From Ylistrum balloti (taxonomy: Eukaryota), in the NCBI RefSeq assembly GCF_031769215.1, contig NW_026782282.1, forward strand, positions 1,736,001 through 1,800,000: a stretch of DNA of 64,000 nt, read 5' to 3'. Positions 1-64,000 of the stretch are shown one piece after another. A model generated the notes under the pieces. That model made no database searches. It worked only from the letters and a program-made list of their open reading frames with translations, and was not told where the DNA came from. Both the position numbers and the translations under genes were made by a program. Position 1 is the first letter of the stretch, and every line of letters begins with the position of its first letter.

Positions 1-371
1 TTGAGTTAAATTTTTATCTAGTTGCTGGTGGCTGCCTCACTGAACAACATAAGGGAGGTCCACTTTATTCTTACAAGAACAATTTGGGTAAAGTACAATG
101 CTAAAGGACAAAATTGCAACAGTATTTGACAGTCAGTAATGTCAGATTCACGAGAAGCATAAACCTGGGATCTTCACCTGCTAGTCTGATACTCAACCAA
201 CTGACCAATTAATAAACTCAATGAAATGCAGGCTTACATTTTCCAGAAAGAACAAAATAGAACGAATTATCTTTAATTTCATGCTTTCAAAAATGACAAT
301 TATGAAATTCAGAGGTTATAATGCAGAAAAAATGCCCTAATTTATCATTACACTATCAGGTTTATCATTAC

Positions 372-3300
372 CATATTGGCTTGGATAGTGTCCTCTTTAA
401 TTTCGTCTTTTGCCCAGGTGGCTCCATTTTCCTTTGGACCATCAAGTTCCATTGATTCTTTATTTTCTTCAAGATTTCTTTTTTCTTCAGATTCTTCTTC
501 CTCTTTCCTCCTTTTCTCCTCTTCCTCTTCTTTAATTTTCCTTTCTGCCTCTTCTTGCGCTTTTCGTAATGACCTTTCTGCTTGTGTCTTGGCAACTTCA
601 TCTAAAAATTATCCAATTCATAGCAGTTCTATCTTTTAAATTTGTTCTATTAGCAAGTAAAAACAGCAAATGATCAATACTTGAAGCAGGCAATAAAATA
701 TAAGCATATCTTTAAAATGTTATACTTAAAAACTAATTTTTAAATGTGTAAATTTCCATTGCTTTATTTTCAAACTAATCTAACAAAGTAATTTGTGAAT
801 CACCAGTTTTGAAAATGACCAAGATTTTTGATGCACATTTCATTCCTTTCATGACTAAAATATATAACATTACTGGAGGATGGCTTACTTATTTCCAACT
901 CCAAAGCAGATTTCTTGCTGCCCTTGTGTAACATTGTGAGTTCGTGAGTGACAGCCATCTGTTTGAGAATATCTTCTTTGAATTCATAGATGGCGTTGAC
1001 CAGATCTTTCTCCCAGCCTTCAGAGTCCAGTACCTCCAGCAACTCGTCAATCTGACCCTTTGTACTGTAGTACCAAACTTCATTTTCACCCTCCCTGGAA
1101 ATTAAAGCAAGTTCTTTTTCTCAATTCCAGCTTATGATTGAACATACTTTTTATTCATATTTTATATTGCTCCTGTAAAATTTCACATATAATATACATC
1201 TATAGTTGGAGAATATATACATAATACACAAAATACACAAAAATCTATTTACATAACTTTATATTCTTTCCAACTTCGGAAAATGTTTCAGAATTTTTGT
1301 AGAACTGTGTATCTATTTCTTCTTTCATTTTTTTTTCTTTGCATGCTTTTTTTTTTTTTTAACAATCAGAACAATTTTTATATTTACAATTATCAAATAA
1401 CTAGAAAATGAAATCATAAGTTAACCAATACCTACTTAGGCAAATCATGTGGTCATAACCACACACAAATTTTAATGCCTTATTATTTACAATGAAATGA
1501 AATGTAATTCTACATCATTCTAGTTTATTCTTTTTAACAAGTGAAGACTTACACAATGATTCTCCGCACTAAAAACCAATACTTTCTTCCATGTCTGTCA
1601 AACCCAATAGGTTCCTGTCTGCATAAAAGACCACTTTTTTCTGCCTCAGATACACAATCTGTAACACCTTTAATCTACAAAAAAAAAAAAAAATTAACTC
1701 ATATTTAAAAGTCACGATAAATTTAATTTGCAAAGATCTACTATAAAATCATAGAATTTTGTAAGAGATTTATTATCATTGATTTAAAATTGATATGTCA
1801 CCAATCTATTCAAATAAGTAACAAAAAGTATAGGATTTTACAGTCTATTGATTCCTATGCAGGTTTCAGACCTGAACAGTCCTGAGCTGTTTTCCAATGT
1901 AAGCTTAATGTGATTAGATCATTCTAACAGATGAGTGTCTGATATCAAGACTGGGCACTCACTTCTTCTTGACTGAAACCATGACTTTTTCTTACAACTT
2001 TTGGTGTCACTTTTCAAATTGACAATGTATAACAGGGATGAAATGAGTAGTTTTGGATGCATAAATATATATACCTCATTGGTCAATGAATTTAAGCTAG
2101 TTGATTTTTCATAGTTCATCACGAACTCAAAAGTTATTTACACCAAATTATGTCAGAATTCTATGTTTTCGTCAGAGGTGTGCTCTAGCTCCAGCCAGCA
2201 CACCAGACCTCTGTTCTTTAAAATGACTGATATCGGACCCAGACATGTGCAGGACTAGTAATTCCACCAGCAGTAAACTTGATGCCCAATAATTTCAGAT
2301 TTCATGTAATCACGAAACAATGAAACTATTAAATTTTCATTGATTTCCCACTGGATTAGAATATTTATAAAAAAATTTGCTTGTCAGCATCTACTTTAAT
2401 TAAATTAAAAACATCTGACTTTGTCCTCAAAATCAAGAAAAATGTTGCAATTGATTTTGAAAGTGATGATCTCCATTGACGCACCTTGTGAGCTCGGCAA
2501 ACTCCACAGACCCAATCTTCCTCCGGTACCTCTTCCATGGGAGGTTCCACACATGTTAGGTGATACACAGCAGAGCAGGTTTCACAACACAGCAAATCTC
2601 CGAGTCTGCTTAAGAAATGAATGCTCAGTTAAAAAATCAAGATATCAATGCTACCCCAAAACAAAAGTTGATAAAATTCCTTAAAATACCTTATGTACTG
2701 TTAAATGAACATTGATAAAAATATAAACTGTTATTCTATGGTAAGCAAATATTTCCACTTTTCCATATATCTAACCTTTACTTTAAATCTGTTATATGCA
2801 TAAAAGTTTTCAGAAAGAAACTTACTTATGGCAGTTTCTGCAGTGATCATCATATTGGATATTTCCTTCATTCATAATTTCTTCTCTCACATTGTTTGTA
2901 ACCAAAAACAGGTCAGTAAGAGTCTTCAAAACTTTAAGTCTTTCTTCAACAGGCACAAAGGGGAAGTCTGGATGTTCTAATGATTCTATTGCCACCTTAT
3001 ACTCTGGATATCTGTCAGACTCTGTGTCAAGTAGTGCTCGGATGGATTCTGGCCAAGTAAAAGCATCAACGAAGAACAATGATATATTGATGCTGTCCTT
3101 CATATCCGAGGGACCAAATGCTGTATTATTACCATCTTCTTCACGCCATAACGCTTTATATAATGTTATATGAATTTCTGTCAGCAGCGAGGAAATTTCA
3201 TCACTCATTATTGCTGCACAAAAGTCCTCAAAGCTAAATGGGGATAATCTGAGAATGGTACGGAAATGTCGCAGCACTTCATAGATGCTTAAACTTTGCA

Positions 3301-3829
3301 TAAGGTTTTCAATGGGTATCAACAAATCTGTTGAACTAGGAGGCATAGTTAATGGTGTAATATCTTTGTCGTCCGGTAGCTCTGGTGTTTTAGGTCTTCT
3401 TCCAAAAAACAATTTTCTCCTGCCAGCAGAGCTACCTATAGTACTGAAGCTATCATCACTATAATCAGAGTCAGATTCTTCATAGCTAGCATCTGAAACC
3501 GGATCGTTTTCATCCAGATCATCTATAACGTCACTTGCTTTATCCTCTGGATCAAGACTAGATCGCGATTGATCATCGTCTTCAAATATCATGTTTTGAA
3601 TGAAATGTCTACCTCTTTGTGCAGCCTCACGGGACCTGCCCCTCCCCTGTCCCCGTATCGGGGTTCCAGGCGTACTGACTGGGGTACTCGACCGAGAACT
3701 TGGATCACTTGATGGAGTTCCATGGTTTTGATAGGCTTTGGGCTTTCTCAAAAAATTACTCCTGGGCCTTACGGATGACAAAGGCGTCTTTGGCGGTCGC
3801 CCTCTTCCGCGTCTTCCTCTAGTGGACAT
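372..3829 (-). CDS. BPTF: BPTF / NURF301 nucleosome-remodelling factor subunit, 5' part (exons 3829-2826, 2605-2485, 1674-1553, 1094-889, 601-372; continues beyond window start)
   Basis: N-terminal AT-hook-like RGRRGRGRPPK, DDT domain (LSIYEVLRHFRTILRLSPFSFEDFCAAI), PHD finger split over exons 1-2 (DDHCRNCHKLGDLLCCETCSAVYHLTCVEPP...WVCGVC) and WHIM-type motif (EPIGFDRHGRKYWFL). All junctions are GT-AG and phase-consistent. An alternative in-frame ATG lies at 3838. Confidence 0.95.
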
Positions 3830-4538
3830 AATGCACACTTTAAAATACTTCCAGGTGCTCTAATGTTCCCTGCTACTTGAAAAAGGCGGCCCTTGTGCAC
3901 ATCGGCAGCCCTCTATATCGGATTTAGTGTCCATGTTTCAACTTTCGGAAGCCGCCATTTTTCTCCAAATTTGATCACGTGATCAACGCAATCGTAATAT
4001 ACAATGGAAGTCCTACCGTTAAGTGCGGCTACCTCGGATTTTCGTACATCAGATTTACGATATTTACCTTCACTTTGATAATTTTGATCGCGTTAAGTTT
4101 TTCATGTGGTGAAAAAGGATCTTAAGGAGATTCAAATCGAATAATGTTATTGTTTCTTTCTGATCCGTCTTTCTCGCACCCGATATAAGAGAGAAACTCG
4201 CATTGGATGGTTCATTTTAGACAGTATTGAATTATACTATTAAATTCTGCCCTCTGGCGTCGTGATTATGTACTTTTCAGTTTTATTTGTATATTTTGAA
4301 GATACTTAAACAGTCAAAGTGATAGTAGACCCATGTGACACAGTTTTAGGAAGAAATGAAAGTTGTTGTTGCAACTTTTATTAGCCAATCATATTTGACT
4401 TTACATACGTATTGCGTTATTGTCTCATTTGAAACACCTCGAGACTTATCGATTTCATTTATGTTCAAAAGTTAGACACAAGGAGTTCGGTAAAACTAGA
4501 TATTCACGAACGTCAGAAGCCGGTCCACATGTGGCAAA
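3830..4538. promoter_or_regulatory. Bidirectional promoter region between BPTF and AIMP2
   Basis: Divergent start codons are about 710 bp apart and the interval is CpG-enriched. A YY1-type GCCGCCATTTT lies at 3951-3961 and a CTCF-like CTGCCCTCTGGCGT at 4247-4260. Confidence 0.65.
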
Positions 4539-7500
4539 ATGTCGCAAGTAATGTATAAGGTTCAGCCGTATTACGACTCGAATGTAACCTTAGATTTACC
4601 AGATAATATGTACAAATTGCCAAATATGCAGACAGATACAGACAACTGCGAAAAGGTATGTATTTAATGGTGAAATTAGTTCAATCATGACCTACTAGTA
4701 ACAATTCAGTATACGATACGACAATTTACGATTTCCAGGCAGGCAACGGGTCTAATTACTTGGTGGTTTTTAAATCCGCATACATAAGTACACGCGATTG
4801 TTAATATCAAATACTCCAATCAGATGTGATTTATTATCTTTATGTTTTGTATACTGTGTGGTTTTCTATGAAGCGTGAAGTAATGGAAATGACACCACTT
4901 TCGTTTTCTCTGCTTAAAGTGTGCCGAATGTTTTGCCATATTTAGCTCTAAAATACTTATTATAAAATAAAAGGCCAAGGAAGTGCAAACATCGTGCTTA
5001 ATTTCGTTTCCTAGTGATTTTGATTTATGTGAAATGCACACATTTGACATAGCGGCGACCACCTCAATATATGGATTGTCTACATCTGACGTCACAAGTT
5101 CAACGCTGTCAAAACAGCACTATAGAAATATACCAGGTAGCTGCCATTGTGCGTTTGATATGCGAGCTGTTTAGATAGTAATGTGGTATATTTTGTTGCT
5201 ACTTCTGTAAATTATGTTTAGAGTGCTACAAACTTTTTACAATTTTAATCATGAGTAGGCAAACACTGTACTGTATCAAGTGTCTAAACACACATGAAGA
5301 TGCTATTTAAATCAATTAGACTGAATTGATAAATCATAATTAGATTAGGTAGACTAAAGCAATGGACAGAGATTATTTCATTAAAAAACTAAGATGCATA
5401 ATCATAACTTGTAAATTGCATGTATATGGAGAGAAAACAGAACCTCATGATTCACTTATGTTCACAAAAAAAACTATTATTACAGAACTATTTTATCAAA
5501 GTTTATGATATAAATTAGCATCTCATACATAAGTATTGTAAATAAGATCAAATATTTTAATTATCGACCTAACATAAGGAGTGCACAATGATGTCAATTT
5601 GTCCTTATAATATGTATTTAATATGTAGTCTTAGTATGAATCAGCAGACGTCAATATTGAAGTTATTTTGTAAATATTTTTCTCTGATACATTTCTCTAT
5701 TTTTGAACCTTAGCGCTACCACAGTATATAACTTTGAAATACAGAAATTCTGCCATGAAATAGAGCATATTCCTTATCAGTGCTCAAAAACTATACAATG
5801 CTACCAGGCTGTATTTCCACTCAAACCCACTAGTATATAAAGCTTTGTGTACTTGTGCTTATCCTTTTGAAAATGTCTTTCACTTCTCTTTATGGTGTCA
5901 TCTTGATACCAATTAAAGGAATATATTGATCTAAAATTTTACTACTTTGAATGTTTTGTTCAATTTGGATAATATTTTGTTCGAAAATTCTCTTTTAGTT
6001 TCAAATATCTTCAGACATGTGCAGGCTTTCATTAAGTTTGGTAAAATTTTGATTTTAATAGTAATAATTATTGTAGATATATGCATGTTTCCATGACAGT
6101 AATTGTTTTCCATGTGTAAACATATTGGGAGAAGGCATAAAGTTTAATAACTTGTACCTCAGTGCTCCAGATAACTTTTTGACATGTGGGGTTTTCACTC
6201 CTACCTTTATAAATTGAGGGGTTTTTTCACCCCTGCCTTCAACAAGTGTATGGGTTTTTCCATATTAGGGTAACACTGAATTTGTAAACATTTTTGACAG
6301 CGCCATATTTGCTATGCGACTGGTTTATAATCACGATCAAGAAAGCGCTTGTTACGAGTTTCGTTTACTTGATAAGTGTCTGTTTGACTTAGATTATTGA
6401 GTTTTCTAACTACGTAATATTGGAGCCGGACATTGACGCAGAGTCCGGATTTCGCACGGGTTAATGACGCAAATCTTATTTTTTTCCTAGCGTGAAATTA
6501 GAAATATTGTGCGTGAAAACGCATTCACGCAGGCTATCTGGAGCACTGTGTACCTCATCTTAAATTTGTCTATACTTTGTTTCAAAATACTTTTTCTTCT
6601 GCAATGCTTGAATGAATTTTAACCAAAGTTGGTCTTATACATCATTGTGAATGGGGAATCATTGTTTAAATTCAGAATTTTAATTCATCCCTTAGGGATC
6701 TGGGGTCAGGGCCCCAAATGTGGAAGTAAGACAATGTTTTGTTTCAACTCCAACTTAATTCCTCGGTCATTTTCAACCAAATTTGGCCTGAAACATTTTT
6801 AGGAAGTGGCAGTGATATCAAATGTGCATGGAGTGATTCTGAGGTTGTCCTGACCAAATCTTATTTTTAACTCTTTGGTCCAAAATCCAACATAACTCAT
6901 CTTAAACAAATAGTCTGAACTTCTTTGCAAGTGTCATTCACACCATCGACAAAAATGTTTGGAGTTTGATTTGTTCAGAAAAAGACAGAGTTGATATGCT
7001 GTTATTTTTCAGACTGATTATTTTTCAATAGTAGCAATCTTGTAACATGATTATGCAACTGTTTTTCATTTATTATTATGTTATTTATGAGTTTCTGATA
7101 CTTTCAAGTGATGTTGAAAATTTGAATTTATCAGATTTGTCAGACCACCATCAGCAAAACTCTGTGGTTTGTCCGTCCTTTGTCAAATGTCAGATGTCCA
7201 TTAAGGGCCATGGCCCTCTGGTTTAATATCCTAATCCTGTAGGAATAGATTTTCCCCAAATTTGATCAGAAGCATTCTTGGTTGAAGGGGAATCAATTAC
7301 GTATAAATGGCGGGTCTCTGCTCCTTTGGTGAGAGGGGCAGGGCCCAGAAGGGGTAAAATTTTCAAATTCCTACTCCTTTTGTAGGAACGAATAGATGTT
7401 GCCCAAATTTGGTCTGATGCATCAGTGAGTGAAGAAACCAATCTTGTCTAAGCATCAGGTCTCAGCCCCCTGGGGCAAGAGAGTCAGGCCTGAGAGGAGA

Positions 7501-10500
7501 CAAAGAGAAAATTGTTTAAAATCCTTCCCTTCCTGTAGGAAGAAATGGATGTTGCTCAAATTTGGTCTGAAGCATTCTTGTGTGAAGAGGAATCAATTTT
7601 GTATAAACGGTGGATCTCAGCCCATTGGGGCCAGAGAGATGGGGCCCAAAAGTGGTAATAGAGCAAATCAAAAATTTGGTCAAAGAATTCTTAAGTGAAA
7701 GGGAATTATTTTCTTATAAATGGTTGGTCTTGGTAGAGCCCAATAGGGAAGATAGTGTAATTTTTTTAAAAAATTATGATTGGATTTTGTCAAAATTTGA
7801 TGCAAAGGGGTGAAGGGGAATCAATGTTGTATAAACGGTGAGTCTCGGCCACCCATTATATGGAAATAATTCTTAAAAATCCTTCTTGGTTAGTAAGAAT
7901 GGCATGATTCTGTCACTATTTGATCTGAAGTATGTCTGGCTTTGCTGACCTAGTTAGCATCAGAGGAGTGAACTCAATGGAAATATAGATATACTGAACA
8001 AAATAAGTTAAGGATCATAAACTTGAAACAGTGCAGTTTTACATACAAATAATAATATGATTATATTTTAAATTTTAATGACAGAACATTCATTTTAGTC
8101 TTTAATTACACAAAACAAATTCATTTGTGGTAATTGCTACCAAGAGCAGATAACCCTGAGTAACAGCACCCTTGAAATCAAAGTGTAAGAGGAAGTAGAG
8201 CAAGTTAATCATGTAGACAAGGAAAACTCATCAAACTGCAATTGGCAGTTTAATAGGCAGTATGACCTCCGTTGACATCAATAACTGCCCTGCAACGTCT
8301 GCACATGCTCCTTATTAGTCGTCGGTGGCTGATCTGTGGGATGCGCTGCCATTCCTCTTGCAGAGCAATCATAAGCTGTTGGCGGTTCTGTGGCGGATTA
8401 GGTCGAGCTGAAACCCGGCGTTGCAAGGTGTCCCAAGCATGCTCGATAGGGTTCAGATCAGGAGAACGACTTGGCCAGTCCATGCGAACGATTGCTTCAC
8501 GTTGAAGATAGTCGTTGACCACACGAGCACGGTGAGGACGAGCATTATCATCCATCAGAATAAAATCATGGCCAACAACTCCTGCAATGGGCCTTACTAT
8601 AGGGTGTAGAATCTCGTCCCTGTATCGAACAGCTGTTAAAGATCCATTGTCTATGATGTAGAGGTCTGTATGGAAGTCAACACTGATCCCTGCCCAAACC
8701 ATCACTGACCCACCACCAAAGCGATCATGCTGGACAACACAGCAGTCTGCATAGCGCTCTCCTTGGGTTCTCCATACCCTCCTCCTACCGTCATGGAAGT
8801 CAACACAAAACCTAGACTCATCTGTGAACATAACACTTCTCCAATGACGTAATTGCCAATTCAAATGATGAGTGGCCCATTGATGTCTGGATTGTCGATG
8901 ACCTCTGGATAAAATTGGTCGGACTGCTGGTCTTCTAGCTCGTAAATTAGAGGCATGGAGTCTGTTTCTGATTGTCTGGGATGAAATCCTTAGATTTGTA
9001 GCACGCTGAAACTGAAGATTCAAGACAGGAGCACTCAAAAACCGCTGACGTCGTGCCGTGATGCAAATGAATCTGTCCTGTCGGGCTGTCGTACAGCGTG
9101 GTCGTCCAGATCTGGGGCGTTGACGGACGTTATTTGTCTGTTGATAGCGATTCCATAGCCTACTAATCACGCTCTGAGAAACATGAAGCTTTGCCGCCAC
9201 ATTTCGTTGAGTTTGACCAGCTTGAAGGAGCCCTATAGCTCGCGCGGCTTCCATATCATTTAAGTGTCTTCGCATGATTAGTTTTTCAAGTTTTCGTTAC
9301 AAATTCATTAAATGTTTCCAAATTCAACTTTTTTTAGCTTAGAAGTAACAGAATCAAAACCTGCAAGATTCCTCTGTAGTAATAGACCAGTCTGTTTTTC
9401 ACACCACCATAGTTAACTAGAGCGGAACGGCAAGACCTTCAGATGCACGTGCTTTCACCTTTGACATGACTTTAGGTACATATTGGAGAAACTACGAGTG
9501 CAATTACCGGCAATACATGATTTGAATTTTTAAAGATATTATGGTCACAATTTATGATCCTTAACTTATTTTGTCCAGTATATGTTGTGTGTCTTGTGCT
9601 TGTATATTTTAAAGTCCTTTTCCTTTACTTTAGATGAAGTGATTTCAGCCAAGCAAAGCCGGTTGATCAATACATGCCCTATGGGCCATTAGTTTATATA
9701 TTGCTGAAATGAAAAGTATATTTTTGTGCTGAAAAAAAAAAAACAATAATTATTCTCTCACATTTTGAAGGAGCGCTTGTCATTTATTGTTTCTATAAAC
9801 AAAATTTACAGTCTCAGAATAGACTTTTGCCTGATTCCTTGTATACTTCAGTTGCTAGGTAATTAAAGTATGTTTGGTAAGGCTTTTTCTACTCTCAGTT
9901 TCAATATAATTCAAAGAAATTATTTCAGGGGAAAGGGAGTTAATAGGTGTTGCTGGATGAGAAGAAGTAGTAAGTCAGCCAAGATGGGAACTTTAAGTTT
10001 TCTTTTTGTCCAAGTCATACTAAAGTGCTATATTAATTGGTTATACCAGCATTAATGATACACATTGAATTTTCTTGAGAAACTGCTTGCAAATGCTGAA
10101 TTTGTACTTAATTACATTAAGATTTGCTATTCTGATGATTTAGGATCAAATAGTCGACAATCAATCAAAGTTACGCTGATTACAAGGATTGTGGACAGAA
10201 ATTGTTTGTTAAATCACATGTGAGGGTTTTTAAACACTCCATGGCAGCTCCATGCAAAACTTAATACTCACAGTTTTTGAGTTTGTCGATTTGATAAATA
10301 CTTGAACCTTCGTAATTGCCACTTCCAACAAATGAATACTTTGCAAGAACTTTTATATTCCATATATTTGCAGAATTGGATTATCTGATTGAACAATTAT
10401 AGATGAGTTATGTAAATATAAAAGGTCATCAGAAGGTCAACTTACACAACATAGTCCAGAAAATGAAATGAGAGAACTGATTTTGATTACCAGTAGATTG

Positions 10501-13500
10501 CATATTTCTTAGGACAAGAATTTGGCTCAAGTTATGGAGCACACTTCCTAAAATTTAACCCTGGTATCTGATTCATCGTCTCCTTCTGGTTAATCACATT
10601 TTTTGAATACATGAGCACCTTGAAGTGATTGTCCATTAGGGCTGCAACGATACATTGACCTGACGATACAATACGTATTGCGATACTTGCCTCACGATAT
10701 CATACATATTCGATACATAAATGATACGTATAGGATAAAGGAATAGACTGAACTATATATATGTATATATATATAAGTAGGCCCAGATTGGTGACCGGTA
10801 CGATGCCGGTGGTGGTATTAATCAGGAGCTTCTGTAGTCGCCGACTTGGCCATGCTTGAAGCTGCACTTTCCGCCATATCAGTTTAATATGTTTACAAGC
10901 ATTCAGATTACCTCGCCTCAATTACAGTACCTTCCATCTTAGATGACATGGAGTCGGCCGCGGTGTTCCGAATGGTTTACAAGGGAGAATCTAAAAACGG
11001 ACGGGGGCAACATCAGGAATGTATCGTAGGCGTATCGTGATATTGTAAAAGTGTATCGTGTATCATATCAAAGACAAAATATCATGATATATCGTAATTT
11101 GATATATTGTTGCATGCTTATTGTCCATCCATCTGTGCATGTGTAGCACAAAGAAGTGTACAAGCTACCTCAAAACCAGTTTCTTAACTTTAGGTCACAT
11201 ATTAACACCACAGTATCACAACTTCAATTTCTGCGTCATATTAGTCTCTGGTAGTCATTAGTCAAGGTTAAAGGGTCAAAGGTTACACTTGACCATGCAT
11301 ATTTGAAATAAATTAAGATAGAATTAAAAAGCATTTGTATGAGATTTCACATGTACCTTTCAACAGATTTGGTTTCTATTCTCACCATATTACTTCCACC
11401 TCATGACATTTTGGTAAACATTGGTCAGAATTTAAGAGTCAGGGGTCACTTTGGATTTATAATGATCTGGGTGGTGTGGTGGAGGGGGATCCATATCTAT
11501 GCAGCATAATGTGACTTTGATTTTAATTCAATTCCATGATATTAATCCTACAAAAAAGGTTTAATTAAAGAACCTAATGGGTAAATATACTGTTTTTGTT
11601 GTGTAGAAGAAGTGTTAACTGATAAAACATAATCATATTTAGGCTGTGTAAACTTTGAAATCTACCAGTATCTTTCTTGTCACCTACTGTCACCCATCTG
11701 CTGCTGATGTTATAGGGTCCGTGGAAGACACACACTTGACAATGTGTGGTATCAGAGTTGTAGATGAGAAAATATTTCAGATCTAACAGCCTTAGCCAAC
11801 TTTGCTGATTACAACTGTGTGAATGAATGGATACATGCTATTTGTAATAAAGTATCAGAAATGAAAATTTTTCCCAGACAGAATCAGTCAAGGTTATTCT
11901 AACTACAATCATAACAGACTTACTGGATTAGTAGGCATTACACATGCATGTGTTTGAAATGAAGTGTAGGGTTGTTAACTCAAGTACAAACATCTATCTT
12001 TGTGGTTGTGTAGAGGTGGACTTGTGCAGTAGGTAAGAAGCAACCTGATCTCTTACTCTCCTCACACCCCTCCCCTTGTATAGCGTTCCTTATTACATAT
12101 AAACACAGCTGACAAGCTGAGGCCTCAGTGTTGCAGCACAACCATCTCGTATGCACGTGTGTCATAGCTACTTCCAGAACTCTCCTAGAGAGTACCCAGT
12201 ATCAGGATATCAATTAATTACAACTCTCAGCTGTATGTTTTACACAGAGAGTGGGTACCAAATTTTGTGTCAGATATGGGGAAGGCTATTAGTTCATGTA
12301 AGGAGAAAATTACATCATTTCACAGCAGCAAGAAGGCACAGCAGAGTGATATTTTAGAAAAGGAAAAACAAGAAAAGGCCAAGCAAAGTGATAACTTAGA
12401 GGAGAAACAACAAAAGGCCAAGCAAAGTGATATTTTAGTGAAGGATAGACAAGAAAATGCTGAGAAAAGTGATAATTCAGTGGAGAAACAAAATGTTTGG
12501 CAAAGTGATATTTCACAGAGTGAAAAACAAGAAAAGGCAAAACAAAGTGGTATTTCAAAGGAGGAGAAACAGGGAAAGGCCAAGCAAAGTGATATTTTAG
12601 TGAAGGACAGACAAGAAATAGCTAAGAAAAGCAGTATATCAGTGGAGAAACAAGAAAAGGTTTGTCAAAGTGATATTTTAGAAAAGGAGAAAAAAGACAA
12701 CGCCAGGCAAAGTCATGGCTTAGAGAAGGAGAAGCAATATGAGGCCAAGCAAAGTGATAATTCAATAAAAGAGACTACTGAAATAGTACAGCAATATGAT
12801 GTTCTTTGTAAAAATCTCAAAGAAAAGAGGGAACTATGTGATATTCCACAGCATAAGACACTTGAAACTGCCAAGCAAAATGTTCATCTAGTATATACAC
12901 CACAGGAAAAGAAAAAGGAAGATGATAATGTTGATAAGTCTTCACAAGAAAAGGTTGAGGAAAGTGAGGTACAGGATGAATTAAAGCAAACTAAACTGGA
13001 CAATAAACAAGATACAACCAGACAGAAAGAATTAGAGCAACACAAGTTACTACCAGCTAAGGAAGAAAATTGGTTAATTAAGGCAGAACAAACTGAAAAT
13101 TTAGTTGATCATCATGATAAAGGTGTAAATGATGAATTCACAAAAAAAACTGACATAGCTTTAAAAACAGGTGATGATATTCAAACGTATGATATGGAGG
13201 GAGGCAGTTTTGATGATGATGCTGGCAGTTTTATAGAGAAAAAGGATTTGACAAAAAAAAGGCAGGAAATGGAAGGTCATAGGAAGGTTCATAATGGAGA
13301 TGCTGTTCTATCAGAGGATGTTGTAGAAGATGAAAAGTCAAAGGTACCAGAGGCCTGATGAATGATTGAAAGGTCAAGATGAAGGGTTTAAAGGTGCAGA
13401 GGTTAAAAGGTCAAACTGAGCAGAGGTCATAGGAACAGAGAACAGAATTATTGTTTAACCCACCCTATTACCAGTGGATTCAAATGGTTGGGCTACATGT

Positions 13501-16500
13501 GTTTTCACTTTGTAGGTAATGTTGGTCCTCCATGCTTACATTCAAAATGATTCTTCAGGGTAGATCTCCTGTAAACTAAAACCATTTACATGAACTATAA
13601 TATATCTTGGATTAACGTAAAAATGCATGACAGAAGTAGGTTACTGTGACCTATTTTCTTGCCTATGTCAATAGTTTCTTTGTTGTATGTGGTGGGATTG
13701 CAGAGTGTCATACCAAATGTCTAAGTCTTCAATATTGACCACCAAACCCTATATCATTAAGAAAAAGTGTTGGGGGATATCAGTGTAATGGATATCAGTG
13801 TAATCCAATCAGTATACCATATTACATCCTTGTAAATCAGTATACCATATTACATACTTATAAATCAGTATATTACATCCTTATAAATCAGTATATTACA
13901 TCCTTATAAATCAGTATACCATATTACATCCTTATAAATCAGTATATTACATCCTTATAAATCAGTATATTACATCCTTATAAATCAGTATATTACATCC
14001 TTGTAAATCAGTATACCATATTACATCCTTATAAATCAGTATACCATATTACATCCTTATAAATCAGTATATTACATCCTTATAAATCAGTATATTACAT
14101 CCTTATAAATCAGTATATTACATCCGTATAAATCAGTATATTACATCCTTGTAAATCAGTATATTACATCCTTGTAAATCAGTATATTACATCCTTGTAA
14201 ATCAGTATACCATATTACATCCTTATAAATCAGTATATTACATCCTTGTAAATCAATATACCATATTACATCCATATAAATCAGTATATTACATCCTTAT
14301 AAATCAGTATACCATATTACATCCTTATAAATCAGTATATTACATCCTTATAAATCAGTATATTACATCCTTGTAAATCAGTATACCATATTACATCCAT
14401 ATAAATCAGTATATTACATCCTTATAAATCAGTATATTACATCCTTATAAATCAGTATATTACATCCTTATAAATCAGTATATTACATCCTTGTAAATCA
14501 GTATACCATATTACATCCTTATAAATCAGTATATTACATCCTTATAAATCAGTATATTAAATCCTTATAAATCAGTATATTACATCCTTATAAATCAGTA
14601 TACCATATTACATCCTTATAAATCAATATACCATATTACATCCTTATAAATCAGTATATTATATCCTTATAAATCAATATACCATATTACATCCTTATAA
14701 ATCAGTACATTACATCCTTATAAATCAGTATAGCATATTACATCCTTATAAATCAGTATACCATATTCAACATAAGTGCTCTTTATACTTACTAAAACAA
14801 GAAAGGGTGGTGTGAATAAAAGTATTTGTATGAGAAATGAAATTTTAGTAATAGAAAACACAAGCAAATTTACTGAATGGATGAAAGGCCGAGAATTATC
14901 TATTTGAATAATGTAGGAGCACATGCTGTTGTGAAAAGAGGTGAACTTATTAGTTTGAATACTGTACGAAGTTACTTTATGAGAACACTATCCCGAGAGA
15001 TTAATATTGTTTGGTACATTAAGACAGTAAGGGAAATAGATGAATCATATATTTTGTCAGTTGTTAACACAAGCTCTGATATAGATGATGAATGCCTGAT
15101 TTTCAAAAATAACTTGGGTTATGCATGGATGAATTTAGTATTTAACATGAAATTTTCTGTTCGCTGTTTCACATTCTGATACACATGGGCAAGTTTTATA
15201 TTGTTATAATATTTCAGAGGAGTACCTTTGTAATCTAAGAAATACCTGACTTGGTTTTTGTATAGTTCTATACACACTTGGATATATATACTTTATGACT
15301 AAATGTCACACACAGTAATATTGTAATGCTAAATAGCAGTCCTTTACCTGGTTTATACCAAGGCATTGTGGTAAAAAGTTAATTTCTCTTCATACACGCT
15401 TTGTGGAACTACTTAGAGGTTTTGTACAATATTTATGTCAAAAAAATATAAACTCGCTTTGATATTCAGGAATCTTTATGTAAAATCTTTATTAAAAAAA
15501 ACAGAGGAATGAAACAAGGATGATATGCCTTTTTAAACCAATGTGGTCAACATACTTGTATCAAAGGTCAGGGGGTGAGCTTATTACAGGACAATAAAAG
15601 ATTTTGGTATTCTAATGGACAATAATAGATACTGTAAAGTGTTCTAGTCCCTCCATTGCTGGAGTAGTTATTAGGGGAGTGGAACCTCTTTTTTCATTTG
15701 TAATAAAACCCTTATTTTACTTTGATTTCAGCAAAGACTATTTAAAATATCAGTGAATTTGACTAGCATAGCTTACAATAAGACTTCTGATTGGGATGAA
15801 GATAATTACATTTTCATGTGTATTAGCCAATTTGCATATATTTATATTAAAAGTTTGCTCATGCTGGGTATACTCCAGGTTATGTCCCCTGTTTGAGACA
15901 ACCACATGTGTTGCTGTCATTTCTAGCTCACCTGGTCCCAAAGACCAGTGAACTTAGTCTATACCCCAGGGGCCAGAGGGGCTGGGTCCAATAGGGGGAA
16001 ATATGGCAAACAGTTTAAAATCCTACCCCTGGAGGAATCTTTGGGTTTTGCCAAAATTTTGTCTGAAGCATTCTTGGGTAAACAGGAATCTTGTTTGTAT
16101 AAGGGGTTTGTCTTGAACCCCTGGGGCCAGAGGGGCATGTCCCAATAGATAAAATTGCGTAAATTCTTTAAAATCCTACTTCTGCGGTAGCAAAATCCTT
16201 AGATTTTGCTCAAATTTAGTCAGAAGCTTTTTGTATAAATTGTGGGTCTCCAGCACTCTAATGTCAGATGGGGCAGGGCCCAAATAGGGAAAATAGAGCA
16301 AATTCTATGAAATCCTACTCCTCCTGAAGAAATGATTGAAATTTTGTACAATCTGTTAAGAAGCATTCTGGAGTGAATGGAAATAAATTTTGTGTAGACA
16401 GAGGTTCTCAGTCTAGTGTGGCCAGAGGGGCAGGGTTCAATAGGAGAAATAGAACAATTTTTTTTTTCAATCCTTCTTCTCTTGGAATGATTCAGGTTTG

Positions 16501-18682
16501 ACCTAATTTGATTTGAAGCATCCTTTGATAAGAGAACTAAGTTTTGTATGAACAGTGCATGTAAGCCCCTATTGGCAGAGGGGACACTTCTAATGAGGGA
16601 ATTAGATACAAGTGTTTTAAATTATTTTCCATTATAATATATTGATCAATTGTAGCAAACTAAATCAGGTGGGTGATACATGACCTATGGGCCTGTTGTT
16701 CCATTGATACATTTTTTCTTTGTTCTTGGCTGTTAGAAGGACCTAAACAAATTATACAATAGTTAGAATCAGAATAATTCATAACCTGTATTTATGTGCA
16801 TATCATCATACAAGATCAGATTGAAATTCAGGAATCAAAATCATCTGTTTGTTTCAGATGGAAACAGCATCAACGGGTGTGGATAATTCGGTAGCTGCCC
16901 TAGAAAGTAAACAGACAGCCATACTACAGAGATTAGGAGAGCTGAAGGGTGTGCTGGAACAGCTGAACAAGAAGTATGGTAGTGCCACCACTGTGTCATC
17001 ATCCACCACATCTTCTACCATGATCCTACCAGTGAGCAGCATTTCCTTTTAGTTTTGCTTGAGAAATAGAACCTTGTATTCTTGGTGTATTTATATGATT
17101 TTACTGCTGTGAGATTCCTTACATTGCCCTTGGGTTGAGTTGGGGGGATTCCCTTTTCTTAGTTAAGATAACATCTCATCAACAATGCCAAGCATTTAGT
17201 TATAAAACATTTATCTCTTGTTTTTTCCAGTCATGTTATGATGTAACTTAGTAAGGAAACCTTTGACTGGTAAAATGAAAGACTACATTAAATATTTTTT
17301 GTTTGGGATTTTTTTTGTTCAATTCATGAGTACTCTAAATTCATTCATGTCCTGAACATGAACTGATTAACAAAAGATGTTGACATAGATTATAGTACAA
17401 GTGGATTTTGTAGACTGATTTATCCTAAAAATCAAGTGCCAACAAAAATGTAAACATTTGCAAAACCATTAAATGTTAGTCTCATGAAAATATATGATTT
17501 TACATCATTCTGTTTGATAAGAGAGTCATTACTAGTGTAATTGGGAAAGATATCTTTTTAATGAAGCCAAGTTGGGAGTTTAAGACTCATTAAAAGTCTA
17601 CAAGAGAATTTCAAAAGTTTTAAAACTGGGTTATCTAGGGAATATCTGTTGCAATAAGACAAAGTCATGTCAGGAAATTAAGTCACTTTTTATAATGAGT
17701 GTGATTTTTAGACATTTTTATAATGAGGCCATGTTTGGAATTTAAGACCCATCATAATGAGGTGTTTATTTCGTGGTAATTACCATTAAATTAATTTTCT
17801 TTGTTTTCATTCCAGGGTGGAGTTGTCCATGACATTGTCATCAACGCTGATCCAGAGAACCCACCGGTCATTGTGTTTGTACTGTTCACACTCCTTAAAG
17901 AGAGGTGTAGGGTATATGGGTCAAGTTTAGTCCATTCTAGTGTGGTCAGTGTGCCTGACCAGCTACGCAATGTCTTCAGTGACCAGGATAACAACTGTCC
18001 TCGTGGCAGCCACCAAGTGGCAATCACTCTCATATGGAAAAAAGGTGAATATTGAATTTCGGTGAAAACAGATTTAATGAACTCATTAGTAATTGGAAAT
18101 GTCTAGAACAGAATTGTTTGTGGTTTAATGTCATTTATATACTGATAATTGCAACACAGGTTTTGATTGGAAATGATTTAGTGTCATTTCATGTAGTTTA
18201 GAACAGACCTAATGCAGACGTGTTTCCAATTGTTTGCCATTTGCATGAAGTTATCATATCATTATTCCTTGCTTGTAGTCGAGAATGGTCCAAACCTGAT
18301 AGTGTCACCACACAACCAGACAACAATCCAAGGGGAAGTAAATATTGCCAGATACATTATGCGTCTTATCAACCAAAATTACGATAACTCAGACCCTGTT
18401 GCCTCAACTCAAATTGACGAATGGTTAGATTCCGCCCAGCAACAACTCCACCATGGTAACGTGAAGCAAAAGGCTGCTGCTGTGAAGTCTCTTAATGCCA
18501 GGCTTGGAAGAAATGATTGGCTTGTAGGATCTGAGATGTCATTGGCCGATATGGTGATGTGGGCTGCACTGTTTCAAACCAATCAAATGTCAAATGCCCC
18601 GAACAATGTGAAAAAGTGGCTTGCATCATGCGATAAGAATTCAGTTTATCAATTTGCAAAGACAGTTTTAAATGGAAGGTAA
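4539..18682 (+). CDS. AIMP2: AIMP2 (p38/JTV1) multisynthetase-complex scaffold; exons 4539-4655, 16858-17031, 17816-18044, 18279-18682; about 307 aa
   Basis: Exon 1 MSQVMYKVQPYY...LDLPDNMYKLPNM matches the AIMP2 N-terminal MYQVKPY/MYRLPNV motifs. Exon 2 carries the coiled coil ALESKQTAILQRLGELK, exon 3 DIVINADP, and exon 4 a GST-like C-domain (IQGEVNIARY...DWLVGSEMSLADMVMW). Junction phases are 0, 0, 1 and consistent. AATAAA at 18825. Confidence 0.93.
6160..6548. mobile_element. MITE with 14-bp TIRs and 7-bp TSD (P-superfamily-like termini)
   Basis: CAGTGCTCCAGATA (6160-6173) and TATCTGGAGCACTG (6535-6548) are perfect inverted repeats. TGTACCT flanks both sides (6153-6159, 6549-6555). Confidence 0.8.
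6590..7228 (+). mobile_element. 5'-truncated Helentron-associated non-autonomous element (HINE-like, family B)
   Basis: Long collinear similarity to 59246-60125 (e.g. TTTGGTCCAAAATCCAACATAACT, AACAAATAGTCTGAA, CCACCATCAGCAAA). Ends in TGTCAGATG followed by a GGCCATGGCC hairpin and TCTGGTTT. Confidence 0.7.
7992..9580 (-). mobile_element. Full-length Tc1-family DNA transposon (about 1.59 kb)
   Basis: 30-bp TIRs TACTG(A/G)ACAAAATAAGTTAAGGATCATAAA with one mismatch, and TA flanks at 7990-7991 and 9581-9582. The ends could be shifted by 2 nt. It contains an intact transposase ORF. Confidence 0.95.
8250..9275 (-). CDS. Tc1 DD34E transposase, 341 aa, uninterrupted
   Basis: N-terminal HTH, GRPR motif, and catalytic triad TDESRF / MDDNARPH / SPDLNPIEHAW. 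I counted 34 residues between the second D and the E. Confidence 0.95.
   Translation of the reverse strand: MRRHLNDMEAARAIGLLQAGQTQRNVAAKLHVSQSVISRLWNRYQQTNNVRQRPRSGRPRCTTARQDRFICITARRQRFLSAPVLNLQFQRATNLRISSQTIRNRLHASNLRARRPAVRPILSRGHRQSRHQWATHHLNWQLRHWRSVMFTDESRFCVDFHDGRRRVWRTQGERYADCCVVQHDRFGGGSVMVWAGISVDFHTDLYIIDNGSLTAVRYRDEILHPIVRPIAGVVGHDFILMDDNARPHRARVVNDYLQREAIVRMDWPSRSPDLNPIEHAWDTLQRRVSARPNPPQNRQQLMIALQEEWQRIPQISHRRLIRSMCRRCRAVIDVNGGHTAY
10637..11120. mobile_element. hAT-type non-autonomous MITE, 484 bp
   Basis: Perfect 8-bp TSD TTGTCCAT (10629-10636, 11121-11128). The left end is TAGGGCTGCAACGATA and the right end a degenerate ATTGTTGCATGCTTA. Arrays of CGATA/TATCG subterminal motifs occur at both ends. 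Confidence 0.85.
12231..13358 (+). CDS. K/E/Q-rich repetitive open frame inside AIMP2 intron 1; candidate cassette exon 12231-13343, or ORF from ATG 12276 to TGA 13358
   Basis: The frame is open from 12189 to 13358, unusual in this AT-rich intron. It has about 13 repeats of 36/39/42 nt (all multiples of 3), consensus AKQSDILEKEKQEK. A phase-0 acceptor CTCTCAG| lies at 12230 and a phase-0 donor AAG|GTACCA at 13343. Confidence 0.6.
   Translation: MYVLHREWVPNFVSDMGKAISSCKEKITSFHSSKKAQQSDILEKEKQEKAKQSDNLEEKQQKAKQSDILVKDRQENAEKSDNSVEKQNVWQSDISQSEKQEKAKQSGISKEEKQGKAKQSDILVKDRQEIAKKSSISVEKQEKVCQSDILEKEKKDNARQSHGLEKEKQYEAKQSDNSIKETTEIVQQYDVLCKNLKEKRELCDIPQHKTLETAKQNVHLVYTPQEKKKEDDNVDKSSQEKVEESEVQDELKQTKLDNKQDTTRQKELEQHKLLPAKEENWLIKAEQTENLVDHHDKGVNDEFTKKTDIALKTGDDIQTYDMEGGSFDDDAGSFIEKKDLTKKRQEMEGHRKVHNGDAVLSEDVVEDEKSKVPEA
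13809..14766. repeat. Minisatellite of interspersed 23-bp and 28-bp units, about 38 copies
   Basis: CCTTATAAATCAGTATATTACAT and CCTTATAAATCAGTATACCATATTACAT read directly from the sequence. Confidence 0.95.
15920..16700 (+). mobile_element. HINE-like element, family A, complete ends
   Basis: 5' end TTCTAGCTCAC followed by the CTGGTC-CCAAA-GACCAG hairpin, internal repeats of about 155 bp, and 3' end TCAGGTGGGTGATACATGACCTATGGGCCTGTTGTT. It is inserted in T-rich sequence with no TSD. Confidence 0.75.
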
Positions 18683-19778
18683 TTTCAGGAGAACCTTGCC
18701 ATACATTAATTTGTTACTTAATAATTATTTTGTATCTGATAACAAATTGATGTTTGTAAAAAGGACAATTGCTAGTATCTACATCCATGATCTGGTTATA
18801 GAATACATTTTTTTTTTGAATGAAAATAAAAGATTTTTGTGTTTTAATTTCTTGCAAAATCATTTCACAAATGATCCATCAATAACTGAAACCAGGTAGT
18901 GATACACTGCATTTAAAAATTCTTGGAATGGCTGTCCTGATCACTGATTGGCCTATGGGGTGTTGTTATCAACAGTTTCTTTAGATCAGGAGAGTAAATA
19001 CATTAAATATAAAACCAGGACTCGGTATGATTGGCTGTTCAAGGAATTGAAAGATCTGGTCCCATCCCTGGGGACTGAAGTTTCTGGGCGATATACTGTT
19101 GAAACAGTTGAAATCTCCACCCCTAAACCATATTTAGCAATGCTGGAGACAAATACATTCATGATGTAGGAATTGTCCTTGGGGTGTGGCCCCCACACCT
19201 CAGGACATTGTTTCTGGTTTATATCTGTGAAACAGTTGAGTTCCCCAGCCATAATCATATGTGGCAATGATGGGCATCAAGAGATGAACTCAATCATGAT
19301 GTCAAAATTGGTCATGGCACATTACTAGGGACTTTAGGCATTTCTAGGTCTGTAGGATGAATATTATGAAGCATGGTAATTTCACATGTTCATGCATTAT
19401 TCTAATGTAGATGCTATAGCTACGAAAATAAAAAGAAAATATGCTTTCACATATCAGATGTAAGTTTGTTTAATTTCAAACTCCATAAATAATGTGAGGG
19501 ATATTAAAACCAGCGGAGAACTATTGGTAATGTTGTCACTTCAGGGTTTCATCCATTCAAGATCATGTCAGACACTATGCAACATGCTTGAAATGTGTAA
19601 AACAGTGAATGAGATGAAATAATGAAATTATGATCCTGAATTAAGTGAGTTTTATTGGGGTAATTACAGGAATCTAACATTCTTTATCAATAAAAATATA
19701 AGATATCACTATTATACTAAAATTTAACACATTTATCAAGACTTGAAGTTGACAGGGCCAAAATAAATTCTGAAAATA

Positions 19779-20345
19779 GAAACTGATCACAAAACCAATG
19801 CCAGATAAGGCTTTTGTAGGTAGAGATTGAAATCAAAACCGATGCCAGAAATGGCTTCTTGAGATAGAATCTGGTCACAAAATGAAGCTAGATATACCTT
19901 CTGAAGGTAGAAACTTATAGACTAATGCCAGATATGGCTTCTGATGATGAAACTGATCACAAAGTCAACACAGAATATGGCTTCTGGAGATGAAACTGAT
20001 CACAAAACCAACGTCAGATATGGCTTCTGATGAGTAAACTGATCACAAAGTCAACACAGAATATGGCTTCTGGAGATGAAACTGATCACAAGCCAACGTC
20101 AGATATGGCTTCTGATGATGAACTGATCACAAAGTCAAAAAAGAATATGGCTTCTGGAGACGAAACTGATCACAAAGCCAACGTCAGATATGGCTTCTGA
20201 TGATGAAACTGATTACAAAGTCAACACAGAATATGGCTTCTGGAGACAAAACTGATCACAAAGCCAACGTCAGATATGGCTTCTGGAGACAGAAACCGAT
20301 CACAAAACTGATGCCAGATATGGCTTCTGATAACAAAACTGAAAC
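19779..20345. repeat. 43-bp tandem repeat, about 13 copies, alternating A/B variants
   Basis: GAAACTGATCACAAA recurs at 19949, 19992, 20035 and 20078 (period 43). Variants are AGTCAACACAGAATATGGCTTCTGGAGA and A(A/G)CCAACGTCAGATATGGCTTCTGATGA. Confidence 0.93.
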
Positions 20346-20504
20346 CAGTTAACTATGCAGCTATTAGAAAACGCATATAAAAGGATTCCATTGATGAAAT
20401 TACAAAAGATAGTTGGGGAAACATGTGGGCCAGTTCCTGTATCATGTACCTGTATTTACCCAACAAAAAGCCCCAGGGGGTCAACACATTGCCTCTTACT
20501 CATA

Positions 20505-20941
20505 ATCAGGGAGTGGGCTTATTACACAATCAGGGGAAGACAACACATTACCTCTGAATCAAAGTAAGTTAGTGGGCTTATTACAGGACTTCAGGAAGTC
20601 ATCAAATTACCTCTGACTCGTAGTCAGGTGGTGGGCTTATTATTACAGGACCACAGGAAGTCATCAAATTACCTGACTCGTAGTCAGGTGGTGGGCTTAT
20701 TACAGGACCACAGGTAGTCATCAAATTACCTCGGACTCATAGTCAGGTGGTGGGCTTATTACATGATCAGGGGTAGCCAACACTACCTCTGATTCATAGT
20801 CAGGTGGTGGGCTTATAATATGACCTCAGGAAGTCACCAAATTACTTCATGCTCAGTCAGGTGGTGGGCTTATTACATGATCGGGGGTAGCCAACACTTG
20901 ACCTCATGCTCAGTCAGGTGGTGGACTTTATTACAGGACAA
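20505..20941. repeat. About 59-bp tandem repeat, about 7 copies
   Basis: Unit is approximately GTCAGGTGGTGGGCTTATTACAGGACCACAGGAAGTCATCAAATTACCTCTGACTCGTA. Confidence 0.9.
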
Positions 20942-21098
20942 TGATAAAGCTGAAAAATTACTGGCAGTTATACTAAACAGATATAAATATTGGATTTGGT
21001 CAGTTTATTATGGGTTATTGTCATATAATTATGACAGTTTGCACATTAATGTTCAAATATTGATACAAAGAAAAACAAGAGAAAAAATGTTTCTGAAC

Positions 21099-24054
21099 TT
21101 AACTGATCTTTTCTTTTATTCCATAATTAAAATTGAATGTTTTCAATAAAATGACTAAAGATCCAGCGACTGTCATTATTAGTGTTCCTACTACCACTAG
21201 CAATGTGTGGCTTGTTTGACCTACTGGCACTGTTACTTCAATCGCATCAACATCCTGGAAGTAAATGTATCGTAAACTTCATTTGTCTTTATCATCCAAT
21301 AAGCAAATATACATATGTACAGGAATCGATATACAGATGACTACAACATCCCCAAAATCCTGAAGTTATTACACTGATGGTTTCAACATCTCCCAACATA
21401 AAATGTTACATTGAGGACTTCAAAATTGTCTAGCATACACAACAACCCCAGTGGGCCTCTGACATTCAAATTCTTTTATTACTTTGAGAACTTCATAGAG
21501 AAAAATATATATAAAAAAAAAAATAAATAAATAAACTGCATCAATGATATCTAAATAATTGCATTTTGTACCCTCAAACCCCTTGCAAACTTTAAATGAC
21601 TGACAAAACTAAAACTTGGACCTTTATTCGAGATACTTACTGACAGGTATTTGACCACTGTCCATTTACATTTGATCAATGTGGCACTTGTACAAGGGAG
21701 CTCCTCTTCACCAATCACTGCCCCAATGTAATCTGGTACAATCAACAGTAAGTTGAATACATAGAAGGATAACTCACTTCTTGAAAAGAAAGAGCTATTT
21801 TGTAACCGACATCATCATTTCCGAACATTTCCTTCAGTTTGGTTATGGCAATAGATTTCAATAAATTTCTTTCAAACCATATGATGAAATGATGTCTTTA
21901 CTGTCATTGTGATTTTTACAATTTTGAAAGCGTTATTGACCTTTGGTTTTTCGATGCAACAAATCTTAAGTATAATTCTTTGGCATAAGATAGGTGTTTA
22001 TTGTCCTACTCCACAGTATTCCTGTTAAAAAATCATGAAATGATAAAAAGGAAAATAAATATATTTACATTATCACTTTTGCAAGTCAGAAGTATTTGTA
22101 TTCTTTGATTAACAAAGAGCGGAATGTGAAAGGTGTATTTCACCTTTTTGTGTACAGGATAGAAGAAGCAATGGGTTTTGTATGATAACAGATGTGTACT
22201 CGTCACTCGATGATGGTCTGTGATACCGGAGGTGTATTGGTATGGTGACGCTGGTCATCAGAAAATCCTGTTTGTCAGTTGCATCACTCAGAGGAGATGT
22301 ATACAAGGAAATGTTCAAGGATGGAGCAAGATATTCTGGCTGTTCTACATCAACTGGATCACTGAGGAACTACCAAAACAACATAACACATGAAAATAAA
22401 TAACATTCAACTTTCTTTTCATCCTTAATTTTTAATTGAAAATGATGCACTTTCTCTGCTCTTAAATGTTTTCAATACATAATTTTGGAAATTTGTGGTA
22501 GAGTGTTTACAGTAGATATTCAAAATAATGCAAGCCTCATTTATGGAGATTCTGGTAAATGAAAAGAAGTCCATTTTTTTTTCCTCTTTTGTAATTTTTT
22601 GCAAAGATAAACATGTAATATTTTTCATGAAATTGTTTCTATATGCAATAAGGGCCAACATTCTGATTCATTTTGTTTTCTAACGAGCTTTCACTCAGCC
22701 TTTTGAGAACTGTATCAATATTTGCAAGTTTGTCCCAATTTATGCCCGAAACAGCACTTAAAGTGCCGATGAATCAGTTTATCTGTATACACAAACAAGT
22801 CCCTTATCTAAGAAACAGTACCTATTTTATGTAAAGCTACAACATGGTCTGTGACAAATATGGGCAATATATTCTTCATGTCGAGATATCAATTATATAA
22901 AGTGTTAAAGTACATTCTTTCAATTCAACATTACCTTAGGCCCACCAAACTCCCGAAGTGATCGTAACTGGAATGGATCAATATAAGCACCAGGGGGAAG
23001 TAACTCTAATAGCATCACATCACAGTTGGACACATTTTTAAATAGAGATTTTTCAAAGGTTATCTCTGTTGCTAGCTCTCTGTTGATAAAATGATAAAAA
23101 TCAATCAGAAATGCAGTTTCAAAACAAAAGAAGCATATCAATATTTAAATCAACATATGACTTTTTCCATGATATACTGTATTTATTTAGCAATATGTCC
23201 ATGTCTGGTATAAGCCATCCCACATTTACAGTCATTTGACACAACATTATATGGTGTGTACTAATGTGACATCCCAACAATTGTGATGTTCTCCACAGGT
23301 TTCCTCAAAATTACAGCTGATAAATGGTTTGTAAACATGTAGGTTATGTTTATTTGACTTATGACATTTGTGGTGCTGTGACCAGGATTTTTTAGCCAAA
23401 TTCTTGGAAGTCATTTCTTTTTCTCCATTATCACATCCAAGACAAGGGTTATCTTCACTGTCATCTTCTTTTCTTATGTCCTCAAAACTGAATGGCCTGC
23501 GAGGGTTACCTTAACATGTTTTTAAATGTCACTTGGGTCACAGCACCAAAAACCCATGAATAAAACAATTATATTGGTATGAATGTACAATGCATTTGTC
23601 CTGTGATGTCAAGCAATTAATTTGAGAGAAAGTCATAACATTTCTACCTTGGTACATTATAACCCAGGGCACTGAAGAAATAAATTTTAGAATAAGGAAT
23701 AATATGATCTCAACCATGTTCATGCTTTATCTAGATACTTAAGATGTATCTTCAGTCCAATTTTCAAAGCAAAATCTACCAGTTTCATCCTTTTTTGTCC
23801 CACTTCAGTCCCAAGAGATCAATCCCTGTACCCTGTTTCATTTGCAAATCCCAAAGATGCAACGCTGGAAGAAAAGCAGGACAACAAATAGCTTCCAAAG
23901 CATATAAATCATACAAATCAACTCAAATTTTCACTCACCTATGGAAACCATTTTTCGTCAAGGATCTCTCTACTTTGGGTAATTTCAAAGATTCAGATTC
24001 ATGGATTACTATGTAGACTAGTATGCTTGTAAGGAAATTCACAGGAAAATTCAT
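21099..24054 (-). CDS. PIGX: PIG-X, GPI mannosyltransferase I subunit; coding exons 24054-23939, 23079-22935, 22369-22144, 21732-21641, 21254-21099; about 244 aa
   Basis: Motifs KNGFHR, LPPGAYIDPFQL, VDVEQPEYLA, IPIHLRYHRP, QNPLLLLSC and VTVPVG followed by a C-terminal transmembrane segment match the PIG-X/PBN1 family. Junction phases 2, 0, 1, 0 are consistent. A probable non-coding first exon has its donor at 25428. Confidence 0.88.
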
Positions 24055-24430
24055 TGTCACTGTACCTGGAGCAACTAGTTCTCAAATTCATGGAAGAATC
24101 CTGAAATTCCTATGGCAGTGCCTACAACAGACATTTCAACATTATATTAAACCTATATGAAATCAGAATTGTTAATTTGCAGTTTATGGTATAGTTGATA
24201 TGTTTTTCTTTAGTATTAAAAGCTGCAGGGAAAATAAAGTTTTCAGAAGAACATTTCCTACACATGACAAGCCTTTAGTTTCAATATTATTTATATGTGA
24301 AAAAGAGAACAGGCCTGCATCACTGGACATCTGCCAGACATATGACAGATGCCACGCCAAGGAATAAGCTAACCCGTCTTGTGGACCAAGTAAGCTAAAA
24401 AAAAATTATTATAAGAAGTGTGCATACAAC

Positions 24431-24951
24431 ATAGTTACTGCCCATCATTCTACACAGAATGCTAAGGGTACTACAGGGTACATGTTTACAGCCTATCATT
24501 CTGTACAGAATCCTAAGTGTACTACAGGGTACATATTTACAGTTCATCATCCTGTACAGAATCCTAAGTGTACTACAGGGTACATATTTACAGCCTATCA
24601 TTCTGTACTGAATACTAAGTGTACTACAGGGTACATATTTACAGTTCATCATCCTGTACAGAATCCTAAGTGTACTACAGGGTACATATTTACAGCTCAC
24701 CATCCTGTACAGAATTCTAAGTGTACTACAGGGTACATATTTACAGCTCATCATCCTGTACAGAATCCTAAGTGTACTACAGGGTACATATTTACAGCCC
24801 ATCATTCTGTACAGAATCCTAAGTGTACTACAGGGTACATATTTACAGCCTATCATTCTGTACTGAATACTAAGTGTACTACAGGGTACATACTTACAGC
24901 TCATCATCCTGTACAGAATCCTAAGTGTACTACAGGGTACATATTTACAGC
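24431..24951. repeat. 51-bp tandem repeat, about 10 copies, in PIGX intron 1
   Basis: Unit TACAGGGTACATATTTACAG(C/T)(C/T)CATCAT(C/T)CTGTACAGAATCCTAAGTGTAC. It explains the 17-aa periodic ORFs on both strands. Confidence 0.95.
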
Positions 24952-25029
24952 CAATTGTTTTGTTCAGATCCTACATGTATGGAATACCAGTGCTTACGAT
25001 GATATTTAATACATACCAGACAATGGAAT

Positions 25030-25235
25030 TTGGATATCACAAATTTGGAAGTCCCTGTGTCTCTCAGCGGTAAGAACTTCCCAACATATCACATATTCAA
25101 GTGGTACTTCCACACAAGGGGAGATAATTATATCGCCAACTTATCAAAACATCCTGCCACCGCTGGGGTTCGAACTAGCGACCCTTCTGTCTCTATAGCC
25201 AGACACTCTACAGCCTGATTAAAGGCAAATTCCAA
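25030..25235 (-). mobile_element. Degenerate tRNA-derived SINE
   Basis: A Pol III B-box GTTCGAACCCC lies on the minus strand (25175-25165) in a GGTCGCTAGTTCGAACCC context. The A-box region is decayed and there is no full cloverleaf. Confidence 0.55.
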
Positions 25236-25427
25236 TTACCTGAGACTAATAAGGTCACCTGTACACTCAGCTTTTACATGTGAAGCTAATTTTCAAGCAT
25301 GTGATACATTTCAATAAATATACAACTATTAATATGACAATAGTTAGCCTACAAAAATTAAATACAATAGATTAATATTCATATATCATTTATGTGATGC
25401 TTTACAAATAATGAAAAACAAACTTAC

Positions 25428-25800
25428 AAAAGTTAAAACCACGTCCCTGTGCTTACAACTAAACGCATGCCTTTTGTTGACCCAGACAATTTATTTGAGG
25501 GATGTTTTTGTGTGTTCACATTTTCAGACAACTTGTTAAGTTAATGCATTTTAAATAATATCCATAGCTGAATCGTAGATGGTTAAGTCTACTTCAATTT
25601 GGATATAAGCGATATATACATAGTTCAATTTACTATAGTTTTTGCATAAAGTATTTTCGCTTTGATGGGGTTAAATTTTCCAGTGCATAAAACCTGGTGA
25701 ACATATGATTAACTTCCGGTTTATCGACAGTTGATTTGTCACCAAAACAATATGTAATTTCACCGATTACCAAGAAAAAACATTAAAGATTTAATAGACC
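25428..25800. promoter_or_regulatory. Shared promoter and non-coding first exons of PIGX (-) and CHMP6 (+)
   Basis: Minus-strand donor TT|GTAAGT at 25428 and plus-strand donor CC|GTAAGT at 25800. An ETS-type ACTTCCGG lies at about 25712-25719. The ATG-containing exons of both genes begin with an acceptor upstream of the ATG (24065, 27347). Confidence 0.55.
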
Positions 25801-26393
25801 GTAAGTATATAAAAAGTGATAAATATTTTAGTATGATTTATGTAGGGCTTTTACAACGTCAAAATTCAAGTAGGACCTAATCCTGTGTTGGCCGGCTCAA
25901 AAACTATCCACTACTTTTGTTGCACGATTCGGATGTTTTAATGTATCGAACTGTGAAATAACAACAATCAAAAGCAGCATAAATCCTCCAAAGATAGCAT
26001 TGCGTAGATCAAAGTGGTTTATTTATCAGTTGTATCAATACTATTATAGTAGGCCTAGCATAATATTGCCAGAAATCTGTGCTGCTTTTCTTTCTCTGTC
26101 GCAACTAACAACATGCAATAAGTGCGCCAAGTTTATTTTGCAAATGACCAGGTGGCTAACAAATGACCTCTCATTCAGACTTGTTGTTGGACAATGATTA
26201 GCGTTTCCTGGTAATTCTGATTAATAGACGTAAGGACTTATTACCAGGCATGGGCTTATTGTCGGATAAATAACCTACAAATGTAACAGAAATGGTATAG
26301 GAAATTTGTTGATTACCAGGTAGCTGTATTGGTAGGGCATCCGTCTGGAATTATTTTTTGTTCCCAGTTTCAAGCCCCTGAAGTCTGGTTGTG

Positions 26394-27270
26394 CTTAGCT
26401 CACCTGGTTCAAAGGTCTGGTGAGCTTATGCAAATGTCGCAACATCCATTGACCATCCAGCATCCATTATCTGTCCACAATTTACTGAGAATTGCTACAA
26501 GTCATAAACGTCTGAACAGATTCAACCAAATTGTATCAGAAGCATCATTGGAGGAAGGGGAAATAAGTTTGTTAAATACTAGTTCTTGGCCCTCAGAGGT
26601 CTGAGGGGTGGGGCCAAAAAGGGAAAATTTTACAATTTTTTTGAAATCCTACTCCTTCAGTAAGAATGAATGGATATTGCCCAAATTTGGTCTGAAACAT
26701 TCATGGATGAAGGAGAATTAAGCCTGTAAAGACGTTAGGTCTCGGCTCCCTGGGACAGAACCCAATAAGGAAAATCATGTTAATTCTTTAAAATCCTACT
26801 CCTGTAGGAATGAATGAATATTGCCCAAATTTGGTCTGAGGGTTAAGAGGAATCAATTTTGTATAAATATGCAGTCTTAGACCCCTTAGGAGGGAGGGAC
26901 AGGCAGGGCTGAATAGGGGAAATAGAGCAAATTCTTTAAAATTTTACACATCTTGTAGGTATGACTGGATTTTGGCCAAATTTGGTCTGAAGTATTCTTC
27001 AGTGAAAAGGAATCGGTTCAGCATAAATGATGGATCCCAGCCCCCCTGAGATGGAAGGGGTGGGGAAATGTAAGTTCTTGAAATCTTTGTTACATACAAG
27101 GATATTGCCCAAGTTTGGCCTGAAGCAATTTTTATGAATAGCGAATCTGACACCTGTTTGACCACAAGGCCAGAACCCAAAAGGGAAATTATTTGAGAAA
27201 TTATCTGTCATATGTTAAATATCTGAATTAGTCAGATGATCGGCAATGCATGCCCATAGGGTCTCTTTTT
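26394..27270 (+). mobile_element. HINE-like element, family A
   Basis: 5' TTAGCTCACCTGGTTCAAAGGTCTGGTGAGCTT, about 4 internal repeats of 150-160 bp, and 3' GTCAGATGATCGGCAATGCATGCCCATAGGGTCTCTT. Confidence 0.72.
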
Positions 27271-27408
27271 TATGTGATATTGTTATTTCATTTTTTTTCT
27301 TTCCTTTTTAGTAAAGTGTTTGCAGTTAAATTAAATTCTGTTGCAGGTTCTTGAAGAATAGGTATGAGACAATCCTTGTGAAAACTATCAACTGATCAGA
27401 ATAAAAAT

Positions 27409-30400
27409 ATGGGGAGATCATCTTCAAAGCCGAAGAAAGAGCCTTCACGAGTCACTGAACAGGACAAAGCTGTGTTGGTAAGTCCAAAAAATTTGTTTTT
27501 TTCCTGCTGATTTCTTATGATACCAGCCAGAGGAGGAAGCTAAGGGAAGCCATTTTCTCACAATGATCTTTTTACTTCTTTTTTGACAGCATTGCAGCAA
27601 TTAAGATATCTCAACATACATTGTATAGTCAAACCTCATTATCTCAAACTCAGTAGGGCCATAAGAAAACTTTGAGATAAATGAGTATTTGATTAAAGTG
27701 AGGTCAAATGTTTTGTGTAAAGTTAGGCAGAGACAGTGAAATGCTTCAAATTATACAGAGTCTTCAAGTTATACCAGTTTGAGATAACCAGGTTCAACTG
27801 CAGATAGATATTTATCGTGATGTTCTGTGAAGTACCTCATCATGAAAAAAAAGGGGGTGGGCTTATTCCAAAGCACGGACCTATACCCTATGTTATATAA
27901 TAAACATCTGACAACCCACACTGAGAGGGCAATCAGGTGCACTTTCACTTATGATGTAACTGTGAAGAAATGTAAAGAGATTACCTTAGGGATACAGACA
28001 TGAACTTCTAAACAACAATTGGCCAATAATAATGAGTAACACCTAGTTGAAATATGTGTTTCATTTTTTTTGTCTATTTTTATGAATGGTGTCACAAATT
28101 AATCACAAAAAAGGAAGTCTCTATTAATATTTTTTAAAACTCTTACAGCAACTTAAACAACAACGAGATAAATTAAAGCAGTACCAAAAGAAAATATTTG
28201 TACAGATTGAGAAGGATCGACAAGTGGCCAAGCAGTTACTACATGAAGGCAAAAAGAGGTATGAAAATGAAATACTGTTTATGTCATAATGAAACAGAAT
28301 CCAGCTCTTCTATGATAAAATGTTGTTGTTTTTTTTCTTTTGTAAGATTTTTGTCGAAATGATTCCTGAAATCTTTCCCATAGTTATTGTATTGCCTGCA
28401 ACAAAAAGCCACAAAAAACAAGATGCTATCTTGCTACATTTCCATGGTGATGGCGTCCTGATCAAAATTTAATTTTTGCATTTAATTAACAAAGCAGGAA
28501 TAGGGAAGACATGTAATTATGCTTGATTCATGTTTTGAAAAGGTATTTAAGTCTGTATACATGAAATCCCATTATCAATGAATCGTAGAGAAGAGTGCAG
28601 AAATTGCAAACAGTGTTAGCAGAATTTTTCCTTGGGGTATAAGACATCTTGTGTGCTGTTTTTTTGTCCTTTTGATAATACATAACATCAGTAGTCCTGT
28701 CTGATTATGACTACTATTTTAATTCTGATTCTATATACATGTGGTTATAGCTAGTGTCAGCCAGTTCTTTGTTTCCTTATCAAGTATTCTCATATTTTAA
28801 CTGTAATATGAAATTTGTTGCATTTCTTTACAGTAAAGCTAAGCTGATGCTGAGAAAGAAAAGATTCCAGGAATCCCTTTTAGAAAAAACAGATGGACAA
28901 CTGGAGAATATTGAACAAATGGTAAATGCATTTTCTTGTCATTGTCATCCATGACATACAATATTTTTTTTTTTGCAAATTTTGGGAGGTGAACTCTAAG
29001 GATGAACAGTTTTGACCTAAACTTCACTTGCTCTGATATAATACAATGTGCACACACTGGATTATAGCTATACTATGGAGTTTAACTTAATATTTGATAT
29101 TGGATTATACAAAGTTAACTAAAAATAGTTTCTAGGCTAAACATAATACAATTACGGTTTAAGCCTATTGTCACAGCCTTTGGAACAAGTTGTTACTACC
29201 AATTCTAGCTTTCTGATTGGTGGAAATATTCCAACGATTTATCAGTGACCCCTGGCAGCAGTCATATGCTATAAACAATGCTGCCATCATTCAAAACACT
29301 GTGTCATGTGTAGATACAGTCACTATGAGACAATCAAGTATCATACTAAAATCTGAAAAAAAATTGACATACAGGTTCATAAAAATATTCAGATTGACAT
29401 TTGCATCAATCACAAACTAGCATTGCATTTCACAGAATAATTGGATCATTGACATCTGTTCTTGGCAGTCTGTCTAAAAGTCGGCAATTAATGATTATCA
29501 GCGATAGTAACATTCCTTAAGACTCGTCAGAAAATGTATCGGCCGAGACTTTGGTGTTGAAAATGTTAATCGTCATTAATTATATGACTAATGGGATTTA
29601 TTTTGTCATCAACAGTTGTATTTTTTTAATTACCATTTGGTTTTATTTCAGGTGCATGACCTTGAATTTGCTCAAATTGAAGCAAAGGTTTTCGAGGGAT
29701 TGAAAGTTGGAAATGAATCACTGAAAAAATTACATCAGGTATTTAATCCGAAAATATTTTAGTTTTTTCAGAAAATGAAAATTATGAACAATGCATCTTC
29801 GCATTCAGCATGCATAGTAGTCAAAGTAGAAATTTAAGTGAACAACATTTTCCAATCAACAACATAATATCTTGGAGAATTGTTTCTTTATTGATGTCTA
29901 TAGTTGTAGAACCAGTCCCCTTTGGGTATACATCCACATTCTTCATTCCAACCGATCGCATTAATATCAGTAGTTACAGTGTCCATGTTTCCCAATAATA
30001 TACTTCCTGGCCTGAAATGTACAAAAAAACAAATATTTCTATTTCAAAAGCCAAAAAATATCAGTCTTCACATTGAAATATGACATCTTTTTTGTTGTTG
30101 TTAAAATGTTGTTTAATTGTTGTTTTGATCAGTAGAGAAATATCTGCCTCAAAACCATAACCTACAACTTTCCAAAATGTTGCCCTTCACTCATTTGTGT
30201 AGTATGTAGAGAATCTTTTATTGTTGTATTGACAATGTCATTATCAGTGATAATAAAAATCCTTGAGAATAATAGATAGAAAATCTCCAATCATTACATT
30301 GGGGATAACTGTGTTATCTGATCACACCTTAATTCCAACACAAATCTTGCCATTCTAGAAAATCATTCATTGTTATAGACATATCTTAATAGATTTTTAA

Positions 30401-33078
30401 TATATTGTATTTATTTAAGAGGTTTCAAAATATTTGACCCAGTGAAGTATATCAGAATATGCATGATGTGTCTCTAAATAATTTTATTTATCTTTTTTGT
30501 GTACAGATTATGTCAATTGAAGATGTGGAGAAATTGATGGACGAAACACAGGAATCTATAGAATATCAAAGGGTAAGAAGAGAATAGATAACATGTTATT
30601 ATCCCCTACTCAAACCCCTAGAGTCTTAGCAGTAAAGTATCAAGACATTTTTCGGGTGTAATACATCCATATAAAACACGATCTACTACAGTTTCCTATA
30701 ACTGAGAAAATTGAAGATATAGATCAGGCAGTTATGGAAGATGTGATGAACCTTTTACTATTTCACCAACCCACATCCCATGCAAGCAAATTTCCTCAGA
30801 TGCTAATAATCAAAATATGAAATGAAACACCTGTGGGAATGGCACTTGAGAAAAAGAATATCTTTGAAAATTATGATTTTTATGTCCCAACCATATTATA
30901 GGTGGTGCATAGTGTTAACCCATTTCCATTTGTCAGATCACACCGGTTCTGAATCATTATCATATCTTGAGAATAATGGCAGAAATTTGATTCATTTTCA
31001 CCCCATATCTTCTATATTTTATCATCCTAGAAGGTCATTGGTCAAGATTGAAGGGTCAGAGGTTGCATTTGACAACTGAATCAAATTTATCAATCAGTGG
31101 TACTTATATGCATTGGAGCGTTCATGTAATGCAGATTTTTGCTAGTTAAAACTTTGCGATAATTTTGTTTTCTACCTCTACTAGGAGATAGACAATCTAT
31201 TAGCTGGAGGTTTGACAGAGGATGATGAAGAAGATGTCCTGGCTGAGCTGGATGAACTAACTAAGGTATCAAATCCAATCCAATAATGATAAACTATTGA
31301 TAACTTCATTAGTTAATTACTTGTAATCATGCACTCAACTATTTCTCTGCCATTGTGTGTGGAAATTTTGAGATGGACATGTAGGTCGCTTTCACGTAAG
31401 CAGATGAACTGGTTGGAGTGGTTGAACTTGCAAGAAAAAAAGTTAGGTTCAGGAGAGACTGAGGCTGGTCTGCGGAATATTTAGCATGTACAGACTGAGG
31501 GGTCCAGCCATACCTTACCGAAGCAGACTTGCTGAAGATTATTAGTTTTCAGAATTTCAGCATAAAGTTGGGTCAGTGCACTCACGTAATTCCTGAAACA
31601 ATGTGCTATTAAGTAAGAGTGAAACGGATCGTATCTTAATTTTACTGGGTGGTTTTATGCTTAACAAGAAACTGTAATTTGAGCTTAACACGTATCAGGT
31701 CCAACATCCAGTACAAGTATGTTAATGTATATTGGAATAGTTCCAGACTACCTCAACCAATTCAACTGGGTTATGCAAAAGCAGCCATAGTTATTATAAA
31801 AAGAAAACTTTGAATCACTAAACTTTGTTTTATGGAAGTTTGACTGTACGTCGTCTTTTTCTAATTAGATATACTTGTAATAGAAAATTTGAATTTGCAC
31901 TATTGAAAAGATGGTGATTCTAATCTGGTAGATCTACTCAAATTCTTTTATTGTCAAGAGATAGAATAAAACACACATAATAATTGATGATTGGATAAAC
32001 ATTACCTAGTTTATTAACAGTTTGTGAATTTTACATTTCAACAGCAAGACATTGCCTTGCCGGATGTGCCTACAGACGAACTACCAGAAATACAAAGAGA
32101 AAAGGAAAAAAGTAATTATATGATAAAAATTTCTCAGTTACTGGTCTTCAGTTCAGGGACTCTTACATTTACGTATTACATTGAAAGGAGAAGCCATTTT
32201 TAATTTTAAAGGATGATATTTAATTTTGTCAGTAATGAGAGGCATTTTTTTTTTATTCTAATGGTTGAATCATAAAAAAAAAGCTTTATGATGTTCCATT
32301 TTCAAAAGAAGGTTTGCGCAAAAATTCTCTTAGAAAATTGATTTTAGCACCTTTTAAAATAAGAACCTTTCAGAATTCAATGATCTTATTTTATTCTTGC
32401 AATCACATATTATCTATCACCTATTCTTGACTGATACAGGGTTTCTCTCTCAATTAACATATTTAATTCCACTTTTGATAAGAAAAAGAAAACTTTCTTT
32501 TGATTAAATACATTGAAAGCATACGATTTCATGATAAGGATACAACATGCCATCAAACCTTGTTATCTTGAACTTGAACTGGAAGACCATGATTAATTTG
32601 AAGCATTTCAACTGTCTTGCAAAGCATTCAAACTCACTTAACTCAAATACAAGGTTATCATGAAGTTTCCACATGGTCAAGCAGAGTTTTAGACAAAGAG
32701 GTTCGGCTGTAGTAAGCTAATGTATATTAATTTGCATTGGAGTGATGATCAAAAAAACTATATCCTATCAGTATCAGCATGAATTGTTCATAAGGGGTAT
32801 CAATTTTATAAAATATTTTGTGCCATAATTTTAAGATTTTTAAAAATGACAACTTAATTGATAAAATTCTATGGAAATGAAAAAAAGAAAGTAAGCTATA
32901 ATTACTTATAAATATCTGTTTATATCAGAAACTGAGATGTTTATCTTGAGAATTAGAAGCTTTGACAAACAAAGCAACATTTAAGTTAGAATGATAGAAT
33001 TATTATCTGTTAATAATTTTGTTTTTACTTTCAGGAAGAGCTCAGAAAGAGGAGAGAGAAGCAATACCAGCCTCTTGA
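27409..33078 (+). CDS. CHMP6: CHMP6/Vps20 ESCRT-III subunit; exons 27409-27477, 28149-28258, 28834-28921, 29652-29738, 30507-30572, 31185-31265, 32045-32111, 33035-33078; about 203 aa
   Basis: MGRSSS N-myristoylation motif, SRVTEQDKAVLQLKQQRDKLKQYQK, LMLRKKRFQESLLEKT, MSIEDVEKLMDET and a MIM2-like LPDVPTDELP. All phases are consistent. Confidence 0.95.
27626..27800. mobile_element. Short Tc1/mariner-pogo-type MITE, degenerate
   Basis: Inverted ends TAGTCAAACCTCATTATCTCAAAC and GTTTGAGATAACCAGGTTCAACTG, with TA on the left flank. Confidence 0.6.
31384..31786. mobile_element. Degenerate MITE, possibly PIF/Harbinger-like
   Basis: Imperfect inverted ends of about 40 bp: GGTCGCTTTCACGTAAGCAGATGAACTGGTTG versus the reverse complement GGCTGCTTTTGCATAACCCAGTTGAATTGGTTG. 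The TSD is not clean. Confidence 0.4.
32548..32711. mobile_element. Second copy of the short pogo-type MITE
   Basis: Left ATCAAACCTTGTTATCTTGAAC and right GTTTTAGACAAAGAGGTTCGGCTGTA share the same terminal consensus as 27626-27800. Confidence 0.5.
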
Positions 33079-33298
33079 CACTTCTTCTTTCAACTATTTT
33101 ATCAAAACAACTCTGTCATTCTACATCAAACTGTGTATAACAATGTATATCATGTGTATATCATTTATACAACCTTCAGGATTGAAGACAAGAACTCTGA
33201 TAATTTTACACCGTGTGAATAATTTTGATTTTTAAAAAAATCGATTTTGAGAATGAAATATTACATACCGCTCAGACTAGGGGTACACATTTACTTAA

Positions 33299-33805
33299 AG
33301 GGGTATACATTCCAACAGAAAGGTCTCTCAAATGGATAATGAACCAAACTATGATTGGAAAATTATTAAAAGAGAATATTCATTGATATTATAAACAATC
33401 CAAGAAACTCTTAACACATTTATTCACGCGATTTAAAAATCTGCCGATGAACTGTCAATCAAAACCGATTGCAAGATTTGGCACGAGGGACATGCACAGT
33501 TACAACAGTTGCAGCGCCACCTGCAGCAGAAAATGACTGAATGCGGCAGTTTTCTTCATTTTCTTCAGCACGTGCGCCATATGTGCATGCCAGAGATTTG
33601 GTTGCTTCTTCGCTGCCCACAACTTTACAGAATATATCGCTTCCTGGCATTTATTCTTAAATCAAACTAAACAACTTGATAGCATAACTTGTAAATTTTT
33701 CTAATTTCGGAAAGTTCATGAATCCCAGGATACAGGAAAAGTTAAATATTGCGCAAAGTTGTTTTAAAACGTAAATTAGAAACAAAAGCTTGTATGTATA
33801 CCCCT
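33299..33805. mobile_element. Kolobok-type MITE, 507 bp
   Basis: TTAA|AGGGGTATACAT ... ATGTATACCCCT|TTAA gives a 12-bp perfect TIR, a TTAA TSD and purine-purine termini. Confidence 0.8.
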
Positions 33806-34689
33806 TTAAATTTTACTTTTAGAACTATAAATAGTTGTTTAAATAAGCAATTCTACATGTAATGAACAACTTGTTTCTTAAGATCATGAAATCGCTGTCG
33901 TATTCGTTGAAGTTTGGAACTGTTTTTCTGCACGGAGCAATTATTTTGGGATACACCATCAAGCAAAATTCAGCATAACATCAATGTTAGATAAACAAAT
34001 TGAATAACAAAACTGATTTGATAAACTGATTTTCAATCATTTTTGCAGGATAAATTGAATACATGGTCAGTGTATTAAGATATAGATGCACTTTGGCTTT
34101 GGACAAAAACACAAAAGTTGCTCGCCACTTTTGTATTTTCGTCATCTCCCTGCCAAAATACAGCTGATATTTTAAGATACTGACCAAGTATTCTCTATGT
34201 ATTCACATAAGAAATGGAACAGTCTGATAACGTAACTGCATCAGTCCGCTAATGAAACAGCCTGACAGTTCTATATAAACATCAAAACCTTTGACACCAA
34301 ACTAGTTAGGAACAGATATGTTTTTAACATTAATTTGTATGTTTTTAACATAAATTTGCTTAATTCCCAATTTTGTGAGAAGTATGGTTTGACAATGTAG
34401 CTGTGGTATTGAAACACCATTCTTCCAGTGTCTTTGTGTACCACTAGTCTTTTTCAAAATGAAAGTAGACTTGTTAAAGGGTTGGAGTACATGTCAGTGC
34501 CAGACCGTGGATTGGCTTGCATGTATATACTAGAATCTTGTTCATTAGAGCATTGCTCTTGTCAAGCAGTGAGATCATAAACAAGGATTTTGCAGACATT
34601 TTATGTGACCACTACAATTACCTGATACATCCAATGTACAACAGCAAAATTAGAAAGACAGTACTGATGTTACAAATTACAAATCCAAG

Positions 34690-34866
34690 TTTTTAGTTTT
34701 TCATGAGCTTATGCGATGGTCTGGGATCCGTCTGTCCGTATTCAAGGTCACAGTGGTCAAATTTTTCTAAACCGGTGTCAGTGGTGTGCATGTTAATGTA
34801 TTTGTGATGAACACTGACAAACATTTAATACCAGGTGAGTGATGCAGGTCCTTTGGGCCTCGTGTT
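34690..34866 (+). mobile_element. Internally deleted HINE-like remnant
   Basis: TTTTTAG...TGAGCTTATGCGATG head and CCAGGTGAGTGATGCAGGTCCTTTGGGCCTCGTGTTT tail. Confidence 0.5.
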
Positions 34867-36057
34867 TTAACAACTATTGCTGCTGTTTCCAATTTTAAGT
34901 TGGTATTCTGACACATCAGTCAAGTGATATTTGGGTCTGAAGACATTTTTGTAGCTTCGTAGCTAGTCAGTGTGAGATATGCCAATAACGCTTGCAGAAT
35001 AAAATGTTTGTACTTATCCATGGATTAATAGTGAAAAAAAATCGGTTACAATTGTTAGGATGAGACAAGTTTAAGGAACATCTGCAGGAACAGAACACCA
35101 AACTTATATATGAACATATAATGTGATACATATACATAACAATCAAAATATTTTTGAGTTTCTGAAATTGAAATATATTCATATGCATTCTAGATGAAAA
35201 TTTGTATTTCAGGTAATGATATGATTTCATTTCAATTTTAGAGGAAAGAATAAATTGAAGCTTCATATATGATTTTTTTTTTTTTTCGTTAATTTTCTCA
35301 GAATTATAGATAAATCAAAGTCTATGATTGTCTAGCTTACAAAAACCATACAAGAATTACAGAGCAATGCTCCTGTCGATCCTTAATCATCAATCACATG
35401 ACATTTCTTGAGACCTAAATAACATTGATTAATAATGTTGAAATATGAATGTTTTCCATGCTCAATCATATGACATTAATACTCATAGTTCTTGATTAAG
35501 AGTTGTGAATCAATGAATTACTGCTAATATTTTGTTATTATTGTTAAAGCCTTTATAATCTTGTCTAATCTGGTACTTGAGCATATTGCCTACCAAACCT
35601 ACAACTGTAATACTGGAACTGAAGGCGTTTCTTAAGGGTCTCGTTATCAAGTTTTAGATGCGGGGCATCTGCTTTAGTGATTGCCTATCGTAAATGAAAT
35701 TAATTCTTTTTCATTCAAGTATGAAGAGAGACTCGCTGTATTATTAATATATAAGCTCTATATTGATGACCATGTATCTTATAAATATTCAAGAATATAA
35801 AGCAATATATCTTTGGTATGCGATCATATTGATTATTATTAGATGTGTATGTATTTATATTTCATGTCCTGTAAAAGTTGCATACTTGTCACGTTTGTAA
35901 ACATCATGCTTATTTTTATGATGCTAAATAAATCCGTCATTTGTTTACCTGACAGAATTGTTTTAAATAAACAATAGATTGCAGAAGGATCTTAGTGTCC
36001 ACCATGATATATTTATACCTTCCACTTAGTTAAGGGGTATCGTCTCCATGACTGTGT

Positions 36058-36641
36058 TTTTAGCTCACCTGGTCCAAAGGACTGGTGAGCTTTTGCCATA
36101 TCGTAGGCATTTGTTGTCCATCTACAAAGGAATGACTGAGTGGATTTTTATCAAATTTGGTCCCCAGCATCCTTGGAGGAAGAAGAGCAGATTTTGTATA
36201 AATGGTTTGTCGTTGCTCCTTGGGGCCAAAGAGGCAGGGCCTTATAAGGGAAATGGAGCAATTTCTTGAAAATTCTGCTCCTCCTGAAGAAAAATTTTGA
36301 TTTTACCCAAATTTGGTCAAAAGCATCCAGAAATGAAAGGGACTCAATTTTATATAAATGGCCGGTCGTGGCCACCTGAGGCAGGAGGGATGGGGGTCCA
36401 AAACTGGAAATAGAGGAAATTCTTTAAAATCCTGCTTCTGTTGGAATGATTCAAGTTTGTCCAAATTAAATCTAAAGCATCCCTGTTTGAATGTAACATA
36501 GTTTTGTATGAACAGTGCATCTGTTCTCCTTAGTGCAGAGCCTCATGGGGAAATTAGATTCAAGTGTTTTAAATCATTTTCTATTATTTTAGATCAATTT
36601 TTAAATCAGGTGAGAGATACATGCCCTTTGGACCTCTTGTT
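36058..36641 (+). mobile_element. HINE-like element, family A, complete ends
   Basis: TTTTAGCTCACCTGGTCCAAAGGGACTGGTGAGCTTTT head, about 3 internal repeats, and TCAGGTGAGAGATACATGCCCTTTGGACCTCTTGTT tail. Confidence 0.75.
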
Positions 36642-37709
36642 CTCTTCACTCCTAATATGGACCATAGACAAAAAGGGGACTATGGGAAATCTACCTAAGA
36701 AATTTGAGAACCATTCACATCAATGCAATACTACTCAAGATATATGGGATAAAAATAAATGAAATTTGTTGAAATCCAAGATGGCCACATGTGGACCATT
36801 TTGTTTCACAACCAATTTCAAACCATAATGGGCACAACATTGGATCAAAGGAGGACCTAAGTATGAAAATTTTGTTGCATATATCTGGTACATCTTGAAA
36901 AATGGTGTTCAAATCCAAACTGACTGCCTATAATTTTGGCTATTTTTCACCAGTCAGTTTCAAATCAATATTATACAACTAGATACTAAATCAGTGGAAA
37001 ACAATGTATGGAAATATTTAATGATCCATCCAGTAAATCAGAAATAAAAATAATGACTTAAAATTCTAATATAGTTGCAAATATCAACCATTTTGCTTTT
37101 CCTAATTAGAATTGGAAAAAATTATCCATCACAGTTCATTTTCGGGAAATTATAAGAATTGTTTAATGACATATAGAAAGATTGATTTGAACAGCCTACC
37201 ATCAAGATGGTAATTTATGTCACACTGTCATATGGTTAAATCTCAAACTAACTGCAACAAAATTTATTCTTAATTATTAATTTTGGTTATGTTGTTGTTT
37301 TTCTCAAACAACCGTTAAGAGAATGATAAATAAATTTATTTGAATTAGTTAAGAGGTTGGACTTTTGTTTTTTACTATACATCTATCTCTCCTCATAATG
37401 CAATCTGCTAGTGTATGACATCATGTAATTATCTACATATTGAGATCACAATATGTCATATTATTGGCTTATTCACTGAATGACAGGACATTCTTGTGAT
37501 AAATGTAAGTTATATATAATGTATTTAAATTAAAGTAACAGCAATCATTATACATCCCTGGTAAGACAGATAGAAGAATGTTATTTTCCGGGTTTATGGT
37601 GGGTACTTGTCCTGTATATTATATTATAAAAGATCAGGATCACACGACTTCTTGTTTTGCTCCTGGATATAATCAAAGCACTAAATATACATTGACAACT
37701 CCAGCGAAA

Positions 37710-39972
37710 ATGTCGACCGACGATACGGAACTGAAGGAAACAAATATTTCTGAGCAAGGTGACGAAGCTGCAATAGATAAAAAACTGACAGAACACGATG
37801 AAGTACCCGAAAACAAAGAACAGCATCCACAGGCCGGACCATCTAGCCCTGTATCTGAAACGAAATCCAAAAGTAAGTTGAAATTGCTCGTCTCTGACAT
37901 TGTCTGATTTCAGTCCTAAAACAGGTTGAGCACAACCCCATGCATATGGATAAGAGACCTGCATTTGAGCGAATGTTACTGCTTTGAATAATCAGCCAGT
38001 TACTTAAACGCATGGTCATTTGAAATAGAAAACCAAGTTCTTACTATTTTGCTAGGAAATTTTCCAGGGGTGCAGAGAGCAAAATTGATCATATGACATA
38101 ACCCTGGAGGATTCGAGGATGCTTTTTTGATCCGGTAGGGGTAAACCATGAAAAGGACCGAGAATGATTAGTAATGAAGAAAAGGTGTACTTTTAGGGTG
38201 TTTTATTAGCACACACAGATCACATAACGTTTTCACTGAATATATTTCTTATCGCAGTTGATGTATTGTTAAAGCCAGCTGGTGATGCCCCGATCATGAA
38301 AAAAAAGAGATGGGCTGTAGAAAGAAACAAGAAAGTGAACTGGATCAGTGAATTCATCAAGAAATATCTTAAACTGGACCCAAAGGAATCTATGGTGAGG
38401 CTGTTTGCGTTGTCCTTTGTCGTTGTCAAATGATAATAATAGAACACTGGTAAAGTTCAAGAAGCATTTAAAATGTAGATACAGGCAAGCTGCTAAACAC
38501 TACATTTTATGTATTCATCTTTGTTCAATTATCCTGCACTGAAGTTGTTATCTAGATGAAAAGGCAAATTATTTGGTATGTGTCTTGATAAGACACTCCA
38601 AAATAAGCATGACTGGCAAGGTTTTGATTTGTTGGAACTTAAAAGAGACCACACAATATCTATAACAGTAGATATTTGACCAAGTGATCTTTTTGTCTGT
38701 ATTTTGATTAATTACTACCTTAAATATTTTGTTCACATGTTAAAAATCCAATAACAATTTATTGGACTTTCAGAATGGTAGCTTGGTGTTGCATTGTCCA
38801 TCAGTCATGTCAGTTGTTTTTATTAAACTGGATCTTGTTTGCCGTTTCCTTCCCCAGATTGCATTAAAATTTTTGTGACGATTTTTGAACTAGTTTTTAA
38901 TCTTGTCTGGAGATTTTCCTTCTTCAATTCCAAATTTTTTTCATAATTGATTCATAGATATTAAAATCATGAAATGTACACATAGTTATGCTTTCCTGAG
39001 TGACATTTCAAATTGATAATATACTGAAAGACTTTTATCAACATATTAATCTTGTTCAAATGTCTCCTATTTCATTTTCCAAAATATCTCTTTGAAACTT
39101 CATAGAATTTCTAATAGTGACATGTTACTATGAAGATCAACGCAAATGACATATAGTGTTACATTTTCATATTTTAAAGTATTTTAACGAGGGCAATCAA
39201 TATCAGCTGATATCTTGTTGCACGATTGTTGTAAAATTAATAAAGTTTATATGTATATGAGGTTCCACTATATGTACTTTTGTTTTAGATGAAGTACTAA
39301 GATTTGTTTCAAAAGAACAGTCATGACTCCAGTCCCTTTCCCAAATAAACTGAAACAATTGTTGAACATTGTTTGGATTCAGGATTTGTTTTTGTTTGTT
39401 TGTTTGTTTGTTTTAAACAACTGCCTCCATATATTCCATGTTGTCAAGATAATACATTCAAGCTGACCTTTATTAGCAATCTTGCTTTCTTTTCAGTTTC
39501 TGTATGTTCATCAGTCATTTGCTCCTTCACCTGACACTGAGATAGGCACAGTATTTGATGTAAGTATTCTAGAGTTTGTAAGGAAAGCATTAATAATTGC
39601 TCACCTTCTACACATGAAAATTACTTAATAAAATAAAATTATTTTCAAACCTGGATAGGAAAGGGAGGATAGGAGTAAATCCTATTTTATTTATATTTTA
39701 TTATTTTTTGCCTGGATAGTTAATTTCATGATTTATAATATATTATATTTTATATTTCATAACATATTGTCAATTATTAGGTAGACCATAATTTGTCATA
39801 TATAATTCATTATTTATTGTATTACAGAAAAAGTCCTTATATTATGACATTAGAAATAAATTGCAATTGATTATGAAAGCAAACAGCATATTCTTGTATT
39901 GATCTTTTTCAGTGTTTTGGTAGTGATGGGAAACTAGTGGTACACTATTGTAGGACCCAAGCATGGGGATGA
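37710..39972 (+). CDS. ATG12: ATG12 ubiquitin-like autophagy protein; exons 37710-37872, 38258-38394, 39497-39559, 39913-39972; 140 aa
   Basis: [35 protein letters not shown] and [19 protein letters not shown] with the terminal glycine retained. Phases are 1, 0, 0. Confidence 0.96.
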
Positions 39973-42232
39973 TATGTCTGAAAGGCAAGAGTTCAGCTGA
40001 TATTCCAGTTGATGTCACAGAAAATTTATTTGAAAAAAAAAACATGACAGACTGTGAAATAGGTATTAAGCATGTGAGCCAAGTGCGACAAATTTTCTGC
40101 ATGTTTTTCATATATTCTATTTCTGTTGTTATCACCATTGCAAAAATAACTGGAATTAATTTTGTTTAGTTTTACTAATAATTATGGAGAAATCTTGAAA
40201 GCAGAACAAGGCATCACAAAGAATGAAAATCTTCCCTATAGACTTATGTGGAATAAAGAAGATGGCCAAGGGTGTTAAGTTTCATCAAATTCCTTCAAGG
40301 AATGAAACCACAAAAGTGCTAACAAGGATTTTAAAAAAAAACAATAATAATGACCATAGCCTTACAATCCAGAAACTTGAATTTGTCTGTGATATTATGG
40401 TCATTCATATATGAATGAGAAGTTTCATCTAAATCCCTTCAGGAGTAAAGGCCACTGGAGTGCTGACAAAGATAAGTGTTATGTAACATACAGAACTGCC
40501 ATATATCCTCTCCCCCCATTCTTCATCAGGGGATAAAATTCAGTTTTAAGGAATTGCTTTCCAATGTCATTTAATTGATTGTTTGTGATCAACATTATAC
40601 AAAATGTATTTTACTGCCTCCACTGATATCAATTATAATTTGTTTTATTTTCTCAGAGTTAATGACAGAAAAATCAGAATAAATAAGTGAAAATAACTTT
40701 TAAAAGATGAATGTTTCTATCTGCAATTTCAAAAAATATATCAACTAAGATAGAACATGCTAATGGAAAGATTTTCAAAGGAGCAAAAAAAGCTTAATAT
40801 ATCTACTTAATTATCAGGAATTTTCTATAAACATCTCTGTAGACAGAAAGCAAACACTAATTGTGAGTAGATTTACAGAAGGTATTGATAAACAATTGAA
40901 AAATAGAATGGAGTTTGATAAGAATGTATGCTGAACTTGTAAATTATTGTTTCTTTTCATTTTTGAGAGGAATTAAAAGATTGTCTGTTCTTAAGTGAAG
41001 GATGGATATGCTTGAAATACTGTGATATTATATATATATGAGAGAGATAGGATTGTTAGAGGTGAAAGTGTATGGATGTGTTTTTCTTTTAGAGTCTGGC
41101 TTTAGTGTTGAGCCAGTGTGTTTAAAAGACTTCTTGTGTCAGAGACAGGCCTGTGATTTAATGAATAAGAAAACGATGGAAATTTTTTTTTCAAAAGACA
41201 CCAATTCATCCATTGAATTCAGGAATGACTCAAAATGTCTTTACTCATGACAATGGCAGTCCATTTATTCTCTAACATCTACCCTACAAACATATATTAT
41301 TTTGCCATCTGTATACTGGGTGGATACAATTCAGTCAATTTTATCATTGATAAATCATTCAAAATTTTTTTTGCCTTTGTTCCGGACCACTGCATCTGAT
41401 TCAGTAGTAAAGGATCATGTGATTTATTTAAGTTTTGTGTGTGTAAATTATGAAATGTATGATTTGGTTTCACTGCAGAAAGTTTTGTTGTACACCATAA
41501 ATGTTTCCCATAAATTTCATTTGTTTGTGACACAGGTGTGAGAAAGTAATATTCCGCCCTTTAGCAATACAGAGTTTTCAGCTGTTGTGAGCAGGTAGTT
41601 GTTTCTTTATGAGAGTAATATCATAATTTTTTTTTTTAATTGACACAATTATCTCTTAAATTAATAAGAACAGTCAATATCTGCTCACAAGAGCAGATAT
41701 CTCTGCATCACAAAAAGACAGATTATTGTTGTTGAGAGAAAATGTACAAATCTTAAACAATAAAAACAAATTTATGTCCAAAATTAATTTCTCTGGTTTG
41801 TGTGATTTTTGTGACCATCAAAATAAAACCAGTAAAATATTCCTTAAATTTTGAATAATGAATTTACTCACTGTTTTCAATTTCAATGATTGAAGTCCTG
41901 TTTAACTTCTTTATATAGAAGTTGAAATCCATTGTCCATTTCAAAATTCTTGAAATTATATAATACGATACATTGATCTGTTTTTAAAACACAAAAATAC
42001 AGAAAAAAAACAGGATCTTGCATGAATTTATTATTTCATAAGATTTATGAAAAAAAATGGGAGAACTTTTTTATGTTGATATAAAATTGGATTATGAAAA
42101 AGATTATGTTCATCATTGTAAACTCTGATGGTTTCCATTGGTCTCCAGTTTTACATTATCTGTTAGACTGCTTGGAAAAAACAGTATGGTTGACAAACTG
42201 ACTCCCATTTTTTTTTTATAGTTTTGGGTTGG

Positions 42233-42545
42233 TTTTTTTAGCTCAGCTGATCCAAAGGACCAGTAAGCTTGTGCCATGTTGTGGAGTAAGATTTTAAAGA
42301 ATTTGCTCTATTTCCCCTTTAGGGTCCTGGCAGTCCTGTTTAATGGGGCTGTGATTTATTTCCCTTCACCCAAGAATGCTTCTGACCAAATTTAGACAAT
42401 GTCTATTCATACCTATAGGTGGCGTAGGATTTTAAAGAACTTGCAAAATTTCTTTTGAACCCCACCCCTCAGGCCAAGAGCCAATATTTATGCATACTTG
42501 GTTACACTTCTTTGAGGATGCTTCTTACAAAATTTGTCAAAATAT
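42233..42545. mobile_element. Rearranged HINE-like element (plus-strand head, minus-strand internal repeats)
   Basis: TTTTTTAGCTCAGCTGATCCAAAGGACCAGTAAGCTT head followed by the reverse complement of the family-A unit (CCCTTCACCCAAGAATGCTTCTGACCAAATTT). Confidence 0.55.
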
Positions 42546-43850
42546 GTTTTGTTGTTCATGACAAGTAGCGATTTTCAGTTAAATGGTGACAGGTCACAAT
42601 ATCAAAATTTTCTTTAAAGCTCACTTTATCAAAAGGACCACCAAGTTAAATTCGATAAGTCAGGCGACATTTAAATTTTGAACAATGTACCGTAAAATGA
42701 TAAATGAATAAACAATTAAATAAATAATTCCAGACAGTTATGTTACCATCTTTAATTTACATTTGGCAAAATATACATGACATTGTGTGTAAAACATAAA
42801 TACATTGTATCACAAAATAACAGTTGATCACCTTTATCAGTAACTGAAAGGTCAGCATCATAAATGAAAAAGGTATCTATTAGATTCTACAGGGAATGGT
42901 GAAAAAAAAATATTAGTTTCTCAAAAACTGATAAGTTGTAATCACAGAATTCTGCCATTTTTGGTTTTGTTTTGTCATTTAAAATACACCCCTACATTTT
43001 CCATACAAGTTTGCTGCCATTCTATCTAACCGGGAATAAAAAATATTCCTGTGTGAAATATCTCCCAAGAAACATGCAAACTTTGATGTCAACATTGTCA
43101 TTTGACAACATGACAGCGACAAACACTTCTGATGGCGCAAATGTAAATATTTAAGTTATACACATGTTTTTACTTGAATTGGGGAGAGAAACTAATTTTT
43201 CATTTTCTTGCACTTCATAAATTGATGTCAGCATATTTTCCAAATCCTTTTGTATTGCTCTACATAAATAATGACAAATTTCCAATGCAATTCATTTCTG
43301 ATTATTGAAATGAAAGCATAAAAATAACAATATACAATATTCAGTCTTAAGATAAGAAAAAATATGACCTATATTTATATATTTTTCAACATCAGCATAT
43401 TCTATAGAGTCATCATCTAGTTATTCAACTCCAAGAACATGTCTTTTAGGAGAAAGTTTAATAAAGATATGTACAAATATTAAATTCATTCGAAAAGGTC
43501 AAACGTCAAGTGAAAGCTTTTAAAAGTCCATTTACTTGGTACATAAAATGTAGTTTATGTATTTTCCCTTTTTTTTCCCCCTAAGTAAGTGTGGATATTG
43601 CTGAGCTATGTGCAAATCCAATAAATGTAAAGACTCGCAATTTGTCAAAGTCTTCACTCACAAATTAAGTATTGAATTGGCTAGGCAGTAAATGTGTGTG
43701 CCATGTGCAATTCCATGACTTATTCATTTCTAATTTGTGAGTTTTAATATCTTCTCCCTTTCGATGTCAATGTTCTCAGAAATGATTAATTTCCATCTGC
43801 ATCTTCATCCTTTTTTTGGTAGGATTTCTTTTTTTTCCTAATTTGGTAGT

Positions 43851-46800
43851 TTATGACAAGAACTCTCTATGTTGTTGATTACTGACAAGATGTTGTGGGA
43901 ACTTCCAGACCAGGATGGCACCATCTTCACTGACACTGACGATATGGGTGTTTTTAGGTGAAATCTTGATTCTCTGGATATTTCCACTGTGTCCAAGTCC
44001 TACTGATATCACTTTTCCTTTTTTGTAATCCCACAGCTGAGTAAATGAAAATGAAATTCAATTAATTATCAACATTTTTATAAATACAAAACTTTCAAAT
44101 TTTAAATATGAACCATGACATCTTCTCCATGTGCATACATTTATAAGCTAAATATGAAGAATTTAGAATTAGTGTATTTTGTAAACGACACTGAGAATTG
44201 AACTCAAAAGGTTTAATGATATGATAACTTTACTGCAAAGCCTTTTCAAAGTATTTTAGAAGTGTCTATAAAATTACACTGCAGAAGCCACCCTGGTAAC
44301 ACTAGAGTAGAACTTGCAGGCAGATAAATTTTCATACATTCTTTTTCTGTCATACCACATTTGGTATTCCCTAGCAAACACTGACTTTCATCACTGGCAA
44401 ATCAGATTATGAACTTAATTACCATTTTATAACCTGAAAAAAAATCCAAAATAGAAATTAAATGTAAACGTACCTTCAAGATTTTGTCATCACCACCAGT
44501 AGCAATGAGGCTGCCATCTTCTGAGATGTCCATAGCATTGATTGAGCCACTTTCTGATCCGTCATTTTCACGAATCTTTGCACCATCGATGACGTCCCAG
44601 TAGACTAGCTTTTTGTCCGTACCGCCTGTCACAATTTGGTTTCCCTCTCTGTTATACACTACACACTTGAACAAAGTGGTTGCAAATACAATCTGGGAAC
44701 GTTTATGCGTCCTGAAACATAAAGAACATCAAATTTGAAAATTCATTTCATATTTACATCATTTCATACCTCAAATGATTTCTGGGAAATTTTTTTTTCA
44801 AACCTGTCAGCTTTCCAAATGACTGACTTTTACAAAATTCTAAAAGTCAAAGAAACTCACACAAAAATAGGGAGGTGGACAGTTTTGTTTATGCCCATTC
44901 CATTCTAAAATAGTACCTTTACTACAACAAGTAAATGTTAATGAACTTCCTTACTTTGCAAAAACTTGAAGAAGAAATTATAAGGTATCACTTTTGTGAT
45001 TATGTGAACGTATATAAAGCCTTTATCAATTTTTAGCTTATGTTAAAGGGAGTTAATCTTAAATTCTCTGGCCATGGTGTGATTGGACAATAAAGAATGA
45101 TAACCACTCACCATCAACTTCATAATTTATATATGTTATGAAGCTGTACCAACTCCAGAAGCAAAGACAATAACGTAAAAGAAAGAATGGGTTCTAGGTA
45201 AATGGAAACGCCCCTTTATAAAATGTAAAAAAAAAAAAAACAAACATACAAAAAAAGAAGAAAAACACTAACAGTGTGATATCCCAGATTCCCTGGAAAT
45301 CTTCAAGCGTAAATATCATTGTTATGCCTCCTGTGTTGGTTTATAGCTAGATATATGAGGGTAGTTTATTTTGATAGCAATAAGCCCATACCTGGTAATA
45401 AGCGCACATACTTCTAGTGAATCTTCATTGACCTGTAATAAGCCCACCTCCACACTTTAAGGAGGACTTAATGTGTAGATGTCCCTTAGCTTATTTCAAG
45501 ATAAATGCATAGCATGCCAGATATTTGTCAACAATGAAACTCACTTCATGTCCCAGATGATGGTTGTTCCATCATGGCTGGATGACACACAGGTCTTTTC
45601 ATCCTGGCTGATCTTGATGTCCGAGACAGACCCTCTGTGCTCCTTCATATTTTCCTTCAAGGAGTATGTTTTGTTGTCTTCTGAGACGCTCCATACACGG
45701 ACTTGACCTTCTCCGCCCCCACTAATGATACGATGCTTACGTTCAGAAGTATAGGCCAGGGCAGTCACTCCATTACTGTGGGCATCCTCTATTGTAAACT
45801 TGAGGCAAAAGCCATTTTTGTTATGACCATAACCCCTGATTTTTCCATCATCCCATGCTAGAAAACAAAATTTGGAAAGTCAAATCATTGTGAAACAAGT
45901 TTGAATATACATGCATATGTCCTATACCAAGCAGGTACAATTCAGGATGATAGAAAATGGGCACATTTAACAAGAATTGTTAACTCTTGGCCATTAAACC
46001 TAATACCCCTGAAACTTCAAAATCATTTTGTAAAGATATGAAAAATGGAACATTGTGTAAACTCCACTGAAAATTAGGGACCTTGTAAAATATATCATGA
46101 TTACACATCTATATTCAGATTACCGGTTACATTCACAAGGCTTCATACAAACTAGTTGATACTGCAATTAAAATAACTGGTTTTCCTTTTTAAGCAAAGC
46201 TGGAAAAAAAAAACGTCTGCTTACTGATGGACTGAAGACACAATGGGGTAACGCTTTAACTCTTTAGCCAAAATTACAAACATGAAATTTGTAGTCCTAG
46301 TTATTTTTGTTGATTCTCTATAAATCTAAATTTCACAAGAGGTCACACTGTGTATGTGCTGCTATTCAACAATGTGATTTCAAATGATGTACACTATCTC
46401 CAGCATATCTTGAAGCTTAGCAGGAATTATCATTAATGATATTTCATTGTATATGTAATAAGTCTGCTTTGCCTCATGAAAACTCATAGCACTATAAACA
46501 GTGAACTTCTACTTACCAGTAAACAGCTCTTGGCCATTTGGTGTTAAAATGACTGTGGTACAGGTGATGTTGGCTTCTGTGTGCCTCCAAAGCTCTCGGC
46601 CATTCTTCAGCAGCCAGAATCGGATCTGTCCTAACTGGGATGTCATGAAGGCGTCATTCATTAAGCTGGATGCAAATGAAAAAAGAATTATATATGGTAC
46701 ATACAAAAATTTTGTTTGTTTTTTTTTCTTTGTAAAATGCTGACGGGTACCTTCACAAAATATTCCCACAACCATCATTGAACTGTCGTGGTATTGCATT

Positions 46801-49800
46801 TATGGGCACCAAATTATGAAGAGTTGCAGAAAAAACATACCACAAGGTGGTATATCTTAACATGCAAAACTCTTGTCATTTATATTAACTGCAAATGCCA
46901 TAAGAATACAGTTCAATGCATACACTTACAGTCCCTTCAGACATGTTACTGTCTTACACCAGTGATACCTTGATTTAAACAAAAACAAAGAATTTGTCCT
47001 TGACAGAATAATCTGTCAAAAGAAACAGCCATCATTTTGACAATTGTTAAATCAATACATTTGTAGTACGGCCATGGCTGTTTCTCATCCTTGACACTCC
47101 AGAGGTTATGCTCACTTTTTGCTTTTGAGCCCCCCCTCATAGCCCATGGAGTATCAAAAATCAAAAATGCCCACAGTAATGACATTGACATAGGTTGTGC
47201 ATTGGATGTCACATTTAATGCTGTAAAGCCTTTCTGGTTTGTTTTTATTGTGATATTGCCATGAAAACGTAAATATAAATAAAACTGCTGAGAAACTTAC
47301 GGTGAGAAACTAATATCTGTGACTGATTTGTTGTGGGCTGTTTTTATAAGCTCACATGAGAAGTCTGCAAAATTGAACCTGTAGATCTGGGAGTTTGTCA
47401 TTCCAACAAAAAACTGAAAGGATGAAAAAGAGTTAAGATTATGGATACATACAGGTACCTTATAACATAATACATACATTAGGGGTTATCAAAATATATT
47501 TTCAAAGCTATTACCATAGATTGCATTCTGTCAGAAAATGGAGAATCTGTCACATGGATAATGAAACGAGCCATTCACATGCGTATATTGTCAACTTTAT
47601 TGTAAATGTACATTCTTTAATGCGGTTCAAAAATTGTTTACCAAACACCACCACCCTTGGTTAACTGCCAAACAAGCTGAATTGATCATATGACAAAGTC
47701 ATGCTGTACTTCCATGTATTGCAAGGCATGTGTGACATGTGAGGTAAACATAAATGAATATGTATTACTTTACCGACTGTCTTATTTATTTTGTGAGTAG
47801 GAGATGAGATTGTTGTCCATCAATTTTTTTATTCCAACCTGGTTTTTATTATAAATATCTTTCATTCTGTTTGTGTTTTCACATACCTGCTGACCTTGTC
47901 CTCTCAAGGCGATGGCTGCCACAGAAACGTTTTCTTTCTTATAATTTTCATCAAACCAAGACCTGTTTTAATACACAAGTAGGCAATTAGTTAATACATG
48001 AGATAATAACATTATATCTTTTAATTCTAGATTGTAACATATTTAAGACGGTGTTTAGTACACAATATACTGCAACACAATATCCAGTATTCATAAACAG
48101 TCTATGTATAGTAACAAGCTCATCCAAATCTATAGTTCAATAAAAATATGAACAAAACACTAAATGTTACGTAATAAGCCCACCCTTTGGATTTGTTTAG
48201 GATATGTTAGAAATTATATCAATACACAATCAAAAAGAAAAAGTACTGACCTCTTCTTTTCAAACACCCATTCATTTTTCTTGTTACGGTTGTACGCCAC
48301 TAATGCGACTTCTCCCTCTCCAGATCCTATCAACATCATTTGCTTGTCGTGGAGGTGAGCAAGGGCAGTAACTCCGCAACCAAAGTTTTTCTGTTTTTTA
48401 CAGTTTGTCCCCCCCGGACCATGAAATTGGAAGAGTTTTGTTTCTACATTTACACCGAGAATGTCACCTGTGGTGGTACCACACAGCAAATAGTTACCTT
48501 TCATCTGAAAAGTAGCAAATACAGTTCAATCAATAAACAAATATTTTTCAGTGATTCAAAAAAATGTTGTATATTTTGTTGTCAGCTAAATTTGACTCAT
48601 TTTGGTTTTGGTAAATTTACTTTGGTTTGGTTTGTCTAAATTTCAATTCCAACATCCATGTGTCAAATTTTGACCCTCAAATCCGTTCGCAAAATTCTTT
48701 TTAAACTTTAGTTAATAATTTCAAAGCTATGATAAATGTCTGGCCAAACCTACAAAGACCCAAAAATCTAATATGTCAAAACCTGGGACATACCTAACTG
48801 TACTTTTGTATACTTTGGTCAAACCATTGTTTTTTCAGTCTGCAAGTTAACTATCTGTATAACTGGGACATATCTATATATGGGGACATACCTGCTTATA
48901 TTTGTTAATCTAGGACACACCTGTATCATTTGAACACCTGGGACATTACCTATATATACATTTACCTGTGAAATGCCTGTATATTTGTATACATATATTT
49001 GTATTTATATCTGTACACTTAAGACATTACATACCTCTATACATTTACAGATCCTGACGTATTGACCCATGGCGACATCTGTCGGCTTTATTTTCCTGTT
49101 TTCCACATCCAGTTCCCAAACTCTCAGTGTACAACTGAAAAATACAATTTTTGAAATATAATCATATTGTTGATCTGAAGAAAATTTAACATAAACATTT
49201 AACATCAGTAAAGGTTTTATAAAAAACCTTGATCCTTGGAAGAATTTTCTCTTTTCACATCACCTGCAATGAAGAGTCACAGAAGAGAGACTAAGGTATC
49301 ATCCACATTTCACTTTAAAGTTCTGCATTTAGATCTATTGCTCAAAGAGTTTAAGTCCAACTTATACCAACCTAGGTATACATATAGCTAAACCAAATAG
49401 TAGATAACACAACACATTCATCATTTACAAATTTACAAAATATCTCCCAGATTTTATGGATCCAGCAAAACTCTGAAAATAGGGATGTTTAGAAACTGGA
49501 CATGAAAAGCTTTGTGTTTTTTATTTTCTTTATATTTTTTTTTTTTTTTTTTTTTTGCTAAAAAGTTTAGTATCATATTAAGACAAGTCCTGTAAAATAT
49601 CAGACAGGTTTTCCTCTTGTTTCTTGGCAAGAGTGATAATTTTGGGTTAAGAATGCCTTGTTTGAGTGAATTTTGAGCATTACAGAATTAACAAAAAATT
49701 ACTCTAATGTTTTAACCTCAGTTTTTAGACATGAAAATAATATCTATGGTATTTAAATATCATTAACTGAAATCAATTTAAGTATTTAGGGAATGGAGGG

Positions 49801-52800
49801 GTAAGGCAGAGACAATAATGTATTTTGCATTTTGCTAAAAAACAAAAAGGAACAGGGGAGACAATTTATTTTTGTTTCTGCTTGCATTCATAAAAAAACA
49901 TCATGTAACAGAAAAGGTCTGAAGATTTTAATAAGATCATAAAAAAGGTGTGCATATTATGAAATTTCAGTTTCTGCATGAAATCCTTAACTATATTACG
50001 TCATATGATGCTTGGTAATAATCTTGTTTACATCTCATGCAAATATTCAGTAGAGATAAGCCCAAGGGACCAATATGCCCATTCTAACACAAACACAGTG
50101 TGGGCTTATTCTGGGAGAATATATATTTTTCAGCTCTTTCTAAACAGTAATAGATAAACAAGATTGTGATTTTGTGCACATTGGGCAATGAATTCGTTAT
50201 TTACCTACCCTACCAGGCATGAACATATTATCAGCAGATATATCCTTGGTAGTAATACTTACTCTCCACCGGTGAAGAATTTGTATTCGTCTGTTTCATG
50301 ATATGCAACACACATAGTGTTTCCTGCACTTTCAAGTTGAGCTGGTGAACCACAGATTGAAGTTTTGGTTTTAACGTCCCATACCACCACTCTGTCAAAG
50401 AAATATAAACAATATATAAAGATGAAAGATTTACAACTCTTAGCAACTTTCTAAGCATGATGTGGAGCTATAGTACAAAAGCAACCTTTACAAAAGTATT
50501 TACAAAGAAAGCCTTACAGGTGAAAAAGTTTGAAAAAGATGTTGAAACTTTGGACACAAGAACTTAACTTGAATTTGATATAAAAGTAGTAAATTTTCAT
50601 TTATTTTACTAAGTGGATGGACAAGAGTTGAAAGGAATATTACTGTATTTGGAAACCCTTTAACAAAATGAGGAAAAAAGTGGGATGGTGGTATGTACAC
50701 TTATTCAGTCATATACAGAATACAAATTTAGTAGGTAAGATAGTGATTACATGGATTATTCTGCATATTAAAAAAATTAACTTAAATATAATACTTCAGA
50801 TTATTTCTTGTGTACAATCTTAATTAACACAGACATTCCTACAAATAGTTGGGCCCAAAGGACAGGACCAGGCACCAGTTTCACAAAAGTTCTATAAATT
50901 AAGAAAATTTCTCAAAATCCGGAAAAGCATTATTGAAATCGAAACCAGGTCCCAGTTATTCAAAGAATAATAAGAGATAACCAGTGGTTAAAGCTAATGG
51001 GAAGCATTCTTTATCATTTCAAAGCTGTAGGTTTGTTGAGACTTGTCAGATTAATACATTTGGAGTGTTGATTTTGCATGTAATACTCTAGTTTGTTCGG
51101 TGGTGGCAATTGGAATTTTTCACAAGCCACTGGTTACTCTTAACTTATTTTTTATGAGGGCCAGATTGTACAACTAATCTTAGAACCTTGATCACTCTGT
51201 ATGCATGTCTCTTCAAGCCCAACAAAAACAGTCATAAGCAATAACCTCAAATATTTTCAAATGCGTTTTATCCTACACACTCAATAACGGTGGTTTTTCA
51301 CATTCAACGAAAACTTACGATCCATCATCTTGTCCTCCTAAGGAAAGGAGGAAGGTGTCTTTTGGTGAAAATACCAAAGCTTCAATTTTCACTTTGTGGA
51401 GTTGTAATCGTTTATAAAGCTCCCTTTTTTCATAATTCCATATGATTATATCAGCCTGCAAATCAAAAGACAATGTTAATGTATTTCCTAATACATTTTA
51501 TGTTCCTTATGAATTTAATGTTTTATATATTCTCTGGGCTGTTGAACTGCAGCAATAATTTAAAGCAAAAATATATTGTTTTGAACTGATTTATATGCTA
51601 AATACACATCATGATCAGAAGAAAATTTCAATAATTAGGAATCAAGAAAAGTTTATGCTTTCTCTAAATATTCTCAAGAATATCAATGCCTTTTCAGGCA
51701 AACTCTGATCTAAAACATGGTAGATGGTTTTAGATTGAAATATAAAAACAACCCATTGATTTTGAAAAAAACAAAATACTAACTTTGAACCCCATATGAG
51801 TGACTTGGCCGGAAGCAATGTATTTGCCAGTGTTGGAAACAGTAATGCAGGATACATCTAATGAATGTCCCATTAAAGTCTGCTGTTTTTTTGTTTCAAT
51901 GTTTTCGATGATGACGGTGTTCCCAAGTGAGTAGATGAGATGTTGTCTGTCAGGATGAACTTTGAGGCCATTTGGAATGCCATCTAAAAGAACAAAGTGA
52001 TTATTAAAATTCTGCACTCACTTGAAATAAATATTCTTCCATTTTTCAGTCAAGAAGTACTTTAATGTCTAAAGAAACAACAGAATCTGATATCAATAGA
52101 TCATAGTGCACCACTTGATAATGTGTGAACAAACATTGTATTTAAACACAGAAATCTGACTTTTATAAATGATTTCATAATCAATTTTATAAATTATAGT
52201 CGTCATACTACATATCTCCTCTATGAAAAGCTAATGGTAAATTTCTAATACTGAAGCAGAATAACTACTACATAAAACATCCGACTCCTAATTGTGATTT
52301 TCGGGAAGTAAAGTTAGAATAAATTTATTTCAAATGAAAAAAAACCGTGAAATTAATCAACGGTTGAACATTGTGTAATATTTATCCATACCTACAGAGT
52401 ATCAAATTATTGACTGACAGTTAAGGTTTAGACCCTAACATAACACCCCAACCCCAAAAAGAAACGCACACACACACACACACACACACACCTCTATTTC
52501 TTTTTCACTTCAACTCATATCTCAGCCTCCATTTTGGAGTGTATTGGAGATTAATGTGATTTATTCGAATCGATAACGTTTATTCACTTTTTTCAGTTTC
52601 TAGACGAATAATGAGTAATGGTACAAAGACCGGCAACATAGCTAGTAACAATATCAACATAGATATAAGATGTCGTTACCAACATGCCAAGATAGGTGCG
52701 TAATGCATACTATGCAATTATCTTAACGAACAATTACAAATCAAATATCATATATTCATTACTTACTATATCCTACGATATATTCCAGCTCCAAACGGGG

Positions 52801-52821
52801 TCCATCATAAGAATTGGCCAT
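43851..52821 (-). CDS. CFAP52: CFAP52/WDR16-like WD40 ciliary protein; exons 52821-52767, 51983-51784, 51455-51319, 50391-50263, 49134-49035, 48504-48251, 47962-47887, 47413-47301, 46665-46517, 45857-45545, 44711-44474, 44036-43851; about 649 aa
   Basis: LELEYIVGYNG, GLKVHPD, YIASGQVTHMGFKADII, SLGGQDDGSVVVW, TLRVWELD, GTTTGDI, AWDDGKIR, ISGGGEGQVRVW, GTDKKLVYWD and SVSEDGAILVWKFP match CFAP52. All 11 introns are GT-AG and phase-consistent. Confidence 0.9.
50947..51162. mobile_element. Degenerate MITE with GG(T/C)CC termini
   Basis: Inverted TAAGAGATAACCAGTGG and CCACTGGTTACTCTTA segments near the two ends. Confidence 0.4.
52467..52491. repeat. (CA)12 microsatellite in CFAP52 intron 1
   Basis: Read directly from the sequence. 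Confidence 0.95.
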
Positions 52822-52885
52822 ATTTGCAGTTGTGTTCGCTGTGAGATGAACAGCTTCAACAAATGCAATGCTTTGAAATTTACTC

Positions 52886-52911
52886 GTCGCTAAGGGATAC
52901 AGACATGGTGA
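52886..52911. promoter_or_regulatory. Candidate RFX X-box plus adjacent half-site upstream of CFAP52
   Basis: GTCGCTAAGGGATAC followed by CATGGTGAC, 65-90 bp upstream of the CFAP52 ATG. RFX factors regulate ciliary genes. Confidence 0.45.
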
Positions 52912-54209
52912 CAATTCGAACGCCACCTATGCCTAACAATCAATACAAGAGAAGACAAATCGTGCTAGTCCAGACATGTGCAAAGCAACTGAAAACTCGG
53001 AACAATAATGTCTAATCCAAATTTTGAAGAGGAAATTGATTGTATTGTATTTTTTCATACAATTATTTATATCAATGCAAGACAACATAACGCAACTGTT
53101 CAATTTCACAACTGTTGTACGATATATACGCGATACGATTTATTACGGGAAATATTTAGGCCTGTAATTCTCAAAATAATTGCCCGGTGTTTATGAAACA
53201 GATTTGTAGAAGAAGCTCTCAAAAGTTTATAAATCAAACAAAGCGTTTCAATACTGCCTGATTCTGAACAGTTTGTAGTCGGCACTAAATTGATGTAAAA
53301 TATATATTATCTCTTTTTCTCTTCTATTTTTTCAATTCTATCTTCTTATCTTTTCCTCCTTTTGACAAAATTATTTAAACTTACAATTGTACGTCTACCA
53401 ATGACATATTTTCATGTTTATAGTATAAATATATGTAACGTGTAGTATATTAATTATTTGTAATTTCATAAATGGAGAAGATTCATAAGTTGCTAGAAAT
53501 TGTCTCTGATCCATTTATCAGCTACTGATAATGAAAAATGTTTAAATCAACAGAAGCGCCATTTTTTGACACCTCATCGTTTTAGGTGCTTCTTTTTCAA
53601 ATTTGTTTTCCCTGATCAGGCTGTAAGTACAACAGGCAAACCGGTCGTCCCCGGGAAAAATGAAATCATGTGACAAGGTGATGGTCAAGCCGTTTTTCTT
53701 TTCTTTTTGTTGTCCGTAACCATATAAACGCAGTGAGTGATCCGATTCTAGACGACGTGTTCCAAGATTAAAGCCTTTTAAAAGTAAGTTCTTTTTAGGC
53801 TGGTCTTGTCCATTAAATGTCCAAGTCCAAATACCACAATCGAAATCTGACGGTAGCTGAAGTGATCCCGTCTTTAGAATATCAGAACAGAACCATTCCT
53901 AAGTGCGAAACCCTGGGATTTCTAACGTGGACCAAAATCAGTTTCAACAGTAAAACAGTAGTTTGATAAGGTTTAGAACATCAGTTAGAATTTATTGATC
54001 ACTTGCCTGACATTTCTTTCTAGTTTAACTTCAGCGGAGTGTTTCTACTGTACTATTAATTAAAACCACGGTGTAGCCGATATTACACGCAAGAGATTTC
54101 CTAGTAACCCCGAAAAGTCTTCAATTTTGGGGTCTGTGAACTAGAGTGTATAGCTGTATTCATCTATAGAAATGCATTTTTCGTCGATATTATGAATGCA
54201 GTCTGGGAG

Positions 54210-54263
54210 ACAATTAAATAAATAACATCTGTTAGAACAATTAAATAAATAACATCTGTTAGA
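54210..54263. repeat. Perfect 27-bp tandem duplication
   Basis: ACAATTAAATAAATAACATCTGTTAGA occurs twice in tandem. Confidence 0.95.
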
Positions 54264-55893
54264 AGAAAGGACGTCATGACTATTTTGACAATATCATTGA
54301 ACTTGCCAACCGCTGAATAATTTATTTACATTTAAAATGTTATTGTCACGATGCTGTGTATTAATGTTATCTTGTAGCGCCATTATGTAAAAGAGTTATT
54401 CTGTGTATACATACCATCTTTTGTTGTCGTGTCCGTAGTCCAGTGGGGACATTAAGATGGCGGCGAAAAAACGCATTGTACTGGATATCGATATACTGTC
54501 TCCCATCCTTGTAATTTTTCTCTGTTTAAATGTGCATGCAAAATGAGTTACGAATTATAAGTAGGCCTCGTCTTTGCCCAAAGTTACATCATGTTGACCG
54601 TAATTGAGAATCAAAAGCCGAGGGGGATGTAAGAAATTTCTGTTTGGGGGGGGGGGGGGGGTAATATTTAAAAAAGAAATCTGAAATATTTGGAGTGTCC
54701 CCTTCGTTACGTTTTTATGTCAGAATAATATAATTTGTGGATAATAATTTGAATGAAGACTTGCGGCAACGGTATTCAATATGCAAAATGACTACACGGC
54801 AACCTTAAATGTGATGCCTTCACACGTATATTCATTTTTGGGAAAATTATCGCTTCATAATGAATGCCTAAAAACTCGATTTCAAATGGACAATATTATA
54901 GTACATTTTACGGAGATTCAGAGATGTACAGACATCAATCAAAGCTTATATAGGCGTTGGTTTTCCTGGATCCCCTCCGGACTCCTACTCAAAACAGCTA
55001 TATACTCTCCCCACATTTATAACAGCATAAACAAAACTGATCACTTATCAAATTTGAACGAACACGTCTGCATATTCTTTATCATGTTCAAAATTTACTG
55101 AATCGACAAAGAATTTAGATGTATAATTATAATTGAATATCTAAGGCAGTTAAAATTTTTCCATGTAAAAAATTAAGGTTTACGACCAGTCAAAGAGCAT
55201 TCTAACCTCTGACGCTTGGGATTGTCCATTGTGACGTCACTATAATTCATGACGTATTATTTATGTGACATCACAAGAACGGACATTCGCCACATGTTGA
55301 CGTTATAGCATAAGCTGTAGCGATGTCAATCATATTAGCAGGATCCGTTGAAGATATCGAACCATTGACAAAGCATCTACGACAATCAACTACACAGCAA
55401 ACATTGTCAACTCCAAGTAAAAATGTTATCCCGCCAGGTGGCCGATATTCAATCACATTTTTACAAACCGTCCCATTTTGTCTGTGTCACTGTCGGTGAG
55501 ATATTACTTTTATGGGGCGATCTTACTCTGGCTCATAAATTTCTGATGACCTAGAAACACACTTATTTAGTGTGTATCTGGGATATAAACGCCTAAATTC
55601 GTCCTTGTTGATATACAGCATTCCAAATATACTTTATAAGGGATGGAAAATGGTTCACACACGAATTCCGTAATATAGCACCAATTTAAACTCTAACTAA
55701 ACAGTTATTTCATCCGTCCTTCAAATGAAATAATATGAATATCAATTATATTTCAGCTACATTAAATTAATTTGCCATAATCATCTACGGGTTTTTATTC
55801 ACTTTAAAAATGATATGTGTTCTAGAATCAGACTTTCTACAAGTGCTTGCTTGTTTGGCAGTGCACTTCTACCTCATTCTCACTAGACCATAA

Positions 55894-63793
<7,900 letters not shown>

Positions 63794-64000
63794 GGGTGGG
63801 AGTCATGAATGAAAACACAACCTGGTGAAATTTTTCTGTAAAGTAAACCATATTGGGAGTGACTTGCAATGAACTCTTCATTGTTTTGGACTTTGAAAAT
63901 CCGAAAATTGAAATTTTCTTATGGTTATTTCTTCAGAATGTATCCATTTCTGTTCTAATAGTTCTGACAGTATTGTTTTCTGGATGCTTAACTTCAGGAA

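What the first reader, a model, noticed from the sequence alone, without database searches (positions are those of the whole stretch)
12231..13343. Candidate giant frame-preserving cassette exon inserting a 371-aa charged repeat into AIMP2
Seen in the sequence: an 1113-nt stop-free segment in AIMP2 intron 1, same strand, bounded by an acceptor (TTAATTACAACTCTCAG|, 12230) and a donor (AAG|GTACCA, 13343). Both sites are phase 0, exactly like the exon 1 donor and exon 2 acceptor, and the frame closes four codons after the donor, as expected for an exon. It encodes about 13 diverged repeats (consensus AKQSDILEKEKQEK) whose lengths are 36, 39 or 42 nt; frame-preserving length changes of this kind suggest selection on the protein. 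Established: vertebrate AIMP2 residues about 1-36 anchor LysRS, the next helix binds AIMP1 and ArgRS, the GST-like domain binds AspRS and EPRS, and splice variants (AIMP2-DX2) alter function. Inference: inclusion would give a protein of about 678 aa with a long flexible or coiled spacer between the LysRS anchor and the rest of the multisynthetase complex, an architecture I do not know to have been described.
Basis: partly seen in the sequence, partly recalled or inferred. Interest (0 to 1): 0.8.

Follow-up and report, generated by a model that had tools for sequence, protein, structure and literature searches.

The report
Scallop AIMP2 alternative first exon
The long open stretch in the first intron of the scallop AIMP2 gene is a real coding exon, but it most likely starts a second version of the protein: it replaces the piece that holds lysyl-tRNA synthetase with a probable lipid-anchor signal and a charged repeat spacer, and the same start signal is found in ten other molluscs.

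Summary
The sequence features are real. The frame is open from 12189 to 13358; 0 of 2000 dinucleotide shuffles reach that length. It holds about 11 repeats of 13-14 residues starting AKQSD, and a phase-0 donor at 13343.

The window is identical to Ylistrum balloti assembly GCA_031769215.1. RefSeq already models this exon joined to AIMP2 exon 2 (XP_060074839.1, 624 aa; XP_060074841.1, 611 aa; both misnamed "myb-like protein X").

Both models start at the ATG at 12276 (MGKAISSC...). That AG is absent in three other scallops. The 45 nt behind it differ by indels that are not multiples of three, and Argopecten has in-frame stops there.

So this is an alternative first coding exon, not a cassette. 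The product lacks the exon-1 peptide that matches the human LysRS-binding peptide.

Long AIMP2 forms in 11 molluscs (scallops, unionid mussels, Haliotis, Aplysia, Arion, Littorina, Pomacea) all begin with invariant M1-G2-S6-C8. That is a myristoylation-type consensus with a nearby cysteine. The rest of the exon is unalignable between classes.

My reading is a membrane-tethered, LysRS-free AIMP2 isoform. Lipidation and the transcription start are inferred. No RNA reads were available. I found no paper describing it.

The parts
4539..4655 (+). Canonical AIMP2 first coding exon (exon 1a), 39 codons, phase-0 donor AAG|gtatgt. It encodes the two LysRS-binding motifs (MYKVQPYY, NMYKLPNM).
   Evidence: The only PDB matches are the human AIMP2 N-terminal peptides from four entries, 4DPG, 4YCU, 6ILD and 9DPL (E 0.008-0.024); that these are LysRS co-crystals is from my knowledge. 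The exon is 72-76% identical in three other scallops.
11983..12275 (+). Conserved non-coding island directly upstream of the alternative start codon. It is a candidate internal promoter and/or 5'UTR, with an invariant AGCTGAC block and purine at -3 before the ATG.
   Evidence: Apart from one 83-nt block shared with Pecten only, it is the only part of the 12-kb intron 1, besides the exon itself, that aligns to other scallops. Indels here are not multiples of three, and the acceptor AG is not conserved. The transcription start is not mapped.
12276..13343 (+). Alternative first coding exon (exon 1b), 356 codons. It runs from ATG 12276 (MGKAISSC...) to the phase-0 donor AAG|GTACCA.
   Evidence: It equals residues 1-356 of XP_060074839.1 (P0003). 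An intact orthologous ORF with an MG start is present in Mizuhopecten, Argopecten and Pecten.
12276..12299 (+). N-terminal motif M-G-K-A-I-S-S-C. Gly2, Ser6 and Cys8 are invariant in 11 mollusc long isoforms. Predicted N-myristoylation site with a nearby palmitoylatable cysteine.
   Evidence: Alignment A3. A DNA pattern for this motif hits once in the whole 64-kb window and once per orthologous locus, always at this exon's start. Lipidation itself is inferred from the known consensus.
12333..12759 (+). Array of about 11 diverged 39-42 nt repeats (13-14 aa units, AKQSDILEKEKQEK-like).
   Evidence: The same AKQS[DE] unit occurs with other unit lengths and copy numbers in Mizuhopecten (14 aa, 7 units), Pecten (13 aa, about 13 units) and Argopecten (12 aa, about 20 units). 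AlphaFold2 predicts long helices 3-86 and 98-188.
16858..17031 (+). AIMP2 exon 2, shared by both isoforms, 58 codons.
17816..18044 (+). AIMP2 exon 3 (start of the thioredoxin-like/GST-like domain).
18279..18682 (+). AIMP2 exon 4 with the stop codon (GST C-terminal domain).
   Evidence: The summed CDS is 1875 nt, which gives 624 aa plus the stop.

Best explanation
The segment is an alternative first coding exon (exon 1b) of the scallop AIMP2 gene. It lies in intron 1, about 7.6 kb downstream of the canonical first exon.

Transcripts of this form begin translation at the ATG at 12276 and read 356 codons. They splice from the donor at 13343 to the common exon 2 at 16858 and continue through exons 3 and 4. 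The product is a 624-aa protein.

This isoform lacks the 39 residues of exon 1a that carry the two LysRS-binding motifs. It keeps the exon-2 helix and the GST-like domain, which hold the rest of the multi-synthetase complex.

Its new N-terminus, MG-x3-S-x-C, is the only part of the exon conserved across molluscs. It fits the substrate consensus of N-myristoyltransferase, with a cysteine placed for palmitoylation. The isoform is therefore most likely tethered to a membrane.

In scallops the tether is followed by a 43-50% charged, near-neutral array of AKQS[DE] repeats, predicted helical, and then an acidic disordered tail. The repeat unit length and copy number differ in every species. This array most plausibly acts as a spacer of variable length between the membrane and the complex-binding part.

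Shown: the ORF, its conservation, the donor-to-exon-2 join in gene models, the absence of the LysRS peptide, and the motif conservation.

Inferred: an own promoter in the intron, lipidation, membrane location and the spacer role.
For: RefSeq X1 and X2 of Y. balloti start at MGKAISSC and join ...EDEKSK to METASTG of exon 2. The window is base-for-base the same as that assembly.

Four scallops keep an open MG-start ORF of 272-356 codons up to the donor. The other two + frames carry 15-51 stops. The donor TCAAAG|GTA is shared by three of them.

Canonical exon 1 lies upstream in all four scallops and in Haliotis, which has the same layout.

In every species with two listed forms, both N-termini join the same exon-2 residue.

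M1, G2, S6 and C8 are invariant in 11 species from two classes, while the rest of the first 45 residues is 17-27% identical. The motif pattern is unique in each locus.

Exon 1a matches the human AIMP2 N-terminal peptide, which was crystallised with LysRS. Residues 406-617 of the isoform match the AIMP2 GST domain structures.

A spliced Argopecten transcript contig joins exon 1a directly to exon 2 and skips the big exon.

The exon plus about 290 nt upstream is the main conserved island in the intron; only one other 83-nt block aligns, to Pecten only.
Against: There are no RNA reads. The only public run holding the stretch is genomic DNA. The splice join and the start therefore rest on gene models whose supporting evidence I could not inspect.

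The transcription start is unmapped, and an upstream non-coding exon is possible.

Y. balloti has Lys at position 3, which the PROSITE myristoylation pattern excludes. From my own knowledge, myristoylated visinin-like proteins start MGK.

The motif was not found in AIMP2 of Dreissena, Tegillarca or a starfish, so the isoform is not universal.

Seven of the eight listed variants in the exon are non-synonymous, including two adjacent changes in one codon. Residue identity in the spacer is therefore under weak constraint.
Confidence: 0.7

Rival explanations
1. Same exon structure, but no lipid anchor. In this reading the MG-start isoform is a soluble AIMP2 variant that lacks the LysRS anchor. It would act as a free or competing scaffold, in the way the human splice variant DX2 changes AIMP2 function. 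The conserved Gly2, Ser6 and Cys8 would serve another purpose, such as N-terminal processing, a degron or a binding site.
For: All structural evidence for the alternative first exon applies equally. Lipidation is inferred from a short motif only. Y. balloti has Lys3.
Against: A pattern of exactly Gly2, Ser6 and a nearby Cys kept for over 500 My (my own dating), while everything else in the exon diverges, is what a co-translational lipidation signal looks like. No other known signal needs these three positions (my own knowledge).
Confidence: 0.2
2. One reading: a cassette exon. Exon 1a (donor 4655) splices to the acceptor at 12230 and the exon runs to 13343. This gives a 678-aa protein with the repeat spacer inserted behind the LysRS anchor.
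For: In Y. balloti the AG is present, the frame is open from 12189, and all phases are 0, so the product would be in frame.
Against: No gene model recovered here, across the 11 species, joins exon 1a to this exon. The AG is CTG in Mizuhopecten and Pecten and is deleted in Argopecten. The 45 nt differ by a net 5-nt indel between Ylistrum and Mizuhopecten. Argopecten has in-frame stops 8 and 14 codons before the ATG. The pyrimidine tract is weak. The conserved feature is the ATG and the motif directly behind it.
Confidence: 0.07
3. It is not part of AIMP2. The open frame would be an independent nested gene, or a non-functional repeat that gene predictors have wrongly fused to AIMP2 exon 2.
For: The frame closes four codons after the donor, so a single-exon 360-aa product is formally possible. 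No Pfam family matches the exon. The non-repeat half has no relatives outside its own cluster among 1.84 billion representatives.
Against: The phase-0 donor is conserved in position. The read-through tail is not conserved: VPEA* here, VQRSRLQF in Mizuhopecten and VYQRS in Pecten. The Arion sequence, which has no genome contig on record and is probably transcript-derived, has the MG exon fused to the AIMP2 body. Independent annotations in 11 species agree.
Confidence: 0.03

Closest known systems
Vertebrate AIMP2 (p38/JTV-1) and its splice variant AIMP2-DX2
   Same: It is the same gene family, with the same four-coding-exon layout. Exon 1 holds the LysRS-binding peptide, and the thioredoxin-like plus GST-like C-terminal body is shared. 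As with DX2, an alternative transcript changes which partners the scaffold can hold.
   Different: DX2 skips exon 2 and keeps the N-terminus. Here the N-terminus itself is exchanged through a second first exon. The LysRS peptide is lost, and a 356-residue region with a lipidation-type start is gained. From my knowledge and the papers searched, no vertebrate AIMP2 form starts MG-x3-S-x-C.
Dually acylated N-termini (myristoyl-Gly2 plus palmitoyl-Cys), such as eNOS (MGNLKS...) and LAMTOR1 (from my own knowledge)
   Same: Initiator Met followed by Gly2, a small or Asn residue at position 3, Ser at 6, and a cysteine within the first 8-20 residues.
   Different: There is no sequence relationship beyond the motif. 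The modification has not been shown for any AIMP2.
RefSeq models XP_060074839.1 and XP_060074841.1 (Ylistrum balloti 'myb-like protein X'), XP_021361664.1 (Mizuhopecten), XP_069124364.1 (Argopecten 'golgin subfamily A member 6-like')
   Same: These automated models already contain exactly this exon joined to AIMP2 exons 2-4.
   Different: Their names come from the lysine/glutamate-rich composition and hide the fact that they are AIMP2. There is no Myb domain (the precomputed Pfam hits are only PF18569 and PF00043). None of the paper searches I ran found a description of the isoform.

Membership tests
AIMP2 gene (multi-synthetase complex scaffold) | Thioredoxin-like domain (PF18569) followed by a GST C-terminal domain | tested here: met
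   Precomputed Pfam hits on P0001 and P0002. GST_C in the exon 4 ORF. Residues 406-617 match AIMP2 structures 5A34 and 6IY6 at E 1e-42.
AIMP2 gene (multi-synthetase complex scaffold) | N-terminal LysRS-binding peptide with two MY(K/R)-x-P motifs | tested here: met
   Present in exon 1a (4539-4655), which matches the human peptide of 4DPG, 4YCU, 6ILD and 9DPL. Absent from the exon-1b isoform.
Cassette (internal, skipped-or-included) exon | Functional 3' splice site at its upstream edge, kept in related species | tested here: not met
   The AG at 12229-12230 is present only in Y. balloti. It is CTG in two scallops and deleted in a third.
Cassette (internal, skipped-or-included) exon | Reading frame continuous from the upstream exon through the whole exon in orthologues | tested here: not met
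   There is a net 5-nt indel between the acceptor and the ATG. Argopecten has in-frame stops 8 and 14 codons before the ATG.
Cassette (internal, skipped-or-included) exon | Transcripts joining exon 1a to this exon | not testable with these tools
   No RNA run holds the stretch. The one run laid was genomic DNA. No gene model recovered here has the join.
Alternative first coding exon | Own start codon in a usable context, conserved in orthologues | tested here: met
   The ATG has G at -3 and G at +4 in all four scallops. The MG start is found in 11 species.
Alternative first coding exon | Mutually exclusive with the other first exon, both joined to the same second exon | tested here: met
   Paired isoforms in Haliotis, Littorina, Pomacea, Sinanodonta and Potamilus share the same exon-2 junction. 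This rests on gene models, not on reads.
Alternative first coding exon | Own transcription start or promoter | tested here: inconclusive
   About 290 nt upstream of the ATG is conserved among scallops; apart from one 83-nt Pecten-only block it is the only conserved non-coding stretch in the intron. The start site is not mapped, and an upstream non-coding exon is not excluded.
N-myristoyltransferase substrates | Gly at position 2, small or uncharged residue at 3, Ser/Thr/small residue at 6, no Pro at 7 | tested here: met
   Gly2 and Ser6 are invariant. Position 3 is Asn in 8 species, Ser in 2 and Lys in Y. balloti. Position 7 is Ser, Arg or Leu.
N-myristoyltransferase substrates | Covalent myristate on Gly2 | not testable with these tools
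   Needs metabolic labelling or mass spectrometry.
Coiled coil or single alpha-helix (ER/K) domain, for the repeat array | Heptad hydrophobic periodicity, or an excess of opposite charges at i and i+3/i+4 | tested here: not met
   Power at period 3.5 is 0.01-0.32. The charge-pair excess has z of -0.3 to 1.5 in three species and 3.9 only in Mizuhopecten. Unit length is 12, 13 or 14 aa depending on the species. AlphaFold2 still predicts long helices.
Myb-like protein (the RefSeq name) | Myb/SANT DNA-binding domain | tested here: not met
   No Pfam family matches the exon at E up to 0.1. Only AIMP2 domains are found in the whole protein.

The most novel reading that the evidence does not exclude
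Molluscs keep an ancient second form of the multi-synthetase scaffold AIMP2, present before bivalves and gastropods split. It is myristoylated and palmitoylated at its N-terminus and cannot hold LysRS. It would place a LysRS-free part of the aminoacyl-tRNA synthetase complex, or free AIMP2 with a signalling role, on a membrane. In scallops a rapidly evolving AKQSD repeat helix would set the distance from the membrane.
Probability: 0.4. Interest if true: 0.7.

Novelty: new variant of a known kind. Interest (0 to 1): 0.55.

Why it matters
AIMP2 is the central scaffold of the animal multi-synthetase complex, and its N-terminal peptide is the only anchor for LysRS.

A conserved isoform that replaces exactly that peptide with a membrane-anchor-type signal would have two consequences. 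The composition of the complex could be switched by promoter choice. Part of the translation machinery, or AIMP2's non-translational activities, could be localised to membranes.

The case is directly testable with public scallop or abalone RNA-seq and with simple G2A and C8S constructs. It also shows that several RefSeq entries named "myb-like protein X", "golgin-like" or "uncharacterized" are in fact AIMP2 isoforms.

Tried and rejected
1. RNA evidence. The look-up of sequencing runs gave one run only. Laid on 11150-17100, within the 6,000-letter limit, it proved to be genomic DNA contigs that are colinear through the introns. No junction could be tested.

2. Chance ORF in purine-rich DNA. Rejected by the shuffles and by ORF retention in four species.

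3. Transposon-borne or pseudogene fragment. Rejected: the exon is syntenic in four scallops between exon 1a and exon 2. The Tc1/mariner copy at 8250-9275 is separate from it.

4. Pfam scan of the exon: no family. PDB sequence search: nothing for residues 1-356.

5. Exhaustive HMMER search with the non-repeat half plus exon 2. It found only its own cluster and a Pecten exon-2 match, so no transcript fragments bridging the junction were recovered.

6. The Logan Haliotis contig L005 carrying the MG exon is colinear with the genome and says nothing about splicing.

7. Coiled-coil or single-alpha-helix reading of the repeats: not supported.

8. RefSeq X2, which lacks 39 nt at 12378-12416, as a true micro-intron. 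No GT..AG placement exists, only GC..AG. An allelic repeat-number variant or an alignment artefact is more likely. This remains unresolved.

9. dN/dS was not attempted. The scallop exons are only 35-40% identical in protein and full of repeat rearrangements, so synonymous sites are saturated.

10. One literature search was badly framed and returned nothing useful. The other three found no paper on a lipidated or alternative-N-terminus AIMP2.
Full report
**What is in the sequence**

The segment is purine-rich (A 507, G 272, T 246, C 142 of 1167 nt). Even so, dinucleotide-preserving shuffles give a longest open run of only 66 codons on average and 168 at most. None of 2000 shuffles reaches the observed 389.

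Tandem Repeats Finder reports an array at 12333-12759 with period 42/81/162, about 10.5 copies and 67-77% matches. At protein level this is about 11 units of 13-14 residues that start A-K-Q-S-D. The CAG at 12230 and AAG|GTACCA at 13343 are present.

AIMP2 exon 1 runs from the ATG at 4539 to 4655, with donor AAG|gtatgt. Exon 2 starts at 16858 behind tgtttcag.

**Which genome, and what is already annotated**

A word-index protein search with the open frame returned two proteins. One is a 611-aa Ylistrum balloti RefSeq protein named "myb-like protein X isoform X2". The other is a 540-aa Mizuhopecten yessoensis protein. Both carry the AIMP2 Pfam domains PF18569 and PF00043.

The first cluster also holds isoform X1, 624 aa. 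The genomic locus of that protein (L004, GCA_031769215.1, JAUZWB010000316.1) is identical to the window at all 26,407 positions. The window is therefore this assembly.

Both isoforms begin MGKAISSCKEKITS..., which is the ATG at 12276. They run to ...VVEDEKSK (13343) and continue with METASTGVDNS..., which is exon 2 at 16858. I then fixed exon 3 at 17816-18044 and exon 4 at 18279-18682. The pieces sum to 1875 nt, which is 624 codons plus the stop.

The models start inside the segment and contain no residue of exon 1.

X2 differs from X1 only by the loss of one 13-residue repeat (12378-12416). No GT..AG placement of that 39-nt gap exists, only GC..AG. I take it for a repeat-number allele or an alignment artefact rather than a splice form. 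A DNA contig of run X1 skips a different 39-nt unit, 12486-12524.

**Cassette or first exon: the comparative test**

I fetched the orthologous loci of Mizuhopecten (L001), Argopecten irradians (L002) and Pecten maximus (L003). All four scallops share the same layout. A BPTF-like gene lies head-to-head upstream. It is followed by canonical exon 1 (72-76% identical in protein), the large exon several kb into intron 1, and exons 2-4.

In each species the large exon is open from an ATG-GGN start to its donor, over 272-356 codons. The other two + frames carry 15-51 stops (translations).

The start is MGNIISSC in Mizuhopecten and MGNVISSC in Argopecten and Pecten. The donor is TCAAAG|GTA in three species and AAG|GCAAAA in Argopecten.

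Upstream of the ATG the picture changes.
- Between that site and the ATG, Ylistrum and Mizuhopecten differ by indels of 1 and 4 nt, whereas indels behind the ATG are multiples of three.
- Argopecten has in-frame stops 8 and 14 codons before the ATG.

The 45 nt that the cassette reading needs as coding sequence are thus not conserved as coding sequence, and the acceptor is lineage-specific.

A spliced transcript contig from an Argopecten run (L006, SRR19746226) joins exon 1 directly to exons 2, 3 and 4. This shows that the canonical form skips the large exon.

Within the 12-kb intron 1, the large exon plus up to about 290 nt upstream of its ATG is the main block that aligns between scallops. 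The one exception is an 83-nt block shared with Pecten only. The island contains an invariant AGCTGAC block. This fits a promoter or 5'UTR of its own, but the transcription start is not mapped.

**The conserved part is the first eight residues**

Searching with the conserved C-terminal half of a 502-aa Haliotis AIMP2 gave long forms in many molluscs. The search admitted both canonical and long proteins by length. Cluster listings added more.
- Haliotis, 502 aa: MGNIVSRC
- Aplysia, 517 aa: MGNQVSRC
- Arion, 473 aa: MGNVISRC
- Littorina, 733 aa: MGNILSRC
- Pomacea, 431 aa: MGNVMSRC
- Unionid mussels Sinanodonta and Potamilus, 350 aa: MGSAASSC and MGSAASLC

Where a canonical isoform of the same species is listed, both N-termini are joined to the same exon-2 residue. 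Examples are Haliotis ...NCQ|TSSDP versus ...PNDK|TSSDP, and Sinanodonta ...KKKE|TDNSA versus ...TDVE|TDNSA.

In Haliotis the MG exon lies 12 kb inside intron 1, downstream of canonical exon 1 and again next to the BPTF-like gene.

An alignment of the first 45 residues of the 11 long forms has exactly four invariant columns: M1, G2, S6 and C8. Scallops are 17-27% identical to the other taxa over these residues.

A DNA pattern for ATG-GGN-N9-Ser-N3-Cys occurs once in the 64-kb window, at 12276. It occurs once on the + strand of each orthologous locus, always at the start of this exon. It does not occur in the AIMP2 loci of Dreissena, Tegillarca or the starfish Patiria.

The isoform is therefore old. 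From general knowledge, bivalves and gastropods separated in the Cambrian. It is not universal.

**What the isoform lacks and keeps**

Exon 1a (MSQVMYKVQPYYDSNVTLDLPDNMYKLPNMQ...) has AIMP2 N-terminal peptide chains from four entries (4DPG, 4YCU, 6ILD, 9DPL) as its only PDB matches, at E 0.008-0.024. Both MY-x-x-x-P motifs align. The PDB table names only the AIMP2 chains.

The MG isoform has none of it. Residues 406-617 match the solved AIMP2 GST domain at E 1e-42, and exon 2 is shared. The partners bound by those parts should therefore still bind.

**The spacer**

Each scallop has its own version of the AKQS[DE] array.
- Ylistrum: 13-14 residues, about 11 units
- Mizuhopecten: 14 residues, 7 units
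- Pecten: 13 residues, about 13 units
- Argopecten: 12 residues, about 20 units

The arrays are 43-50% charged and nearly neutral. They lack heptad periodicity. They show no consistent excess of i/i+3-4 opposite charges: z is -0.3 to 1.5, and 3.9 in Mizuhopecten only. Neither a coiled coil nor a classical ER/K single helix is supported.

AlphaFold2 without an alignment predicts two long helices (3-86 and 98-188; block pLDDT 54-94 along the helices, 85 or more over roughly 11-60 and 131-180). The C-terminal 170 residues fall mostly below 50.

Gastropods and unionids have unrelated, non-repetitive linkers of about 70-470 residues. Seven of the eight listed differences between DNA run X1 and the assembly inside the exon change the amino acid.

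What is kept is an open frame, composition and length. That is the behaviour of a spacer.

**Mechanism proposed**

A second first exon gives an AIMP2 that cannot hold LysRS. Its N-terminus fits the N-myristoyltransferase consensus: Gly2, Asn/Ser/Lys3, Ser6 and no Pro7. It also has a cysteine close enough for palmitoylation.

From my own knowledge, eNOS (MGNLKS... with downstream cysteines) is a precedent for this arrangement. Visinin-like proteins (MGKQNS...) show that Lys3 is tolerated.

I therefore expect a membrane-tethered, LysRS-free AIMP2. The lipidation, the membrane location and the separate promoter are inferences.

**Novelty**

The exon is already in RefSeq models, under names that hide its identity. 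Three useful full-text searches found no paper on a myristoylated AIMP2 or on an AIMP2 with an alternative N-terminus. A fourth search was badly framed.

Two earlier notes of this scan on the same genome concern alternative first exons in other genes and do not bear on AIMP2.

**Limits**

No RNA reads could be laid. The single run that holds the stretch is genomic DNA. I could not see the evidence behind the RefSeq models. The Arion protein has no genome contig on record and is probably transcript-derived, but that is from my own knowledge.

Noticed in passing
window 8250-9275 (-): An intact 341-aa Tc1/mariner-type transposase ORF (HTH_Tnp_Tc3_2 plus DDE_3) sits inside AIMP2 intron 1.
   Followed up: partly
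window 2822-3838 (-) and 3900-4676: A BPTF/NURF301-like gene (DDT, WHIM1) lies head-to-head with AIMP2. The shared 5' region plus exon 1 is 81-84% identical over about 780 nt in four scallops. The head-to-head gene order is kept in Haliotis.
   Followed up: partly
window 12378-12416 and 12486-12524: Two different in-frame 39-nt repeat-unit length variants. RefSeq isoform X2 lacks the first; only a GC..AG placement is possible, no GT..AG. A contig of DNA run X1 skips the second. These are probably repeat-number alleles.
   Followed up: partly
L003 16347-16589 and 16752-16994 (Pecten maximus): The 3' end of the alternative exon, with its donor, is duplicated in tandem (100% protein identity over 81 aa). 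RefSeq isoform X1 (346 aa) starts at an internal Met of this piece, although the full MG-start ORF at 15669-16589 is intact.
   Followed up: partly
window 13819-14000; 24429-24973: A 23-nt tandem repeat lies just downstream of the exon. A 51-nt tandem repeat of 10.7 copies and 89% matches is open on both strands and lies between the PIG-X and Snf7 genes.
   Followed up: no
window 15528-16520: This intron stretch is a high-copy dispersed repeat. Summed contig depth in DNA run X1 is up to about 1000, against about 9 nearby, with many rearranged joints.
   Followed up: no
P0040 (Logan contig, 773 aa): One ORF carries phenylalanyl-tRNA synthetase domains together with the AIMP2 thioredoxin-like domain. 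It could be a fusion or a chimeric contig.
   Followed up: no
Tegillarca granosa, P0017 and P0050: Two AIMP2 genes (KUTeg_004421 and KUTeg_004424) of 318 aa, more than 90% identical, lie on one chromosome. This looks like a recent duplication.
   Followed up: no
P0018 (Aplysia californica): Three RefSeq accessions encode the same 517-aa MG-start protein, and no canonical isoform turned up in the searches. This hints that the MG exon can follow different 5' leaders, or that it is the main form there.
   Followed up: no
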